A DNA stretch of 64,000 nucleotides from a virus. The notes beneath the pieces were generated by a model. It did not search any database. It was not told the origin of the DNA and saw only the letters and a list, made by a program, of their open reading frames with translations. Below, in pieces: positions 1 to 64,000 of the stretch (its first letter is position 1; each line of letters starts with the position of its first letter). Both the position numbers and the translations under genes were made by a program. Where the stretch lies: positions 134,397 to 198,396 of the IMG/VR virus record IMGVR_UViG_3300047311_000323. One strand, written 5' to 3'.

Positions 1-1315
1 CGGACATTTGACGATTAACTTTAGAGATAGCTTCTGATAGTTTCTCTTGATCAAAACCCGCTTCCAAAAGATCCATCACTGCATCTAAATCTTGTCTTAG
101 AGTTTCGATTAGATTGTAAACTTCTAGTCTAGCACCGGAGGTAGCTCCAGGAATTAGCTGATGTCTAGTCTTACCAAATGACTGAGCTTGTTTTTGTGGA
201 AGGCTTTTGTGCTGCTGTACAATGTCTTTGAAAGACTGCCCGCTGGTACCTAACTCTTGGTTGGTTGCACCTACGGCTGAATTGTAAGACATCTGTAGAG
301 CGTCAAGTTCTTTAGAGGTTGGCTTCCTACTTTTGGGACGAGCTTTCAATTGCTCCATTGCGGAAACAAAAGCTCCGAACTGAGGATTCTTAGAAATGGC
401 ACCAATATAGTTTGCATTGGCCTGGTAGTCTTGAACTATGTTTGCAGCATCGGAAGCAGTGGGCATTTCTCCTGGTGGAGCGCCTACTTCTTCTGGATCG
501 CGGCCTTCATCGATAGCTCTTTGTCTTCTTGACTCTGGGTCTTCAATTACGCCACCAGGTTCTTTTACCTCTCCTGGCCTGAGAGCCTTGTAAGAACTAA
601 AAAGTCTGTTGACAATGTTCCAATAATTCCAAACTGAGGTCATCATCTTATGAGAGCTTTCAATACTGCTGCCAGATGACTTCACAATTTCTTTGTGTAG
701 GGCCTTGAGAGTCTTGTAAGCCTTTGCGCAGTTATCTAACATCGTCATGCGTAAACGACGCATACGGGCAGCTTCTCCAAATCCATATTTAGGATTGAAT
801 AGTCTGGTAACAAAACGGGTAACTGGATTAGAGGCTTGTGACTCCAAAGAGTATTTTTCCTCCATCTCAATAGCTAGCTTAATCAGCTCAGATTTTTTGA
901 TTGAAGCCTCTAGTCCCAGAGATAATTGCTTGGACAAATCTTGTTGTGGTTTTGGTGCCTCTGCGGCTGGAGGAGCTTTGCCAGGCTCTGGAAGTGGTAA
1001 ATTCAATTGCTTAGGTTGTCTCTGACGACGATTCTTAGCGTACTCTAGCTGCTCTTGAATAACAGAATTGCCCTTGTTGACCAACTCTTGGAAATCACCC
1101 GACAAAGAACCAATGATAGTTGCAGGATCGGCTGGAATAGGCGTAGTAATACGAGAACGTTCCTTGAAAAACTTAGAAGGCCAACCATTCATTGTCTTTT
1201 TGAAGTGAATCAAATCGTTAATGAAAGTCGACACTTCTTTGTTCCAAGAAGCCTTGTTTTGTCGTAATCTCTCCTGAACTGGGTCAGTGGATGGTCTGCG
1301 CGCAGTCTTTTCCAT
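1..1315 (-). CDS. Hypothetical protein, 3'-truncated by the window edge (over 438 aa; MEKTARRPSTDPVQERLRQNK...)
   Basis: Hand translation from the ATG at 1315 stays open to position 1. It is missing from the ORF track because no stop is reached. Confidence 0.8.
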   Translation of the reverse strand, partial: MEKTARRPSTDPVQERLRQNKASWNKEVSTFINDLIHFKKTMNGWPSKFFKERSRITTPIPADPATIIGSLSGDFQELVNKGNSVIQEQLEYAKNRRQRQPKQLNLPLPEPGKAPPAAEAPKPQQDLSKQLSLGLEASIKKSELIKLAIEMEEKYSLESQASNPVTRFVTRLFNPKYGFGEAARMRRLRMTMLDNCAKAYKTLKALHKEIVKSSGSSIESSHKMMTSVWNYWNIVNRLFSSYKALRPGEVKEPGGVIEDPESRRQRAIDEGRDPEEVGAPPGEMPTASDAANIVQDYQANANYIGAISKNPQFGAFVSAMEQLKARPKSRKPTSKELDALQMSYNSAVGATNQELGTSGQSFKDIVQQHKSLPQKQAQSFGKTRHQLIPGATSGARLEVYNLIETLRQDLDAVMDLLEAGFDQEKLSEAISKVNRQMS

Positions 1316-1335
1316 GAAAAGATATGTAATTATTG

Positions 1336-1782
1336 CTATTTGATGATTTGAACCGTCTTTTTCTTAAGGGTTCCTAGCCTAAGATTTCTTTTTGCTTTTC
1401 GTTCCTCTGACAGCTTCTTTTCCAGTTTCTGGTTAAAACTGACGATTGCTTGCCAAGAAAACCCTAATCTGTTGTCTAAATCACCTTCGTGAAGCCCAAT
1501 GATAAATCCAGTATTATCAATACTGTAAGAATCAATAGAAATTCGTTGGTACCCCTGATCTTCTAACAAGGATACCAACGACTCCACAACATCACTCCAA
1601 CAAATCCGACCTCCGCTTTTAGGGGAGGATCTTTTAAGAGTAGCTTTGTAACCTGCTTGTGGTAACAAACTATCACAAAGCTTCTTAAAGTCTTCTAATG
1701 TAGTACCTTCGGGACCACTAAAGAAATAGTGCTCCTGCCAGTCGTAGTCAGAATATACTAGGTCAAAAACGTTGTCGCTCAT
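1336..1782 (-). CDS. Hypothetical protein (ends TAG-CAA-TAA)
   Basis: 148-aa ORF, ATGA overlap with the upstream gene. Confidence 0.75.
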   Translation of the reverse strand: MSDNVFDLVYSDYDWQEHYFFSGPEGTTLEDFKKLCDSLLPQAGYKATLKRSSPKSGGRICWSDVVESLVSLLEDQGYQRISIDSYSIDNTGFIIGLHEGDLDNRLGFSWQAIVSFNQKLEKKLSEERKAKRNLRLGTLKKKTVQIIK

Positions 1783-2492
1783 CTCTTTAAGTTATCTATC
1801 ACCTGCTGACATTTTTCCAAAGAAAACACATTACCAGTGCGCACTCCAGATTCCATATCAATATAGTATCGCTTATTATTCGTATTGTTGCTTTCAATCA
1901 AATCAACAATCTTAGCTACATTCTCTGGCTTAATTCCGCCAGCATAACCAGTGAAATGCGTTTCATCAGGTGCAACTATCTCTGTAATCTCTCTGCCAAA
2001 ACCACCGGACCCATCATGCAAAATGTTGATAGGAAAGATGTTCCCTTTGAGAAATACTTCCATGAACTTAGCTTTAGTCTTGTTTTGCTGCAAGATAATC
2101 GAATGACCATATTGCTTTAGTACCGACCAAAGACGTTCCGACAGTTTAAGATGATCTGGGTAATCCTTGATATTCAGATTCAGTTGAATGCGCTGAGCTT
2201 TTTCACAAAGCTCCATAACGTCTTTCTCTTTTTCCAAATACCTTTCAATCACCGAGCCGCAAAGATGAAGAGAGCTGTGTACGTAAGTAGTGGCAGCGCT
2301 CTTCTCTAAGAACTCTTTACAGAATTTGTAAGAGGGGTATCTGTCGTAGTTACCAACTGATTTAGAATCGCTAAACAGAACACTCCACTCTACGAATCCT
2401 AGCCCCGCATAAGCGTTACTAATTCGTTCAAGCTCGGCAAAGTTGGTCTTTTCATCTACGCCAACAAATGATACCAGAGATAGATTTTTCAT
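1779..2492 (-). CDS. TrpF (phosphoribosylanthranilate isomerase)-like TIM-barrel protein
   Basis: C-terminal GYAGGIKPENV and YIDMESGVR motifs resemble the phosphate-binding end of TrpF-like barrels. Confidence 0.5.
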   Translation of the reverse strand: MKNLSLVSFVGVDEKTNFAELERISNAYAGLGFVEWSVLFSDSKSVGNYDRYPSYKFCKEFLEKSAATTYVHSSLHLCGSVIERYLEKEKDVMELCEKAQRIQLNLNIKDYPDHLKLSERLWSVLKQYGHSIILQQNKTKAKFMEVFLKGNIFPINILHDGSGGFGREITEIVAPDETHFTGYAGGIKPENVAKIVDLIESNNTNNKRYYIDMESGVRTGNVFSLEKCQQVIDNLKR

Positions 2493-3088
2493 ATGATATG
2501 ATCGATGATCCCGTATTCTTTGGCCGCCTTAGCGTCCATCCAAGTTTCGGTTTGACAGTCTGCCTTCACTTTTTCAAAAGTTTGGCCGGTATGCTTCGCC
2601 ATAACTTTTATCATTGCATCGTTTTCTGAGTCCACAAATTCCAAATAATTCTTGCTGTTAGTAAAGTCAAACCCTGGAATTGGGAATGTAAACTGCGAGC
2701 CGTGAATCATAACCTTGGAACTACGGAGAGCGTAACGCTTTCCCTTACTACCAGCCGCTAAAATCCATGCTCCAGCAGAATAAGCTTTGCCAATCAAAAT
2801 GGTTTTGACTGGTGAGCGTACCATTTGCATAACATCATAGATGTTAGCCATACCAGTATTGGCTCCGCCATTGGTATGAATGTAGATACTGATTTCTGAC
2901 TCGGGGTCTTGGTTATCGTAGTACAGCATCATAGCTGATAGCTCGGCTCCCAATCTATCCGTCACGCCTTCAGAAATGAAAATGGTTCGGCTCTTAGCTA
3001 GCTTGACATAACTTTCACCATAACCCATTGGCATTTGCATGCGGAAATGCTCGTGCTCATGATTATCTTGTTGGTCTTTCTTATTCAT
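2489..3088 (-). CDS. clpP: ClpP-family protease subunit (Ser and His retained)
   Basis: ISIYIHTNGG, GKAYSAGAWILAAG (nucleophile Ser), VMIHG (His), WMDAKAAKEYGIID. Confidence 0.9.
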   Translation of the reverse strand: MNKKDQQDNHEHEHFRMQMPMGYGESYVKLAKSRTIFISEGVTDRLGAELSAMMLYYDNQDPESEISIYIHTNGGANTGMANIYDVMQMVRSPVKTILIGKAYSAGAWILAAGSKGKRYALRSSKVMIHGSQFTFPIPGFDFTNSKNYLEFVDSENDAMIKVMAKHTGQTFEKVKADCQTETWMDAKAAKEYGIIDHII

Positions 3089-3099
3089 GATAGCTTACC

Positions 3100-3690
3100 T
3101 TACTTATTAAACGAAATGATCTTATCAATGAAACCATACTTCATAGCATTCTTGGCATTTAAGAAAACTCGACGATCAAAATCCTTCTTGATTTGAGCAA
3201 CTGTTTTCTTGGTAGTCTTTGCTAGAATTTCCATTAAGCGTTGATTGTCCAACTTCTCTTGCTCGAAAACGGCATGAGCGCCCGGCAAATCCGTATGCAT
3301 ATGGAAACTATGAACTAATTGAGTGGCAGAAATTACAGCGTGTGGAGTGGCGAATCTCATGCCAGGCGTTCCACCGGCCAATAAGATTACAGCCTCATCC
3401 ATTGCTGCACCAATACATACTGTTTCAATTGGCGCATGAATCATATCCATAACATCGTAAATCATAAGAGAGTTACGAATATCGCCACCGTGAGTATTGA
3501 TGAATAGCGTAATTTTGCTTTCTGAATCTTCGTGATCTTTCAATAGTAAAGTGGCCACAATATCTGAAGCCAAATTATCATCGAGGTAGTCTGTCAAAAA
3601 CAGAATACGATCGCTTGATAGTTTTTGGTACACATCAACCGGCACTTCGCCATGTTCAGTCTGTTCAAGTACTAATGTATTCAAAATCAA
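3100..3690 (-). CDS. ClpP paralogue lacking the catalytic Ser/His (ClpR-like); TTG start at 3690 or 3684
   Basis: DVYQKLSSDRILFL, LFINTHGG, FDRRVFLNAKNAMKYGFID. GAAMDEA replaces GxAASMG, and there is no His in the IMIHQP-equivalent segment. Confidence 0.8.
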   Translation of the reverse strand: MILNTLVLEQTEHGEVPVDVYQKLSSDRILFLTDYLDDNLASDIVATLLLKDHEDSESKITLFINTHGGDIRNSLMIYDVMDMIHAPIETVCIGAAMDEAVILLAGGTPGMRFATPHAVISATQLVHSFHMHTDLPGAHAVFEQEKLDNQRLMEILAKTTKKTVAQIKKDFDRRVFLNAKNAMKYGFIDKIISFNK

Positions 3691-4040
3691 AACCTCTTTC
3701 TTTGCTTCTCTTCTGCTTCTCGTTCTTCAACGCAAGAAACACAACTTTGAAAATGTGGATTGCTTAATAGTCTTTTCTCGTGGATTGGTTCGCCGCAATC
3801 TTGGCAGAGTCCATAAGTTTTATCTTCGATACGTCTGAGAGCCGTCTCAATTTGAGATAACTTAGCAGAGTTGCGTGTATTGAACTGATTAGCTAAATCC
3901 ATAAGTATATGGGCCTGAATCTCGTCCGTCTCATCGCCTTCAGTATCTACTTCGGTCTCTCGGTCAGATGCTTGTTTTAGCAATTCCTTTTGCTGTGCTA
4001 AAAGCAAGTCTTTTATCTTTTTCAAAAACGATTTATTCAT
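3687..4040 (-). CDS. DksA/TraR-family C4 zinc-finger protein
   Basis: GDETDE coiled-coil tip, IETALRRIEDKTYGLCQDCGEPIHEKRL...CVSC. Confidence 0.9.
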   Translation of the reverse strand: MNKSFLKKIKDLLLAQQKELLKQASDRETEVDTEGDETDEIQAHILMDLANQFNTRNSAKLSQIETALRRIEDKTYGLCQDCGEPIHEKRLLSNPHFQSCVSCVEEREAEEKQRKRF

Positions 4041-4426
4041 TATAGGATCCTCAAATCGGAAACAGGTACTACAATAGTTCCCTGTGGTTTGGGCTGCTTT
4101 TGATCATCCACCCTTTTATGGAAGATCAGATAAGCATGGTTTTCCGGCTCCTTCAACCAGAAAGCGGTAACTTCCCAGTCGTTATAAATCGCTTTTTTAG
4201 ACTGGTCTGCAAACCTTAGATTGCGCGTGTTTTCCATCACCTGCGCTCTTTTGGGCCTGTATGGCCCATGGATATTCTTAGCTTTGAATTTCATCAGTTC
4301 AAGAAACAAAGAAGCCGCTTCATTGTGGGAAGCAGCCTTAATTTCCTTTGAGACTGGATCGTTTGGCTTATTTGGATCTATCCCAACGCAAACGTACACT
4401 ACCGGTCGAGGACCTCTTTTACCCAT
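4040..4426 (-). CDS. Hypothetical protein
   Basis: 128-aa ORF in an operon-like run. Confidence 0.75.
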   Translation of the reverse strand: MGKRGPRPVVYVCVGIDPNKPNDPVSKEIKAASHNEAASLFLELMKFKAKNIHGPYRPKRAQVMENTRNLRFADQSKKAIYNDWEVTAFWLKEPENHAYLIFHKRVDDQKQPKPQGTIVVPVSDLRIL

Positions 4427-4427
4427 C

Positions 4428-4754
4428 TTAATCCCCCTTCAGTTTCTTGTCAAGGTCCAGGGACTCGCACAATTTTTTGCGAATAGGCTTGGCCAAAAAT
4501 AATCTCATCACTCGGTGTCCCGGAGATTCCATTACACGATGGAATCGTACATCATGATATTTGCGTGGTGGTGTATCCTTCAACATCAATCTTCCAAAAT
4601 TGCCAATCTTAATCTCTTTGCCAGCTTTCAAATCTTTAGTCATCTCATCAAATAGAATGCTAATTACGCTAAATACATGATAATGATGAATCAACCTCTT
4701 GATTTTACGATTCACATAATGCCAGAGGTCACGCTTACTTATACTTAGCGACAT
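4428..4754 (-). CDS. HU/IHF-like DNA-binding protein
   Basis: LKAGKEIKIGNFGRLMLKDTPPRKYHD matches the HU/IHF beta-arm pattern. Confidence 0.7.
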   Translation of the reverse strand: MSLSISKRDLWHYVNRKIKRLIHHYHVFSVISILFDEMTKDLKAGKEIKIGNFGRLMLKDTPPRKYHDVRFHRVMESPGHRVMRLFLAKPIRKKLCESLDLDKKLKGD

Positions 4755-5131
4755 TACTTCCTCGTCAATTTTCTTTGATACTTAATTAGCTTATCCCAAT
4801 GTCTGGCCTCTAAGTCCCAGTATTCAATATCTGGGCGCGCATTGCCAATAGAAGGAAAAGTATACTTCATCCGCATCTTCTCATTCAATGAAGAGTGAGT
4901 CATGCGAATATCCTGATTCAGATCGTCACCATACATAGTCTCATAGTCTTCATAACAGGTGCGACATATATTGTGTATAGCATTGTCTAATGCTAAAGTA
5001 ATTAGCGTTAGGGAGTTCATGACATCTTTCTTGAAATAGATTTGTCCACAAATAGTAAACTTGTTACCACTGGACGGAGTATAGTCTACTAAATGTAGTT
5101 TACTCTTTCTATCTTGAACTAAAAGAATCAT
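4754..5131 (-). CDS. Hypothetical protein
   Basis: 125-aa ORF with overlapping start/stop junctions. Confidence 0.7.
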   Translation of the reverse strand: MILLVQDRKSKLHLVDYTPSSGNKFTICGQIYFKKDVMNSLTLITLALDNAIHNICRTCYEDYETMYGDDLNQDIRMTHSSLNEKMRMKYTFPSIGNARPDIEYWDLEARHWDKLIKYQRKLTRK

Positions 5132-5601
5132 TTACCCTCACGCAATACGAATGTCATGTACTCATCGAAACGCTCACCACGACTTACTTGATTGCTGGCT
5201 CTGCTAAGAACTTTGCACTCCAATAACTGTTTGATAGAGAATCTCATCGTTGGGTCATTTTCTCCAGAACCTAGGGCTTGCATTTTCTCGCCAATTTCTA
5301 TCGGTTGCTTCTTGACAAGATCACAGATGAATTTACACATCCTAGGATACTCTAGCTTGAAAAATGGTAATAGGCTAGCGTTTTCAGATGTGGTTTTGGT
5401 TTGCTTTTCGAATGTCAGAATAACATCCAGTAGTTTGGATCTTAGAATCTTCTTGGCTTCAATCGCCCTAATCTCTTGATCTATTTGTTCAATTTTCTTT
5501 TTCGCATCCCGGATTATTTCATCTGGAGTTTCAATGCCATGTTGAACACACTCGGAAATGAATTCGGCAACAAATGTTTGATCACTCTTCTTGCCCCTCA
5601 T
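5128..5601 (-). CDS. Hypothetical protein
   Basis: 157-aa ORF. Confidence 0.75.
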   Translation of the reverse strand: MRGKKSDQTFVAEFISECVQHGIETPDEIIRDAKKKIEQIDQEIRAIEAKKILRSKLLDVILTFEKQTKTTSENASLLPFFKLEYPRMCKFICDLVKKQPIEIGEKMQALGSGENDPTMRFSIKQLLECKVLSRASNQVSRGERFDEYMTFVLREGK

Positions 5602-6139
5602 CGTCCTCCCAATAGATATTTTGATGGAATTTGATAAATGATAATAGCTGTTTGTGCTGTTCGGAATAATTGGCAGCCTTAGTCCAGCCGAAACCTAAAT
5701 CTCTGATTTGCTCCATGCCTGCTAAAAACGTGGCCTGCAAGTAAATGCTACACGGCATCCAATTGTCTTTATCGGTACTAACCGCAATCATCACTTCTGG
5801 ATCAACCTTCTCTTCAGCTTTCTTGGAGTAAACCATGTACACTCCGAAAGCGGGAGAATCTTTCAATTGAACTAGCAATGCGTATTCTGGGAAATCTTTT
5901 TCCTGAGTACAATCGGCCAACATCAAACGAAGCTCTTTAGAATCTGCTACCATAACTTGGCAGCCATATATGTTGTTTCGAATAACTTTGTTATCGATTT
6001 CGAAAGAAACTTTCTCTGGCAACATATGAGAATTGTCAATAAGCGATTTCGTTATATCTTGATTAACAAAATCGGATGGTAGTACACCAAGATTGGCTAG
6101 AATGTGAAAAACTATTTGTTCAGTTAGTTTTGAATTCAT
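5582..6139 (-). CDS. Hypothetical protein
   Basis: 185-aa ORF. Confidence 0.75.
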   Translation of the reverse strand: MNSKLTEQIVFHILANLGVLPSDFVNQDITKSLIDNSHMLPEKVSFEIDNKVIRNNIYGCQVMVADSKELRLMLADCTQEKDFPEYALLVQLKDSPAFGVYMVYSKKAEEKVDPEVMIAVSTDKDNWMPCSIYLQATFLAGMEQIRDLGFGWTKAANYSEQHKQLLSFIKFHQNIYWEDDEGQEE

Positions 6140-6480
6140 CTGCCATCAATCTTTTTGCTAATAGCCTGATTCATAACAGTACGAATGTCGGGGGTGGCAC
6201 TAAGGTCCAATACTGGTAACTCTTTAGTAACTTTCTCGATATGAGCTTCGAAATTGAAGAAGTTGCCCGCTAGCCTGCGTTTAGCTAACTCTTCCATGCA
6301 AATAGTGGAAATCTTCTTCTCAAATCCAAAATAACGATCACAGACGATCATTTCACAGAGCTTCTCATTACTGTATTGAGGTAGGTTGGCCTTTATCTGA
6401 TCGATATCTAGCTTGACCTCCTCTGTATCTTCTCCGGAGTTCTCCTCCATCAAAAATTCTTCTAATTCTTTATTTGACAT
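6136..6480 (-). CDS. Hypothetical protein
   Basis: 114-aa ORF. Confidence 0.75.
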   Translation of the reverse strand: MSNKELEEFLMEENSGEDTEEVKLDIDQIKANLPQYSNEKLCEMIVCDRYFGFEKKISTICMEELAKRRLAGNFFNFEAHIEKVTKELPVLDLSATPDIRTVMNQAISKKIDGR

Positions 6481-6820
6481 TTTTCCTCAGCTTGGGTGGC
6501 GTGGACATGCGAACTTTCAAGGAAGGTAATATACGACCGTCTCGATGATGATCAAAGAAATGCAATTTGGTATCGAAAAATAAACTATTGAAATTCAGAA
6601 TCTTTCCGAGCACTAACAGGTCGCGGAAACTTCCAAAAACTGCTTTGATGATGATCCCCACCTCTGACTTGTCTAAGACTGGGTACCTGGCGTACACTCT
6701 GTTAACCAGATCCTCATTATGCTTTAGACTAATAGGATGGTTCTCATTGAGATAATCTACCATCTGTTGATGAGTCATATCCTTGAAGTAAAAGGGAACG
6801 ATTGTCTTCTGTTTTTTCAT
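6470..6820 (-). CDS. Hypothetical protein, weakly HU/IHF-like
   Basis: LDKSEVGIIIKAVFGSFRDLLVLGKILNF resembles the HU helix and first strand. Confidence 0.5.
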   Translation of the reverse strand: MKKQKTIVPFYFKDMTHQQMVDYLNENHPISLKHNEDLVNRVYARYPVLDKSEVGIIIKAVFGSFRDLLVLGKILNFNSLFFDTKLHFFDHHRDGRILPSLKVRMSTPPKLRKNVK

Positions 6821-7005
6821 CTGAAATTCCTACGATCGTATATATCATAACTCCCCCTATAGATCCCCCATCGCGTTGTCGAGATCAAGTTCGAAATTGA
6901 TATTCTTTGGGGAATTGCCTTAAAAATACTATTTCAAGAAAAGCTACCAATAAAAACATATCTTTGTGCGGTTTATGGCTATTCCGTTACCTCTAGGATC
7001 TACTA

Positions 7006-7458
7006 ATGGATAAATGTAGTAAAGTCGGGGCTTTGTACGTTGCTACTCTCAAGGCATTGTCCCTAATTCACCAACACAATCACTGGACTACCAAGGGCGC
7101 ATCATTCTATGGTGAGCATTTGCTTTTCGAAAGATTGTACAAATCCACTCTAGAAAACCTAGATTTGGCTGCCGAGAAATTCATCGGAGTCTTTGGTGAT
7201 CAATGTCTTGGCTACGATTTGCAGGCATCGCTATTGAACAAGGTTCTACTAAAATATAGGAATCTAGAAGGCTCCCCCGCTCAGATGTCGCTTGAAGCCG
7301 AGAAGGATTTTCTTAAGTTCTCCAAGGACGCTTACAATTGCTTTGAGGAAGAGGGTAAGCTGACGTTGGGATTAGACGATATGGTTATGGCAATTGCTAG
7401 CGCTCGTGAAGAAGCAGTCTATTTGTTGCAACAAAGTTTGGATGGAAAGCATGAATGA
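7006..7458 (+). CDS. Dps/ferritin-like protein
   Basis: HQHNHWTTKGASFYGEHLLFERLY...DLAAE is a Dps-type ferroxidase motif. Confidence 0.8.
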   Translation: MDKCSKVGALYVATLKALSLIHQHNHWTTKGASFYGEHLLFERLYKSTLENLDLAAEKFIGVFGDQCLGYDLQASLLNKVLLKYRNLEGSPAQMSLEAEKDFLKFSKDAYNCFEEEGKLTLGLDDMVMAIASAREEAVYLLQQSLDGKHE

Positions 7459-7837
7459 TAAAGAAAAACTCATCCTTGGCAGACTTTTGAAGATTGCCAG
7501 CAGTCAGCAGAAGATTCTAGAGCGTCTTGCTCAAGTTGACCCAGCCGGAGATGCCGATAAAGCACTAAGTGATTTCATCAAATACCAGCTCGTTAGCTGG
7601 GGTATGCCAAACGAAGTGGCTGCCAGTGAACATCACCATGCCGAGAGAGCTAGTAATTCAAAAAGTTATAATGTGACTGTAACTTTGAACTTACAAGATA
7701 AGACCAAGAAGTCTATAGCCGAAGACCCAGCACGTGGGTTCGCGGCTTTTTTGACGAAGAAGTTCGCTGAAGTGTCGGCCAATCCACAATCGCCACTAAA
7801 CGGAACTACTGCCACTTTTACTGTTACCGCAGACTAA
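7451..7837 (+). CDS. Hypothetical protein with N-terminal LLKIA..QQKI..LAQ motif
   Basis: The ATG at 7451 overlaps the previous stop region; motif shared with the next gene. Confidence 0.8.
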   Translation: MNDKEKLILGRLLKIASSQQKILERLAQVDPAGDADKALSDFIKYQLVSWGMPNEVAASEHHHAERASNSKSYNVTVTLNLQDKTKKSIAEDPARGFAAFLTKKFAEVSANPQSPLNGTTATFTVTAD

Positions 7838-7870
7838 TAATACAGTATTTAAGCTATACGAGGAGCTGTT

Positions 7871-8290
7871 ATGGATTCCAAAAAGGTTCTACAAAAATTA
7901 CTAAAAATTGCTGAAAATCAGCAGAAAATCATCATGAAATTGGCTCAGGCGCAACAAGGATTGCCACCTGATTCGCTTCCTAACAGTCAGGTATCTGTTA
8001 CCGACAATTCGAAGCCGGCGCCATCTACTGATACACCACCAGCAGGTAGCAAGCCAAATGAGCCTAGCCGCACTCCAAGCAAGGCATTGTTTGATGCCGT
8101 GAATGCCACCCCAGCTCTAAGAGGCGTACTAAGGCACGTCAACCCACCAAGTGGTAACGAGTTAAAGCTTATCTTTAGCCCAGGCAAACTAAACCAGGCC
8201 AACTTTGATGCAATCACTAAGATTTATCAAGGGCTTCTAAACAGCAATACGATTTTTACTAACTACAAGCTCACTTACGGCCAAGGTTAA
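7871..8290 (+). CDS. Hypothetical protein with N-terminal LLKIA..QQKI..LAQ motif
   Basis: Strong SD (GAGGAG), Pro/Ser-rich linker. Confidence 0.8.
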   Translation: MDSKKVLQKLLKIAENQQKIIMKLAQAQQGLPPDSLPNSQVSVTDNSKPAPSTDTPPAGSKPNEPSRTPSKALFDAVNATPALRGVLRHVNPPSGNELKLIFSPGKLNQANFDAITKIYQGLLNSNTIFTNYKLTYGQG

Positions 8291-8598
8291 TCCTTACTAG
8301 GATCCCTTCGGACATAAAAGTCCAAGCTTCTGTATTGTAAAGCCATATTCAATGACTCGTATACGTTGATATTGTCTTTTAGAGATAGCGCAGTTAACGT
8401 CAATAAAATCTCGCCTAACGTGCGAGATTTTACTTTTTGGCGATCTTCTTCTGGTATTTCTGTCTTGGCATCAATAACTTTGTAAAGACTAATCTTCATC
8501 ATCAATTCTTCGATGATCTGCTGAACGCTAGCATTAGCGCTTCCGTCTTTTTGAAATTCCTCAGATTGTTCCCAGAGTTTCTCGAAGTGAACAGACAT
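8287..8598 (-). CDS. Hypothetical helical protein, possibly a degenerate MazG-like fold
   Basis: LGEILLTLTALS resembles the MazG LGD(V/I)L helix; weak. Confidence 0.4.
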   Translation of the reverse strand: MSVHFEKLWEQSEEFQKDGSANASVQQIIEELMMKISLYKVIDAKTEIPEEDRQKVKSRTLGEILLTLTALSLKDNINVYESLNMALQYRSLDFYVRRDPSKD

Positions 8599-8599
8599 C

Positions 8600-8794
8600 T
8601 TAATCTTCCAATTCTTTGTTATCCATTAATGCAATCTGAAGTTGCTCATCACCCTTATCAGAGATAAAGACAAGAAACACCGCGCCCATAGAGCAGTCAA
8701 TCAAAACCGGAGCTTTGATCTTGCCAACATAAAAAACCTGGCCATCAATATCTTTTCTAGCCTTCAAGTCAATCGTAACGTTCTTGTTAGACAT
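8600..8794 (-). CDS. Hypothetical protein (64 aa)
   Basis: ATG at 8794 with a GGAG SD. Confidence 0.7.
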   Translation of the reverse strand: MSNKNVTIDLKARKDIDGQVFYVGKIKAPVLIDCSMGAVFLVFISDKGDEQLQIALMDNKELED

Positions 8795-9635
8795 TGTTTC
8801 TCCGCATATCTTTGACATATTCAGCCATAGTTCGTTCGAGCGCCTCTTCGGTGTCACTCATCTTGAATCCAGCAGCCCTAAGCTTATCCGTATTAAGGAT
8901 ACAGTTAGAGCGCTTAGCTACTGTCATTTGGTCCAGTTGGCCCTCAGTGATAATTTCAAACTGATGCTCTGGTACATATTTCTGGTATTCTTGCATAATA
9001 CGTGCCGCAGTCAATGGCTGCGGATTAGCAACATGAAAAATACCGCCAGGTCTATTAGTCGCGACCCAATCAATACAGCGGGTTAGATCGCTCATAAGAG
9101 TCATGGAGTTAGGGATATCAATTACTTGTTTGTATCCCCTAAGTTTATTAATCAGATTGCGAGGAACGTCCTTGTCAGAGACAGGCATTCTAATGCGCAA
9201 TGTAGTGACGTGAGGCATAGGGGCCAACATTAGGTCACAAGAGTACTTAGTTTTAGAGTAGAATGATGCTGGGTTAGCAAAATCCGTTTCTTTCCATCCT
9301 GGGTCCACAGCATATGATGTGTGACCTTTGTATGGCGAAGGGCCAAAATAGATACATCCAGATCCAACCTGAATCATGTGGATACCTAAATCGGCACACG
9401 CTTCTGCTATGAGAAGTGGGAGCGTTACGTTACCAGAGACCGTCTCAATCTTATGAGACTCGCACCAATCTACGTTTGGTCTACCAGTTTTACCCAAGCA
9501 GTTTACCACAACGTCTGGCTTGTAATTCTCCAGGACTGAAATGATATAGCCTTTGCTTAAGCTAAAACGCTCAGTAGTTTTCTGATACGGTAGATGGTCG
9601 GCCACAAAGCCAGAGCCAAGTGTCAATACTTTCAT
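8787..9635 (-). CDS. NAD(P)-dependent sugar epimerase/reductase (RmlD or NRS-ER-like)
   Basis: VLTLGSGFVA, NCLGKTGRPNVDWCE, YSKTK (YxxxK). Confidence 0.85.
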   Translation of the reverse strand: MKVLTLGSGFVADHLPYQKTTERFSLSKGYIISVLENYKPDVVVNCLGKTGRPNVDWCESHKIETVSGNVTLPLLIAEACADLGIHMIQVGSGCIYFGPSPYKGHTSYAVDPGWKETDFANPASFYSKTKYSCDLMLAPMPHVTTLRIRMPVSDKDVPRNLINKLRGYKQVIDIPNSMTLMSDLTRCIDWVATNRPGGIFHVANPQPLTAARIMQEYQKYVPEHQFEIITEGQLDQMTVAKRSNCILNTDKLRAAGFKMSDTEEALERTMAEYVKDMRRNNV

Positions 9636-9676
9636 TCTTCCTCAAATCGTTAATACAGTAATCGTGTGTTACTATA

Positions 9677-10414
9677 TCATTGATTTTGAGTCTTCGTGTA
9701 GAAGTAATTGTTTACAAAGGCAATGGACTCATGAGTTCCCGCATCAGACCATAGGCCACCAATTTTTGAATAAGACAAGTTGCCATCTGCTAGATAGTGG
9801 CGGATGATGTCAGTAATCTCATACTCACCACGGGCGCTTGGCTTCAACCTTTCGAAGTATTCGAAATACTGTGGCGTAAATAGATAACAGCCAGAGATAG
9901 CCAGATTCTTGTAGTTAGGATCCAGTTCTTTAGGTTTTTCCTCAATTTTTGCAATAGAGCCGTCCTCGTCAATAGAACAAACACCAAAACGCTTTAGTTC
10001 TCGGTGGTGGGATAATAGAATTTGCGCTCTTGGATTAGTCTTCCAATCTGGATTAGACCAGTGTGGCGTATTCTCAAAGATATTATCCCCAAGGATTACC
10101 GAGAAATCGGAGTCGTCATAGACGAATCTTTTGCACAAACTGATAGCGTGGGCGATGCCTTTAGGCTCGCTCTGATACACGTAGTTGAGATTCAGCCCAT
10201 ATCGGCTGCCATCTCCGAGATAACCCGCGACTTGAGCATAATGGTTGCCGCCCAAAATGACAGTTACGTCCTGGCAGCCCATATTCTTCAATGATTCGAT
10301 AGGGTAATCGATGATGAATTTTCCGTTGACACCCAGCAAATGCTTATTTACAACATGCGTTAGTGGCAACAATCGTGAGCCGGTTCCCCCGGCCAGGATG
10401 ATTCCGTTCTTCAT
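9677..10414 (-). CDS. rmlA: Glucose-1-phosphate thymidylyltransferase (RmlA-like)
   Basis: GIILAGGTGSRLLPLT, YVYQSEPKGIAHA, LGDNIF, SARGEYEITD, WSDAGT. Confidence 0.9.
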   Translation of the reverse strand: MKNGIILAGGTGSRLLPLTHVVNKHLLGVNGKFIIDYPIESLKNMGCQDVTVILGGNHYAQVAGYLGDGSRYGLNLNYVYQSEPKGIAHAISLCKRFVYDDSDFSVILGDNIFENTPHWSNPDWKTNPRAQILLSHHRELKRFGVCSIDEDGSIAKIEEKPKELDPNYKNLAISGCYLFTPQYFEYFERLKPSARGEYEITDIIRHYLADGNLSYSKIGGLWSDAGTHESIAFVNNYFYTKTQNQ

Positions 10415-10436
10415 AACAGATCATATAACACTTTAA

Positions 10437-10511
10437 TGGTATCCCCGGTTGGACTCGAACCAACATAAGCCGCCTTAGGAGTGCGGTGCCCATCCCTTGG
10501 ACCACGGGGAC
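10437..10511 (-). tRNA. tRNA-Arg(CCU)
   Basis: GTCCCCG/CGGGGAT acceptor stem, CT-CCT-AA loop, GTTCGAG T-loop, encoded CCA. Confidence 0.9.
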
Positions 10512-10520
10512 ATCTCCCTA

Positions 10521-11057
10521 TTATGTCTTTTTAGTAGGAGAAACGATCATGCTCATAATCTTACCCTCAAGGGAAACTTGGGGATTTGGAGCTACTTGAC
10601 CATCTAACCGCTTGAGAATCCACTCAAGCTTCTCTCTTCCAATATTCGCATGGACAATTTCACGACCACGGAAACGCACAGCAAACTTAACTCGATCACC
10701 ATCAGCCAAAAACTCTTTAGCTTGAGCTACTTTGTGATTCAAATCATTTTCATCAGTGTTGGGACGGAAGGTTAGTTCCTTGAGTTCTTGCACTTGCTGA
10801 CTCTTTTTGTTAGCTTGTGCTTTCTTCTTTTCCTCATACTTAAACTTACCATAATCCATAATCTTACAGACTGGTGGTAGGGCCTTTGGATTGATCTCTA
10901 CTAGATCAAGACCTTGATCTTGAGCCATCTTTTGGGCTTCAAAAGTATTCATGACACCAGCATTAGTGCCATCGGAAAGGACCACTCGAATCTGTGGGAC
11001 TCGAATGAATTTATTGATACGAACTCGATATTCACGCTGCTGATTATTTGTTTGCAT
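10521..11057 (-). CDS. infC: Translation initiation factor IF-3
   Basis: RINKFIRVPQIRVV, LDLVEINPKALPPVCKIMDYGKFKYE, GDRVKFAVRFRGRE; ATG at 11057. Confidence 0.95.
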   Translation of the reverse strand: MQTNNQQREYRVRINKFIRVPQIRVVLSDGTNAGVMNTFEAQKMAQDQGLDLVEINPKALPPVCKIMDYGKFKYEEKKKAQANKKSQQVQELKELTFRPNTDENDLNHKVAQAKEFLADGDRVKFAVRFRGREIVHANIGREKLEWILKRLDGQVAPNPQVSLEGKIMSMIVSPTKKT

Positions 11058-11466
11058 TCTCTTTTGTTTTCTCCTGTAATACTTCTTTTGCTGCTTCCAG
11101 CAAATCTTCCAGTCTGTTATTTGTGTAAAACTCGCCTGGAATCCCACGAGTATTGTAAACTTTGTACCCCATGCCTGTCAAGGTCTCGAAAACTTTTTCA
11201 TGGGTTGGGTTAATCATTGTTTTATCCAAGCCAACGCCGATGGCTAAAGCACAAAAATTCCCGTTCTCGTAATTGTAGCTATCTAGAACCATCTCGCCAG
11301 GATAATCAATTACCCTTTGGATTTGTTCGGCAGTCAATTGTCGTAGACCATTCTTAAGACCAACTTTACGTGGGTCATCAAAATACTCTGAATGCTTAGC
11401 CACTCTATCTTTCTCTGGCTTAGCTAAGTACTCGAATATCTTAGGATCAATTCTACTAGAACTCAT
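11044..11466 (-). CDS. Hypothetical protein
   Basis: 140-aa ORF. Confidence 0.75.
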   Translation of the reverse strand: MSSSRIDPKIFEYLAKPEKDRVAKHSEYFDDPRKVGLKNGLRQLTAEQIQRVIDYPGEMVLDSYNYENGNFCALAIGVGLDKTMINPTHEKVFETLTGMGYKVYNTRGIPGEFYTNNRLEDLLEAAKEVLQEKTKENANK

Positions 11467-11945
11467 TTGGTTTCCGTAGGCTTCATGAATGGACCTTCTA
11501 ATTTGGAAACGTCTATGCCGTACCGTTTAAGGCCCGACAAGTCTAGCTTCCAATCTATCTTGCTACGCTCCCGCCAAACTTTGAATGCTTCGGAAATTTT
11601 TGCTTGAGCTTCCTTCTTCTTGAAGCCATTAATCTTCATGAAGTGTTTGAGGGCTTGCTCTTCTTTGCCTTGTACTCTGGCAAATCCAAAATGTTTGACC
11701 ATGTGGCAATCAGGGCACAACGCAATCATGCCAGCCAAATGTTGGATGGCAGTCCGCTCATTGTATTCCCAAATCTCATGACATTCTACTGGATGTGCTG
11801 GACCTTCCCCGCCACATATCTGGCAGACATTATAGGCCCGGTCTGCAACCATACCTCGTAAAGCATTCCATTGCTTTGCAGTTAGTACAGCTCGAACGTT
11901 ATTCATCCACGAGGTCCGAGGGACCAATTCAATAGTTAATTTCAT
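11463..11945 (-). CDS. HNH-family nuclease-like protein
   Basis: CQICG...ECHEIWEY...LCPDCHMVKH. Confidence 0.75.
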   Translation of the reverse strand: MKLTIELVPRTSWMNNVRAVLTAKQWNALRGMVADRAYNVCQICGGEGPAHPVECHEIWEYNERTAIQHLAGMIALCPDCHMVKHFGFARVQGKEEQALKHFMKINGFKKKEAQAKISEAFKVWRERSKIDWKLDLSGLKRYGIDVSKLEGPFMKPTETK

Positions 11946-12208
11946 CGACGCCTGAATAGTAATTTCTCTGCTCTTTCTTCGCCTAGCTTTTCCTTTAGCA
12001 CAATTTCGGCTCGTTGTAGGAAAGCCTCTCTACGGGTTAGTTTATCTTTACCCCAGTAGGAAATAGATAGAGCACCAATAATGCTGGTAGGAGATAAAGC
12101 ATCCAAATCAGCATGATCAAACCACAAATCTACAAATGCAAAATCACCATCACTAAGATGTTCTTCCAGAAGGGCTATTACACCTTCTACCTGCGCTTGG
12201 TCATTCAT
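11942..12208 (-). CDS. Hypothetical protein
   Basis: 88-aa ORF with ATGA overlaps. Confidence 0.7.
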   Translation of the reverse strand: MNDQAQVEGVIALLEEHLSDGDFAFVDLWFDHADLDALSPTSIIGALSISYWGKDKLTRREAFLQRAEIVLKEKLGEERAEKLLFRRR

Positions 12209-12387
12209 TCAGATTTGCTCAATCGGTAAATAAGCGAAAACATTTCGTTTTGCAAGGATTCAGTAGAAACAGGGGTACCATCATCGTTAGCCAATTTGGT
12301 CATACCGGTTTTGTGCCTGTTATCTAATTCTGCACGAATTTCTCGTACACGAGTCGTCATTTCTGTTCTAGTCATAAACTGGGTCAT
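12205..12387 (-). CDS. Hypothetical protein
   Basis: 60-aa ORF with TGATATATA 6 nt upstream of the ATG. Confidence 0.7.
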   Translation of the reverse strand: MTQFMTRTEMTTRVREIRAELDNRHKTGMTKLANDDGTPVSTESLQNEMFSLIYRLSKSE

Positions 12388-12417
12388 ACTGACTATATAT
12401 CATTTTAGTAGTTTTAG

Positions 12418-12491
12418 TGCGCCGTGTGGGATTTGAACCCACGACCGTTCGTTTTAGAGGCGACCGCTCTGCCAGGCTGAGCTAACGGCGC
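12418..12491 (-). tRNA. Amber-suppressor-type tRNA, anticodon CUA (copy 1; G1-C72, A73, no encoded CCA)
   Basis: GCGCCGT/ACGGCGC acceptor stem, GCTC/GAGC D-stem, loop CT-CTA-AA, GTTCAAAT T-loop. The anticodon stem has only 3 Watson-Crick pairs. Confidence 0.85.
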
Positions 12492-12501
12492 ATTGAGTGC
12501 A

Positions 12502-12651
12502 TTACTGCTTATTTGCTGAGTCTACTTGTATTACAGCTTTAGTAGCAGTTTCGCGCCCGTTCTTTTCGCGCCATTCATCAAGAAGGCGCCAGCTCACTCC
12601 TAAGATTGTACCACCCACCAACGACAATAACATAAATTCAACTAGCCACAT
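12502..12651 (-). CDS. Small membrane protein (49 aa)
   Basis: GAGGT SD, hydrophobic N-terminus MWLVEFMLLSLVGGTILGVSW; hand-translated. Confidence 0.6.
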   Translation of the reverse strand: MWLVEFMLLSLVGGTILGVSWRLLDEWREKNGRETATKAVIQVDSANKQ

Positions 12652-12658
12652 GATTACC

Positions 12659-13669
12659 TCAACTTAATGCCATCATCCTATCAATGGATATTCTGGCTTG
12701 GTTCATTAATTCTTCTGACATATTGATCTGCGGTGTCAGGTCTCTCAAAGAGAGATATACCTTCTCCAAGGTATTCTTCTTCATGAACGGACACTCGTTG
12801 CACGCACAACTTGCTTCAGGCGGTGCAGGAATGAAAATCTTATCTGGAGCGGCCTTCTGCATTTGATGCAAAATACCTGCTTCTGTTGCTACAATGAATT
12901 CTTTGTTTGGACTGCTGACAGCATATTTGAGAATGCCAGTCGTCGATCCAATGAAGTCTGCCATCTTCAAGATAGGTTCTTCACATTCGGGGTGAGCCAA
13001 AACTAGTGCATTAGGATTACGAGTCTTGATACCAATCAGTTTGCGCTCACTGAATGTCTCATGAACGATGCAGGCTCCTTGCCACATGATCATAGGGATG
13101 CCAGTTTTCTTCATGATATAGTTGCCAAGATTTCTATCTGGAGCAAAGAGAATCTCCTTGCCAGACTTGGCAGCTTCACGAACAATCTTTTCTGCATTGG
13201 ATGACGTACAAATGTAATCTGACAATGCTTTGACTTCAGCCGAACAGTTGATGTAACTGACTACCACTGAATTGGGGTGCATGCTCTTCCAAGCGGCGAA
13301 TTTATCAGCAGGGCAACCATCTGCCAGAGAACAACCAGCTTCCAAGTCAGGAAGGACTACAGTTTTCTGAGGGGAGAGGATCTTGGCTGTCTCAGCCATA
13401 AAGTGCACGCCAGCAAAACAGATAACATCAGCATTAGTCTTTGCAGCTTCTTGGGAGAGTTGTAAGGAATCTCCGATGAAGTCAGCAACATCTTGAATTT
13501 CAGAATCCTGATAGTAGTGGGCCAAGATAACGGCATTGCGTTCTTTTTTGAGGAAAGCAATTCTCTCTTCAATGTCGAAGATCGATAGTCCGTCATACGT
13601 GCCATCAGCCTGGGCCTTACGTTTCGCTTCTTTGAATTCACTTGCTGAGAAAATAGGTAGTTTATTCAT
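12659..13669 (-). CDS. nadA: Quinolinate synthase A
   Basis: [54 protein letters not shown]. Confidence 0.97.
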
Positions 13670-13835
13670 TGTACTTTTCCAAAAAGTGTTGCACAGCCAA
13701 ACTCAAATCATCTTCTGATTTGTTGTAGTTTTCGTTGGATACATGTGCGCCATCACTCCAGGCAGCGTAAAGATACCCAGCATCATATGCCTGCTTAATG
13801 AGTTTCTCGAAATCTTCTTTAAAATCTTGTTTCAT
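13662..13835 (-). CDS. Hypothetical protein (57 aa)
   Basis: Hand-translated; the ATG directly follows the tRNA CCA and the stop overlaps the nadA start. Confidence 0.55.
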
Positions 13836-13909
13836 TGGCTCCCGCAGAGGGGCTCGAACCCCCTTCTTCCGTTTTAGAGACGGCGCTCTACCAGTTGAGC
13901 TATGCGAGA
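13836..13909 (-). tRNA. Amber-suppressor-type tRNA, anticodon CUA (copy 2; U1-A72, G73, CCA encoded)
   Basis: TCTCGCA/TGCGGGA acceptor stem, CCGT/ACGG 4-bp anticodon stem around CT-CTA-AA, GTTCGAG T-loop. Confidence 0.85.
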
Positions 13910-13913
13910 ATAG

Positions 13914-14034
13914 GGCCCCAGGGTTGGATTCGCACCACCCTCCGTTCGGTTAAATACCGACTGCTCCTTCATAACCTTACTTTCTTTCCCACCACGTTCG
14001 TGGGCGCTTTCGGGTTTTACTGAGCTACCGGGGC
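13914..14034 (-). ncRNA. tRNA-Lys(UUU)-like gene with a 55-nt D-loop and atypical anticodon and T loops
   Basis: GCCCCGG/CTGGGGC acceptor stem, GCTC/GAGC D-stem enclosing 55 nt, TCGG/CCGA stem around TATTTAA, T-loop TGCGAAT. Confidence 0.65.
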
Positions 14035-14041
14035 ATATCTG

Positions 14042-14365
14042 TTATTCTAAGGTTGAAATAATGTCGGCAGGCCCTTTATATTTTGGATTCCATCGATATT
14101 TACCAACGGCTTCCTTATTATCATTTGGAGATTCGTACTCTAATGCTCCGATAGCAACCAAAGAGTTCAAAAGCGCAAACAATGTATCACCCAATGGATT
14201 TGGTTCTCGTATGGTGCTTTTGGCACCATGCCAAGTATCATGATCAAAAGGTGCGCCATACTCCGGCCAAAACCCCAAAGTTGCTCCTAGTTCATAGGCG
14301 GCTGCATCCCAATAGACCCAGCCAGCTAAGCGTTCTTGAAGTGATGCAATACTAGTCTTTTTCAT
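14042..14365 (-). CDS. Hypothetical protein
   Basis: 107-aa ORF. Confidence 0.7.
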   Translation of the reverse strand: MKKTSIASLQERLAGWVYWDAAAYELGATLGFWPEYGAPFDHDTWHGAKSTIREPNPLGDTLFALLNSLVAIGALEYESPNDNKEAVGKYRWNPKYKGPADIISTLE

Positions 14366-14523
14366 AGGTCACACGCACATGATTTGTTACAATTTGCACA
14401 CTCAGAAACGAAGCACTCTTCACAGAAGTCTTCCGACTCACAAGTGTGATCTGGGCAGAAAAGCGATGGTGAATCGCAGCATGCTCCAGAACATGGGCAC
14501 AAATCATTATCCTTCTTGCTCAT
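14362..14523 (-). CDS. Cys-rich mini-protein (53 aa, 12 Cys)
   Basis: Hand-translated; GAGGA SD, ATGA overlap with the next gene. Confidence 0.7.
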   Translation of the reverse strand: MSKKDNDLCPCSGACCDSPSLFCPDHTCESEDFCEECFVSECANCNKSCACDL

Positions 14524-14746
14524 CGTCGTCTTCCTCGGCCCCTCTTTTCATAAGGGCATTCAATTCTTCACGTGGAATATCGGGCCAATTATCAGGTCTT
14601 CCATCTTTAGGAAGTGGGAAAATAGCTCCAGCCTCTTTATCATGGAAAATGCAAAGCAATCCTGCTTTACCTTCATGAACATAAACGCCAGTGGGCATAC
14701 CACAAAAACATTCAGGCCCACGCTCTTTATCAATCCATTGACTCAT
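14507..14746 (-). CDS. Hypothetical protein
   Basis: 79-aa ORF with a GAGGT SD. Confidence 0.7.
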   Translation of the reverse strand: MSQWIDKERGPECFCGMPTGVYVHEGKAGLLCIFHDKEAGAIFPLPKDGRPDNWPDIPREELNALMKRGAEEDDDEQEG

Positions 14747-15093
14747 TTTCCACCTCTCAAAGCTAGGGGCAATCGGCTACAAAGCTTTTTAGACTTAGGA
14801 CCGGGAGCCAAAGCAATCGCCGTAATCTGATTATCAATATCAGGCTCTCTGAATACAGAAAAACTAATATCATGGAACGTAGCCTGTTTCGCTAAGTCCA
14901 TCAGTTCCTGCTCATCAGTCACTGACAACAATCCAAGGTAATTGGATTGCTCAAACCACAACTTATCAATCTCCGGATGATCTGCCGTAAACTGACGCAA
15001 AGCATGCATGCTTTGAACTGCTTGATATCCTGGTTCCAAATCTGCACGAGTAATAACATAAAGCTTGTCGCCTTCTTTAACCTATAGACACAT
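14743..15093 (-). CDS. Pth2 (peptidyl-tRNA hydrolase II)-like protein with an in-frame TAG at codon 4
   Basis: GGAGA-5nt-ATG TGT CTA TAG GTT AAA GAA GGC GAC AAG CTT TAT GTT. KLYVITRADL..GYQAVQSMHA and FREPDIDNQITAIAL...LPLAL fit the PTH2 pattern. Confidence 0.75.
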
Positions 15094-15673
15094 GATTATC
15101 TCCAAATAGTTTGCGGCAAATTGCTTTACCGCGCTTGTTAATTTGACTCCACTTAATCTTGAATGATTCAGATTCAATGCCGCCAAACATCTTTGCATTG
15201 CTATGCACCTCAGCTAGCCCGGCCAACAACAATGTCGTTGCCTCTCGGTGCTGACAAAACTCATCTACGTCTACTGCCTTCATGGTATGAATCTTCATAT
15301 CATGCAGAATGAGTTTAGCAATAGTCTTATTAGAACTAATCCTCAGCCATGTCTGATAAGACATCCAAGGATGGTTAGGGAAATGTCTACGACCCCGTTC
15401 ATCAACAGTTAGACAGTAGGGCTTGCCGCAATCATGAAAGACTGCGTAACCCGCAATAATATCGTCTGGAAGCAAGGAGGCTAACAACTGCTCTCGATAC
15501 TCACTCATCCAGTCGGGTAATCTCCAACCTTCGCCTATCTGGCCGGTTTTCAAAAATGAAATCAATTCAAAAATGTGCTCTTTAACAGAGACGCCGTGTT
15601 GGTACACGGATTGGCTATCCGTTTGGGGACAGCTTTGCATATCAGAAATTAAACGATTCTATAGGTAACTCAT
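15077..15673 (-). CDS. HD-domain phosphohydrolase with an in-frame TAG at codon 5
   Basis: ATG AGT TAC CTA TAG AAT CGT... runs in frame into MQSCPQ; SVYQHG, FHDCGKPYC, HFPNH motifs. Confidence 0.75.
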
Positions 15674-15691
15674 AGTGCTTTATATATCCAG

Positions 15692-16183
15692 TTATTGATT
15701 GATTATTTCTTCTAACAAAACTCTAGAATTCATTAACTCTAGTGGTTTGTGCGTATCTAGTTCCCAAGTTACATGGTGACGTGTGCCGCCCATATAACGC
15801 TCAAAATGTAGCATTGTCGTGCCATTACCCTTATCCTTTTTTAGAACAGGGACAACAGTAGCAATCAGCTCACCTTCTGTAACTTTATATCCCACTTTGA
15901 TATGTGGCAGTGGTTTGATTTCACAATAACCAAGCACACAATGAGCGCCTTCAATTAGAATAGACCAAGTCTCTAACCACCATGGACTTGGAGGATTAGC
16001 ATTGGGCCCAGTGAAGTTCTCAATATGAACTACCTCACCATCCTCAATAGCCTGAATCTCTTGGCCGAAGCCACAATAGATGTCTACGCCTGGGTGGTAG
16101 TAGAAGGAACGTTTGAAAGCAAAATCGCCCACTGCTCCCTCTTCGGGAATAGCGGGCGTTTTATCTCTAAGTGGCCATTTCAT
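15692..16183 (-). CDS. M23-family peptidase (peptidoglycan hydrolase-like)
   Basis: HPGVDIY (HxxxD), IQAIEDGEV, MLHFE. Confidence 0.8.
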   Translation of the reverse strand: MKWPLRDKTPAIPEEGAVGDFAFKRSFYYHPGVDIYCGFGQEIQAIEDGEVVHIENFTGPNANPPSPWWLETWSILIEGAHCVLGYCEIKPLPHIKVGYKVTEGELIATVVPVLKKDKGNGTTMLHFERYMGGTRHHVTWELDTHKPLELMNSRVLLEEIINQ

Positions 16184-16703
16184 GTTTTGCTACTGCTTTA
16201 CAAAATTCTATTAGTTGTATGTCAGAAAATGATTGACGAGCCAGGTTTGCCATTACAGATATGAAACGCACATTTCCCTGCATATAACCTTTTGAGTTAT
16301 CGATTCTGTCAATGCTCGCGTTGTACGGACTATACTCTTTCCAGCCATCTGAATCGTACGGAAGGATTAAGTCTAATCCGGTAAATGGACACTTGCCATT
16401 TTGTGATTCCCATAAAACCTTTAGATGTTCAATGGTCAAATCACATCCATAGTTTTTATTGCGATCTCTATACTCGGCACGCAACACGAACCATCTAAAT
16501 GGTGTAAACTCATCTCTTCGATTATCAGAGCGAAGATTTTCAGGATTACCTTTTCTAGGATTATCCTCGTTGTTTTTAATCGCTGCACAAGTTCGGGTAC
16601 AGAAAAATTCTGTCCTGTTGCGCTTGATTTGTCGATTATATTCTCGAAGGTCTTTGGCAAAAGAATTGCCACAGCTACCACACTTTATTTTAATCGTCTT
16701 CAT
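16167..16703 (-). CDS. Putative homing endonuclease (N-terminal Zn-finger, C-terminal beta-beta-alpha-Me nuclease)
   Basis: CGSCGNSF..FCTRTC; KCPFTG..SIDRIDNSKGYMQGNVRFIS. Confidence 0.7.
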   Translation of the reverse strand: MKTIKIKCGSCGNSFAKDLREYNRQIKRNRTEFFCTRTCAAIKNNEDNPRKGNPENLRSDNRRDEFTPFRWFVLRAEYRDRNKNYGCDLTIEHLKVLWESQNGKCPFTGLDLILPYDSDGWKEYSPYNASIDRIDNSKGYMQGNVRFISVMANLARQSFSDIQLIEFCKAVAKHEMAT

Positions 16704-16746
16704 ACAATCACATATAACACGTAGTGTGGAGGTGTTCGGTAATTAT

Positions 16747-17098
16747 TGGTGGAGATGCAGGGTACTGCCCCCTGGTCCGCGATATGCCCTTATCAAAACT
16801 CATTCACAAACTTAGTTGATATTAGCGTCATCAACAACGCTGCAAGAATTTGCTCCGGCTGGCTATCTACTGTTAATCTTGTTGTTGAACATCGTAGCCC
16901 TGTTCATCAACCAGCTTTGTGGGTTGGCGTTCCTTTGATTACTCAAGCAGTCTTATCTGGGAACGAATGGTGCCGTTAGGCGGCCATTGCAAATGCATTA
17001 TCGTTTGCATTTATACGTCAATTGCTTTTAGAGGGGCAATCATCCTCTGTTTGCGTCATTCTGATAACTCGTTACCACGTCGAATCTATGTCATCCCC
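16747..17098 (-). ncRNA. ssrA: tmRNA (one-piece), tag peptide ANDNAFAMAA
   Basis: GGGGATG/CATCTCC-ACCA acceptor stem with G3-U70, GATTCGAC 5' motif, tag ORF 17008-16976 ending in TAA. Confidence 0.95.
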
Positions 17099-17105
17099 AT
17101 AAATG

Positions 17106-17127
17106 AAAAATCCCACGAGGTGTGGGA
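17106..17127 (-). terminator. Intrinsic-terminator-like hairpin between the tRNA-Thr array and tmRNA
   Basis: TCCCAC-ACCTC-GTGGGA followed by TTTTT. Confidence 0.6.
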
Positions 17128-17201
17128 TGGAGCTAATGATGAGAATCGAACTCATGTAGCTGCGTTACGAGTGCAGCGTAATACCACTATACTACATTAG
17201 C
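17128..17201 (-). tRNA. tRNA-Thr(CGU)
   Basis: Cloverleaf, CT-CGT-AA, CCA. Confidence 0.9.
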
Positions 17202-17204
17202 GTG

Positions 17205-17279
17205 TGGAGCTGATTGTGGGAATTGAACCCTCATTTCCGCGTTACTAGGGCGGAGTAATAGCCGTTATACTAAATCAGC
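17205..17279 (-). tRNA. tRNA-Thr(AGU)
   Basis: Cloverleaf, CT-AGT-AA, CCA. Confidence 0.88.
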
Positions 17280-17282
17280 TTA

Positions 17283-17357
17283 TGGAGCCCAAGTCGAGAG
17301 TCGAACTCGATTTTCGTCTTTACCAAAGACGGGTAATAACCGTTATACTACGTGGGC
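17283..17357 (-). tRNA. tRNA-Thr(GGU)
   Basis: Cloverleaf, TT-GGT-AA, CCA. Confidence 0.9.
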
Positions 17358-17366
17358 TTATCGGTT

Positions 17367-17440
17367 TGGAGCTGATGCCGAGAATCGAACTCGGTTCTCC
17401 TCGTTACAAGGGAGGAATAATACCATTATACTAAATCAGC
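17367..17440 (-). tRNA. tRNA-Thr(UGU)
   Basis: Cloverleaf, CT-TGT-AA, CCA. Confidence 0.9.
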
Positions 17441-17454
17441 TTATCGTGGTACAT

Positions 17455-17482
17455 AATATAACCACTTATTGATAGGTGTCAA
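17455..17482 (-). promoter_or_regulatory. Sigma70-like promoter for the tRNA-Thr array
   Basis: TTGACA-N16-TATATT. Confidence 0.7.
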
Positions 17483-17640
17483 TCCTCATAATTTTTTAAA
17501 TTTGAGGTAAGGTGCCATCCGTCGCACCCACTACAATGATAAGCACGGAGGTTCCGGTCGTCAATTAATAAGATAGCCGTGTCCGCATCTTTCTCAGTAT
17601 TGTATCGTTTCTTATTGGGAAACGTAAAACACTTCTTCAT
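17479..17640 (-). CDS. Small Zn-binding-like phage protein (53 aa)
   Basis: Hand-translated MKKCF...KRY...LRAYHCSGCDGWHLTS. Confidence 0.65.
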   Translation of the reverse strand: MKKCFTFPNKKRYNTEKDADTAILLIDDRNLRAYHCSGCDGWHLTSNLKNYED

Positions 17641-17645
17641 TGTAG

Positions 17646-18434
17646 TCACCGACCAAAGCTTTCTTGTCTAAAGATATCTGCACCATTCTTAAAGATGTTA
17701 GATAGGAAGGATTGATCTTTGGTAAAGATTGGTGGCTCCAAATTGAGATGCCACTTGTTCCTCATTGATTCTCCTGAGACAATAGGAACTTTGTAGGCAG
17801 CAGCCCCTCTCCTGAAAGAAACTGGATAGTCGTTGAAGTTGATATCCACTTCCTGATGGAGCAAATCAACCTTCTCATCCACACTCAACCCAGCCATCAT
17901 CTCTTTGATATTGTTCTTATCGTATTTCTTGATAAGTTCATACAAGCAAGCAGACTGAATTGAAGTATGGAAGTTCTGCTGTTGTTTGTAAATAATGGTA
18001 TTGACCGCCTCACCAAGAGTTGGCACAGCGAATACTTGAGAGGTAAAGATTGGGGCGCCAGTTACATTAAGACCAATTTTATCTGCGACTTCATTGAAAT
18101 GCATGGTGGCAGTAGCCGAAGTAACTGAGCAAATCTTTTGCAGTTTGTTGTCATACCAAGGACTGGTATCATTGTTCTGGTCGTTACGAGCCACAATAAC
18201 AATCTCGTCATTGTGCTGGTAGGCAAAGAGGGAGCCCTCTACCTCTTGGCAAAGTTTTAGAGTTGTGGAAAGAATGCACTCGGCAAATTTTGGACAATAG
18301 GGCTTGTCAAGCAACTGGGTAATTTTAGAGAAACCTCGCCCGTTGACGCAGATAATGATTGGTACTCGGTCGAGTAACCTGTAGTCGGTGACCGATTGGT
18401 ATCGTTCAACGCGGTCTTTCAATTTGTTTGACAT
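17646..18434 (-). CDS. Thg1-like (tRNA-His guanylyltransferase-like) protein
   Basis: PIIICVNGRGFSK, AYQHNDEI, WYDNKLQKICSV..S.AT..F. Confidence 0.85.
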   Translation of the reverse strand: MSNKLKDRVERYQSVTDYRLLDRVPIIICVNGRGFSKITQLLDKPYCPKFAECILSTTLKLCQEVEGSLFAYQHNDEIVIVARNDQNNDTSPWYDNKLQKICSVTSATATMHFNEVADKIGLNVTGAPIFTSQVFAVPTLGEAVNTIIYKQQQNFHTSIQSACLYELIKKYDKNNIKEMMAGLSVDEKVDLLHQEVDINFNDYPVSFRRGAAAYKVPIVSGESMRNKWHLNLEPPIFTKDQSFLSNIFKNGADIFRQESFGR

Positions 18435-18449
18435 AATAACGAATATAAC

Positions 18450-19076
18450 TTAACGTGGTTGTTGTGGCTGTACTGGATTGTATTGAGCCAATTGTCTTAA
18501 CGTATTGGAAATATTATCCTTTATGTTACCAGGCATTTTTTGTGCCACCGGACCAGTTGGGCTTAATTGGCTTAGATTTAGATAAGGTTGTGATTGAAGG
18601 GTAGCAGCATTCCATGCTGCAATCTGATTTCCAGTTACTTTTTGAGGGAATTGATTGCCGCCATTCAAATAGGATTGGTAAATCAATTTGGACAGATTAA
18701 GTAGGTTTTTAGCGTCTACTGAGGATTCTCCGCTAGGATCTACGTTAAAGTTATTGTTCTTGAGAGTTTGCCAGTTATGCTTGCCCTCACTAGAATAATG
18801 TAGGGCCGTATTGAGTAGCCTTGCCAGACTGTCTATAAAGCCGACGCTAGCCGAATTGTATACATTGCCCATCCATCCCCAGGCCCCAGAGGCAGTAAAG
18901 GCTGGCGGAGGCGGTATAACGGCCTGTGTGGTTGACGTAGGGGTGGTTGGAGTAGTTGGTGATGGTTGAGTAGTCGGGGAGGCAGGAGAAGCCGGAGAAG
19001 CTGGAGACGCAGGTGCGCCTGGAACAGCTTGTGCCAATTTAGCCAGATATCTCAAACGTAACTTCAAGGGTAACAT
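18450..19076 (-). CDS. Hypothetical protein with LAKLAQ N-terminus and PAS/PT repeats
   Basis: PASPASPASPASP and PTTPTTPT linker. Confidence 0.8.
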   Translation of the reverse strand: MLPLKLRLRYLAKLAQAVPGAPASPASPASPASPTTQPSPTTPTTPTSTTQAVIPPPPAFTASGAWGWMGNVYNSASVGFIDSLARLLNTALHYSSEGKHNWQTLKNNNFNVDPSGESSVDAKNLLNLSKLIYQSYLNGGNQFPQKVTGNQIAAWNAATLQSQPYLNLSQLSPTGPVAQKMPGNIKDNISNTLRQLAQYNPVQPQQPR

Positions 19077-19091
19077 CTACATAATACTATT

Positions 19092-19286
19092 TTAGTAGTC
19101 ATCGTCCCTTACATACCGCAAGTCTTCCCGTTCACGTTTACGAGCCTCTTCCCGGCGCTCTTCTGCTTTACGGGTAGCCTCATCCATGGCATCCAAGGCT
19201 TCCTGATCGATTTCCATTTCTATGATTTCGTCAGTCTCAAGATCCCACACTGGTATCTTTACCGTTTTCTTCTCGTCTGGTTCCAT
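19092..19286 (-). CDS. Hypothetical charged protein
   Basis: ATG at 19286. Confidence 0.6.
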   Translation of the reverse strand: MEPDEKKTVKIPVWDLETDEIIEMEIDQEALDAMDEATRKAEERREEARKREREDLRYVRDDDY

Positions 19287-19671
19287 TGGCGGCCTTCTTT
19301 GCTCGATAGTCAGCAATCGCAGATTTGATTGCATCTTCCGCCAAGACTGAGCAGTGGATCTTGACAGGAGGTAGGTTTAGCTCTTCTACTATAGCAGAGT
19401 TTTTGAGAGCTTCGGCTTCATCAACAGTTTTGCCTTTGATCCATTCCGTAGCCAAAGATGATGCGGCAATAGCGGAACCACATCCAAACGTTTTGAACTT
19501 GGCATCTATAATCATATCGGTGTTAGGATCAACTTTGATCTGGAGGCGCATCACGTCACCGCAAGCTGGCGCTCCAACTAGACCAGTTCCAACATTTGGA
19601 TCACTCTTATCTAATGTGCCCACGTTCCTGGGGTTTTCTGCGTGGTCGATTACTTTTTCGCTGTATGACAT
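19237..19671 (-). CDS. iscU: Fe-S cluster scaffold IscU
   Basis: GAPACGDVM, KTFGCGSAIA, LPPVKIHCSVLAEDAI. Confidence 0.97.
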   Translation of the reverse strand: MSYSEKVIDHAENPRNVGTLDKSDPNVGTGLVGAPACGDVMRLQIKVDPNTDMIIDAKFKTFGCGSAIAASSLATEWIKGKTVDEAEALKNSAIVEELNLPPVKIHCSVLAEDAIKSAIADYRAKKAANGTRREENGKDTSVGS

Positions 19672-19736
19672 GCTCGTATCCTTTTCTATATGCCGAAAAT
19701 ATGCATCCGAACATCATCAAGTTATATGAGGATATC

Positions 19737-20489
19737 ATGACGACTTCTATTATGTTGGTGACCTATAACAGGCTCGAATTTACAAAACGTATGTTTGATA
19801 ACTTCTTCAAAACTACTGATGGACCATATCGATTACTAATTGTAGATAATGGATCTACTGATGGAACAAAAGAGTGGTTAGAGAAGCTACCAGAACAATT
19901 ATCAGTTGATTGCAAGATACATTTCAATCCTACAAATAAGGGAATTGCAATGGGGAGAAACCAAGGTCTTTTGATGGCTAAGAAATATGGGCCAGATGAC
20001 GAGTTCCTTGCCACTATCGATAATGATGTTGAGTTCCCTGATAAGTGGCTCTCGCAATGTACAGACATTATCTCGGATAAAGATGGTTACAGGCTTACTA
20101 TTGGTGTAAGTTTTGAAAATGATAACTATGAACTAGTTACAAGGAAAGATAAGACTTTTCAGCTTAAAAAGGCTGGTAATCTTGGAACTGCTTGTTCTGT
20201 TTTCCACCGAGAGCTACACAAGAAGATTGGTTACTTCACCACGGATTATGGAATCTATGGAGAGGAAGATGCCGATTTCTTCTTTAGAGCCAGGCTAGTT
20301 GGCTGGGAAGTAGGCTATCTAAAAGATAAGGGCCATCATTTTGATGAAACAGTAGTTGCTACTGAGGGGTATCGAGAATTCAAAGATGCCGCCCACAAGA
20401 ACAATTTAGTAAAATTCCAGAACAACTGTTACGCCTATACATACCGAATCAAACCAGTTTTTATTCCGTATCATGGCCCGTCAATGTGA
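19737..20489 (+). CDS. Glycosyltransferase family 2
   Basis: VTYNR, IVDNGSTDGT, IDNDV (DxD), YGEEDAD. Confidence 0.9.
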   Translation: MTTSIMLVTYNRLEFTKRMFDNFFKTTDGPYRLLIVDNGSTDGTKEWLEKLPEQLSVDCKIHFNPTNKGIAMGRNQGLLMAKKYGPDDEFLATIDNDVEFPDKWLSQCTDIISDKDGYRLTIGVSFENDNYELVTRKDKTFQLKKAGNLGTACSVFHRELHKKIGYFTTDYGIYGEEDADFFFRARLVGWEVGYLKDKGHHFDETVVATEGYREFKDAAHKNNLVKFQNNCYAYTYRIKPVFIPYHGPSM

Positions 20490-20521
20490 ATAAAATCTAA
20501 TTAGATCAAGATTGGAAGATA

Positions 20522-22312
20522 ATGTTTGACGGAAAATACTTCGATTGGAATCAGAAGCGTATCAAAGGCATCGTAGACCACTACAGTTACAAATTCTTCT
20601 ACGGTAAGAAATTGGCTGACTTAGGCTGTGGTTATGGTGATTTGAGTGGCACTTTGTATCGTCTTGGCGCAGAAATAACTGCGGTAGATGTTCGACAGGA
20701 CCACCTCAAAGTTGTATCTAAGAAATTCCCAGGTGTCAAAGTAGTAAGGACCAACTTAGAGGGACCATGGCCTTTCTTTGGAACTAAGTTTGACATGATA
20801 CTAGATTTAGGTTTAATCTGTCATTTAGCTACTATTGATGAACATATCAAAGCTGTCTGCTCATCGACTACATATTTAGTTTTAGAAACAGCGGTTTGCG
20901 ATTCTGATGATCCAAACAAAATCATTCAAGTGCCAGAAGCTAAAGAGATTTATGATTTATCATTCAATGGCACTGGCTCTCGTCCAAGCGCCGCTTATAT
21001 CGAAAGGCTATTGACCGATTGTGGTATGACTTTCAGACGCATGGACAGCGGCAAATTGAATTCTGGTGACTACAAGTATGATTGGGTTGCTAAAAATGAC
21101 AACAGCACCGACATTCATAAAAGAAGATTTTGGTTTTGTGTCAAAGGTGAAGCTGGATATATGATGCCCTTTGTCGGCGGACAGCCGGCAGTAGTTGTTC
21201 AACCTCCACCAGCGGGACCGAACTTTGCATTTGGTTTTAATCCACCACCTTCCACTTTTGCATCTGTAATACAGACTAGTGGAATACCAACTATTTTGAC
21301 TTCAAATCCTAGGGCGCCAATGCATTCTCGCATGGTAGCAGAGGGATTGAGGAATCCAAGCGTGGGCACATCGTACCCGTCAGGCAACTATGTTGAACTT
21401 AAGGACGACTCGCTCAGTTTTCAAGTCATGCGTAATAGTAAAGAATTCGCGCTCCTGACCCCCGAAAGTTATGCGCCCCCTGTTACTTATCAAAATTCAG
21501 GAGTCATTTTCCCGAATTCTCCAAGTTCAAGATACTGGTTCAAAAAGATTGCACCCTTCTTCCCCAATCTTGTAGTTTCTTCTAAGGCTCATACCATGAT
21601 AGGCTTTAACAAGTCTACAGATATGCCAAACATAGTTATGTGTTCCTTAGATAATCTAACTATAAATGACAGAGTTTGGGTTGATGAATGGCTACAGGGT
21701 AGTTTGCAACAATCACATATAGACAAGCTAAGGTCTTGCAAAATTATTCTTACACCATCACTAACCAATATGCAAGAAATACTTCAGCACCTACCTGATG
21801 CTAGTGTGCGCCGAGTGGAAAGGCCCTGGCCGATGTTGGCTGCCGAAGCCTTCAAATTTGATTACTTCCTGTACTTTGAGAAGGATGAGAAGATAACACG
21901 CTTACTTCTAGAGTCTTGGGAAGAACGATTTGGCCAATTGATTGTAGTGGGCTCTCGCGTTAAACTGCCAACATTTGCTGAGTTCGTTTCTGATACAGTC
22001 TCTTATAGTAGTGTATCTGGTTTGCTAATGGGCGCCAAAGCTATAGTTGACGTATCATTCAATACATATTACACGTCTGGTATTCTAAAATTAGCTAGCG
22101 CCTTATCACTACCTATTATTACAAACAACCAAGCCTATTTGAGTGCGCCTAGCTCTACTATAATTTCACAAGACAACTCTACCTATCCATCGCCTAAAGA
22201 TATACATAAAGCAGTGGCCGCATTTATGGATATGCCAAAAACACCGGCTAAATTTGATGCCGAGTATAATCAGGGACTAGTTGTTGCAGTACAGAAATTG
22301 GTGGGTGTTTAA
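20522..22312 (+). CDS. SAM-dependent methyltransferase N-domain fused through a Pro-rich linker to a glycosyltransferase-like C-domain
   Basis: LADLGCGYG, AVDVR; the C-half resembles degenerate GT-B; C-domain call is weak. Confidence 0.65.
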   Translation: MFDGKYFDWNQKRIKGIVDHYSYKFFYGKKLADLGCGYGDLSGTLYRLGAEITAVDVRQDHLKVVSKKFPGVKVVRTNLEGPWPFFGTKFDMILDLGLICHLATIDEHIKAVCSSTTYLVLETAVCDSDDPNKIIQVPEAKEIYDLSFNGTGSRPSAAYIERLLTDCGMTFRRMDSGKLNSGDYKYDWVAKNDNSTDIHKRRFWFCVKGEAGYMMPFVGGQPAVVVQPPPAGPNFAFGFNPPPSTFASVIQTSGIPTILTSNPRAPMHSRMVAEGLRNPSVGTSYPSGNYVELKDDSLSFQVMRNSKEFALLTPESYAPPVTYQNSGVIFPNSPSSRYWFKKIAPFFPNLVVSSKAHTMIGFNKSTDMPNIVMCSLDNLTINDRVWVDEWLQGSLQQSHIDKLRSCKIILTPSLTNMQEILQHLPDASVRRVERPWPMLAAEAFKFDYFLYFEKDEKITRLLLESWEERFGQLIVVGSRVKLPTFAEFVSDTVSYSSVSGLLMGAKAIVDVSFNTYYTSGILKLASALSLPIITNNQAYLSAPSSTIISQDNSTYPSPKDIHKAVAAFMDMPKTPAKFDAEYNQGLVVAVQKLVGV

Positions 22313-23268
22313 TGTTGAAAGTACTTTACTTACCAATTGGCAGTCAAACGGGCATGGTCGAAGGTTTTAGAAATGCAGGAGCTGATCTAGAAGCGTTTGA
22401 TTTCTGGGGATTATGGGAGCGCACGAAAAGCAAAGGAGCTGTAGAAAGTGAATTTTTGACAAAAGTTAGAAACTTTCAGCCAAATCTAATTCATATGCAG
22501 CTTCAATTCACTGGACTAATAGATGCGAGTGTAATTGCTGAAGCTAGAAAAATAGCACCCGGCGTAGTTATTACTAACTGGACGGGTGACGTACGAGCTG
22601 ATGCTCAGAGATCATTTTGTGATGTGGCTCATCAAGTAGATTTTTCTTTAATATCTAGCACGGGCCAATTAGATATGTACAAACATGCTGGCTGTCATAA
22701 TGTTAAATATTGGCAGATTGGATATAATCCTAAATCCAGTTATCCTATGAATCTTGATTCGCACAAATATGATGTTAGCTTTTTAGGTAATAATTACGGC
22801 CATACGTTTCCGGATGGTGGCCTAAGGGTGGGCGCGACTGATACGCTAAGAAACATATTTGGCACACGATTTGGTTTATTTGGATCTGGTTATCATCCAC
22901 ACGCGCCTTCCGTAGAGCCTATGCAAGCTAATGAGATATACAATCAGAGTATTTGCGCATTAAGCATTAGTAATTTTAATAGTGTGTCTCATTACTTTTC
23001 TGACAGATTATTATCCTGTATGGCATCAGGGCGCCCCACTATATCTTGGCATTTTCCCGGATTTGAAAGCTACTTCATTGAAGGTAAAGAAATATTCATT
23101 GCGCGCTCGGCAAAAGACATCGTTGATATCGTTAATTACTGTAAAGCTAATCCAACTATTGCAACGCAAGTTGGAATAAACGGATATCAAAGAGTTCTAA
23201 AAGAACACACATTCACTTCAAGAGTTATGGAGCTGTTGCACATAACTAATTTAATCCATTTGGTGTAA
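22312..23268 (+). CDS. CgeB/GT1-like glycosyltransferase
   Basis: DVSFLGN, YFSDRLLSCMASGRPTIS, GYQRVLKEHTF. Confidence 0.8.
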   Translation: MLKVLYLPIGSQTGMVEGFRNAGADLEAFDFWGLWERTKSKGAVESEFLTKVRNFQPNLIHMQLQFTGLIDASVIAEARKIAPGVVITNWTGDVRADAQRSFCDVAHQVDFSLISSTGQLDMYKHAGCHNVKYWQIGYNPKSSYPMNLDSHKYDVSFLGNNYGHTFPDGGLRVGATDTLRNIFGTRFGLFGSGYHPHAPSVEPMQANEIYNQSICALSISNFNSVSHYFSDRLLSCMASGRPTISWHFPGFESYFIEGKEIFIARSAKDIVDIVNYCKANPTIATQVGINGYQRVLKEHTFTSRVMELLHITNLIHLV

Positions 23269-23270
23269 TC

Positions 23271-23837
23271 ATGATAAGGCTCCTTTACAATTACTATGAA
23301 GATAAAAACCCTTTACGCAAGAGGGAGATTGACTATTGTTTGCAAAGAAATCTTGCTAATAAACTTATTACAACTGTGATTTTTGAGTCGGCCACCAAAC
23401 CAACTTACGAATTCTTTTTTCAACAAATCAATAAGGTAACTGGACCAGATGACATCAATATCATTTGCAACTCTGATATCTTTTTTGATGACACCATAGC
23501 GTTGACACAGAACATTAAAAACAAACAGCTTTATGCCTTAAGTCGATGGGATTGGTTAGGTAATGATGCGCTCGTCAGATTTTTTGATAGACCGGATAGT
23601 CAGGATACTTGGATTGTCAAGGGTAAAGTGGAGGGAGTTTTCGGTAATTTCACACTAGGAATCAGAGGGTGTGATAATAGAATTGCTTACGAATTCAATA
23701 AAGCTGGCTATGGAGTATCTAATCCTAGTAAATCAATCAAAACTTATCACGTTCACAATTCGGGTGTTCGTAACTATACTATGGTAGATGTAGTTCCGGA
23801 ACCATATCTAACCATACCAACTTCGAGTTTAACATGA
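23271..23837 (+). CDS. Glycosyltransferase-like hypothetical protein
   Basis: NSDIFFD, SQDTWI, GCDNRIAY. Confidence 0.6.
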   Translation: MIRLLYNYYEDKNPLRKREIDYCLQRNLANKLITTVIFESATKPTYEFFFQQINKVTGPDDINIICNSDIFFDDTIALTQNIKNKQLYALSRWDWLGNDALVRFFDRPDSQDTWIVKGKVEGVFGNFTLGIRGCDNRIAYEFNKAGYGVSNPSKSIKTYHVHNSGVRNYTMVDVVPEPYLTIPTSSLT

Positions 23838-24559
23838 CTATAGAAACAAATACCCCCATTTTTACACTAACCTCATTATGCCCTCGTGAAAATCAATTTG
23901 CACTACAAAAAGAAAGTATCACATCTTGGATTAAAGCTGGGTGTGAAGTTGTCGCGTTTCAATCATCTGAAGATATGAAACATCTTAAATCTAGTGAGTG
24001 GGATGGCGTACGCTTTGTTGAAACAGAATCTTCAAAACAATTTCCAAATTACGTCCCAATTTCCAATATGATTGAATGGGCAGCCAAACAAGAAGGACAT
24101 TCTTTGCTCATTAATGCTGATTGTAGATTAGGCGTTAGTCCACAGATAATGAAATCTTTAGCCGTAAAATCAAAAGATGGACTTGTTTATCTTGTGCGAC
24201 ATGATGTTGATGAGAGTGGGCAAATACAAAAATATGATAGTGGTATTGATGGTTTTCTTTTACCAAATGAGTATGCATCGTTAATTCCACATTCAGATAT
24301 ATATTGTATGGGGAAACCGTGGTGGGACTATCTTCTACCTATGTCAATATTGCGTAACAACAAAATAATTGCTTCACCATCATTCCAAGTACTATATCAT
24401 ACGATACATCAAATACGATGGAGTCATGAAGAGTGGGAAATTTGTAGAGATGAAACATATCGTCTTTTTGATTGGAAATCTGGTCCAGCGGAAATGTTAA
24501 TCAACATCATCAAGAATACACAAACTATAAATTATGATCCATCTTGGGAGACTAAATGA
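23834..24559 (+). CDS. Glycosyltransferase-like hypothetical protein
   Basis: LINADC, GIDGFL, MGKPWWDY. Confidence 0.55.
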   Translation: MTIETNTPIFTLTSLCPRENQFALQKESITSWIKAGCEVVAFQSSEDMKHLKSSEWDGVRFVETESSKQFPNYVPISNMIEWAAKQEGHSLLINADCRLGVSPQIMKSLAVKSKDGLVYLVRHDVDESGQIQKYDSGIDGFLLPNEYASLIPHSDIYCMGKPWWDYLLPMSILRNNKIIASPSFQVLYHTIHQIRWSHEEWEICRDETYRLFDWKSGPAEMLINIIKNTQTINYDPSWETK

Positions 24560-25458
24560 GAGTAGTGTTCTTTAATCACTGGCACAATGGAGATATCCAT
24601 GTTTCACGTGGATTTATTCGAAAAATAATGGAAAAATTACATTCGGTAGACCCTCAAATTACTTTTACATATAGTCATAAAAATGATCCTAGTCTACTAA
24701 AAGATATACCCAATTTAGGATTTGACCCCAATGGGATATACCAAATTGGTACACATGATAGTGCGGCAAAAAAAGAAGATACTCTTTATATTAATACATG
24801 GTATGCTCAGCAAAATTATAGGTACATGAATATTTATGGTATTTCTTTTGATACGTTGTATGCGGCTTTTGATGATACCTGTAAAAATGTTTGGGGATTT
24901 TCTTTGAGTGATATTTCACCAGACCCAAGTGTCTTCTTTCCATCAATTGATTACACGAAATTTGAAATCGAACATGCCAAAATTTGGTTAGATACTCATC
25001 CAGGTAAAAAGATTTTCGTTTGTAATAGTTATGCTCTATCTTCACAGTCTCATAATTTTTCTATCACACCATTAATAATGGGTTTGGCTAAAAAACATAC
25101 TGATAAGATTTTCATCTTATCCAACAAAGAGGGCGAAAATCTTTTGAGCAATGTTTTTTGGTCTAGTGACATAATTAAAAAACCAAGTTGTGATTTGAAT
25201 GAAAACTCATTTTTATCAGAACATTGTGATGCCATTATAGGAAGAGCAACTGGGGCTTTTGCTTTTTCACTTACTTCAAATAATGTAATGAAAAGGAATT
25301 GCAAATTCTTATGCTTTACAAATATATTGCCACCATCCAATGGAAAATTCTGGCTGTCTAGTATACTGCAAGATAAAATCAACTATACTGCAGATATGAT
25401 AATTACAAACGAATCAAACACTGAAGTAATTAGAGATTTGATTGAGGCACAACTATGA
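24556..25458 (+). CDS. GT9/GT-B-like hypothetical protein
   Basis: HNGDIHVSR, CDAIIGRATG. Confidence 0.5.
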   Translation: MRVVFFNHWHNGDIHVSRGFIRKIMEKLHSVDPQITFTYSHKNDPSLLKDIPNLGFDPNGIYQIGTHDSAAKKEDTLYINTWYAQQNYRYMNIYGISFDTLYAAFDDTCKNVWGFSLSDISPDPSVFFPSIDYTKFEIEHAKIWLDTHPGKKIFVCNSYALSSQSHNFSITPLIMGLAKKHTDKIFILSNKEGENLLSNVFWSSDIIKKPSCDLNENSFLSEHCDAIIGRATGAFAFSLTSNNVMKRNCKFLCFTNILPPSNGKFWLSSILQDKINYTADMIITNESNTEVIRDLIEAQL

Positions 25459-26117
25459 TATACAATACGGGACACAAGTTTACTAAAATTATTGAGCCCC
25501 CATCACAAGAAGATGTTTACAACTGCCCTCATTATTTCGGAATGAGCTATGATCAAGTAAAAGAATCTGGTGCGCCAGAATTTCTCATTAAACTTTTAGA
25601 CCAGTTTCCATTTGATGGTCGCAAAAATATATTGCAAATCAGACCACAAGATTTTAGGTCAAGCAATATCAAAATTGATGGCAGTCATTGGCACACCGAT
25701 TATAACGTCCGCCTACTAGTTGATAGCCAACAAACTAAGATATACGCTAATGATCATAATGACTTTCATCTAATGGTCATTTCTTGGGGAGCGGGACCTT
25801 CTACCGAGTTCATAACAACAGCAATGGATCTGCCAGATAATCTAAAAAATAAAGACAGTGATGCTGACTGGAAATCCTGGAATTATGCATTGAATAGTAG
25901 ATTAGCACAACCATACGAAACAATCACTGCTCCTAAAAATCAAATGCTAGAATACTCAACCAAAGATTTACATAGGGCAGACGGCATACTTCATTCTACT
26001 GGATTAAGGCTAATGATTGTTGCTTTTGATTGTAATAGTATAGATGGTCAAATCAGAATTCTGCCATCTATCAAAGAAATAGATGGCGGTGCTATCACAC
26101 CGTCATATTCAAGGTAA
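25455..26117 (+). CDS. Putative Fe(II)/2-oxoglutarate oxygenase-fold protein
   Basis: WHTD (HxD)...DLHRA...RLMI. Confidence 0.45.
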   Translation: MIYNTGHKFTKIIEPPSQEDVYNCPHYFGMSYDQVKESGAPEFLIKLLDQFPFDGRKNILQIRPQDFRSSNIKIDGSHWHTDYNVRLLVDSQQTKIYANDHNDFHLMVISWGAGPSTEFITTAMDLPDNLKNKDSDADWKSWNYALNSRLAQPYETITAPKNQMLEYSTKDLHRADGILHSTGLRLMIVAFDCNSIDGQIRILPSIKEIDGGAITPSYSR

Positions 26118-26747
26118 ATCTACCCCATTGTTTTTTTTCAATGTAACGTTCAGTGATAGTGGAAGTGAGTTCTTCCCCAGTTCATTAGGCGGATATGTGT
26201 CAATGTTTTGGATGGTAAATAGGTCTCCAAATAAAGCTTTGTAACCATATTCGGAAAATCTCCAGCAATCTGGTGTGGGACCATGAACTTTAAACATATA
26301 TGGCGTATTAACGAACAATGTAGAGTTGTCGTTAGTTACATTATACAATTGAGATGGAACAGCAAATACTTTAGGCACGTGTTCGATAATGCCTATTAAG
26401 ATTACCACGTCAAATTTTTCTGAAACAAAAGACATATCTTCTATGCTGCCTATATAGTCTGCGTTAGAAGATGTGCTAATGTCTAAAGTCTTGTAATAAA
26501 TTCCAAGATGAGAGCAAGTTTTTCCAATTATTGATGTATCAAGTTCTGGAAACATTTCTTCTTTATACAATCCAGATGAGGGACCAACCTCTAACACTTT
26601 AAGTGATGGGTTGCTTTTTAAGAAGTCACATATATGATTAGCAAATGAGAACATATGTTCTCTATAAACCTTATAGTCATCATCTTGGCTAAAAAACCAT
26701 TGTCTGCGGCCTGGTCCAAGTACAGGATCAAATTTGAAATTGTTCAT
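26109..26747 (-). CDS. Class I SAM-dependent methyltransferase
   Basis: VLEVGP, FDVVILIGIIEHV, PDCWRFS. Confidence 0.85.
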   Translation of the reverse strand: MNNFKFDPVLGPGRRQWFFSQDDDYKVYREHMFSFANHICDFLKSNPSLKVLEVGPSSGLYKEEMFPELDTSIIGKTCSHLGIYYKTLDISTSSNADYIGSIEDMSFVSEKFDVVILIGIIEHVPKVFAVPSQLYNVTNDNSTLFVNTPYMFKVHGPTPDCWRFSEYGYKALFGDLFTIQNIDTYPPNELGKNSLPLSLNVTLKKNNGVDLP

Positions 26748-26784
26748 AGATACGGGGTATATATCGATTGAGTGGTGAGGTCAC

Positions 26785-27408
26785 ATGAAAAAAATTTGCA
26801 TATTCGGAGCTGGAGGTTTTGCCAAAGAAGTCTATTGGCTGGCCCAACAATGCCAAAAACAAGTAGATACTTTTGTTGATATAAAAGCTGGTGGTTATTT
26901 ATGTGGCACGTCTATCCAAGATGATAGTTATTTCGATCCAACCATACACACCGCTGTAGTCGCCGTTGGCAACCCTAAAGTGAGAGAAAAGATTACCAAT
27001 CAAATTATAGCAAAACATGGTTACCATGTTTTTGAAACTCTTGTTTCTCCTTATGCCAATATTATGGCAGATACTGTTTCTGTTGGTTACGGCTCTGTCA
27101 TTTGTGCGAATTGCATTCTAACCTGTGATATTCAATTAGGAGATTTTTCGCAACTTAATCTTGCCACCACTATAGGTCACGACACTAAAACTGATAAGTT
27201 TTTTACCACCGCTCCGGGCGCCCATATCAGTGGAAAAGTTACAATCGGACAGAGAGTTTATTTTGGGACTAATGCTTCATCTATAGAAGAATTAAACATC
27301 TGTGATGATGTCATTATTGGAGCATCTGCTTGTGTTACTAAAAACATTCTAGAGAGCGGTATTTATGTTGGTGCCCCAGCTAAGAAAATGGAGAAGAGAA
27401 ATGGCTGA
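26785..27408 (+). CDS. NeuD/PglB-type sugar N/O-acetyltransferase
   Basis: IFGAGGFAKEV, AVGNPKVR, hexapeptide repeats, YVGAPAK. Confidence 0.9.
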   Translation: MKKICIFGAGGFAKEVYWLAQQCQKQVDTFVDIKAGGYLCGTSIQDDSYFDPTIHTAVVAVGNPKVREKITNQIIAKHGYHVFETLVSPYANIMADTVSVGYGSVICANCILTCDIQLGDFSQLNLATTIGHDTKTDKFFTTAPGAHISGKVTIGQRVYFGTNASSIEELNICDDVIIGASACVTKNILESGIYVGAPAKKMEKRNG

Positions 27409-27706
27409 TACTATTGGATCGCTAATTGACAAGCTAGCGACTGTAAATCAAAAAATGTTTATGGCACAAGAGGACCTTTATCCTATCAGAAAAATGAGCC
27501 TTGAAGAATTCAAAACTGCTTTTAACTCTAATGAGGGTTTGGAGAAACTATATACTGCTTTCCAAAAATCTATGGATCTCAACGTTCAACGTCAAGCTAT
27601 GATTCTAGAAGTTGATAGAAAAATTGCTGAAGTAGTTTCTGCTGCTGTCAAGGGTGAAGATTTAGATAATGGAACTTTCATCCAAAACCAACATAAGACA
27701 TATTGA
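27401..27706 (+). CDS. Small helical protein (DUF4254-like)
   Basis: TIGSLIDKLATVNQKMF. Confidence 0.55.
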   Translation: MADTIGSLIDKLATVNQKMFMAQEDLYPIRKMSLEEFKTAFNSNEGLEKLYTAFQKSMDLNVQRQAMILEVDRKIAEVVSAAVKGEDLDNGTFIQNQHKTY

Positions 27707-27707
27707 T

Positions 27708-28835
27708 ATGATACCAGTCTACAAACCCTATTTACCACCTAGCTCTTTACAGTACGCTCATGATGCATTGGATTCCACTTGGCTATCCTCACAGGGCAAG
27801 TATTTGCCTATGGTAACTGAAAGGTTGCAAGACCTACTACAAACACCATATGTTATCCCGCTCAATAACGGTACCAGCGCCTGCCACTTGGTTGCCAAAT
27901 CGTTGTATAAAGTTTGCCCACCATCATCTGGTAAGAAGAAGCTTATCGTACCAAACAATGTGTACGTAGCTGCCTGGAATGCATTCCTATTCGACAAGAA
28001 TTATGAATTGATTCCTATCGATGCCAACCTAGATACTTGGAACATAGATAATGATAAGCTAGAAGCAGCAATCGTGGCGGAGCCTGATGCTGACGTACTA
28101 ATCGTTCACAATATTGGTAACGTTATCAATGTGCCGAGACTACAACAGAAATATCCTAACGTTCACTTCGTAGAGGATAACTGTGAGGGTTTCTTGGGCG
28201 GATACGGCGGCTTATCAACTGGTCGAGCTTGCTTTGCCTCAGCCGTTTCTTTCTTTGGTAATAAGAACATTACCAGTGGCGAAGGTGGAGCCTTCATCAC
28301 CAATTTCCCAGATACTTATGAGTATGCTAAGTGCGTTCAGGGACAAGGGCAATCTGCTACCAGATTCGTTCACAAAGAGTTGGGATACAACTACCGCATG
28401 ACTAATGTGCAAGCTGCCATCCTATGTGGCCAGTTAGACTCTCTACAAGACATCCTCAATCTCAAACGTAACATTTTTGATACTTATCGACAAGCTTTCC
28501 AAAACCGTGATGAGATTAGAATACAGATCAGCGAAGAGAATACTGCCAGCGCTAACTGGATGTTCGGAGTAAGGGTTCCTGGCCAGCTATGCTATGATGC
28601 GGCCGAGCTTTACTTCAAGATGCATGGCATAGAAGTTAGACCAATGTTCTATTCTATTTTCGCTCATGACCATCTTAAAGACAATATGGATGTTAGGCCA
28701 GCAGACTGCACTGTAGCCAATCAGCTTAATAAGGAATGCTTTATCTTACCAAGCTATCCCGAACTAACAGCAGATGAACAGAAATACATTATCGATACCG
28801 TCAACGGGTATGTAAGAGGAGTTAATGGACCATGA
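27708..28835 (+). CDS. DegT/DnrJ-family aminotransferase (perosamine synthase-like)
   Basis: NNGTSACHL, VEDNCE, SFFGNKNITSGEGG, GYNYRMTNVQAA. Confidence 0.92.
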   Translation: MIPVYKPYLPPSSLQYAHDALDSTWLSSQGKYLPMVTERLQDLLQTPYVIPLNNGTSACHLVAKSLYKVCPPSSGKKKLIVPNNVYVAAWNAFLFDKNYELIPIDANLDTWNIDNDKLEAAIVAEPDADVLIVHNIGNVINVPRLQQKYPNVHFVEDNCEGFLGGYGGLSTGRACFASAVSFFGNKNITSGEGGAFITNFPDTYEYAKCVQGQGQSATRFVHKELGYNYRMTNVQAAILCGQLDSLQDILNLKRNIFDTYRQAFQNRDEIRIQISEENTASANWMFGVRVPGQLCYDAAELYFKMHGIEVRPMFYSIFAHDHLKDNMDVRPADCTVANQLNKECFILPSYPELTADEQKYIIDTVNGYVRGVNGP

Positions 28836-29842
28836 CAAACGGAACCGCATGTATCACAGGCATTACAGGGCAGACTGGTTCTTACCTGTGCGACCTCTTA
28901 CTGTCTAAGGGGTACAAAGTTTATGGATTGAAGCGCCGTAGTAGCTCTCTCAATACTGAGCGTATCGATCATCTATACACCGATCCTCATATTGATGCAA
29001 GCAAGCTAGAGATGGTCTATGGCGACTTAGCTGACTACTCATCTCTAGCCAGTTGGGTTGGCGACATCAAGCCAGACCTATTCTTCAATATGGGTGCCCA
29101 AAGCCACGTTCGTGTTAGCTTCGATATTCCTGAGTATACTATGGATGTCACGGGCACTGGAGTCATTCGAGTTCTAGAGGCCATTCGTAAGAATAGCCCA
29201 AAGACTAGATTCCTAACAGCTTCCAGCTCTGAGATGTTTGGATCGCAACCACCACCTCAAAACGAACAGACTGTCTTCCACCCACGCTCTCCTTATGGAG
29301 TTGCCAAAGTAGCCGGCTACTTTGCCACCGTAAACTATCGAGAAGCTTATGGATTACACGCCTGCAATGCCATCTCTTTCAATCACGAGAGCCCAAGACG
29401 TGGAGAGACGTTCGTTACTCGCAAGATTACCAGGGCTGCCACCAGAATCAAACTGGGCCTGCAAGATAAGCTCTATCTCGGGAATTTGTCTGCGCAGCGC
29501 GACTGGTCCCACGCCGCTGATGTGGCTGATGCAATGTATAAGATTATCACAGCGCCAACAGCAGATGACTTTGTGGTGTCCTCGGGGGAGATACATTCAG
29601 TTGAAGAGTTCGCTAAACTAGTCTTCGGTATCCTAGGATTGGATTACACTAAGTATGTTGAGTTTGATGCTAAGTATCTAAGACCATCAGAAGTTGATGC
29701 TCTATGTGGAGACTCTACCAAACTAAGAACTCAATTAGGTTGGGCTCCAAGCTATAGCTTCTTGGACTTAGTCCAGGAGATGATTGATTCTGATATGGAA
29801 TTAGCTCGTAGAGAAAAGACAATTAAGGACCATCACAAATGA
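28832..29842 (+). CDS. gmd: GDP-mannose 4,6-dehydratase
   Basis: ITGITGQTGSYL, AQSHVRVSF, ASSSEMFG, PRSPYGVAK, FNHESPRRGETFVTRKI. Confidence 0.97.
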   Translation: MTNGTACITGITGQTGSYLCDLLLSKGYKVYGLKRRSSSLNTERIDHLYTDPHIDASKLEMVYGDLADYSSLASWVGDIKPDLFFNMGAQSHVRVSFDIPEYTMDVTGTGVIRVLEAIRKNSPKTRFLTASSSEMFGSQPPPQNEQTVFHPRSPYGVAKVAGYFATVNYREAYGLHACNAISFNHESPRRGETFVTRKITRAATRIKLGLQDKLYLGNLSAQRDWSHAADVADAMYKIITAPTADDFVVSSGEIHSVEEFAKLVFGILGLDYTKYVEFDAKYLRPSEVDALCGDSTKLRTQLGWAPSYSFLDLVQEMIDSDMELARREKTIKDHHK

Positions 29843-30783
29843 AGATATTAGTTACTGGCGGAACTGGTTTCCTCGGAAAACACGTTCAGCAAGCTTTTAG
29901 TAAGAGTAGTAATGAATTATGGTTTCCATCTAGCAAGGATTTGAATCTATTAGACTCTCGCGCCTCTGAGGAAGCCATTGCTTACATTCAGCCAGATACT
30001 ATTCTACACATGGCCGCTGTATGTGGCGGTATCTTGGCTAACAAGAATAGTCCGGCGGATTTCTTGCACAAGAACCTAGATATGGCTAGCAACATCTTTC
30101 ATGCTGCCCGTAAAGTAGGATGTAAGAATGTTTTCACTCTAGGTAGCGTATGTGCTTATCCTAAAAACTGCCGCACTCCATTCATAGAGGCCAATCTATG
30201 GGATGGCTATCCAGAAGAGACTAATGCGCCTTATGGTATTGCCAAGCGTGTACTACTAATGCTAGGTAAGACCTATCGCGAGCAATATGGTATTGGTGGG
30301 ACCCACCTAATTCCAGTTAATATGTATGGGGAGCATGACCATTTCGATTTGACTAACAGTCACGTCATTCCAGCCCTCATCCGTAAATTTGACAATGCCA
30401 TTACCAACAACCTGCCAGAGGTAGAATGCTGGGGCACAGGCAAAGCCACTCGTGAGTTCCTTTATGCTGGAGACTGCGCTCAAGCCATTGTCAGAGCCGT
30501 AGAGAGCGGTCTCACCGCTGATGAGCCAATCAATCTAGGAATGGGCAAAGACATCACCATTGAGGACCTAGCGGCCTTAGTTGCTGAACTAACAGGATAT
30601 CTTGGCAAGATTAGGTTTACTGGTGAGGTTTCAGATGGCCAGCCTAAGAGACTACTCAGCGTATACCGAGCACAAACGTTACTCGATTGGCATGCCAGCA
30701 CCACCCTACGTGATGGGCTAGTCCGTACTATTAGATGGTATCGTGCCAACAAGCAACAGATTATTGCGGCTGACGCTTCCTAA
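29839..30783 (+). CDS. fcl: GDP-L-fucose synthase
   Basis: AAVCGGILAN, LGSVCAYP, YGIAK, SHVIPAL, WGTGKATREF. Confidence 0.93.
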   Translation: MKILVTGGTGFLGKHVQQAFSKSSNELWFPSSKDLNLLDSRASEEAIAYIQPDTILHMAAVCGGILANKNSPADFLHKNLDMASNIFHAARKVGCKNVFTLGSVCAYPKNCRTPFIEANLWDGYPEETNAPYGIAKRVLLMLGKTYREQYGIGGTHLIPVNMYGEHDHFDLTNSHVIPALIRKFDNAITNNLPEVECWGTGKATREFLYAGDCAQAIVRAVESGLTADEPINLGMGKDITIEDLAALVAELTGYLGKIRFTGEVSDGQPKRLLSVYRAQTLLDWHASTTLRDGLVRTIRWYRANKQQIIAADAS

Positions 30784-30922
30784 TCACAACAACTTCGGGG
30801 CCAGTACGCTCATTCTCGTTGGTAAAGCCACACTTGCGGCATTTCACCTTGCGATTGATAGAACGGTCATTGTTGACAAAGTCAACCTCACCCATACAGA
30901 CTTTGCATTTTAGTAATTTCAT
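30761..30922 (-). CDS. Small Zn-ribbon protein (53 aa)
   Basis: Hand-translated CKVC...CRKC. Confidence 0.6.
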   Translation of the reverse strand: MKLLKCKVCMGEVDFVNNDRSINRKVKCRKCGFTNENERTGPEVVVIRKRQPQ

Positions 30923-30929
30923 ATTGGCC

Positions 30930-31406
30930 TTAAGTAAAGATCAGCAGCTTCTTGAGTCTGGGCTCTAGGTGCTTATCATCCATTTTGTAGCTGGAGTTGT
31001 TCTTGATGAATGACATAATTTCAGCGCGGCAGCTATTTATCATATCGTCCTTGAATTGATTGTTCTTCAAGTTGATAGCCAATCTAGAAAACTTCATTAC
31101 GTAGTTTACCAAATTGACATTCCAAGAAAGATAGATTAGCCTATTGTATTTTGGCTTACCATAAACCATTATTTTTTCTGTGGTGCCATTAACTGTGCAA
31201 TTTACTTCACAATATGGCACCACGTACAATCCGCGCTTGCGTCTCTCAAAAGAAAATCCAGTATACTTTTGATTAACTAATTTGGATTGAAACCCAATTT
31301 TCCAATGCCATTTGGCATCAGCAAATTCTTTTTGAACTGCTTTTTGTTTGGCTAATTGGTATTCTAGTTCTCGAATACAGTCTGTCACAGGGCGCGCTAG
31401 AGGCAT
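30930..31406 (-). CDS. Hypothetical protein (C-terminus RLKKLLIFT)
   Basis: 158-aa ORF. Confidence 0.75.
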   Translation of the reverse strand: MPLARPVTDCIRELEYQLAKQKAVQKEFADAKWHWKIGFQSKLVNQKYTGFSFERRKRGLYVVPYCEVNCTVNGTTEKIMVYGKPKYNRLIYLSWNVNLVNYVMKFSRLAINLKNNQFKDDMINSCRAEIMSFIKNNSSYKMDDKHLEPRLKKLLIFT

Positions 31407-31425
31407 ACCCTGTAATATAACTCAC

Positions 31426-31941
31426 TTATTCTTCATGCTCGAAGGATACGATAGTAAATCTATCGTCCATATAGGGTTCGATGACCGTTTTGACATCGCC
31501 CCAGCTCAGGCCGCCAATCCCAACACCAGGACGGGGAACCATGATTCCCTTGAGTTCGAACCTATCTACCAAGACCTTAAGCTCTTTGGCGGAGTTCTCA
31601 ATCAGCTTGATCTTGGCTCCATCCAGCAGACTGTCGATGGTTGGGAAGCTGAAGATGAGAGTCTTGAACTTCTTCTCTTTGATTATCTTAAGAGATGGCT
31701 CGATGTATTCCCCATCGGCATCCAAGGCGCCAATAACAAAGGGGACGTTAGTGAGAAAATTCTTCAAACACTTGCCCAATCTCACAGAGGTTTCGGGCCA
31801 GCGCTTAGCACATACTCCAGCGCATCCACCACCCATAGCCGCCGTACCATCTTTCAGATACATGCCATTGGTGGTGATACATATGGCATCAACGCCATCT
31901 TCGTAAATTGTTTCGAACAGATCCGCTTTCAATTCCTTCAT
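31426..31941 (-). CDS. Macro-domain (ADP-ribose-binding or hydrolase)-like protein
   Basis: ICITTNG..AAMGGGCA, FSFPT, PRPGVGIGGL. Confidence 0.75.
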   Translation of the reverse strand: MKELKADLFETIYEDGVDAICITTNGMYLKDGTAAMGGGCAGVCAKRWPETSVRLGKCLKNFLTNVPFVIGALDADGEYIEPSLKIIKEKKFKTLIFSFPTIDSLLDGAKIKLIENSAKELKVLVDRFELKGIMVPRPGVGIGGLSWGDVKTVIEPYMDDRFTIVSFEHEE

Positions 31942-32288
31942 GGTAATCCCTCGAAGTCTTTCAATATGGTTCCGGCAAACTCTTTGTTACTTGGTGACGG
32001 GTCTGTCTTAGTCATGGCCCGTAGTCTATCGATAATATCCTGAGGTGGCTTACGTTCCATATAGAACGCTGAGAGTCCCATCATGGCTCCCTCTCGGACC
32101 ACTGCGTTGACATGCTTTAGAAGCATTCGTAATGCTGGAAGGACTATCCGTTCATCCGGAACATCCCCCAAAAGTTCAGCCCCAAAAGTCAACGTATGTA
32201 CATCGGCATTGGGGCTGGTTAGAATCTGTGCAAGTTCTTTTGGCGAACTTTGTGCCATGTTTTTCAATTGATTTTGGGAGTAGCTCAT
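31938..32288 (-). CDS. HEAT-repeat-like hypothetical protein
   Basis: LLKHVNAVVREGAMMGL. Confidence 0.55.
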   Translation of the reverse strand: MSYSQNQLKNMAQSSPKELAQILTSPNADVHTLTFGAELLGDVPDERIVLPALRMLLKHVNAVVREGAMMGLSAFYMERKPPQDIIDRLRAMTKTDPSPSNKEFAGTILKDFEGLP

Positions 32289-33004
32289 TTTATCTCAAAT
32301 TTCGATTCGTAATACGCCCGCTTTGCTTGGACTTGAATCATCTCTTTGGTTTCCCATATGAGAGCAGTCAAGTGGCCGCCAAAACAGCAGCCGGTGTCCA
32401 AACCGTAACAGGTCACTCCTGGGCTTATCTCTTCGATTAGCGGCGTCTCGTAAGAGTGTACATTGTGACCATACACAACGGACTTAGGACCGCGCCAAAA
32501 CTGTGTCCAGAATACAGCGCCGGTTTCCTCTTTCCCCAGTTTACTAATTTTCTTTAAGCTTATGAATCTTCTATCTGAATCAGTGTACCTCAGGTACATC
32601 AAATCATCTTTGGTTTGATTAGATAAAGCAATGCCGGGCTTTAACCCGGCATGAACTGCAACAACATCGGCCAGCTCAATGTAGAGCGGCATGTCTTGAA
32701 TGTAACCTATATCTTGGTCTGATAATTTGGAATAGAAATCCCTGCGGTCGTAGACATCAACGCGGGTGCCTTGCGAGCGGAACCACTTCAGGAATTTGTG
32801 TTCATGGTTACCCATTACACATTCCAGCTTTAGTTCTCGTGCTCTTTGCACAACACCCACGGAGTCTGGTCCGCGATCAATTAAATCTCCTAGTAAGATT
32901 AGTCGGTCTGAATTCGGGTTGTAGGAGATTTTTTGCAAGAGTTCATCGAACTCCTCAAGGCAACCGTGAATATCACCAATGAATATGTGACGCTTAATTT
33001 CCAT
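32285..33004 (-). CDS. Calcineurin-like metallophosphoesterase (PrpA/ApaH-like)
   Basis: IGDIHGC, LGDLIDRGPDS, MGNHE, VHAG, VYGH, LDTGC. Confidence 0.92.
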   Translation of the reverse strand: MEIKRHIFIGDIHGCLEEFDELLQKISYNPNSDRLILLGDLIDRGPDSVGVVQRARELKLECVMGNHEHKFLKWFRSQGTRVDVYDRRDFYSKLSDQDIGYIQDMPLYIELADVVAVHAGLKPGIALSNQTKDDLMYLRYTDSDRRFISLKKISKLGKEETGAVFWTQFWRGPKSVVYGHNVHSYETPLIEEISPGVTCYGLDTGCCFGGHLTALIWETKEMIQVQAKRAYYESKFEIK

Positions 33005-33266
33005 CCTTCTTCAACTCTTCCTTACCATCAGTCACAGGCTGAGGATCATCAAACACAATTTTTGTTCTGCCCTCATGGCCATGAACATAAAGAATGTCGT
33101 CAATTGAGTGGTAAACGTTGATGCTGCCATGGTTTCCTAACCAGTGCACTACCGCTTCGCCTGTGTCCGTAAACAAGCAACCTTCAGCAACTTTACCACA
33201 TCCACTTACACCGGACGCATCTTCCAATCTTTCGAAATGAAATCTACGTAATCCCATATGTATCAT
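32994..33266 (-). CDS. Hypothetical protein
   Basis: EDASGVSGCGKVAEGC..DTG. Confidence 0.7.
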   Translation of the reverse strand: MIHMGLRRFHFERLEDASGVSGCGKVAEGCLFTDTGEAVVHWLGNHGSINVYHSIDDILYVHGHEGRTKIVFDDPQPVTDGKEELKKDGN

Positions 33267-33334
33267 CCTTGTTAATTCCCCTCGTAACCGAGCATGCTCA
33301 GTCTTCTCATCCTGATGTCTCGATATTCACACAT

Positions 33335-33363
33335 AATGTACATCCTGCACCCCGAGGCGTCAA
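33335..33363 (-). promoter_or_regulatory. Sigma70-like promoter
   Basis: TTGACG-N17-TACATT with extended TG. Confidence 0.7.
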
Positions 33364-34049
33364 GTGCCTGATATTACAGTTTTTAATCGATTCTTAATGA
33401 TTTCCTGATCTTTCCAATGTTCTGAAGTTTGTACGTGATTAGCGCGAACACACTTCATTACACAAGAGGAGAAGTCCTCATCAACAAAAGAATTTGCGAC
33501 TCGAACAACTACGCCCTCCCTTATACCGCCACAAGCCGAGGGTTGATTCATAAAAGATTCAACTAAGTCTTTCAATTCTTTTTCAGAAGATACAGTTCCT
33601 TTGAAAAGAACTGGGACTGTTGGGACGCCAATTTCAATTGCCCACAATTCAACATCTTCCCATGAAGGCCAATAATCTTCTTCAGCCCCAAAAGCATTAG
33701 CTAATTCTCTTACACCAAACATCATGAAGTATGCTGGCAACTCAGAATATGCTATTGAATGATGTGCAAAACACCATTCACCAAACAGTTGAAAGCTTTG
33801 AGGGATATTGTGTTTGATAGCGGCATGCAATGCCTTGAGCTGATCAAAAGACGCATGCGTGGGTGGACCCGCGTGTGTGCGTGCGTAACAACCATCATAT
33901 TCCAATGATGTATTGGAACCATCCATCTTTTCAGTAAGAACAATGGGTACGCCAATCAACTTGTCCATAGACGTAGCAATCTTATCATCATTTGTCGCAC
34001 CAGGCGAAAATGGAAAGTGAAACGTTCTATTATACTTAGGGCTGTCCAT
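33360..34049 (-). CDS. ATP-dependent RNA ligase (Rnl2-like family)
   Basis: TEKMDGSN (motif I), GEWC, REGVVVR, KCV. Confidence 0.85.
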   Translation of the reverse strand: MDSPKYNRTFHFPFSPGATNDDKIATSMDKLIGVPIVLTEKMDGSNTSLEYDGCYARTHAGPPTHASFDQLKALHAAIKHNIPQSFQLFGEWCFAHHSIAYSELPAYFMMFGVRELANAFGAEEDYWPSWEDVELWAIEIGVPTVPVLFKGTVSSEKELKDLVESFMNQPSACGGIREGVVVRVANSFVDEDFSSCVMKCVRANHVQTSEHWKDQEIIKNRLKTVISGT

Positions 34050-34668
34050 GGAACTTACTCGAATCACAATTATACAGTTTACAGAATCGTTTTAGGTCTT
34101 CATCAGTAATATGGTTTGATCCAACATCAACAAGCGAATACATCAAGGTGCCGATACCAATCTTTGGGTCATCTAGGTCAGGATGATCTAGTCCAAGAGC
34201 ATGCCCTAGCTCATGCATAATCACAGCATCATAGCTACTACTGGAGATTCTTTCATCTACCATAGCAATATATTCTAATCCACTTCTATTATAATACCCT
34301 AATGTACTGTAATGTTTGATGCTATCTAGAATGATAATGTCAGGAAAATCTGGCGTTACGTTGAACATTATAATCGAATTAGTCGCCTGCAAATTAGGAT
34401 CGGGCAAGCGCTTGATATCAAACACTACTTGTCCGTTGGTAGCATGGTTCCACTCCATAGCAGCGTTCAAGATATGATACATCTGTTCATCAGCTATAGC
34501 GCGCTCTAAGTATAGAGTCTTATGAACTGGTAATGTATGTTCTATTTTGGTTCGTTGGACAATTGGGGTGGCAATTTCTGCGAAGACAAACAGTAGAGCG
34601 ACTGTCAACGAGAGAGTCCAAACAAATAGGGCCGTGGACCTTGCGACCGATTTAGTAAATAGGGGCAT
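34036..34668 (-). CDS. Matrixin/M10-like zinc metalloprotease, membrane-anchored
   Basis: HELGHALGLDH, LM Met-turn, N-terminal hydrophobic segment. Confidence 0.85.
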   Translation of the reverse strand: MPLFTKSVARSTALFVWTLSLTVALLFVFAEIATPIVQRTKIEHTLPVHKTLYLERAIADEQMYHILNAAMEWNHATNGQVVFDIKRLPDPNLQATNSIIMFNVTPDFPDIIILDSIKHYSTLGYYNRSGLEYIAMVDERISSSSYDAVIMHELGHALGLDHPDLDDPKIGIGTLMYSLVDVGSNHITDEDLKRFCKLYNCDSSKFHGQP

Positions 34669-34691
34669 ATTACAGGCTTTATATCGTTGCG

Positions 34692-35405
34692 TTACATTAC
34701 CAATAGAAATTGTTTCATCTTAGATTTGCGCACATACTTAGCGAACTTTTTGATCTCTGGACCATTATCAGTTGCTAGCACGGCCTGCTCAATCTTATCG
34801 ACATTGGCCTTCTTTATCTTTTCAGCAAACAATCTCATGTATGTAAATGATTTTGTTTGGATGATTAGCTCTTCAATCATATCTACATCTTCTTGAGATG
34901 TCATATGCTTGGCTAATTCAAATAGATATCTAGGTTTGCCGGAGTCAATGATGATTTGTTTGAATTTATTAACGTCAACCCCCTTCACATGTTTAAGATA
35001 CATATGAGCGTACTTGACGTTTTTAGATTTCACGATCAGTCCTTCAAGGAGCTTACGATCGGCTTGCTTTACGAAACAAGCGAATTTGGTAATGTATTTG
35101 AACTTCTTAGATTCGACAACAATATTCTGTAATGATTTGATATCAGCATTAGGTATACTTTGTGCAAATACAAAAGCATACTTAGGGTCTTTCTTATCTA
35201 GAATTACCTTTTGCATTCTATAAGGTTTATAAGAAAATTCACATGCAAAGAAGTAAGCTAAGGCCGCATCATTAGCGGCAATGATTTCATTCTGAAGCTT
35301 TTCCAGTTCGACATGATCGCTAAGCTTTGGATTTACCTCAGTGATTTTGTTGAGCCATCTAAGAGAGTCTGTGCTATAATCACTCTCAAACATGTATTTG
35401 TTCAT
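34692..35405 (-). CDS. Alpha-solenoid repeat protein (period about 25 aa)
   Basis: Repeated Y..FA..V..AD...L...I units. Confidence 0.7.
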   Translation of the reverse strand: MNKYMFESDYSTDSLRWLNKITEVNPKLSDHVELEKLQNEIIAANDAALAYFFACEFSYKPYRMQKVILDKKDPKYAFVFAQSIPNADIKSLQNIVVESKKFKYITKFACFVKQADRKLLEGLIVKSKNVKYAHMYLKHVKGVDVNKFKQIIIDSGKPRYLFELAKHMTSQEDVDMIEELIIQTKSFTYMRLFAEKIKKANVDKIEQAVLATDNGPEIKKFAKYVRKSKMKQFLLVM

Positions 35406-35450
35406 ACATAGTATATATCGTAATTAATAGCACAGATCCTCACCGCATTG

Positions 35451-36692
35451 CTACTTTGCTAATTCTAGCATTTTATCCAGGAAGTTATTTCCCCAGGTAC
35501 CATCCTTCATGCGGGACTTCATGATGAAGTCCTTCATATTCGAAGCTTTACCATCGAACATCTGAAAGAAGGGGGCCGTCCACAAGTTCAGGGACTTGTA
35601 GGTGACGGTTGTTAGAACAGCAAAAGTCTTCTTGTCACCGGGCATCAGTTTGTCAGCTTCAGCCTTGATAGAGGTGTAAGCCTCATCATGCTGCTTGATA
35701 ACCCTCTGAACACCCACCTTGATGGTCTGTAGATTCTTGACAATCTCTTCTGGTAGCATAGGAATGACATCGTCATCCTTTTCCGTCAGAATCAATTCCA
35801 CCATGTTACGTGGTGAAGTTGCCAGCGCATCACGCACCTTGTTGTAAGCCACGTAGGCTGCGTTCTTGACCTTGATTCGATTGAACTGTCCGTCTCGAAC
35901 AACAACGCCTTCATGCTCCATTGGGTTCAAGGAAGACACCCAATCAACAAGATCCTGTACAGTGGTGTATGTATGTGCTTGTACCAATGGTAACTTCTTT
36001 GGCAGAGCATCGATAATTGGGTGGTCGAAGCTTAGTTCACCAAGGGTGACCAGGTTTCGAACTGCCAACAACGTTACACCGTTGTTTGGGTAGTCTACAA
36101 CGATACGGTTGTATCGAGTAGTCAATTCAAAGCAGTAGGTGTGATGCTTATCAAGGGACCACTTGAAGCCCTCGAAGCCATAACCAGTGGTCTCCTCCAA
36201 AGCCTTCTCGAACAGAGTTCGGAAGGTGAAGAGGCCATTATCCATCAGCAAGTCTGCTTCTGGCACAGAACGAGTAGCTACGCACCACTTGTCCGTGAAC
36301 GGGTCATGGTACACAATGCACAAAGTTCCATCCAGCTTTTCCAGCACAGCCAACTTGGGGTCACTCCAATTGATATCAGCGGCAGAGCCCTGACCATGAT
36401 TGAAGAAGCGCTTCATTGGGTAAGCAAGAATCTTAGTCTTACCTGGACTGATGTGATCGTAGTTGGCGCGACCATTAACCTGCTGAGCATCGCGCGTGAA
36501 CGACTTGCCATCCTCAGCAGACAAGATTAGTCCGCGAGTTTCTTGAGACAAGGGATCAGACTCTCTTGCTTCAATCTGATCATAGTTCAAGGAGAACTTA
36601 TGGCCAGACTTAGAGAATGACGCATAGACACCGTGGTCTCGTGCCAAATCCCCAAACGTATGAGTTTCCAGATACTTTTGGACGAGTAACAT
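35451..36692 (-). CDS. T4 Rnl1-like RNA ligase
   Basis: YPMKRFFN, LEKLDGT, FELTT, EGVVVRD, IKVK. Confidence 0.88.
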   Translation of the reverse strand: MLLVQKYLETHTFGDLARDHGVYASFSKSGHKFSLNYDQIEARESDPLSQETRGLILSAEDGKSFTRDAQQVNGRANYDHISPGKTKILAYPMKRFFNHGQGSAADINWSDPKLAVLEKLDGTLCIVYHDPFTDKWCVATRSVPEADLLMDNGLFTFRTLFEKALEETTGYGFEGFKWSLDKHHTYCFELTTRYNRIVVDYPNNGVTLLAVRNLVTLGELSFDHPIIDALPKKLPLVQAHTYTTVQDLVDWVSSLNPMEHEGVVVRDGQFNRIKVKNAAYVAYNKVRDALATSPRNMVELILTEKDDDVIPMLPEEIVKNLQTIKVGVQRVIKQHDEAYTSIKAEADKLMPGDKKTFAVLTTVTYKSLNLWTAPFFQMFDGKASNMKDFIMKSRMKDGTWGNNFLDKMLELAK

Positions 36693-36693
36693 A

Positions 36694-36894
36694 TTATTCT
36701 TTCTTCTTGTTTAGAGCCGTCACGCGGTCAGCAACCATGTTGCCAACCCTATTCGCGATTAGCGAACCGATGATTCTAGCATCAGATTCACTCTCTGCAT
36801 TAGCCAACAGAACTTCGATTTCTTTATCCAGAAAAGCGCGGAAGGTTTCTTCACCACGTTCGGAAAGGAATCCATTTGCTTTGAACAGTTTCAT
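36694..36894 (-). CDS. Hypothetical protein
   Basis: 66-aa ORF, tightly packed. Confidence 0.65.
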   Translation of the reverse strand: MKLFKANGFLSERGEETFRAFLDKEIEVLLANAESESDARIIGSLIANRVGNMVADRVTALNKKKE

Positions 36895-37086
36895 TTAATA
36901 TCCCCTAAACCATCTAAATAGATTTTCATACCAAGGCATTAAGAAAGGCGCCAGCATAGCTTCCTTCTCTAATTGCTCCTGTCGTATTCTATTGCAACTA
37001 CGACAGGGCTGCGCTGACTCATGATCCCAACACCAGGGGATACACAAGCAGTCATGCCAAAGCTCTCCGCAATTCACACAGTACAT
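36895..37086 (-). CDS. Small Cys-rich hypothetical protein
   Basis: CVNC..HDCLC..CRSC. Confidence 0.6.
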   Translation of the reverse strand: MYCVNCGELWHDCLCIPWCWDHESAQPCRSCNRIRQEQLEKEAMLAPFLMPWYENLFRWFRGY

Positions 37087-37340
37087 TAGTCACTTGCCAC
37101 TCTTGTAGTTACCAAGGCCAGAAGACAGATGACTGTGGAGATTACTGTCGCCACACCAATTTGTGTTCCACTTTCGAGTGTGAAGGCTACCCCTCTAACT
37201 CCCATCGCCTTGAGAATAAGGATCATCCCAATCCATCCAGCAAAGAAGATGGGGACTTTGAAAAGCCATCCATCAATAAACAACTTGTACAGAATGTAGA
37301 TTCCAACAAGCAACATTAAACCAAACACAATGGCGCCCAT
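37086..37340 (-). CDS. Small membrane protein
   Basis: Three hydrophobic segments. Confidence 0.65.
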   Translation of the reverse strand: MGAIVFGLMLLVGIYILYKLFIDGWLFKVPIFFAGWIGMILILKAMGVRGVAFTLESGTQIGVATVISTVICLLALVTTRVASD

Positions 37341-37345
37341 GACAG

Positions 37346-38098
37346 TTAAACTCCTTGAATAGAAACGTTATGAAATGGAACTCGATCAATAAGATGAGTG
37401 CCAGAATTGATAATGTTTTGAACAAACTCGGGCCGTACATACTTGTAGCGGCCTAGCACTTGCTTCTCATCTTCGTGCTTGATATACAAGCCCTCTGCCA
37501 GATCGGATCTGTCGCATTGGCTAAGAAGCTCCTTCAGCTCAAGACCTTCCTTCTCGGACTTATTCCATAGCACTTCGGCCCAATGCTCCGACTGATACAT
37601 AGACCTTTTCACTAAACCAGTTAGCTGGCTTAGCTTGGTAGGTTTGAATGCAGCCAAAACAGGAACCGAGCGAATGAAATCTCGCCCAGATAGAAGGCTA
37701 GTTCTAGCAAATGTAGAAAGCCAAATCTCGTTCTTACGATCATAGATATCTGACTCAAAGAAGTAAGTTGGTAACCGATCATAGAAAATGTGATGCTTAT
37801 GCAGCATCCACTCTCCAAAGAGAACGTACCTATCCTCTAAGAGGTCGAACAGATCATCTTCATAGGTATCTACCCATGCATGAAGTCTGTGAAATTCTTT
37901 AGCAGTCGCAGGAGTTCCGCGATGCCAGAGTTGTGGTTGAAGCTGGCCGTCAAAGAAGATGGACACGCCAGTGCCGTCCAGCTTCTCTTCCACCGTGAGA
38001 AATTCACCAGCCAATTTAGGAAATTGTATGACCTCGGGGTCCTTAGTGGAGGACAGCCCGGAGGTTTCAATGTGTAGCGTTCGGGGCAGCTTGATCAT
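37346..38098 (-). CDS. ATP-dependent RNA/DNA ligase-family protein
   Basis: EEKLDGTG, GEWM, FESDI, EGLYIK, KYVR. Confidence 0.85.
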   Translation of the reverse strand: MIKLPRTLHIETSGLSSTKDPEVIQFPKLAGEFLTVEEKLDGTGVSIFFDGQLQPQLWHRGTPATAKEFHRLHAWVDTYEDDLFDLLEDRYVLFGEWMLHKHHIFYDRLPTYFFESDIYDRKNEIWLSTFARTSLLSGRDFIRSVPVLAAFKPTKLSQLTGLVKRSMYQSEHWAEVLWNKSEKEGLELKELLSQCDRSDLAEGLYIKHEDEKQVLGRYKYVRPEFVQNIINSGTHLIDRVPFHNVSIQGV

Positions 38099-38104
38099 AC
38101 CTAT

Positions 38105-38132
38105 ACTTTAATTCTGACAAATAGGGCGTCAA
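38105..38132 (-). promoter_or_regulatory. Sigma70-like promoter
   Basis: TTGACG-N16-TAAAGT just upstream of the ligase ATG. Confidence 0.6.
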
Positions 38133-38150
38133 GGTGGGCGGGAGAAAAAC

Positions 38151-38687
38151 TTATCTTTTCAGCTTAGCGAGCTTCTCTTCAAGGGCCTGAATCTCTTGTT
38201 GATGAACCCACTCATCATATTTCTGCTTCTCAACAAGATAGGCTTGATAGTTCTTCTCATATCGCTCTTGAGCTGCCTTGAACCCTTCTGGGTCGGCCTC
38301 GAAAGTTTTACTGTATGAGAAGGTTATCTCTTGCCCATAGATACCCATATCTCCAGTATCAAGGCTCAAAGACACCTTTACATCCGAAGGTTTTACACCT
38401 TCGGGCAACATATCTAGAATAGATTGAAGAGTCACCTGTGATAGCTTGGGATGATTACCTCTAGTATCTTTTTCATCTAGGGCGTCTTCGCAGTCACAAT
38501 CTTGTAACTCGCCATCTTTATAACCAAGTTCCTCATCACAATATTCGCAATACTGTCTATCATCATCACGACGATACTTCTCATAGAAACTGTAAATGGT
38601 TACATCTTCAGTTCTTGCTAGATAGTTCCGCTCCCAAGGCCGACTGTAATCCTTGCGAAACATATTGTTGATGAATGGCTCTTTCAT
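38151..38687 (-). CDS. Hypothetical protein
   Basis: 178-aa ORF, CEYC...CDC. Confidence 0.75.
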   Translation of the reverse strand: MKEPFINNMFRKDYSRPWERNYLARTEDVTIYSFYEKYRRDDDRQYCEYCDEELGYKDGELQDCDCEDALDEKDTRGNHPKLSQVTLQSILDMLPEGVKPSDVKVSLSLDTGDMGIYGQEITFSYSKTFEADPEGFKAAQERYEKNYQAYLVEKQKYDEWVHQQEIQALEEKLAKLKR

Positions 38688-39088
38688 GTACTTTTGTTCT
38701 TCAGTAACTGCTGATACTCTTTATCGTTATAAGCTTCTTCACGCTCTAAGAAAAAAGATTCAGTGAATGTTTCTTGCGCTTTACCATCTATATTAGAGAT
38801 AGTAAACAACTCCATCTTCACATAAGACTCATCCTCAGATAAGGTGGCTCGGTAAACATCGACGCATTCGCCGGCATCCAACTCTGCCACCTTATCTTTG
38901 ATGCCTTTAGTCTTGGGCCTTTTACTGTGAACCTCAAACTGTGGAATGTAGGTATAGTTACCATCATCTTTAGGATAGTTCCTAGTAAACAGGATGTATA
39001 CCTTACTCATCTCAGAAATCTCCGGGGGCGACTTGGAAGCAAACCAATCCCTTTGCACGCCAGAATTCCACAACTTGGTTGCGGTCAT
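38684..39088 (-). CDS. Hypothetical protein
   Basis: 134-aa ORF; start uncertain. Confidence 0.65.
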   Translation of the reverse strand: MTATKLWNSGVQRDWFASKSPPEISEMSKVYILFTRNYPKDDGNYTYIPQFEVHSKRPKTKGIKDKVAELDAGECVDVYRATLSEDESYVKMELFTISNIDGKAQETFTESFFLEREEAYNDKEYQQLLKNKST

Positions 39089-39974
39089 CTAGTACACAGA
39101 GGACGTTGTACTTACCTTCAATCTCGTTCTGATAGATTTCTTCCTTGATGATGGAGTCCTTTCGGAAGTCATCAGTCTTACGCATAAAGAGCTGATACTG
39201 AATTGGGTTGGCCGGGCCAATAGACAATACAGAACCAACCAAACAATACTTCTCGATGAACCTAATGGTTTCCGGTCGGTACTTGTCTTCACGCCCAGAA
39301 CAGAAGATGATCTGACGACCAGCCTTGTAATGAGCTAGAATGGTCTGAATAACTGGCCAGTTCGGCAAGTCCTTGACATCACAGTTAGAAGCGTCGTAAG
39401 GGCTTCGGCCATGAATCAAAGCTAGCGTACCGTCCAAGTCACAGAGGACAGCCTCTGACAAACCTGCAATGTACGGAGGCGCCTCTACAGCTTGGTTGTT
39501 ACCCCTCTGCTCCTTGTAGATTTCTACACGAGGCTTGAAGAACTTGAACTGCTTTCCGCCAGACTCCTTGAACCACTTCTTCATCACGTCATCGGGTACA
39601 CGAGCAGCGCCTTCACGCTTAGCGTTGCGCTCCATAGCTTCGTCCAACTCAATGTAGAAAGCCTTCTCGAAGACCTGGATATCTGCGTTGACTGACTTAG
39701 CAATCTTGCAGACATCATCGAAGTGACGACGGTTGATGTTCAAGTTGTCGATGATGACATTCTTCCCGCGCTTCAATGCATCTCGGATAAGATAGTTGCG
39801 GGCATCCGTAACCATCTTCTCGTAGTCTGCACTCCACACGCTACCATTCATCATGGCACGAAGATCATCATTATTTACTCTAACCCAGTTAGATGGGTCC
39901 TTGGCCACTACCTGCTTGGCGTAAGTTGACTTACCCGAACCAGGAATACCGACCAACATTTCTACCTTAATCAT
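39012..39974 (-). CDS. Polynucleotide 5'-kinase/3'-phosphatase (T4 PseT-like)
   Basis: GIPGSGKST, VNNDDLR, CDLDGTL, SGR, LDDR. Confidence 0.92.
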   Translation of the reverse strand: MIKVEMLVGIPGSGKSTYAKQVVAKDPSNWVRVNNDDLRAMMNGSVWSADYEKMVTDARNYLIRDALKRGKNVIIDNLNINRRHFDDVCKIAKSVNADIQVFEKAFYIELDEAMERNAKREGAARVPDDVMKKWFKESGGKQFKFFKPRVEIYKEQRGNNQAVEAPPYIAGLSEAVLCDLDGTLALIHGRSPYDASNCDVKDLPNWPVIQTILAHYKAGRQIIFCSGREDKYRPETIRFIEKYCLVGSVLSIGPANPIQYQLFMRKTDDFRKDSIIKEEIYQNEIEGKYNVLCVLDDRNQVVEFWRAKGLVCFQVAPGDF

Positions 39975-40906
39975 TTGAAAAACTCCGCGTGATCTACATA
40001 TTGAATTCCGGCCCTCTTAGCGAAGGTCTCGTCCGTAGTCATATCTCCAACGAAGATACATTCTTTACGGTTTAGTTTATGTTTCAGCATGAACTCTACG
40101 AAAACTCCGGGCATTGGCTTCCTGCAATAACAGGAGAGTGGTGCTGACTGGTGAGGGCAGAATCGATATTCAATATCAATCCCAAGCTGCTGATTCGTAT
40201 AGTCAAACAGCTCAATGGCCGTCTGCTCAGTCAACTCGCCTTTATGAATGCCACTCTGGTTAGAAAGCCCCAACAGAATGTATCCTTTGTCTTTGTAAGC
40301 TTGGAGCACCTTGGCTCGACCAGGTTTAATCTCAATCTGATCCTTGGATACCGGGAACTTCTCGTTACCACCAATGCATTCACGCAAGGTTCCATCGTAG
40401 TCTACGATGATTGCCTTATTGGTGAACTCTGGGTTATCCAGACGAACGAACTTCTGAACCTCCACCTTGGAGAAGCCTTCTTCAACGGCTGGCTTCTGAA
40501 ACTCCTTCTTGTACTTGAACAAGACGGTGGGAGGAAAGATATTGGTGTGCTTGGCAGCTTTGATGGCTTCCGGGGTCGGAAACTTGCCAATCAACCCAAT
40601 AGCTCGCTGTACCACATTGAACTGTGCCTCTTCGATAGTGGTGCCCATCAGTGTACAGCTAACGTCAGCATTGTACTGCTTAGCTAAGTCTATGAAGGGC
40701 TTACGCACCTCAATAGTAGGGAAGGTATTGTCAAGAACGACATCCTTACCATCCTTGAGCAATGCCTCCAACTTAGGCAGAAGTCCGACAATGGTACCAC
40801 CCTCGGTATCCCTATTCAGGGAAACGGCACCTTTCTTAATCAGGTCTTTAGTAACCGTACTCTTACCCGATGCTGGGTAGCCCACAACCATCTTAACTGC
40901 TGACAT
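39971..40906 (-). CDS. Second kinase plus HAD phosphatase fusion (PNKP-like, GmhB-type phosphatase)
   Basis: GYPASGKST, VDYDGTL, SNQSG, CYCRKP, VGD. Confidence 0.85.
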   Translation of the reverse strand: MSAVKMVVGYPASGKSTVTKDLIKKGAVSLNRDTEGGTIVGLLPKLEALLKDGKDVVLDNTFPTIEVRKPFIDLAKQYNADVSCTLMGTTIEEAQFNVVQRAIGLIGKFPTPEAIKAAKHTNIFPPTVLFKYKKEFQKPAVEEGFSKVEVQKFVRLDNPEFTNKAIIVDYDGTLRECIGGNEKFPVSKDQIEIKPGRAKVLQAYKDKGYILLGLSNQSGIHKGELTEQTAIELFDYTNQQLGIDIEYRFCPHQSAPLSCYCRKPMPGVFVEFMLKHKLNRKECIFVGDMTTDETFAKRAGIQYVDHAEFFK

Positions 40907-41265
40907 TATAACTTACCTATTTCCTTTTCCAATTCAACTTCAGCTTGTTCCAATTCCGCATTAGATGCTTCCACCTGAACTCGTGTGGCCTCAAGATCAG
41001 CCACACGAGTTTTGTTCTTGGCAATTTGCATAGCCGCCTCCTTCTCAATACGAGAGAAGGTAATCTCATTGACTTTAGTAAAAGACCAAATGAATGTCCA
41101 ATAGAAAGGCCAAAGGACAGATGCAGCTATTCTTTTATCACTGTCATCCATACTGCCATAATGGAACACTTCGCTGGGCCAGCGATACTTGGCATAACCA
41201 TGCGTTGCCCCAGCACCCACTATGTAAAGAATGACACCTAATAGAATACCAAGAAAGATGAACAT
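40906..41265 (-). CDS. Membrane protein with a C-terminal coiled coil
   Basis: Hydrophobic N-terminus. Confidence 0.7.
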   Translation of the reverse strand: MFIFLGILLGVILYIVGAGATHGYAKYRWPSEVFHYGSMDDSDKRIAASVLWPFYWTFIWSFTKVNEITFSRIEKEAAMQIAKNKTRVADLEATRVQVEASNAELEQAEVELEKEIGKL

Positions 41266-41273
41266 TACCTAAC

Positions 41274-42497
41274 TCACTTATTCAATTCCCGAAGCGCCCT
41301 AACAGCGACGGCATCCATTGCCGTTGAGGTGGGAGAGCTTGACGAACCCATACTGATGCTAGGCACCTGGGGTTGTGCACCATAAGCAGCCGCCCAAGCC
41401 TTTTGGATCTCAACCGTAGCTTCGATCTTCTTGGCCTGATAGTTGTCGGACTGCATTGCCAATCTCTTGGCATCTGCTTCAGCCTTAGCTGTAGTCACAG
41501 TCTCTTGTGCGCTCAATCTAGCGGTATCAAGAGATAGCGCAGCAACTTCCTTGTTCTTGGTAGCCTGAGTTACAGCAACAGCCTTCTCTTGCTCAGCAAC
41601 CGTTACAGCGGTAGCCTTCTGAACTTCCTGGTCCCACTTGGCCTTAGCTGCGGCAGCCTTACCTTGCAACTCAACAGTAATAGCATCCTGCTCAGCCTTC
41701 TTGCTGTTTACGATGGCCTGTTGAACTGCGTTGATAGCTTCCTGCTGCTGCTTGATCTGTGCCTCTACGACAGTATCATACTCAATGCTGTTGACGGTGA
41801 TGTTGTTAGCGCTCATTCCAAATCTCTGGATGGGCGACTCTTCTTCACGAAGCACGCCGTTAGGTGACTTGAGGTCAATCTTGGGGCGAACAATATCAAC
41901 AGTCTTCTCTTGCTGAGTCAGCGGGTCAGTCGTCTTGACCTGCTCGTGCTCAGTACGATAGACACCATAGACAATCTGGTCAGTGATGTAGTTGATGAGG
42001 TCAGCACGCTTTTCAGCATAGGACTCTCGGCTGCTCATCAAAGGGCCGCTCATGTACACGCCCTTGTTCACTACCTGCTGGATCAACTCATGGTCGATGG
42101 CCTTCATGGAGTGAAAAGTCTTATGAACTTCCAACATCTTGTTGGGGTCTAGTGGGAGTGTGTAACGAAGGGAGCCGGAGATGTTACCGTGACCACCATC
42201 GTTGAACCTCACCTTGATAGCATCGTCAGTCTTCTTGCCTTCATCTTCTCGGGCAGAGAACCAGAACTGAGCGCTTCGCTTATAGCGGGTGATAGTGCCG
42301 AAGTTCTGCCAATGGACACCTGGAGTGTTCCACACATGCAACTCGCCACCAACCAAGTCTTGCTTTACTACAATCTCATCGGCATCTACTGTGGTTACCA
42401 TATTGGCAATCAATATGATACCTACAATCAATACGCCAATACCAAGTCCAATCTTGACAAGCAATTTGAACATAGTACCTTCATTTTTCAAACTCAT
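41274..42497 (-). CDS. SPFH/Band 7 domain protein
   Basis: N-terminal TM segment, SPFH-like body, Ala/Glu/Lys coiled coil. Confidence 0.8.
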   Translation of the reverse strand: MSLKNEGTMFKLLVKIGLGIGVLIVGIILIANMVTTVDADEIVVKQDLVGGELHVWNTPGVHWQNFGTITRYKRSAQFWFSAREDEGKKTDDAIKVRFNDGGHGNISGSLRYTLPLDPNKMLEVHKTFHSMKAIDHELIQQVVNKGVYMSGPLMSSRESYAEKRADLINYITDQIVYGVYRTEHEQVKTTDPLTQQEKTVDIVRPKIDLKSPNGVLREEESPIQRFGMSANNITVNSIEYDTVVEAQIKQQQEAINAVQQAIVNSKKAEQDAITVELQGKAAAAKAKWDQEVQKATAVTVAEQEKAVAVTQATKNKEVAALSLDTARLSAQETVTTAKAEADAKRLAMQSDNYQAKKIEATVEIQKAWAAAYGAQPQVPSISMGSSSSPTSTAMDAVAVRALRELNK

Positions 42498-42771
42498 TTA
42501 TACGTCTCCTATTAATCTGTTGTTGAAATTTTTCATCCTCTTCATCGTCTTGAAGAGTTTCTTCTATCATTGTATTGTAGAGCTTGCTTCGCTCTTTTTC
42601 TAAACGAGCGGCCTCAACTTCAAGGCGTGCATGTTCAAGTCTTTCTTTTGCTTCAGCTAATGGGTTCCTCTTTTTAGGAACCACAGCTCGCACCAACTTG
42701 ACTAGTGGTATTCCAATCAAGAATACACTACTGATCAGTAATGCTACCAGTAACAATTGTTCAAGCCACAT
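42481..42771 (-). CDS. Membrane-anchored coiled-coil protein
   Basis: GAGGA SD before MWLEQ. Confidence 0.7.
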   Translation of the reverse strand: MWLEQLLLVALLISSVFLIGIPLVKLVRAVVPKKRNPLAEAKERLEHARLEVEAARLEKERSKLYNTMIEETLQDDEEDEKFQQQINRRRINEFEK

Positions 42772-42778
42772 TGTTTCC

Positions 42779-43048
42779 TCAATCCGAATAGGTGACCGGA
42801 AAATCCGTGACAACACCTTCTGTAATCAATTCCCAATCATCGGCTGATAAATCTTGTAAACTAAGGGATAATGAAAACTCACCTTTAGTGCAAGAGTTAC
42901 TGAAACTTCCCATAATACGATCATGAGATTCGTAAATATAGTCAACAGATTTCCAGGCGAGCCTTCTAACTCGATAGCCATGCCTCATATAGCCGGCAGC
43001 AGTATGAATGTCCATAAAAGTAAAAAGCCAGCAAACGCCGGCCCTCAT
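42779..43048 (-). CDS. Hypothetical protein
   Basis: G..VRRLAW...DLSADDWE pattern. Confidence 0.6.
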   Translation of the reverse strand: MRAGVCWLFTFMDIHTAAGYMRHGYRVRRLAWKSVDYIYESHDRIMGSFSNSCTKGEFSLSLSLQDLSADDWELITEGVVTDFPVTYSD

Positions 43049-43079
43049 GCTAGATATTTAGTTGTATCTTGATGGCGAA

Positions 43080-43406
43080 TTATTCGCCGGTCTTAGTCAT
43101 TACGAAGTTGCTAATTTCAGCCAAAGAAGTCAATCCAACTTTATATCCAATAGATTTACCATCATTGAAGAGCATCAATGTAGGAACTCCACGAATACCT
43201 AGCTTAGAAGCTACGGCTGGAGCATCATCGATATCTACTTTGCAAACTTTCACGTTAACGTTGTCAGTTGCAAACTTTTCAACGATTGGTAGTTGTCTTT
43301 GGCAAGGTCCACACCAAGTGGCTCCAAAATCAACTAGAACTGGGACTTCCGATTGGAGAACTTCCGCTTCGAAATTATTATCATCTACATGCACAATATT
43401 ACTCAT
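43080..43406 (-). CDS. trxA: Thioredoxin
   Basis: VDFGATWCGPCQ, IRGVPTL. Confidence 0.95.
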   Translation of the reverse strand: MSNIVHVDDNNFEAEVLQSEVPVLVDFGATWCGPCQRQLPIVEKFATDNVNVKVCKVDIDDAPAVASKLGIRGVPTLMLFNDGKSIGYKVGLTSLAEISNFVMTKTGE

Positions 43407-43422
43407 TTAGCCTCACTGCGAG

Positions 43423-43450
43423 AACATAAATCCTATAAATTAGGTGTCAA
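43423..43450 (-). promoter_or_regulatory. Sigma70-like promoter
   Basis: TTGACA-N16-TATGTT. Confidence 0.6.
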
Positions 43451-43460
43451 GGGTGCGTCA

Positions 43461-44567
43461 TCACTTCTTGAACGTAACGTTTTCGCTCAACTTATTGAAG
43501 AGGTCAAAAAATGGCTTACAAGTATATAGTTTATGGACTCTAATCATATCAAAATCGAAAGAGTTATGTAGCCCCATAATCTGTACTTCGGACTCTACTT
43601 TACATTGCTGGAAAAAGTTACAAAGGTTCTCTAGATATGCAAATCTATTCTTAGATTTGTCTTTAAAGACTCTCTGTTTCGCATAGTAACATGCAGATAT
43701 TACGAAGACCAACTTCTCAGTAGGAACTAAGTCATCGTAATTGAGAGACATTTCGCCACGGTCAATTAGCGTATGAACGTGAGGTTCAAACTTGCGATAA
43801 TGTTCATACCAAATTTGGAACCTCATCCCCGCTTCACTTCCGACGTAACCGGAGATGATTTGGGTGACCGAGTCTATATCGGACATCTTGAGTTCTTTAG
43901 CGCGCATCAAAGCATCAGATGCCCATGTCCAACTTCTTGGAGATGGTGAAGCGTAAACAGAATCTTCTATCTTACCACAAGCATACTCGGGGTCACTACG
44001 CAAAAATCCTAAGATAAGGTCATGAACGTTGTGTGCCTTGGCCCAATCTACCCACTTCTCAAAGTTAAACTGTAGAATGAACTTGGCGCCACGATCCAAG
44101 AGAGCAGAACTTATCTCGTTGGAGTAGGCGCCTTCATTTGCTAGATTACCAGTGAGTATACAGGAGACAGCGTTGATTGGTGTGCCATTAATCTTCTTGA
44201 AGAGTAGAATCTCTAACAAGGGAGCCGTTACTTCCGGCTGAACCTTATCTACCTCATCAAACAGGATGACACTGTCCGCCTTGTATCCATCTAGTAGTTT
44301 GGGTAGGAAGTAAGGTGACTTGAAGTTGATGACATCACCAGGCGTATTCATGTCAGGATAGCCGGCCAGGTCGGGCCTTTCAATCACGCTCAGGTTGATG
44401 TAATTGATTTTGAGGCCACACTCTTTGGCAGCTTGGATAGCAATGTCTGTCTTACCAACTCCTCGCCTGCCAAACAGAAATACATTATGTTTTGATTGGA
44501 TGAAGAATTTAGTAAGATTGAGAGCTTGCTCCTGATCTAATTCTTGTAAGTTTAAAGCATTCGACAT
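43461..44567 (-). CDS. MoxR-type AAA+ ATPase (copy 1)
   Basis: GRRGVGKT, ILFDE, TGN, LLDRG, SPRSW. Confidence 0.88.
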   Translation of the reverse strand: MSNALNLQELDQEQALNLTKFFIQSKHNVFLFGRRGVGKTDIAIQAAKECGLKINYINLSVIERPDLAGYPDMNTPGDVINFKSPYFLPKLLDGYKADSVILFDEVDKVQPEVTAPLLEILLFKKINGTPINAVSCILTGNLANEGAYSNEISSALLDRGAKFILQFNFEKWVDWAKAHNVHDLILGFLRSDPEYACGKIEDSVYASPSPRSWTWASDALMRAKELKMSDIDSVTQIISGYVGSEAGMRFQIWYEHYRKFEPHVHTLIDRGEMSLNYDDLVPTEKLVFVISACYYAKQRVFKDKSKNRFAYLENLCNFFQQCKVESEVQIMGLHNSFDFDMIRVHKLYTCKPFFDLFNKLSENVTFKK

Positions 44568-44575
44568 GTTTCCCT

Positions 44576-44610
44576 TGAGATATCACATGACTATATAACA
44601 TGATATCTCA
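44576..44610. repeat. Perfect 10-bp inverted repeat enclosing a TATATA motif
   Basis: TGAGATATCA-N15-TGATATCTCA. Confidence 0.8.
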
Positions 44611-45543
44611 CATAAAAGGAACCAGGTGCTTTACCTCTGGGGAATTCTTGTAAAGGGAGAAAAACTTATCAATCAATTCCTGATCTTTAGATTTGACGAT
44701 ACTCCGCAATAACTCTTTCTTATTCTTGTTGGAGCCCAATGTTAATAGATAATCCCACCTACCCTCTTGCTCCGCCCGATGATACAGGCGAGCAATAGTC
44801 CCAGGGATGTCGTTAATGTGAACTTCTATAAACTGAGTTAGAGAATAGCAAGATTCTAATTGCTCAATTGAAATTGGTGTATTTCGTAATGCAGTAGCAA
44901 ACTTATCTTGGTCGCCGTTTTTACGAAGGGAATCAGTTAGAAAATTGCGGGTATCAGATTTAGTCCAATCCAATACTTTAGCGTACCAGAGATTGCCAAG
45001 CTCTAACGCTCGCACTATCAGGAGCACTTGATCTTTTTGTGGTAGCTTCTCTACTAAAACTAGATTGCGGAAACTTCGGTACTCTCCAGCATCCAGCATT
45101 TTCAGAAGAAGAGTATACTTATCCATCCCAATAGATGGGACAATCTTATCAATCAATTCAATCCAGGTATCTGGATTGGCATACTCGCTAAAGTGAGCAA
45201 TCAAGTCTGCTAGAATATGATTCTCAGTTCGTATGTCATGCCGATTCATAAAGATGAATTGGTCAACGCCTTCAGACTTGAGTAGCATATGAGATACTAC
45301 CTGTCTATTAAGCGTCTTGCTAAGATACTTGGTCTGCTCATTCTTCTCCAAGTGATAAGCCATATTCAATAGCTTCTCAGGATGAATGTTACCTTGTATC
45401 CGGCGAGAGACGTAGCTTTGAAATAACGGATGATAGACGTTATCATTCTTTAGAAAGTCACACAGTGCGTCTAATTGCTTCTTAGATGCAGTTGGCTCCT
45501 CTAATTTCCGAAGGACAACCTCAAACTTTGACTTCTTGAACAT
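44608..45543 (-). CDS. Hypothetical protein (C-terminus EVKHLVPFM)
   Basis: 311-aa ORF. Confidence 0.8.
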   Translation of the reverse strand: MFKKSKFEVVLRKLEEPTASKKQLDALCDFLKNDNVYHPLFQSYVSRRIQGNIHPEKLLNMAYHLEKNEQTKYLSKTLNRQVVSHMLLKSEGVDQFIFMNRHDIRTENHILADLIAHFSEYANPDTWIELIDKIVPSIGMDKYTLLLKMLDAGEYRSFRNLVLVEKLPQKDQVLLIVRALELGNLWYAKVLDWTKSDTRNFLTDSLRKNGDQDKFATALRNTPISIEQLESCYSLTQFIEVHINDIPGTIARLYHRAEQEGRWDYLLTLGSNKNKKELLRSIVKSKDQELIDKFFSLYKNSPEVKHLVPFM

Positions 45544-45546
45544 GAC

Positions 45547-45771
45547 TCAATTGTACTGGACTTTCCGATCCTTCAACTCATTGAGGAACTGTGGGATAAA
45601 GAAAGCGGAATCAAAAACTTGAATAGCCACCTCAGCCTGCTCGTTTCCCTCTTCAATAGCTTGTTTCTTGAAAGCTTCCACTTCCATATTAGCCATTTCA
45701 GCGGAGATAGTCTGTGAAACCAAATGCCATTTGTTCTTTGGCTTGCTCTTCAGATAGATTCCGTGAATCAT
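45547..45771 (-). CDS. Hypothetical protein
   Basis: AAGGA SD before MIHGIY. Confidence 0.7.
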   Translation of the reverse strand: MIHGIYLKSKPKNKWHLVSQTISAEMANMEVEAFKKQAIEEGNEQAEVAIQVFDSAFFIPQFLNELKDRKVQYN

Positions 45772-45784
45772 GTTTATTCCTTTG

Positions 45785-46132
45785 TTAGACTGTGAAAGAG
45801 TGACCGCATCCACACGATGATTTCTCATTAGGATTGACGAATTTGAATCCTTGCTTAAGCAAGGTCTTTTCCCAATCCAATGTGGATCCATTAAGATAGA
45901 CTAAGCTTTTCTTGTCAACTATTACTCTAACACCGTGCTCTTCAAACACAGTATCTCGGTCTTTAGGAGGATCGTCTTCAAACCTAATGACATATGAAAA
46001 GCCGGAACATCCACCACCCTTGATGCCAAGTCTAAGATAAGACTCTGGGGTACCGCGTTTCTCAAGCTGCAATTTAACTTGTTCAGCGGCTATTGGTGAA
46101 ATAGAAATCGATAAGATTTTCTCGTCTTCCAT
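45785..46132 (-). CDS. iscA: IscA/HesB-family A-type Fe-S carrier
   Basis: LRLGIKGGGCSGFSY, NPNEKSSCGCGHSF. Confidence 0.93.
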   Translation of the reverse strand: MEDEKILSISISPIAAEQVKLQLEKRGTPESYLRLGIKGGGCSGFSYVIRFEDDPPKDRDTVFEEHGVRVIVDKKSLVYLNGSTLDWEKTLLKQGFKFVNPNEKSSCGCGHSFTV

Positions 46133-46151
46133 ACTGTCCTTATATGCCCAA

Positions 46152-46736
46152 TTATTGGCTGAAGTTCTTGTGACCCAGCCTATGAGACTCAAGCGTATAG
46201 GTGAATATATTCGCTATGTTAGCCGCATCATCAATACCTCGATGATGGGTGCCCTTCAATTTCAATCCAATATGACTCAGGGCGGTGTCAAGACCGGGCT
46301 CACGTTCCAGGCCATGGAGCATAGTGAAAGAATTTTTAAGGTTCATGTGGCGCGGGCCAAAGGGGTATTTGACGCCATAGTCCCTACAGTTCCTCTCAAA
46401 CATCTTGCGGTCATAGTCGCCCCAGCTAATGAAGGTACGGTCTTCTGACTTGTACTTATCCTTTAGGATATCCATAGCCTGCTGGAATGTGACGCCCTTA
46501 TCTACCATATCCTGGGTCAGGGTAGTCAGTTTAGTACAAAACTTGCTAAGCTTAGACTTCTGAGGCTTGATAAGGATACTGGCGTTGGCGCTGATGGCCA
46601 ACGTGTTGATATTGACTACAGCAATACCAATCTCAATTATCTCAGAGATTTCATTCTTGGGCTGCACTTCAGGCGGTTCCCAACAGGTACTCTCTACATC
46701 AATTACTAGAACGTTGGGGTCTAATGGTCTCGGCAT
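46152..46736 (-). CDS. DEDDh 3'-5' exonuclease (ERI1/KapD-like)
   Basis: IDVESTC, EIIEIG, SWGDYD, HHRGIDDA. Confidence 0.9.
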   Translation of the reverse strand: MPRPLDPNVLVIDVESTCWEPPEVQPKNEISEIIEIGIAVVNINTLAISANASILIKPQKSKLSKFCTKLTTLTQDMVDKGVTFQQAMDILKDKYKSEDRTFISWGDYDRKMFERNCRDYGVKYPFGPRHMNLKNSFTMLHGLEREPGLDTALSHIGLKLKGTHHRGIDDAANIANIFTYTLESHRLGHKNFSQ

Positions 46737-47094
46737 CTTGCTCCTCTTCCTCAGGTTGCAACTCGGCAATCCTGGTTTTCAATAGTTCATCTTCAGCAAT
46801 CACATGGTCAATCTTTAGAGACTCAATGCGCGCTACTAATTGCTTGACCATCTGATCCGAAAGGTAAGAGGCGTTGGTGGTTACGAATTCCTCAATACCT
46901 TTCGCATCATCTGATACTAGCTTCACTTGAGCAATCTTGTCGATGCTCCCGCTCTTGCTTTTGTCAACGCTCCACTGAGCACGCTTTGTTGCTATCCAAT
47001 CTGACAAAAAGATTTGGTAAACAACTACCACGGCAAACACAAATAGAACGAATTCCATAAGTGAACTAAACAGTGCAGCATATGCTAAAAACAT
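46699..47094 (-). CDS. Membrane-anchored hypothetical protein
   Basis: Hydrophobic N-terminus. Confidence 0.7.
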   Translation of the reverse strand: MFLAYAALFSSLMEFVLFVFAVVVVYQIFLSDWIATKRAQWSVDKSKSGSIDKIAQVKLVSDDAKGIEEFVTTNASYLSDQMVKQLVARIESLKIDHVIAEDELLKTRIAELQPEEEEQDAETIRPQRSSN

Positions 47095-48218
47095 TAGCGA
47101 ACCCTCAATTCTGAATCTAAGGCTTCTTCGACCAACCTAATGCAAAGCTGGTCCAACTTTTCCTTGTCTGGGAATTTTGGTAGGGCAGTGCTGGTGAGAT
47201 ACAATTCGTTGAGTTCCTTTTCCTCACGGTCAGCGAAATCAATCAACTGCTCGTAGGTCCAAGCGCCGTTACGAATGCTCAACAGCTCTTCTCTGTCTGG
47301 ACGTTTCACCAACACTTTGCCGGTGATAAGAATCTCGCGACACATACGAATCAATCTTACCAAGTGATAAGCGTGTTTCGTGTCATAGCCATACTTTGCT
47401 TCTAGGGCAGAGCGGGCCGGGTTGCGAGTCTTTTCCCAGTTTTTGAATTGGTCCCACTCTCGTTTAGCTCCTGCGTATTCGCGCTCAAGCTGCATGAGAT
47501 GAATGAAGTTGTCATCCAACCCAATCTTACGAGCTGCGGACATCCAGTGCTGGTCAGATGTAATCTTTAGCTCAGCCAACATTTCGTTGACCGTACCTCG
47601 AATACTAATCTTCTGAGACTCCTCCAGACCTTCCATGAAGTCAAACTGAAACCTATCAAGTTCCTTCTGAACTTCAGCGTTAGCTGCCATCAGTTGGTCT
47701 TGAGGGATTAAGGTTTGCTCTGGCAGACCCATCTCCTTCCTAGTAGGAGGAGACTTAGGTGGGTTCATAATCCAGCGCTTGTGCGTCTTGATTCTCTTGA
47801 GCTGAGCAACCGAATAGCCCATGAAGGTGAACTTGATCTTCTTGGACAAGAAGTCATCCTTGTGGTCCAAGATTTGCTGGCCAATCGGAGTCACGATGAA
47901 ATGGTCTGATGGGTCAGTATGCAAGACCTCAATGATGTTAGGGTTGCAGTCAGCGGCCAGATTGAAGAACTTACGGATGTCATAGATAACAGCATCCGGG
48001 TCAGGAGCTTTTAACTCAGCTTGCTCAAAGCGATGCATGGTTCCCAAGAAGTATTTCTTGGTGGGGATGGCAACTCCTTTGAAGTCTTCGTCAGAGGTGG
48101 CAACGTTGGTACCATAAGCATGAGAGCCGTGACGCACCAGCAATACGGTATTGTCCTGCATCCAGCTAAGGTGTGGGCTCTTTTGCTCAATCAAATCTAA
48201 TACAGGATGCTTACTCAT
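47094..48218 (-). CDS. Pol-beta-superfamily nucleotidyltransferase (YcgL/RlaP-like)
   Basis: HGSHAYGTN..SDEDFKG, NPNIIEVL, KHAYHLVRL. Confidence 0.85.
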   Translation of the reverse strand: MSKHPVLDLIEQKSPHLSWMQDNTVLLVRHGSHAYGTNVATSDEDFKGVAIPTKKYFLGTMHRFEQAELKAPDPDAVIYDIRKFFNLAADCNPNIIEVLHTDPSDHFIVTPIGQQILDHKDDFLSKKIKFTFMGYSVAQLKRIKTHKRWIMNPPKSPPTRKEMGLPEQTLIPQDQLMAANAEVQKELDRFQFDFMEGLEESQKISIRGTVNEMLAELKITSDQHWMSAARKIGLDDNFIHLMQLEREYAGAKREWDQFKNWEKTRNPARSALEAKYGYDTKHAYHLVRLIRMCREILITGKVLVKRPDREELLSIRNGAWTYEQLIDFADREEKELNELYLTSTALPKFPDKEKLDQLCIRLVEEALDSELRVR

Positions 48219-48225
48219 ACTTACC

Positions 48226-48561
48226 TCAAAAACTTACTGAACTCCCACAACCGCAAGAGCCCGTGACAGCCGGGTTCAGGAATTTGAACCCAGCAGCAAA
48301 CTGACTATCCGCATAGTCAATGGTTACTTCTTCTAGATACTGGAGAGACAGCGGGTCAACGATTACCTTGATAGTCCCGTAGTAATCGGTAACATCAATT
48401 GTCTCATCCATTTCACTAATCTTGTCTTCATAGTACATGTCGTACGTGAAGCCGGCACATCCACCACCAACTACCCTAACACGGATATTGTAGTGGCCGA
48501 TACCTTCGCTATCGGAAATCTCTTTGATCTTGAGGGCGGCCTTCTCAGTTACCTGAATCAT
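48226..48561 (-). CDS. Second IscA/ErpA-family A-type carrier
   Basis: RVVGGGCAGFTY, NPAVTGSCGCGSSV. Confidence 0.92.
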   Translation of the reverse strand: MIQVTEKAALKIKEISDSEGIGHYNIRVRVVGGGCAGFTYDMYYEDKISEMDETIDVTDYYGTIKVIVDPLSLQYLEEVTIDYADSQFAAGFKFLNPAVTGSCGCGSSVSF

Positions 48562-48770
48562 TACTCCCAGCCTTTCTCCGAAAATGGATCTGCTTCAATT
48601 ATTTGACAGGGGCTATTGCTCCAGACCTCTAATTCATGAACGGCAGCAATGATACCATCCTGCATTGTGCCATCTTCTTCGTCTTTGAGAAGATCAACAA
48701 TTCTATCGACAACCTTCATCTGAAGACTATAATCTAGCTGATTCCATATCATGTCACGCCTCTTATACAA
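48561..48770 (-). CDS. Hypothetical protein
   Basis: 69-aa ORF. Confidence 0.65.
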   Translation of the reverse strand: MYKRRDMIWNQLDYSLQMKVVDRIVDLLKDEEDGTMQDGIIAAVHELEVWSNSPCQIIEADPFSEKGWE

Positions 48771-49791
48771 ACGGAATTAATGTTTTGAGTTCGGGGAAAG
48801 CCGATAGCAGGTGTTTGATGTCTGCCATTCTGCTGTGAGTTGAGAGATAAACTAACACCTTCTTTGGAGAGAAGGCGGGAAATGTTTTGCACAACCTAAT
48901 CAATCTTTTGACGTTGGCCCCTTGATACCCAGTCCCGCGCGCATAGAGACTATCAGCATACACACTAAATAATTCCTCAGCAATAGAAACGTCTAGCTCT
49001 AACAAATTTTTGACATTACGCAGGTGATATTCTTCGATCTCTTTGAAATCACAGGCTTTGATAAAGTCAACCAAACGATCACGATGCTCTGGCTTGTACT
49101 CTGATTTGAGGTGAGTGACGATATGACTATCATTCATAAGGGCGAACAGAGAACGTCTGTTCGGGCGATTCAGCGCTCTTTTCAACAGAAGGTTCTGAGA
49201 TAGCTTGAAGATTGGCGCTCGATCAATTGGAATGCCCTGCTTCTCCAATTCCTGAAGAACTTCAAAGCTTCTTGCTGATTCGCTAATCTTTTTGCCCAAC
49301 AACTCCAAGTACTCATTCAAAGTTTGGAATAAGTGAGGAGTGAAGTGTTGGATGATACCAGTTATCCTACCAACCTGCATAGAATGAATAAGGCCAACAA
49401 AGAATTCACGAATAGACATTACGTCTTCTTTTCGTGCAACTCTTACTTTAGTCCAAGCCACAAACTGAATGAATTCACTATCTATCTTAGGAGTAAGATT
49501 CATTCGTGCATCTATCAGAGCTTTGAATCTAGTGAGAAGAAAACTTCCCACTTCTGACTCAAGCCTTTTAGATTGAAGAGATAGGAGTAAATCTAATCGA
49601 TGAACCCAGAAAGCTTCATCCCAAAAGATAAAGGAGCTACGAGTGAAACGGTCCCACAAATAGTTGTAATGATAGTCTTTGCTTTCAAAAAGTGTTTTGA
49701 ATTCAGAGACATCCAAGTCTGTTCTATCAGTAAAGAATAGTTTATCGGCTAAGATACGAAATTGGGGGTCAACTTTGTCCAAGGCAAGCAT
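48763..49791 (-). CDS. Hypothetical protein (C-terminus ELKTLIPFV)
   Basis: 342-aa ORF. Confidence 0.8.
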   Translation of the reverse strand: MLALDKVDPQFRILADKLFFTDRTDLDVSEFKTLFESKDYHYNYLWDRFTRSSFIFWDEAFWVHRLDLLLSLQSKRLESEVGSFLLTRFKALIDARMNLTPKIDSEFIQFVAWTKVRVARKEDVMSIREFFVGLIHSMQVGRITGIIQHFTPHLFQTLNEYLELLGKKISESARSFEVLQELEKQGIPIDRAPIFKLSQNLLLKRALNRPNRRSLFALMNDSHIVTHLKSEYKPEHRDRLVDFIKACDFKEIEEYHLRNVKNLLELDVSIAEELFSVYADSLYARGTGYQGANVKRLIRLCKTFPAFSPKKVLVYLSTHSRMADIKHLLSAFPELKTLIPFV

Positions 49792-49803
49792 ACGGGATCT
49801 ATA

Positions 49804-50943
49804 TCACGCTGCTTCAGGCTCCCAAGCCAAAATGTCAGACTCACTTGTTCCACAAGAGATATACTCAACATAACAACCTGTAGCATATTCCACTTCTTCA
49901 ATGAAGCGGTCCATCTGGCCCAAGTCTTTGCAGTCTGACCACCCAAGCACGTCCATGTAATGCGGCTTAGCAAAACGGAAGTCATCAGAGCAAACTGGCT
50001 CTTTGTCATAAGCATGTACCACAGGCACAACATCTCTACCAGATAGGATATCCATCTTGGTCAGGATGAGGTGAGTGATTCCACTCTTACGGCAAGCATA
50101 CCTCAAAGCCGGCAAGTCTAGCCAACCAACACGTCTTGGACGGCCGGTGGTAGCGCCATACTCATTACCCAGTTTACGAAGCTCTTCAGCCGCCTCTCCC
50201 TGAAGTTCAGAGGGGAATGGACCTTCGCCTACTTTAGTGGTATAACATTTGGCAACGCCATACACTTTGTCAAGCTTGACGCCAGCAAAGCCGCTGGCAT
50301 AGATGCCGGCAACGGTACAATCACTACAGCTTACGAAAGGATAGATGCCATGGTTGATGTCCAATAGAATTCCCTGAGCGCCTTCAAACAACTTGTTTGA
50401 ATGCTGGAACTCATGGTCTAGCTCTAGAACATGCTTGAAATGCACGCCCATGTGTGCCAGAGTATCAATTTCCATCTCGCCAGGCAGATGATTCAGATTA
50501 AGCAAATCGCTAATGCGATATCCTTTACGACCAATCTTGTCTGCATAGGCTGGACCAATACCACGATTAGTGGAACCAATGTGGCCATTAGTTGCCTTAT
50601 CAATCTCTTTATGAACCGGCAACACCACGAAGGCATCAGGGTCTACATAGATTCTTTTAGCAACGCCTGGGTATTCTCTTTCCGCTTCAATTACTTCTTT
50701 GAGAAGCTGAACAGGATCAATAACCATACCTGAACCCAAGTATGATTTGATTGTTGGGACCCTAAAATCTACTGATGGGAGAAGATTGTGAACAAACTTC
50801 TTCCCATCACGATAGATGGTATGGCCAGCATTGGCACCACCATTGAAACGAATTACCCAATCGTAATCACGAGAGAGACGATGGGTAATATGTCCTTTAC
50901 CCTCGTCTCCCCACATGGCACCCAATACTGCAATGTTACCCAT
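49804..50943 (-). CDS. purA: Adenylosuccinate synthetase
   Basis: GAMWGDEGKG, RFNGGANAGHT, EGAQG, GATTGRPRRVGWLD, TKMD. Confidence 0.93.
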   Translation of the reverse strand: MGNIAVLGAMWGDEGKGHITHRLSRDYDWVIRFNGGANAGHTIYRDGKKFVHNLLPSVDFRVPTIKSYLGSGMVIDPVQLLKEVIEAEREYPGVAKRIYVDPDAFVVLPVHKEIDKATNGHIGSTNRGIGPAYADKIGRKGYRISDLLNLNHLPGEMEIDTLAHMGVHFKHVLELDHEFQHSNKLFEGAQGILLDINHGIYPFVSCSDCTVAGIYASGFAGVKLDKVYGVAKCYTTKVGEGPFPSELQGEAAEELRKLGNEYGATTGRPRRVGWLDLPALRYACRKSGITHLILTKMDILSGRDVVPVVHAYDKEPVCSDDFRFAKPHYMDVLGWSDCKDLGQMDRFIEEVEYATGCYVEYISCGTSESDILAWEPEAA

Positions 50944-51890
50944 TATTCCTCGTCAAGTTCATCTTCGTAAGGATAACGATCGGTCACCACTTCGGTTTCC
51001 TCATCATCCTCTTCTTGTTCCTCATCGTACTCGCATTCGGTACAGAGGCGACCACCATCATATACCTCGTCACCGCAGTATTCGCAGCTATCGTTTTCAT
51101 CTTCTTCATCACCGAAATCAGAAGACGGAACGTAATCCGGGTTTACAACGCGGAGAGACTGACTTGGATCGAACGGAGTCGTAACTACGCCCAAGACCTT
51201 GTACTTGCAGACGCGCATCTTGGCATTGTTGTAGTCCGTCGGAATAGCAACAACGTCAGCCGGATTGACCTCAACTTCCAACATGATGTCGGAGCTGGCA
51301 TCTGAGCTAGCAAACTGCGTGTGAGCATAGTTCCAGTTAGCAACGTGCAGACCGTGGCTACAGGTACGGTTAGAGTCCTCATCAACTTGATTGCGAGGAA
51401 TCTCCACAACATTACCAACTGAGTTGTCCATGGTGTTGGAGTGGATGTCTCGGAAAGACCCACGAACTCGTTTGTAAGCGATGAAGTTACCACTCTCCGT
51501 TAGAGGGTGGTCATTCTTCTCCAAGAAGGTATACAGTTCGTTTACTGCTCGGAAAGAGGGGTTGCTCTGCAAGTTCTCAGCGAACTTAAGCAAAGGCTGG
51601 AACGGCAAGCCTTCGTTCGAGAAGCGGATGATCTTGTTGCTAAGCACTTCGGGTGCCGCAATGCCATTGATCGTAACCCGGCCATCTTGAACAACGAAGT
51701 TTCCCTTTGAGAAAAGTTCAATTCGTTTAGCGGCCGAAACAAGAGCGGGGATTTCCTGCAACCTGTTCTCTTTGACTGCTTTGATCAATCGCTCACCCAG
51801 CGCATCTGAGCGAGGAACGATATGCGTTTCACCATCATAATTTACCGAGATGTTGTTCTCGGAAATTGTCCAATTCACTCTCTTTGACAT
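50943..51890 (-). CDS. rIIB: RIIB-like protein with an acidic, C4-containing tail
   Basis: ELYTFLEKNDHPLTESGNFIAYKRV, NRTCSHGLH, VNPADVVAIP..K.RVCKY. Confidence 0.85.
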   Translation of the reverse strand: MSKRVNWTISENNISVNYDGETHIVPRSDALGERLIKAVKENRLQEIPALVSAAKRIELFSKGNFVVQDGRVTINGIAAPEVLSNKIIRFSNEGLPFQPLLKFAENLQSNPSFRAVNELYTFLEKNDHPLTESGNFIAYKRVRGSFRDIHSNTMDNSVGNVVEIPRNQVDEDSNRTCSHGLHVANWNYAHTQFASSDASSDIMLEVEVNPADVVAIPTDYNNAKMRVCKYKVLGVVTTPFDPSQSLRVVNPDYVPSSDFGDEEDENDSCEYCGDEVYDGGRLCTECEYDEEQEEDDEETEVVTDRYPYEDELDEE

Positions 51891-51903
51891 TTTCTTTCTC
51901 CTA

Positions 51904-53997
51904 TTAAATCTTATCGACCATGTTTACATATTGAGCTACGTGATCTACTATTTGGTTGAAGTTATACGTATTGATTGCTGTCAGTAGCGGATACTTCTTT
52001 TCATATGCTCGGTTAATCTCTTCGATGTCCCAATTAGGATTATCTTTGACGAACTGCTTCAAGACGGGGTCTTTAATCTCCCCCTTGACTGATTCATAGA
52101 TATCCAGCAAGCTTCGGTCATTTCCACTAAGTTTCTTGATAACCTTGTGAAGTTCCAGCCTTACGAGGAATGGACTCTGCTTGTTGGTAACGAGTGGCTC
52201 CAGCTTTTCGAGGTGCTTGAGCATCCGTTCATCTATATGATAAGTATGTGATTGGGCGAACTTAATCTCGACATAATTGATTGATTTGTTATTGAAAACC
52301 TTCTTCTCAATATAATCATCCAACTTATCGAAATCATTGAACTCTTCTTCTACACGTTTGGCATCAGTATCCTTATCAACTCCATAGAAAGAAATCTTTG
52401 GATTTCTCTCCATTAGGGATTTGAAAGCGGCCATACCCAAAGTTTGTTTATTGGCTAACATGGCCAAACGACCTGAGTATTGGTCTTTCGACAGGAGGCA
52501 CAGAACCTTGTCGTTCGTGTCTTCCTCCATGTTATCATAACTCACCTGGCGGAAAGCGCTAGCCGTGGCATCAAACTTAAAAACAAGAAGCCTGGAAGCC
52601 GGGGCCGTGTACGCACGTGAAGATGCCTTTGTAATAGAAGACAATCGCTTCGGCACCATCTCATCAAGATGGATATCCTTATTCAAGTCCGCTTCAGTGC
52701 ATTTGTCGTTCGGACAAATAACAATGATGTGCTTCAGGGCAGCATTATCTTCGAACGCCTTCTTGACATGTCGAGGAGTTGGCTCTTTGATAGGAAGGTC
52801 GTTGATATACAACTCTACACCTTCTTCAAAGTGAAAAGAGCGCGGACCAATAGCATGTCCCGTACGCTTCAACTTGTCAGGGTCCGTACCTCGGCGAGAG
52901 TAGTGTCCCTTGGAGAACTCAAACAAACCGCACTTGACTTCAAGGTAACCATTGGTCAGCTCATGAGTCTTCCAGAACAATTTGCCCAAGAAGGCCAAGT
53001 TACTAAACACAGTCGTTAGTTCCTTGCGATAGTAGACGTTTGCAACCCACAGGTTAGGGAAGGCATTGATCTTATCAGTGATGGTCGTTCTGATCTCACT
53101 GGTGATTTGATCCATGCGTTCGCGAATCTTAGCCTGGGTCGGCTTGTCCAAGAAGATAGCTTCACGAGTAGCTGACAAGCTCAGCTCACCGACACCAAAG
53201 TACATGATGAAGTCTCCGCGTGAGGCATCAATCAGTTTGGTATCAGCGTACTTGCGCAAGTCTTCAAGCGCCAATGGATATTCAATTCCATCGATGACAA
53301 GCTTGGCATGACGGTTGTAGTCATGCGTTGCAGCGATAGCCCAGCCTGGACCTTCTGCAATCTTGCTAAGTTTCTGCCATTCAAGCTGTTGACCACCAAC
53401 CACGGTTGGCTTGGTATCCCAGTGACGACAAGCCTGCTCCGTATATTGGCGGAACATATTGAAGTCGACTGGCTTCACCGGAATTTTGATTTCCGTACTG
53501 TTTGGCTCAGTAGTCGGTCGCTGATCCAACAGAACCAACTTACCAACTTTGGTATCATCAATCACACAAGAGTAACTGTAACGAATTCCCTCATTAACAG
53601 TTGTTACTTCAAAAGTATCACTGTAAGAGAACGGCGTCTTTGCCCCCAGACCGAATCCACCAGTCTGCACATTGTCATCACGCTTAGTAGAAGCCGTGTA
53701 TGAAATGAAGATGTTGACCATTCGGTCAGGGCTGATGCCGGGACCAAAATCTGTGACCTTATAGAAAGGTTCAAGGCCAACTGGCAAGTGAATGCGAATC
53801 GGCTTATCAGGAGTACCAACTTCACGATGAGCATCGCGAGCGTTGCTGGTAATCTCACGACAGATAGCTAGGATCGGATTCGAATACATCTTGCTGCGCA
53901 AGATTTCGAACAACATACCCTTGTCTTGGATGGAAAAGAAATGCTCGGGCATCTCTCCAGAAGACTCGAAAAAAGGTTTGACTTCGGACAGTTTCAT
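51904..53997 (-). CDS. rIIA: RIIA-like protein (N-terminal GHKL ATPase)
   Basis: MYSNPILAICREITSNARDAH, DFGPGI, STKRD..GGFGLGAK..FSY; adjacent to rIIB. Confidence 0.85.
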   Translation of the reverse strand: MKLSEVKPFFESSGEMPEHFFSIQDKGMLFEILRSKMYSNPILAICREITSNARDAHREVGTPDKPIRIHLPVGLEPFYKVTDFGPGISPDRMVNIFISYTASTKRDDNVQTGGFGLGAKTPFSYSDTFEVTTVNEGIRYSYSCVIDDTKVGKLVLLDQRPTTEPNSTEIKIPVKPVDFNMFRQYTEQACRHWDTKPTVVGGQQLEWQKLSKIAEGPGWAIAATHDYNRHAKLVIDGIEYPLALEDLRKYADTKLIDASRGDFIMYFGVGELSLSATREAIFLDKPTQAKIRERMDQITSEIRTTITDKINAFPNLWVANVYYRKELTTVFSNLAFLGKLFWKTHELTNGYLEVKCGLFEFSKGHYSRRGTDPDKLKRTGHAIGPRSFHFEEGVELYINDLPIKEPTPRHVKKAFEDNAALKHIIVICPNDKCTEADLNKDIHLDEMVPKRLSSITKASSRAYTAPASRLLVFKFDATASAFRQVSYDNMEEDTNDKVLCLLSKDQYSGRLAMLANKQTLGMAAFKSLMERNPKISFYGVDKDTDAKRVEEEFNDFDKLDDYIEKKVFNNKSINYVEIKFAQSHTYHIDERMLKHLEKLEPLVTNKQSPFLVRLELHKVIKKLSGNDRSLLDIYESVKGEIKDPVLKQFVKDNPNWDIEEINRAYEKKYPLLTAINTYNFNQIVDHVAQYVNMVDKI

Positions 53998-54053
53998 TAC
54001 TCTAATACCTCTCTGGTTTATCCTGGTGCCCTCACCGGGCGCTTACACCACAC

Positions 54054-54081
54054 AATATATTCACACAAATTGTCACGTCAA
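54054..54081 (-). promoter_or_regulatory. Sigma70-like promoter for rIIA/rIIB
   Basis: TTGACG-N16-TATATT. Confidence 0.7.
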
Positions 54082-54477
54082 GAGCACGTAGGATTTTTTT
54101 AGTTTAGCCAGCGCGCGATTCTCGTTGATTCGTATCAGCAGCTTCTTGGCCCTTTTGCTGGGCTCCTTGGTCAGAAATCCTGTTCCCCGAGCCTTACTGT
54201 AGTCCAACTTGGTTTTGAATTGGTTGTATGTCAGGTCTAAGATATAACCTGACTCATGCTTTAGAAACCAATGAGACGCACCTAAATGAGTCATGTGCAT
54301 TGGTTTCCACCCCTCTTCTTTGCCTCCAAGCAAATAGTAGGCAGCCTCGCTGGCCACATAGCAATGCCCAAATGTATTGGGTACATTGTTTATCTTTTTG
54401 TAACGGCGGTACCTAGGAGTCAACAGATCATCGGTGAGGTTGTCAATGATAAGACCTCGGAAGTCTGACCAGTCCAT
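54073..54477 (-). CDS. Hypothetical phage protein
   Basis: GHCYVASEA..HWFL..DLT motif; TGATG overlap with the upstream stop. Confidence 0.7.
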   Translation of the reverse strand: MDWSDFRGLIIDNLTDDLLTPRYRRYKKINNVPNTFGHCYVASEAAYYLLGGKEEGWKPMHMTHLGASHWFLKHESGYILDLTYNQFKTKLDYSKARGTGFLTKEPSKRAKKLLIRINENRALAKLKKSYVLLT

Positions 54478-54998
54478 CACATACCATCCGCAAGGTGAAG
54501 CATCAACATCCAAGCAATTGGAATCAAGAAACAAATGTGGATGATTTGGTCGATGGCGATCATTAGAATCTTACCCATCGGAGTTGCAATGAAATCCACG
54601 AATCCAGCCTTGGGATCGGGTGGCATCACAGCTTGATGAGGTTGAAACCCACCATCTGCTTGCTGTTGCAAAATAACCTCACCTTTACGAGGATTAGTCA
54701 TCTCAGGCGGCTTACGAATGTATTTTGCCCACAGATAGACCGGAACATAAGTGTCTTCAGCGAAGTGAGACCAGAACAGAATGTTGAGCGCCAAGAACCA
54801 CTCAAACCAACTGAAGTTAAACAGCCACATGAATGGGACGAAGCCCGCCGTATAGATGAGGCAGTGCTTGGCTCGAATCTTTGGGTTGTTGTGCTTGACC
54901 ATTGCCTCAGCATGGGATTGAAAAATCCAGTCAACAAAGAAATGGATGAAGACAAGAATAGAAAGCAATCCACCTGTCAATGCAATCTCAAGTAACAT
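54477..54998 (-). CDS. DUF3307-like membrane protein
   Basis: HFFVDWIFQS, KH..IY, DQIIH. Confidence 0.75.
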   Translation of the reverse strand: MLLEIALTGGLLSILVFIHFFVDWIFQSHAEAMVKHNNPKIRAKHCLIYTAGFVPFMWLFNFSWFEWFLALNILFWSHFAEDTYVPVYLWAKYIRKPPEMTNPRKGEVILQQQADGGFQPHQAVMPPDPKAGFVDFIATPMGKILMIAIDQIIHICFLIPIAWMLMLHLADGM

Positions 54999-55341
54999 CT
55001 GGCTTTCTCCAATACTTAGTTTTATCTAGCTTTGCTTGATACACCTCGATAACGCTCCGATAAACATCTTGAACATCATCGAATTGAAACTCGGTTTCAA
55101 TTTTGAAGCGGAAGACAACTTTCTTCTTGACCATTGAGGTCTTAACTACAAGAAATGTAGTACCAGGGTATTCTACTGCCATACCGATAGCCGCTTTGAT
55201 AGCATTAGCCTTTTTAGCGAACACATCAAAATACTGTCCCTTCACGCTCTCAATTCGATAGCGTGGGGTGGCACCAGTCAAAGGTGTCTTACTCATTAAA
55301 TCACCGATAGGTATCTTTTGATAAGTTACAGAATAGTCCAA
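54988..55341 (-). CDS. Hypothetical protein
   Basis: 117-aa ORF; start uncertain. Confidence 0.7.
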   Translation of the reverse strand: MDYSVTYQKIPIGDLMSKTPLTGATPRYRIESVKGQYFDVFAKKANAIKAAIGMAVEYPGTTFLVVKTSMVKKKVVFRFKIETEFQFDDVQDVYRSVIEVYQAKLDKTKYWRKPDVT

Positions 55342-55380
55342 TCGTTAGAAGGACATCTATGATTATAAATCCAGTCATGG

Positions 55381-55851
55381 TCATTTTAGTTTCGATATCA
55401 ATTTCGCCAACTTGTTAGTTTCTTTTCGAATAAACGAAAAGTCTTTATAGGTCTGCGATGATATCATTTTAGCCATATTGGGGTCGCTATTATCTAGCTT
55501 TAGTAAAGGCATCAAATCTCCACCATGTGAAGTTTCAATACCAATCCACCAATAACTTTTGGCATGTTCTTTATACTTAGCCGGTAATCGACCGGCTCCA
55601 CTCAATCCGCCATACACAGCAAGAAAGACATCCATCATTACTGGGTCCTTCAACATCTCCTCAACTGATTTACCGAAGAGAGGGTGACCTTCATCTACTG
55701 CAACGAATCCTTTCCATACGCCCATTCCCATATCTCGAATGGCTAGACAAGGCAGTCGGTGCTCCCAGAAACACAAGTCAGGCTCGTTTAGCCACTTACC
55801 AGGAGGGAAGTTTTGTTTGCTGTAAAACTCGATGAAGATTATGTTATTCAC
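55381..55851 (-). CDS. Hypothetical protein (GTG start proposed)
   Basis: TGTTATATT 7 nt upstream of the GTG at 55851. Confidence 0.7.
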   Translation of the reverse strand: MNNIIFIEFYSKQNFPPGKWLNEPDLCFWEHRLPCLAIRDMGMGVWKGFVAVDEGHPLFGKSVEEMLKDPVMMDVFLAVYGGLSGAGRLPAKYKEHAKSYWWIGIETSHGGDLMPLLKLDNSDPNMAKMISSQTYKDFSFIRKETNKLAKLISKLK

Positions 55852-55886
55852 ATTAATGAATATAACACACCTCGCCCACACCCTGC

Positions 55887-55914
55887 AACGTAAGCACGCC
55901 GTAGCGCCTGTCAA
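55887..55914 (-). promoter_or_regulatory. Sigma70-like promoter
   Basis: TTGACA-N16-TACGTT. Confidence 0.5.
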
Positions 55915-55921
55915 GTGCGCG

Positions 55922-56416
55922 TCAGGAGAATAAGTTATACAACTTCAATTTGGGAACTGATTGTATCGCTTGGGGATATTTCTCTGCTACCCTAATTATT
56001 TGTAGCTTGATGCTTAATGGGCTGACTCTCAACAAGGTTTCAATTAGTTTCGGGTCTTCTTGCCTAAAAACAAAATCGAAAGCATCATTGACAAATAAAA
56101 CGGATAGTTTCTCTAGATACCCTAGATAGTTGATAAAGATTCTAATAACTACTTCTGGTTGAGTTTTATAGTAGTTTTGGAATAACCATTCATAAAAATG
56201 AATATGGATCCGGCCAAAAGGGCTTTCAAATATGGCATCTTCAAACAATTCTAGATCGTCTCCATCGGATGGGGAAATCTTAGAATCCAATACATATTTG
56301 GCTACGTTCCAGTAATACTGACGCTCAGTATTATTTCTCTGAGCGCGGTCAAACTTCTCATGATAAGGGTGATGCCTTTCATGATCGCAGCCAAATATGC
56401 AATGGGTCTCGTTCAT
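55922..56416 (-). CDS. Hypothetical protein (C-terminus KLKLYNLFS)
   Basis: 164-aa ORF. Confidence 0.75.
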   Translation of the reverse strand: MNETHCIFGCDHERHHPYHEKFDRAQRNNTERQYYWNVAKYVLDSKISPSDGDDLELFEDAIFESPFGRIHIHFYEWLFQNYYKTQPEVVIRIFINYLGYLEKLSVLFVNDAFDFVFRQEDPKLIETLLRVSPLSIKLQIIRVAEKYPQAIQSVPKLKLYNLFS

Positions 56417-58215
56417 TATGCACGTAGGTCAAAGGCGCGGCCAAATGGTGGATTGAAAACGCTTCCGCTAGTAATCAACCAAATGACATCTACGCCTGGG
56501 TGTTTCATCTCAGCTATGTCGGTATCCAACAAGAAACCGTCAGTAACTACAATTAGGAAGTCACAATGCCCAAGGTGCTTCTCATAGTCGGTAAAGAACT
56601 CGGCATACTTGGTTCCGCCACGTCCCACTACTCTAACCTTCATAATCTCTTCTGGAGATGCTTTCTTGATTTTGGTAGCGTCATCCCAATAGATTGTTGC
56701 GTCGGCTGGCACGATGGTGCCCTCTGAGCGCTCATCCAATGCGATAAGTTGCGACAGGCCAAAGGCCATGTCATCCTTGCTCATAGAGCCGCTGGTGTCC
56801 AGCAAACAGCCAAAGTGAGCGTAGTAGTTCCTTCTCTTAGGCACTAGGAGTCCCGAGAACATAGGACGAGTCTTGAAACGGGTCCAGTCATTGCGACCAT
56901 TACCAGCACGAGCTTTGAGAAGACGAGTACGGATAATGTCCTGCCAAGTTACCTTGGGAGCAGTCAGCTTACCAAGTTCATCTTCCAATGCAGCCGGAAC
57001 ATGTCCTGCCATCTTCTTGGCAGCTTCCATGGCATCAGAGATTCTCTTAGCAAGTTTCTCTTCTGACTCTTCTGAATCCATGTGGTCGTCTACCGTGCCA
57101 CCTAATCCAAAGATATCAGTTCCTCCGCCACATTCATCACAAGGCCCATCTTCAGATCCGGATCCCTGTGTTTGAGAACCACCACTATTAGATCCTTGTC
57201 CTGGTTGTCCTTGTCCCTGATCAGGCTGATTGCCAGGTCCGTGGTCGGGGCAATTGCACTGTTGTCCATCTCCGTGGTCATGCGGACCATTCGGCTGTCC
57301 TTGAGAACCACCTTGACCTGGCTGGCCTTGACCATTTCCTTGATCCGACTGACCAGACTGTCCAGACTGTCCTTGTTGTCCATTTTGACCCTGTTGACCT
57401 TGTTGTCCCTTTTGGCCTTGCTGTCCCTGCTGACCTTTTTGATTCTTCGCCTTGGGTTTATGGTAAACGCCAAGTCTTCCACACTTCGGGCATTTAGGAA
57501 GTAGATTGAAAAGAATGTCGTAGATTTTCTCCGGCTTCTTCATATCTTCATCGAGATTTGGATCACCGTAATAGAATCGAACACCCTTCTCACGCTTCTC
57601 TAAAGCCTTCTGCTCTTCTGGAGTTAGCTCGCGGTCTTCATTAGGATTCTTGAAAGTTACATCTGGTGTATTAGCATTAGGATCCTGCACACCAAAATTG
57701 ATATCCTCAAACCCAGGAAGCTTCTGATATGGATTCTTGACAAGCTCACAGAATGTAGCAAAGGGCATGAAGCGCCCTAGGTGCTTAGTAAACTCAGCCG
57801 CTGGGTCTTTCCTGCGTGCCTTGAAGTCTTCCATAACTGTACCATTAACGATATAGTCTACGGCAATATTCCAAAGCTTTGGATTTCTGGAGCCTCTACG
57901 AGATGGATGCATGTAGATAGCGTGCCATGCTTCGTGAGCACAGACGATTCTCAATCCTCTTTGGGAGTGCTTAAGAATGAATCGTGGATTCCAATAGTAT
58001 CTCTTTCCATCGGTTGCGGCAGTAGGAATATTCAAAGTGCAAATATGTTCTACTGGATACATGAGGCTAAAGATCAATGGATCTCCACCCATGCCGGTTG
58101 CTACGTGCTCGTTGTCATATCTGACAGCTAGCTCCAAGAATACCTTAGACAGCTTATCTTCTGCCTGAGATACTAATTTTGGATCAATTTTCCCTATTAC
58201 TCTGCTGAATTTCAT
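56416..58215 (-). CDS. DUF2201-type metallopeptidase-like plus VWA domain protein with a Gly/Gln-rich linker
   Basis: TAATDG, HEAWH (HExxH), WNIAVD, DTSGSMS (MIDAS), GRGGT, VTDG. Confidence 0.88.
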   Translation of the reverse strand: MKFSRVIGKIDPKLVSQAEDKLSKVFLELAVRYDNEHVATGMGGDPLIFSLMYPVEHICTLNIPTAATDGKRYYWNPRFILKHSQRGLRIVCAHEAWHAIYMHPSRRGSRNPKLWNIAVDYIVNGTVMEDFKARRKDPAAEFTKHLGRFMPFATFCELVKNPYQKLPGFEDINFGVQDPNANTPDVTFKNPNEDRELTPEEQKALEKREKGVRFYYGDPNLDEDMKKPEKIYDILFNLLPKCPKCGRLGVYHKPKAKNQKGQQGQQGQKGQQGQQGQNGQQGQSGQSGQSDQGNGQGQPGQGGSQGQPNGPHDHGDGQQCNCPDHGPGNQPDQGQGQPGQGSNSGGSQTQGSGSEDGPCDECGGGTDIFGLGGTVDDHMDSEESEEKLAKRISDAMEAAKKMAGHVPAALEDELGKLTAPKVTWQDIIRTRLLKARAGNGRNDWTRFKTRPMFSGLLVPKRRNYYAHFGCLLDTSGSMSKDDMAFGLSQLIALDERSEGTIVPADATIYWDDATKIKKASPEEIMKVRVVGRGGTKYAEFFTDYEKHLGHCDFLIVVTDGFLLDTDIAEMKHPGVDVIWLITSGSVFNPPFGRAFDLRA

Positions 58216-58253
58216 TTAGGCTCCATAGATCATATATCTTGGGAAATTAAGGA

Positions 58254-59381
58254 TTATTGATCAACTTCCTTATTGATTCTACCAAGAACCTGAGCCCAAT
58301 CGGGGTGCTCATCCAAATTGAACTTGACTAGACGTTCAATCTGAACCTGGCTACGAACGGCAACCAGAACATTCTCGTGAGAGACCTTGTGCAAGAACTT
58401 GCCGACATGCTTGATAGCCGGAGGCAATTCTCCACCAGCTTCAACATGGTCTAGCTGATTGGCCAGACGAGTGCAAGTGATCATACACGCAACCAACTTC
58501 TTAGTTGGCTCAAGCTCGCCATACTTGGCAGAGACATCTTGGCCGTTGTAGATTTTCTCTACCATTGGCAAGAGTTCCATGTAGTGCTCGTAGTAGTTGG
58601 AATACTTGATTCCAGCATCCTTGCCAACACAGCCCGCTACCTTCTTATTCAGAAGATAAGTGCTCCAGCCCCGGTCTTCTCCAGCAAAGAGAATCTGAGA
58701 AGCACGATCCCAACCACGAGGGGATGGATCGGCATATCTTTCTTCCGGGTCTACGGCTCCAAACAAATCCCTTGAATGGTCGTGGATATAAGCAGTAACA
58801 GAAGGATGGATACGACCAGACTTGCCGGCCCAATCCAACCAAGAGGTTGCATCGGCTTCTACTAGGAACTTTTCAGTTCTATCTAGGAGAGGCAGGCTAG
58901 GACGCTGACCACCTTCAGAGATAAGGTTACCAGTCATGATGATGGCATGCAGATTTGGCAATGCCCTACCGTTGATGGTTCTGAACTGAGTAAACTCTAG
59001 CAAAGGAGCCCAGAGGCTTGGGTCTGCCTTGTCTACTTCGTCAAGCAAAGCAACTACGCCCTGCTTGCCCTCAATCATCTCTTCGTAGAATTTGGGCATC
59101 AAGAAGTCAACATACTGACTGTTTCTGGATGGAGCGGTAACGTCAGGATAACCTCCCAAGTCAACCCTTTCCATAACAGAGAGGTTCAGATAGACTTCTT
59201 TGAAGTCCAACTTCTTGATCTCAGCTTTAGAGATTTCTGTTTTGCCAGTTCCACGGCGGCCAAAGACGGCAATGTTGCCACCCATTTGGATAGTGGCTGA
59301 GGTATGCTCTGATAGTTCTTTTGTAGATAGCTTCTGCAGATTGAAATCTGATGTAGCCATTTGTGGCTGATGAGTAGGCAT
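58254..59381 (-). CDS. MoxR-type AAA+ ATPase (copy 2)
   Basis: GRRGTGKT, ALLDE, TGN, LLDRT, SPRGW. Confidence 0.88.
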   Translation of the reverse strand: MPTHQPQMATSDFNLQKLSTKELSEHTSATIQMGGNIAVFGRRGTGKTEISKAEIKKLDFKEVYLNLSVMERVDLGGYPDVTAPSRNSQYVDFLMPKFYEEMIEGKQGVVALLDEVDKADPSLWAPLLEFTQFRTINGRALPNLHAIIMTGNLISEGGQRPSLPLLDRTEKFLVEADATSWLDWAGKSGRIHPSVTAYIHDHSRDLFGAVDPEERYADPSPRGWDRASQILFAGEDRGWSTYLLNKKVAGCVGKDAGIKYSNYYEHYMELLPMVEKIYNGQDVSAKYGELEPTKKLVACMITCTRLANQLDHVEAGGELPPAIKHVGKFLHKVSHENVLVAVRSQVQIERLVKFNLDEHPDWAQVLGRINKEVDQ

Positions 59382-59416
59382 GCTTTTCCTTCCTTACAAT
59401 AAAGGGAATCACTAAC

Positions 59417-59451
59417 AATATACTCATGTTAGGGTTATCGTCAACCCTAGC
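59417..59451 (-). promoter_or_regulatory. Sigma70-like promoter with an inverted repeat over the -35 element
   Basis: TTGACG-N16-TATATT; TAGGGTT-N6-AACCCTA at 59430-59449. Confidence 0.65.
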
Positions 59452-59497
59452 ACAAAGAAAAAAGATTTTAGCAATTCCCTACGTTACGCGACACAAT

Positions 59498-59878
59498 TCA
59501 CGAAAATATGGTATAAGTTTTGAGCTTCTCGTACAATTTGTTTTTGTCAGAGAAATTTACAGTGAAAGAAGGGATGGCAAAGAGGTGCTTTCCCTTTCGA
59601 TCACTGATATCAAAGTAATCTTCAATATAGTTATTGAAGACACGAAACTCTTTACAGGTGAAAGTAAAGCCAGTATACTCGGTTATACCATCATCGCCTT
59701 GTAAAGAATGTATTTCAAATCTCTCTTTACAATTAGAGCAGGTAAGTATTTCCTTATCGGCCTTTAGAGAGGTGCCGGGCAACCAATCACTTTTAAGATC
59801 TAAAGAGTCATCAGTAAAAGCAAAACTACAGTAAAGACATTTTGGAGTATCTTTATCTATTAGTTCATGCAGTTTCAA
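59498..59878 (-). CDS. Zn-ribbon hypothetical protein (C-terminus KLKTYTIFS)
   Basis: CLYC...CSNC. Confidence 0.75.
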   Translation of the reverse strand: MKLHELIDKDTPKCLYCSFAFTDDSLDLKSDWLPGTSLKADKEILTCSNCKERFEIHSLQGDDGITEYTGFTFTCKEFRVFNNYIEDYFDISDRKGKHLFAIPSFTVNFSDKNKLYEKLKTYTIFS

Positions 59879-60183
59879 TTAATTTCCTCAGGATCCATCT
59901 CGAATTCTAATGAACCATCAACAAAACGATTAAGCATGTCAATGTGAATTTCCCACGGATCTTTACGCCCAAAACAAATCTGGGCCGCTGTATACATCAT
60001 CCTGCCAATCAAATGGTCTGGGCAGTCCCTCTCAGTTAGCCTATCGGCTAACCATTGGCCTGCATAACAGACTTCTCGAACGATTGGGTTTTGAGCTAAT
60101 CCCTCAGAGATGAGTGGATCGGTATCAATTTTTTCTGACCATTTATCTAGGTCATCATTTGTCACGGAACTTGGTCTAGGCAT
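59875..60183 (-). CDS. Hypothetical protein
   Basis: 102-aa ORF. Confidence 0.7.
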   Translation of the reverse strand: MPRPSSVTNDDLDKWSEKIDTDPLISEGLAQNPIVREVCYAGQWLADRLTERDCPDHLIGRMMYTAAQICFGRKDPWEIHIDMLNRFVDGSLEFEMDPEEIN

Positions 60184-61379
60184 TTATCCTCAATAAGCAA
60201 GCGACAGAAATGCTTTTTGCCCTTTCGGACTATCAACTCATCTCCAAACTTAGTTTTGGAAACAGTGGTAGTTGGATCGGTAAGCACCTCTTGATTTATT
60301 GTAATTCCTTTGTTGAGAATCAAATTTCTTGCTTCAGTGCGAGATTTCGCAAATCCACATTTGATTATCACTTCAAGGACGTGAGTTCCTTCTAAAACTG
60401 GCAGAGCTGCCAATTCAGAGGTATCCCGTTTCTCGAACAAGGCTTCCGCCTGTTCGAGAACTTGCCGTGCTATTTCAATGCCATGAACTAGTCTAGTAAC
60501 TTCGAATGCTAAGAATTTCTTAGCTGAATTGATATCCACAAACTGATCAGTTATTTCTGAAAAGGCCGGACATATCTCCTGTGTGAAAAAGCTGATGCAT
60601 TGTTTTACTTTTGCATCTTCAATGTTTCGCCAGAACTGGAAAAACTCAAACGGAGAAGTTTTCTCTGGGTCAAGCCAGACCGCTCCTTTTTCAGTCTTCC
60701 CCATCTTGGTTCCATCTGAATTGACCAACAAAGGTAGCGTCAGGCCGAATACTTCATGCCCGTGCTTCTTGTGAATCAAATCAATACCGGCCAGAATGTT
60801 AGACCACTGATCATCTCCGCCAATTTGCAAGATACAGTTTTCTTCCAGATGAAGCATGCGGAAGTCCTGCGCCTGCATAATCATGTAGTTGAACTCAAGG
60901 AAAGAGAGTCCATGTTCCATGCGGCTCTTGAAACAATCTGCACGCAGCATATTGTTGACAGAGAAGAACGGACCAATGGTGCGTAACACGGTTAGAAAAT
61001 CCGCGTCATCAAACCACTGCATGTTAGAGACGACTTGGACATCTTTCCCCATTATATTCTGAATTTGTCCTGCAATAGCCTCGCCATTCACTCTAATATC
61101 AGAGTGAGAAAGCATCTTGCGCATTTCAGATTTTCCGGTGGGATCACCAATCAGAGCGGTAGCACCACCAATTAGCATGATAGGTTTATGTCCCGCATCA
61201 GCTAAACGTTTGGCCGTGACAATTTGCAGTAGATGACCTACATGCAAACTGTCAGCGGTCGGGTCAAACCCAATGTAGAAAGTAACTGGAGTTTCTGAGT
61301 TGAGTAGTTGACGTAACTTCTCTGCGTTGGTCGTCTGTTTAATCAGACCACGCTGCTCCAAATCTTCAAAAACTTTCAT
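60162..61379 (-). CDS. tyrS: Tyrosyl-tRNA synthetase
   Basis: GFDPTADSLHVGH, EFNYMIMQAQDF, QIGGDDQWSNI, KMGKT, C-terminal S4-like domain. Confidence 0.97.
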   Translation of the reverse strand: MKVFEDLEQRGLIKQTTNAEKLRQLLNSETPVTFYIGFDPTADSLHVGHLLQIVTAKRLADAGHKPIMLIGGATALIGDPTGKSEMRKMLSHSDIRVNGEAIAGQIQNIMGKDVQVVSNMQWFDDADFLTVLRTIGPFFSVNNMLRADCFKSRMEHGLSFLEFNYMIMQAQDFRMLHLEENCILQIGGDDQWSNILAGIDLIHKKHGHEVFGLTLPLLVNSDGTKMGKTEKGAVWLDPEKTSPFEFFQFWRNIEDAKVKQCISFFTQEICPAFSEITDQFVDINSAKKFLAFEVTRLVHGIEIARQVLEQAEALFEKRDTSELAALPVLEGTHVLEVIIKCGFAKSRTEARNLILNKGITINQEVLTDPTTTVSKTKFGDELIVRKGKKHFCRLLIEDKCLDQVP

Positions 61380-61399
61380 TGGGTTTCTCGTATTCCTAG

Positions 61400-62362
61400 T
61401 TAGAGACCTACGGCTTTCCTTACATTCTTCATTGTGAATGTAGTAGTACAAGCCGCTCTTGCCGCACCGTCTTCAAGAATTGCCTCGACATAGTCTTGGT
61501 TTTTCTTCAAGTCATTGTACAACTCACGCGGTTTGGCGAAGTAATCTTGGTAATGCTCGAACAGCATATTCTTCAGATCACCATAGCCAAGATAGCCTTC
61601 TCGCAATTCATTCTCAGCTTCTTGGGCTATATCGGCAGGCGCTACCAGCTTTAGCAATTGAATTGCAATGTTCTGGTCAGCATCAGGTTTAGGCGTAGCC
61701 AGAGAGCGGCTATCCATCACAATGGACATGATTTTCTTCTTGAGAGTCTTTTCATCACCAAACACATCAAGTGTGTTGCCGTGACTCTTAGACATCTTAC
61801 CGCCATCAGTTCCAGGAACAATAGCAACTTGTTCTTGAATATATGGCTCGGGAAGAGTAAACACATCTCCATATGCCGCATTGAACTTGACAGCGATATC
61901 GCGGGCAACTTCTAGATGCTGCATCTGATCTTTGCCAACGGGCACCAGATTAGATTGGTAGATAAGAATGTCAGCAGCCATCAACACAGGATAAGCAAAC
62001 AGCCCATGATTGGCCGAGATACCTTTGGAGGTCTTATCCTTGTAGCTGTGACATCTCTCCAGCAACCCCATTGGGGTTACTGTGGATAGCATCCAGGCCA
62101 GTTCAGTTACTTGTGGTACATCTGACTGCTTGAAGAAGGTTGTCTTCAATGGGTCAAGACCACAAGCTAGAAGGGTGGTGGCTGCTTCAATAGAGTTTTC
62201 TTTACGTTCTTTTGCATCAAACAATGAGGTCATTGAGTGATAGTCCGCCAAGAAACAAAACACTTCTCCCTTGTCTTGGAAACCAAGCAACGGCTTGATC
62301 ATTCCAAAATAGTTTCCGATGTGAATTGTTCCTGACGGCTGTATGCCTGACAGGATTTTCAT
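61400..62362 (-). CDS. trpS: Tryptophanyl-tRNA synthetase
   Basis: SGIQPSGTIHIGNY, YPVLMAADIL, VPVGKDQ.QH, KMSKS. Confidence 0.97.
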   Translation of the reverse strand: MKILSGIQPSGTIHIGNYFGMIKPLLGFQDKGEVFCFLADYHSMTSLFDAKERKENSIEAATTLLACGLDPLKTTFFKQSDVPQVTELAWMLSTVTPMGLLERCHSYKDKTSKGISANHGLFAYPVLMAADILIYQSNLVPVGKDQMQHLEVARDIAVKFNAAYGDVFTLPEPYIQEQVAIVPGTDGGKMSKSHGNTLDVFGDEKTLKKKIMSIVMDSRSLATPKPDADQNIAIQLLKLVAPADIAQEAENELREGYLGYGDLKNMLFEHYQDYFAKPRELYNDLKKNQDYVEAILEDGAARAACTTTFTMKNVRKAVGL

Positions 62363-62365
62363 AAC

Positions 62366-62770
62366 TTATTCCCAACTTATAAACAAAAGGTCATCCGAAT
62401 CACAGTCGGTATTTGAATGCCATGCTGTGATTTCGTTGCTGACGGTACATTTGAAACCTTCTCGTTTCAATTCGTCTGATACCAGTTCAGCACTTTCTTT
62501 CGTGATACCTAGATCACTTAACCATAGACTGATTGATAAATCTCCTCTTTTAGCGGCTTGGGAGGCCCGCCAAAGAAGTTGGTCTGCTAGGCGTTGGGTT
62601 TTGACTCGATGTAATTGAAGTCTGGCATCAGCAGTGATAATACGCAGTTTGTCTGCCATTCTAGCTGGCTTAGGGCGAGATACAATTGCCCCTTCGGAAC
62701 TTATAGCTACACTGCACATACAGACGGCGGGATGCCGACTACAGCCATCGCAAATGTCATTGAGTTCCAT
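62366..62770 (-). CDS. Hypothetical protein
   Basis: AAGGT SD before MELND; N-terminal CxxC..C.C. Confidence 0.65.
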   Translation of the reverse strand: MELNDICDGCSRHPAVCMCSVAISSEGAIVSRPKPARMADKLRIITADARLQLHRVKTQRLADQLLWRASQAAKRGDLSISLWLSDLGITKESAELVSDELKREGFKCTVSNEITAWHSNTDCDSDDLLFISWE

Positions 62771-62778
62771 AATATACC

Positions 62779-62916
62779 TTAGTGATGTAATCCCGCTTGA
62801 ATCATACAGCTCGCAAAACAGAGGCCCATCCATATCGCAAATGCGATTGTACTTCCGGCTGACTTAATTGCTTCGGCAAGCTGCCTTGCATGACGATCTT
62901 CCATTTTGTGCTCCAT
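62779..62916 (-). CDS. Small membrane protein (45 aa)
   Basis: Hand-translated; hydrophobic C-half. Confidence 0.5.
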   Translation of the reverse strand: MEHKMEDRHARQLAEAIKSAGSTIAFAIWMGLCFASCMIQAGLHH

Positions 62917-62920
62917 AAAC

Positions 62921-62942
62921 AAAAATAGCGCCTTTCGGCGCT
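62921..62942 (-). terminator. Intrinsic terminator after the tRNA cluster
   Basis: AGCGCC-GAAA-GGCGCT followed by ATTTTT. Confidence 0.75.
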
Positions 62943-62944
62943 CT

Positions 62945-63019
62945 TGGTATCCCCAACAGGAATTGAACCTGTACTGTTTGTTTCGAAGACAAACGTGATA
63001 TCCGTTTCACTATGGGGAC
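62945..63019 (-). tRNA. tRNA-Arg(UCG)
   Basis: Cloverleaf, CT-TCG-AA, CCA. Confidence 0.9.
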
Positions 63020-63031
63020 ATAGTTTCTTCT

Positions 63032-63106
63032 TGGTACCCTTAGTAGGAATCGAACCTACATCTTCGGTTTCGTAGACCGACGTTCTATCCGTTGAACTAT
63101 AAGGGC
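63032..63106 (-). tRNA. tRNA-Arg(ACG)
   Basis: Cloverleaf, CT-ACG-AA, CCA. Confidence 0.92.
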
Positions 63107-63121
63107 ATGGATAGACTTACT

Positions 63122-63196
63122 TGGCACCTCTGGTAGGATTCGAACCTACATATGTCTGCTTAGAAGGCAGATGCCCATCCCTTGGACCACAGAGGC
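63122..63196 (-). tRNA. tRNA-Arg(UCU)
   Basis: Cloverleaf, CT-TCT-AA, CCA. Confidence 0.92.
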
Positions 63197-63201
63197 GTAC
63201 T

Positions 63202-63277
63202 TGGCGACCCATACGGGAGTCGAACCCGTATTAGCAACGTGAGAGGCTGCCGTCCTGAACCATTAGACGAATGGGCC
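63202..63277 (-). tRNA. tRNA-Glu(CUC)
   Basis: Cloverleaf, CT-CTC-AC, CCA. Confidence 0.92.
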
Positions 63278-63315
63278 GTACGTATCTACTATAACATCTT
63301 ATTGGCAGGTTTTGT

Positions 63316-63726
63316 TCACTTTTGAGCGCTGCCAACTAACATCACACACAAATCTAATAACTCGCCGCATCGTTGTAAAGCCTGGCGTTTTTCTTTAATA
63401 AACGCTGCGTAATTGGTTTTGTTTTCATTTGGCGCGATTGGCCCCGAACAAAACTTCCGACTTTCTACCACGGGCTTCATAGTTACCCGGTCATAGAAAG
63501 TAACCTGAACACAAGAAGAAATCATTGCTGGATTTCTATTATGGAATTTACAAGGGACCCAAACTAACTTGTCATTTAGTTCTTCTACTTGACAAGAGAA
63601 ATCAACTAAACCATCAGTGCCACGTGCAATGATAACTGGAACGTTATCTCCTGGGGGAGTGACAGGTTGAATAGGGGTGGAGGCGCAGCCGGCTAATACC
63701 AGCAGTGCGAATAGAAAATTCTTCAT
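63316..63726 (-). CDS. Putative lipoprotein
   Basis: Signal peptide with LAGC lipobox. Confidence 0.7.
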   Translation of the reverse strand: MKNFLFALLVLAGCASTPIQPVTPPGDNVPVIIARGTDGLVDFSCQVEELNDKLVWVPCKFHNRNPAMISSCVQVTFYDRVTMKPVVESRKFCSGPIAPNENKTNYAAFIKEKRQALQRCGELLDLCVMLVGSAQK

Positions 63727-63746
63727 TGGACTTACCTTAATTTGAA

Positions 63747-63923
63747 TTATCTACGGCAAACAGCGTAAGTGTCGACTCCGACAAATCCACAGTAAGTGCC
63801 TCTTTGGCAATCCATATTACTGCGGCAAGTTTGATAACCTTCTGGTACGCGATAAACAGTAGGAGTTGAACTGCAACTAATGATAGCGAGTGTGAAAATT
63901 AGAAGTGCGAGATACTTTTTCAT
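63747..63923 (-). CDS. Small Cys-rich putative lipoprotein
   Basis: IISC lipobox-like; C..N.DC..G.YC...C. Confidence 0.6.
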   Translation of the reverse strand: MKKYLALLIFTLAIISCSSTPTVYRVPEGYQTCRSNMDCQRGTYCGFVGVDTYAVCRR

Positions 63924-63926
63924 TTT

Positions 63927-64000
63927 TGGTGAGCCGTACGGGTATCGATCCCGTTTTTCCTGGGTGAAAGCCAAGTGTCCTAGCCAGTAGACGAACAGCC
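63927..64000 (-). tRNA. tRNA-Glu(UUC), 5' end cut by the window edge
   Basis: CT-TTC-AC loop, atypical T-loop ATCGATA, CCA. Confidence 0.85.

What the first reader, a model, noticed from the sequence alone, without database searches (positions are those of the whole stretch)
14743..15690. Candidate amber-gated module: two adjacent genes with an in-frame TAG at codon 4-5, upstream of CUA tRNAs
Seen: the HD-domain gene reads ATG AGT TAC CTA TAG AAT (TAG at 15659-15661) and the Pth2-like gene reads ATG TGT CTA TAG GTT (TAG at 15082-15084), both in the same CTA-TAG context. The upstream ATG of the Pth2-like gene has a GGAGA SD. The upstream ATG of the HD gene sits 7 nt after GATATATA, the spacing seen at other leaderless starts, while its downstream ATG has no SD. 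The next conventional start of the Pth2-like ORF (TTG 15039) would delete the conserved KLYVITRADL strand. Two CUA tRNAs lie 0.8 and 2.3 kb downstream on the same strand. Established: Pth2 hydrolyses peptidyl-tRNA, HD domains in CCA-adding enzymes heal tRNA 3' ends, and some phages use suppressor tRNAs for recoded late genes. Inference: these two tRNA-quality-control proteins are made only when the phage suppressor is charged, giving a timing switch or feedback sensor rather than genome-wide recoding.
Basis: partly seen in the sequence, partly recalled or inferred. Interest (0 to 1): 0.93.

Follow-up and report, generated by a model that had tools for sequence, protein, structure and literature searches.

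The report
Suppressor-tRNA-gated phage tRNA-end enzymes
A large phage that otherwise uses the normal genetic code keeps a UAG stop four to five codons into two neighbouring genes for enzymes that probably act on tRNA ends. It carries two UAG-reading tRNAs just downstream, and most of 72 distant phage lineages share this design, so the enzymes are probably made only when the phage's own tRNA overrides the stop.

Summary
On the minus strand the HD gene reads ATG-AGT-TAC-CTA-TAG (TAG 15661-15659) and the Pth2-like gene reads ATG-TGT-CTA-TAG (TAG 15084-15082). Two tRNA(CUA) genes lie 0.8 and 2.3 kb downstream.

- **Not an artefact:** both TAGs are kept in the close relatives (64-91% identical), with synonymous changes around them.
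- **Widespread:** among 72 non-redundant homologue clusters, 86 of 108 HD, Pth2-like or fused gene starts have ATG, then 1-3 codons (mostly), then an in-frame TAG.
- **Anticodon matches the stop:** the only two lineages with an early TGA instead carry tRNA(UCA).
- **Standard code:** no TAG in the 198-kb contig has coding sequence on both sides. Its four credible TAG-terminated genes have a TAA 1-8 codons later.
- **Proteins:** the HD protein folds like the C-terminal half of a class-II tRNA nucleotidyltransferase. The second protein is a divergent Pth2.
- **Best reading (about 0.78):** a dedicated switch in which the suppressor tRNA competes with RF1.
- **Prior work:** I found no paper describing this. 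The XacN1 authors state that they could not find targets for its CUA tRNAs.
- **Earlier scan notes:** this scan has already noted the same design in at least 26 other genomes.
- **Open points:** readthrough itself, the inserted amino acid and the biological purpose are untested.

The parts
15077..15673 (-). HD-domain gene read from the upstream ATG (198 codons with UAG as codon 5). ATG 15673-15671, TAG 15661-15659, conserved internal ATG 15640-15638, stop TAA 15079-15077.
   Evidence: AF2 model pLDDT 95.5. Best PDB match 3wfo_A, Z 13.7, then HD phosphohydrolases at Z 7-9.5. phrog_14850. Invariant His / His-Asp / Asp columns. The segment between TAG and the internal Met is conserved as protein in relatives and in TAG-less homologues.
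15681..15689 (-). GGATATATA promoter-like motif, 7 nt upstream of the HD ATG. No Shine-Dalgarno precedes either candidate start.
   Evidence: Conserved in the nearest relatives while the 7-8 nt spacer varies. GATATATA lies 6-10 nt before an ATG at four other genes of the contig. Function inferred, not shown.
14743..15093 (-). Pth2-like gene read from the upstream ATG (116 codons with UAG as codon 4). ATG 15093-15091, TAG 15084-15082. It overlaps the HD stop.
   Evidence: Pfam PTH2 29.8 bits against a cut-off of 23, match from residue 10. Family profile against M. jannaschii Pth2 2zv3, E 1.5e-11. The 15 codons after the TAG are under protein-level conservation with many synonymous changes and, in several relatives, no start codon.
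15099..15103 (-). GGAGA Shine-Dalgarno, 5 nt before the Pth2-like upstream ATG.
   Evidence: An equivalent GGAG-type motif precedes the upstream ATG in all 12 relatives compared. Family-wide, 49 of 98 early-TAG starts have an SD placed for the upstream ATG and 2 of 98 have one placed for the codon after the TAG.
13836..13909 (-). tRNA(CUA) number 1, with encoded CCA, a U1-A72 pair and G73. It most resembles a tRNA-Trp(CCA).
   Evidence: ARAGORN. Rfam tRNA 49.2 bits. Nearest-neighbour comparison is weak.
12417..12491 (-). tRNA(CUA) number 2, a different sequence class (G1-C72, A73).
   Evidence: ARAGORN. Rfam tRNA 59.7 bits. This class is conserved in relatives L010-L012 and L067.
16747..17098 (-). 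Phage tmRNA in the same cluster. Its tag frame ends in UAA.
   Evidence: Rfam RF00023, 100.6 bits, E 4e-38. A tmRNA lies 0.8-3 kb upstream of the HD gene in 8 relatives down to 58% identity, but not in 6 more distant loci.
16161..16169 (-). Example of a TAG gene end backed by TAA one codon later (gene 16167-16703). The same occurs at 1330-1338, and with 8 codons at 35424-35453.
   Evidence: Only 4 credible genes of the contig end in TAG, and all are followed by TAA within 1-8 codons.

Best explanation
Translation of both genes starts at the upstream ATG. The ribosome meets UAG at codon 5 (HD) or codon 4 (Pth2-like). Full-length protein is made only when one of the phage's tRNA(CUA) molecules decodes that UAG in competition with host release factor 1. 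Otherwise only a 3-4-residue peptide is released. The phage otherwise uses the standard code, so this is a dedicated tRNA-operated switch on two enzymes that probably work on tRNA 3' ends: an ester hydrolase of the Pth2 type, and an HD phosphohydrolase resembling the C-terminal half of CCA-adding enzymes. The tRNA genes lie just downstream on the same strand, so message and key are probably made together. Output would then need both (AND logic), giving a delay and a steep response. Shown here: the anatomy, its conservation, the match between stop codon and anticodon, the standard code and the protein folds. Inferred: readthrough itself, the inserted amino acid and the purpose. My preferred purpose is a checkpoint that lets tRNA-end enzymes appear only when phage tRNAs are matured and charged. 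This could also be self-limiting if the enzymes deacylate the suppressor.
For: (1) Both TAGs are kept in the close relatives at 64-91% identity, with synonymous changes in the flanking codons.
(2) In 72 clusters at 90% identity, 86 of 108 HD, Pth2-like or fused gene starts have ATG, then 1-3 codons (mostly), then an in-frame TAG. In fusions of either domain order, only the first domain has it.
(3) The same holds in cultured phages: XacN1, Xoo-sp13, RAS14, RsoM2USA, ME3 and Arash, plus a mid-gene TAG in fHe-Yen9-04.
(4) tRNA(CUA) lies within 10 kb in 43 of 91 loci and was found elsewhere in the records of RsoM2USA, Xoo-sp13, RAS14 and fHe-Yen9-04 and in two complete contigs. XacN1 has CUA tRNAs according to PMC5852040.
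(5) The two lineages with an early TGA both carry tRNA(UCA), and no CUA tRNA was found by pattern.
(6) TAA, the commonest stop in these loci (989 against 161 TAG), is almost never the early stop.
(7) The base after the TAG is A in 69 cases, G in 11, C in 6 and T in 0.
(8) The SD is placed for the upstream ATG, and 65 of 98 cases have no canonical start within 8 codons after the TAG.
(9) The codons after the TAG are conserved as protein.
(10) The code is standard in the contig and in all loci. TAG gene ends are rare and backed by TAA.
(11) In 1.3 Mb of flanks, only these two families recurrently carry the early TAG.
Against: There is no direct evidence of readthrough: no proteomics, Ribo-seq or reporter data. 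The HD gene has a conserved in-frame ATG 7 codons after the TAG that could serve as a start, and annotators of relatives use it. About half of the loci show no tRNA(CUA) within 10 kb, and LR745206 gave none by my pattern, although ARAGORN misses some odd CUA tRNA-like elements. L030 has an early TAG but only a doubtful UCA call in its flank. The contig is only about 45% complete, so statements about the whole genome cover 198 kb. The lineages are related, so the statistics are nominal.
Confidence: 0.78

Rival explanations
1. Minigene or termination-reinitiation control without suppression. The 4-5-codon ORF is translated and terminated (or drops off as a short peptidyl-tRNA, as with lambda bar minigenes). 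Ribosomes then restart just downstream, for example at the ATT that often follows the TAG.
For: The mini-ORFs are 2-4 codons long with a good SD, the size class known to provoke drop-off (the bar minigene comparison is from memory). ATT/ATC/ATA follows the TAG in 48 of 86 cases. The gated gene is itself a peptidyl-tRNA hydrolase relative.
Against: Reinitiation would not care which stop is used, yet TAG is used 86 times against about 1 TAA and 2 TGA, although TAA is six times commoner as a stop. The TGA cases carry tRNA(UCA). In this window the next codons are AAT and GTT, which are not start codons. The TAG is always in frame with the conserved downstream protein.
Confidence: 0.08
2. The upstream ATG-TAG is incidental. 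HD starts at ATG 15640, and the Pth2-like protein starts at TTG 15039 or a non-canonical codon. The CUA tRNAs have another role or none.
For: ATG 15640 aligns with the annotated start of RsoM2USA gp91. ATG-x-stop shapes upstream of genes occur by chance for TAA and TGA in this genome. In mycobacteriophage IkeLoa a GTG follows ATG-TAG directly and the SD spacing fits the GTG better.
Against: The pattern persists across lineages only about 40% identical, in both gene orders and in fusions. RAS14 and many Pth2-like genes have no start before the conserved core. The SD is placed for the upstream ATG. A TTG start would remove the first Pth2 strand.
Confidence: 0.07
3. A +1 frameshift near the HD stop fuses HD and Pth2-like into one protein, as in the natural fusions. 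The ATG-TGT-CTA-TAG is then irrelevant.
For: The Pth2-like frame is +1 relative to HD and the two overlap. HD-Pth2 fusions exist in XacN1, Xoo-sp13 and RAS14.
Against: Relatives in which HD ends before the Pth2-like ATG, or in the same frame as it (L016, L024, L025), still keep SD-ATG-x-TAG. There is no slippery site: GGT-TAA-A does not allow re-pairing (read from the sequence). The HD gene shows the same early-TAG design without any upstream partner.
Confidence: 0.03
4. Assembly error or decaying pseudogenes.
For: None beyond the presence of stops.
Against: The same TAGs stand in independent assemblies of the close relatives and in dozens of distant ones. The downstream frames are intact and under protein-level conservation.
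Confidence: 0.01

Closest known systems
Stop-codon-recoded phages with phage-encoded suppressor tRNAs (TAG read as Gln, 'code 15'; Lak and crAss-like phages; model of Borges et al., bioRxiv 10.1101/2021.08.26.457843)
   Same: A phage tRNA(CUA) in a standard-code host is proposed to let in-frame TAG genes be expressed only once the tRNA is made. TAG is depleted as a stop.
   Different: In those phages tens of genes, mainly structural and lysis genes, carry TAGs at many positions and coding density under code 11 collapses. Here the code is standard. Only two gene families are affected, with one TAG each, at codons 2-8. The targets are tRNA-end enzymes next to the tRNA genes.
Orphan suppressor tRNAs of standard-code jumbo phages (XacN1, PMC5852040)
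   Same: XacN1 belongs to this very system. It has CUA tRNAs, and its ORF364 is an HD-Pth2 fusion.
   Different: [quoted passage not shown] The target lies upstream of the annotated start, behind a 2-codon ORF, and so was missed.
Synthetic feed-forward loop mediated by a suppressor tRNA (PMC7969014, listed)
   Same: Gene output requires both the mRNA and a co-induced amber suppressor, which removes leak and sharpens the response.
   Different: That design is engineered in E. coli. The arrangement here would be a natural counterpart. I read only its title and the start of its abstract.
prfB (RF2) autoregulation by an early in-frame UGA
   Same: An early in-frame stop read by one release factor acts as a sensor of termination efficiency (from memory).
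   Different: prfB escapes by a +1 frameshift and senses its own product. Here the escape is by a cognate suppressor tRNA and stays in frame.
Lambda bar minigenes and Pth
   Same: Two- to four-codon ORFs with an SD, and a functional link to peptidyl-tRNA hydrolase (from memory).
   Different: As I recall, bar minigenes end in TAA or TGA, are not in frame with a downstream gene, and act by tRNA sequestration.

Membership tests
TAG-recoded phage (genetic code 15) | Many genes carry in-frame TAG, and coding density is low under code 11. | tested here: not met
   None of 89 TAGs with open flanks has coding potential on both sides. ORF coverage under code 11 is 0.62-0.97 (mostly 0.8 or more) in 61 loci. 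The gain from reading TAG as sense exceeds the TGA control in only three loci, and then by at most 0.05.
TAG-recoded phage (genetic code 15) | Phage-encoded tRNA with a CUA anticodon. | tested here: met
   Two tRNA(CUA) genes.
Pth2 (Pfam PF01981) | Sequence match above the curated threshold over the whole domain. | tested here: met
   29.8 bits against a cut-off of 23, profile positions 2-104 of 115. Family profile against solved Pth2 2zv3, E 1.5e-11 over positions 1-101. The NCBIfam equivalog scores are below their cut-offs.
Pth2 (Pfam PF01981) | Catalytic residues, and hydrolysis of peptidyl-tRNA. | tested here: inconclusive
   The Arg-x-Asp and Gln..His-Ala motifs and an acidic residue at the Asp-Ala-Gly position (here an invariant Glu) are kept. 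The Gly-Lys-Gly-Lys loop is replaced by Pro-Gly-Tyr-Gln with a 2-residue deletion. Which residues are catalytic is recalled from memory. Activity was not assayed.
HD-domain metal-dependent phosphohydrolase superfamily | HD fold with the His...His-Asp...Asp metal ligands. | tested here: met
   Invariant or near-invariant H15, H69-D70, H90, D114 and H118. Structural matches to many HD enzymes at Z 7-9.5. No Pfam family at E<=0.01.
Class-II tRNA nucleotidyltransferase (CCA-adding) C-terminal region | Homology to the body/tail part that holds the tRNA. | tested here: inconclusive
   Best hit 3wfo_A residues 256-448: Z 13.7, rmsd 3.2 over 152 residues, about 4 Z units above the next hit. Profile E 0.0027. 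Foldseek E 0.011. Helical folds can reach such a Z by arrangement alone. tRNA binding was not tested.
Lambda bar-type minigene | SD plus a 2-4-codon ORF that acts through peptidyl-tRNA drop-off, independent of any downstream frame. | tested here: not met
   The size and SD fit. However, the stop is almost always TAG, is always in frame with the conserved protein, and co-varies with the suppressor anticodon.

The most novel reading that the evidence does not exclude
The module is a self-referential homeostat. The HD and Pth2-like enzymes act on aminoacyl- or peptidyl-tRNA 3' ends, including the suppressor's own. Their synthesis therefore rises with the amount of charged suppressor tRNA and falls when they over-process tRNAs. 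Together with the adjacent phage tmRNA, this sets the level of stop-codon readthrough and ribosome rescue during infection. It would be a natural tRNA-based feedback circuit, analogous to RF2 autoregulation.
Probability: 0.22. Interest if true: 0.9.

Novelty: new variant of a known kind. Interest (0 to 1): 0.85.

Why it matters
It gives the unexplained suppressor tRNAs of standard-code jumbo phages a concrete, conserved target. The XacN1 authors stated this as an open problem (PMC5852040). It would be a natural example of gene control by a dedicated tRNA, a design so far known mainly from synthetic biology and proposed for fully recoded phages. It corrects the annotation of two widespread phage gene families, whose starts are routinely set too far downstream or whose genes are split. 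It suggests a plausible first step toward full stop-codon reassignment. It can be tested directly in several cultured phages.

Tried and rejected
- **Genome-wide TAG recoding:** rejected.
- **Near-identity search in GenBank phages:** only tRNA-Thr matches, no close relative.
- **HD gene families:** no Pfam or NCBIfam family. Foldseek against the PDB gave only weak E-values; the VIA-align 2 search of about 48,000 PDB representatives (pdb_via_wide) was clearer.
- **Complex prediction of HD with Pth2-like:** no verdict, score 0.30 against a mark of 0.32. I make no claim about binding.
- **Amino-acid identity of the two suppressors:** nearest-neighbour comparison with 411 phage tRNAs was inconclusive, weakly Val-like and Trp-like.
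- **Odd tRNA-like element at 13912-14036:** ARAGORN with introns allowed did not call it.
- **Frameshift fusion of HD and Pth2-like:** rejected from relatives with other frame relations.
- **tmRNA as a universal part of the module:** rejected; it is specific to this clade.
- **LR745206:** my CUA-tRNA pattern found none, which does not show absence.
- **Mycobacteriophage IkeLoa:** it has ATG-TAG-GTG before its Pth2 gene and a tRNA(CUA) 250 nt downstream, but the SD spacing fits the GTG. I treat it as a lead only.

Full report
**What is there.**
The window is the last 64 kb of a 198,396-bp linear viral contig that CheckV rates about 45% complete. On the minus strand the cluster contains, in order:
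- four tRNA-Thr genes;
- a tmRNA (16747-17098, Rfam 100.6 bits);
- two ORFs, the second with an M23-peptidase match;
- the HD gene;
- the Pth2-like gene;
- small ORFs;
- a tRNA(CUA);
- nadA;
- a second tRNA(CUA);
- tRNA-Arg(CCU).

The HD frame opens ATG-AGT-TAC-CTA-TAG, followed by six codons and then ATG 15640. The Pth2-like frame opens GGAGA-N5-ATG-TGT-CTA-TAG. It has no ATG/GTG/TTG until TTG 15039, which lies inside the first conserved Pth2 strand.

**Not recoding, not error.**
A codon-position Markov model trained on the contig's long ORFs finds no TAG with coding potential on both sides. The corresponding counts are 12 for TAA and 2 for TGA, which are simply adjacent genes in one frame. 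Only four credible genes end in TAG. Three are followed by TAA after one codon and one by TAA after eight codons, as expected for a genome that tolerates amber suppression.

The close relatives from IMG/VR (64-91% protein identity) keep both TAGs. Neighbouring codons change synonymously (AGT/AGC, TAC/TAT, CTA/CTT, GAC/GAT), and in one relative a codon of the mini-ORF is lost.

**The pattern is a family trait.**
tblastn against GenBank phages and two IMG/VR scans gave 90 loci, which form 72 clusters at 90% identity.
- Of 108 HD, Pth2-like or fused gene starts, 86 have ATG, then mostly 1-3 codons, then an in-frame TAG, followed by 3-16 conserved codons before the domain core.
- The two genes occur in either order.
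- When they are fused (HD-Pth2 or Pth2-HD), only the first domain carries the TAG.
- Phages whose HD gene has no TAG (ME3, Arash, L046, L071, L073, L074, L082) have it in the adjacent Pth2-like gene.
- At least 66 of the 72 clusters have one or more gated units.
- In 1.3 Mb of flanking DNA these are the only two protein families that recurrently show the pattern. TAA and TGA controls give nothing comparable.
- All loci are standard-code.

**Link to the tRNA.**
- ARAGORN finds tRNA(CUA) within 10 kb in 43 of 91 loci.
- A pattern search of whole records then found it in RsoM2USA, Xoo-sp13, RAS14 and fHe-Yen9-04 (whose HD gene has a mid-gene TAG) and in two complete contigs.
- Three further contigs have CUA tRNA-like cloverleaves that ARAGORN does not call.
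- XacN1 has two CUA tRNAs per terminal repeat. Its authors wrote that they could not identify target genes (PMC5852040). Its ORF364, an HD-Pth2 fusion, is preceded in frame by ATG-AAA-TAG.
- The only two lineages with an early TGA in the HD gene (L063, L070) both carry tRNA(UCA), and no CUA tRNA was found by pattern. I regard this match of stop codon to anticodon as the strongest single argument for tRNA decoding.

**Where translation starts.**
- In all 12 relatives compared, a GGAG-type Shine-Dalgarno sits 5-9 nt before the Pth2-like upstream ATG.
- The more distant of these relatives have the same before the HD upstream ATG. In this phage and its nearest kin that SD is replaced by GGATATATA-N7-8.
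- Family-wide, 49 of 98 early-TAG starts have an SD placed for the upstream ATG, 2 of 98 have one placed for the codon after the TAG, and 65 of 98 lack any canonical start in the next eight codons.
- The 15 codons after the Pth2-like TAG show many synonymous differences across relatives within the conserved motif (41 synonymous and 48 non-synonymous codon differences over the whole stretch), so they are translated in this frame.
- The base after the TAG is A in 69 cases, G in 11, C in 6 and T in 0. From memory, a 3' purine favours amber suppression in E. coli.

**The proteins.**
- *HD protein.* It gives a confident model (pLDDT 95.5). Its best structural match is residues 256-448 of 3wfo, titled 'tRNA processing enzyme' with the molecule named poly A polymerase. 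From memory this is an Aquifex class-II tRNA nucleotidyltransferase. The match has Z 13.7 and rmsd 3.2 Å over 152 residues, followed by many HD phosphohydrolases at Z 7-9.5. A profile search also hits it (E 0.0027). The His / His-Asp / Asp ligands are invariant.
- *Pth2-like family.* It matches solved archaeal Pth2 end to end (E 1.5e-11). It replaces the Gly-Lys-Gly-Lys loop and has Glu where Pth2 has the Asp of Asp-Ala-Gly. An ester hydrolase acting on tRNA 3' ends is therefore likely, but the exact substrate is open.
- *Elsewhere on the contig.* It also encodes a complete 410-residue CCA-adding-type enzyme and a head-domain-only 257-residue relative.

**How it most likely works.**
Ribosomes start at the upstream ATG. 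At UAG, RF1 and the charged phage suppressor compete, and only suppression yields enzyme. The early position makes a failed attempt cost only a 3-4-residue peptide.

The tRNA genes lie downstream on the same strand, so the gate probably behaves as a coherent feed-forward AND gate, as in an engineered design (PMC7969014, seen). That would give no output from leaky or transient transcription, a delay until the tRNAs are processed, CCA-tailed and charged, and a steep response.

Why these enzymes in particular is inference. My preferred reading is a checkpoint for enzymes that touch tRNA 3' ends, possibly self-limiting. The adjacent tmRNA in this clade fits a role in coping with readthrough and stalled ribosomes.

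**Rivals.**
- Reinitiation or a minigene effect is disfavoured by the near-exclusive use of TAG, by the TGA/UCA pairing and by the non-start codons after the TAG here.
- Incidental upstream ATGs are disfavoured by conservation, SD placement and the cases with no alternative start.
- A +1 frameshift fusion is disfavoured by relatives with other frame relations that keep the motif.
- Error or decay is excluded by independent assemblies.

**Prior knowledge.**
Three full-text searches found no description of this arrangement. A 2026 jumbo-phage survey discusses suppressor tRNAs only for recoded genomes. The closest published concept is the recoding model of Borges et al..

This scan's earlier AI notes report the same design in at least 26 other genomes. 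I reached my reading before seeing them and tested its elements independently.

Points that the short summaries of those notes I was shown do not mention:
- the TGA/UCA pairing shown in both TGA contigs;
- the clade-specific tmRNA;
- the TAG-then-TAA tandem gene ends;
- the replacement of the SD by a promoter-like motif at the HD gene;
- the mycobacteriophage lead.

**Verdict.**
It is a new variant of a known kind, apparently unpublished, and directly testable in cultured phages.

Noticed in passing
window 16747-17098 (-): Phage-encoded tmRNA (Rfam RF00023, 100.6 bits) that ARAGORN did not report. Its tag frame reads roughly A-N-D-N-A-F-A-M-A-A and ends in UAA. It is conserved 0.8-3 kb upstream of the HD gene in 8 relatives down to 58% identity, but absent within 10 kb in 6 more distant loci.
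   Followed up: partly
window 13912-14036 (-): A ~125-nt tRNA-like element directly upstream of tRNA(CUA) number 1. It has a 7-bp acceptor-like stem, a D-arm-like start and a T-arm-like end around a ~60-nt structured insert (MFE -39.9). Neither ARAGORN (with introns allowed) nor Rfam calls it.
   Followed up: partly
window 19074-19082 (-): ATG-TAG-ATG directly at the start of the 208-codon gene 18450-19076. The same start-stop-start shape is kept in three homologue clusters. It may be a third, weaker amber-sensitive start, or chance.
   Followed up: no
window 1330-1338, 16161-16169, 35424-35453 (-); also contig position 131536: The only credible TAG-terminated genes all have a TAA back-up 1-8 codons later. 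Suppression would add only 2-9 residues.
   Followed up: yes
window 17128-17440, 62945-63277, 63927-64000, 10437-10511 (-): The tRNA set covers all four Thr anticodons, five Arg anticodons and both Glu anticodons, and nothing else apart from the two suppressors. Such complete sets for three amino acids may answer host tRNA-targeting nucleases. The contig is incomplete.
   Followed up: no
window 12659-13669 (-): A quinolinate synthase gene (NadA, Pfam E 7e-122) sits between the two suppressor tRNAs. In the closest relatives the two tRNAs are adjacent instead.
   Followed up: no
contig positions 59444-60673 (+) and 89553-90323 (-) (loci L121, L122): A full class-II tRNA nucleotidyltransferase (410 aa: head, RNA-binding and NucTran2_2 domains) plus a head-domain-only 257-aa paralogue. 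The free-standing HD protein resembles the C-terminal half that this paralogue lacks.
   Followed up: partly
window 15681-15688, 12394-12401, 26758-26765 (-), and contig positions 124143 and 14967: GATATATA lies 6-10 nt before the ATG of five genes, and 10 of its 12 copies are on the coding strand, although TATATA is three-fold under-represented overall. It is a candidate promoter for leaderless or very short-leader mRNAs.
   Followed up: partly
L113, L115, L116 (contigs of L038, L052, L036): Cloverleaf-like elements with a CUA anticodon loop and an enlarged D-arm that ARAGORN misses. Counts of suppressor tRNAs from standard tools are therefore underestimates.
   Followed up: partly
L120 (Mycobacterium phage IkeLoa, 91366-92064 in the record): The Bixzunavirus Pth2 gene is preceded in frame by ATG-TAG directly before its annotated GTG start, and is followed 250 nt later by an annotated tRNA(cta). 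The design may reach actinophages, but the SD spacing fits the GTG.
   Followed up: partly
L008 (Salmonella phage Arash), L006 (Acinetobacter phage ME3), L004 (Yersinia phage fHe-Yen9-04): Annotation errors caused by the TAG. The Arash 'peptidyl-tRNA hydrolase' is annotated as 50 aa, and its 'tRNA-Phe' is a CUA tRNA according to ARAGORN. ME3_195 is annotated as starting downstream of the TAG. The fHe-Yen9-04 HD gene is split into g408 and g409.
   Followed up: yes
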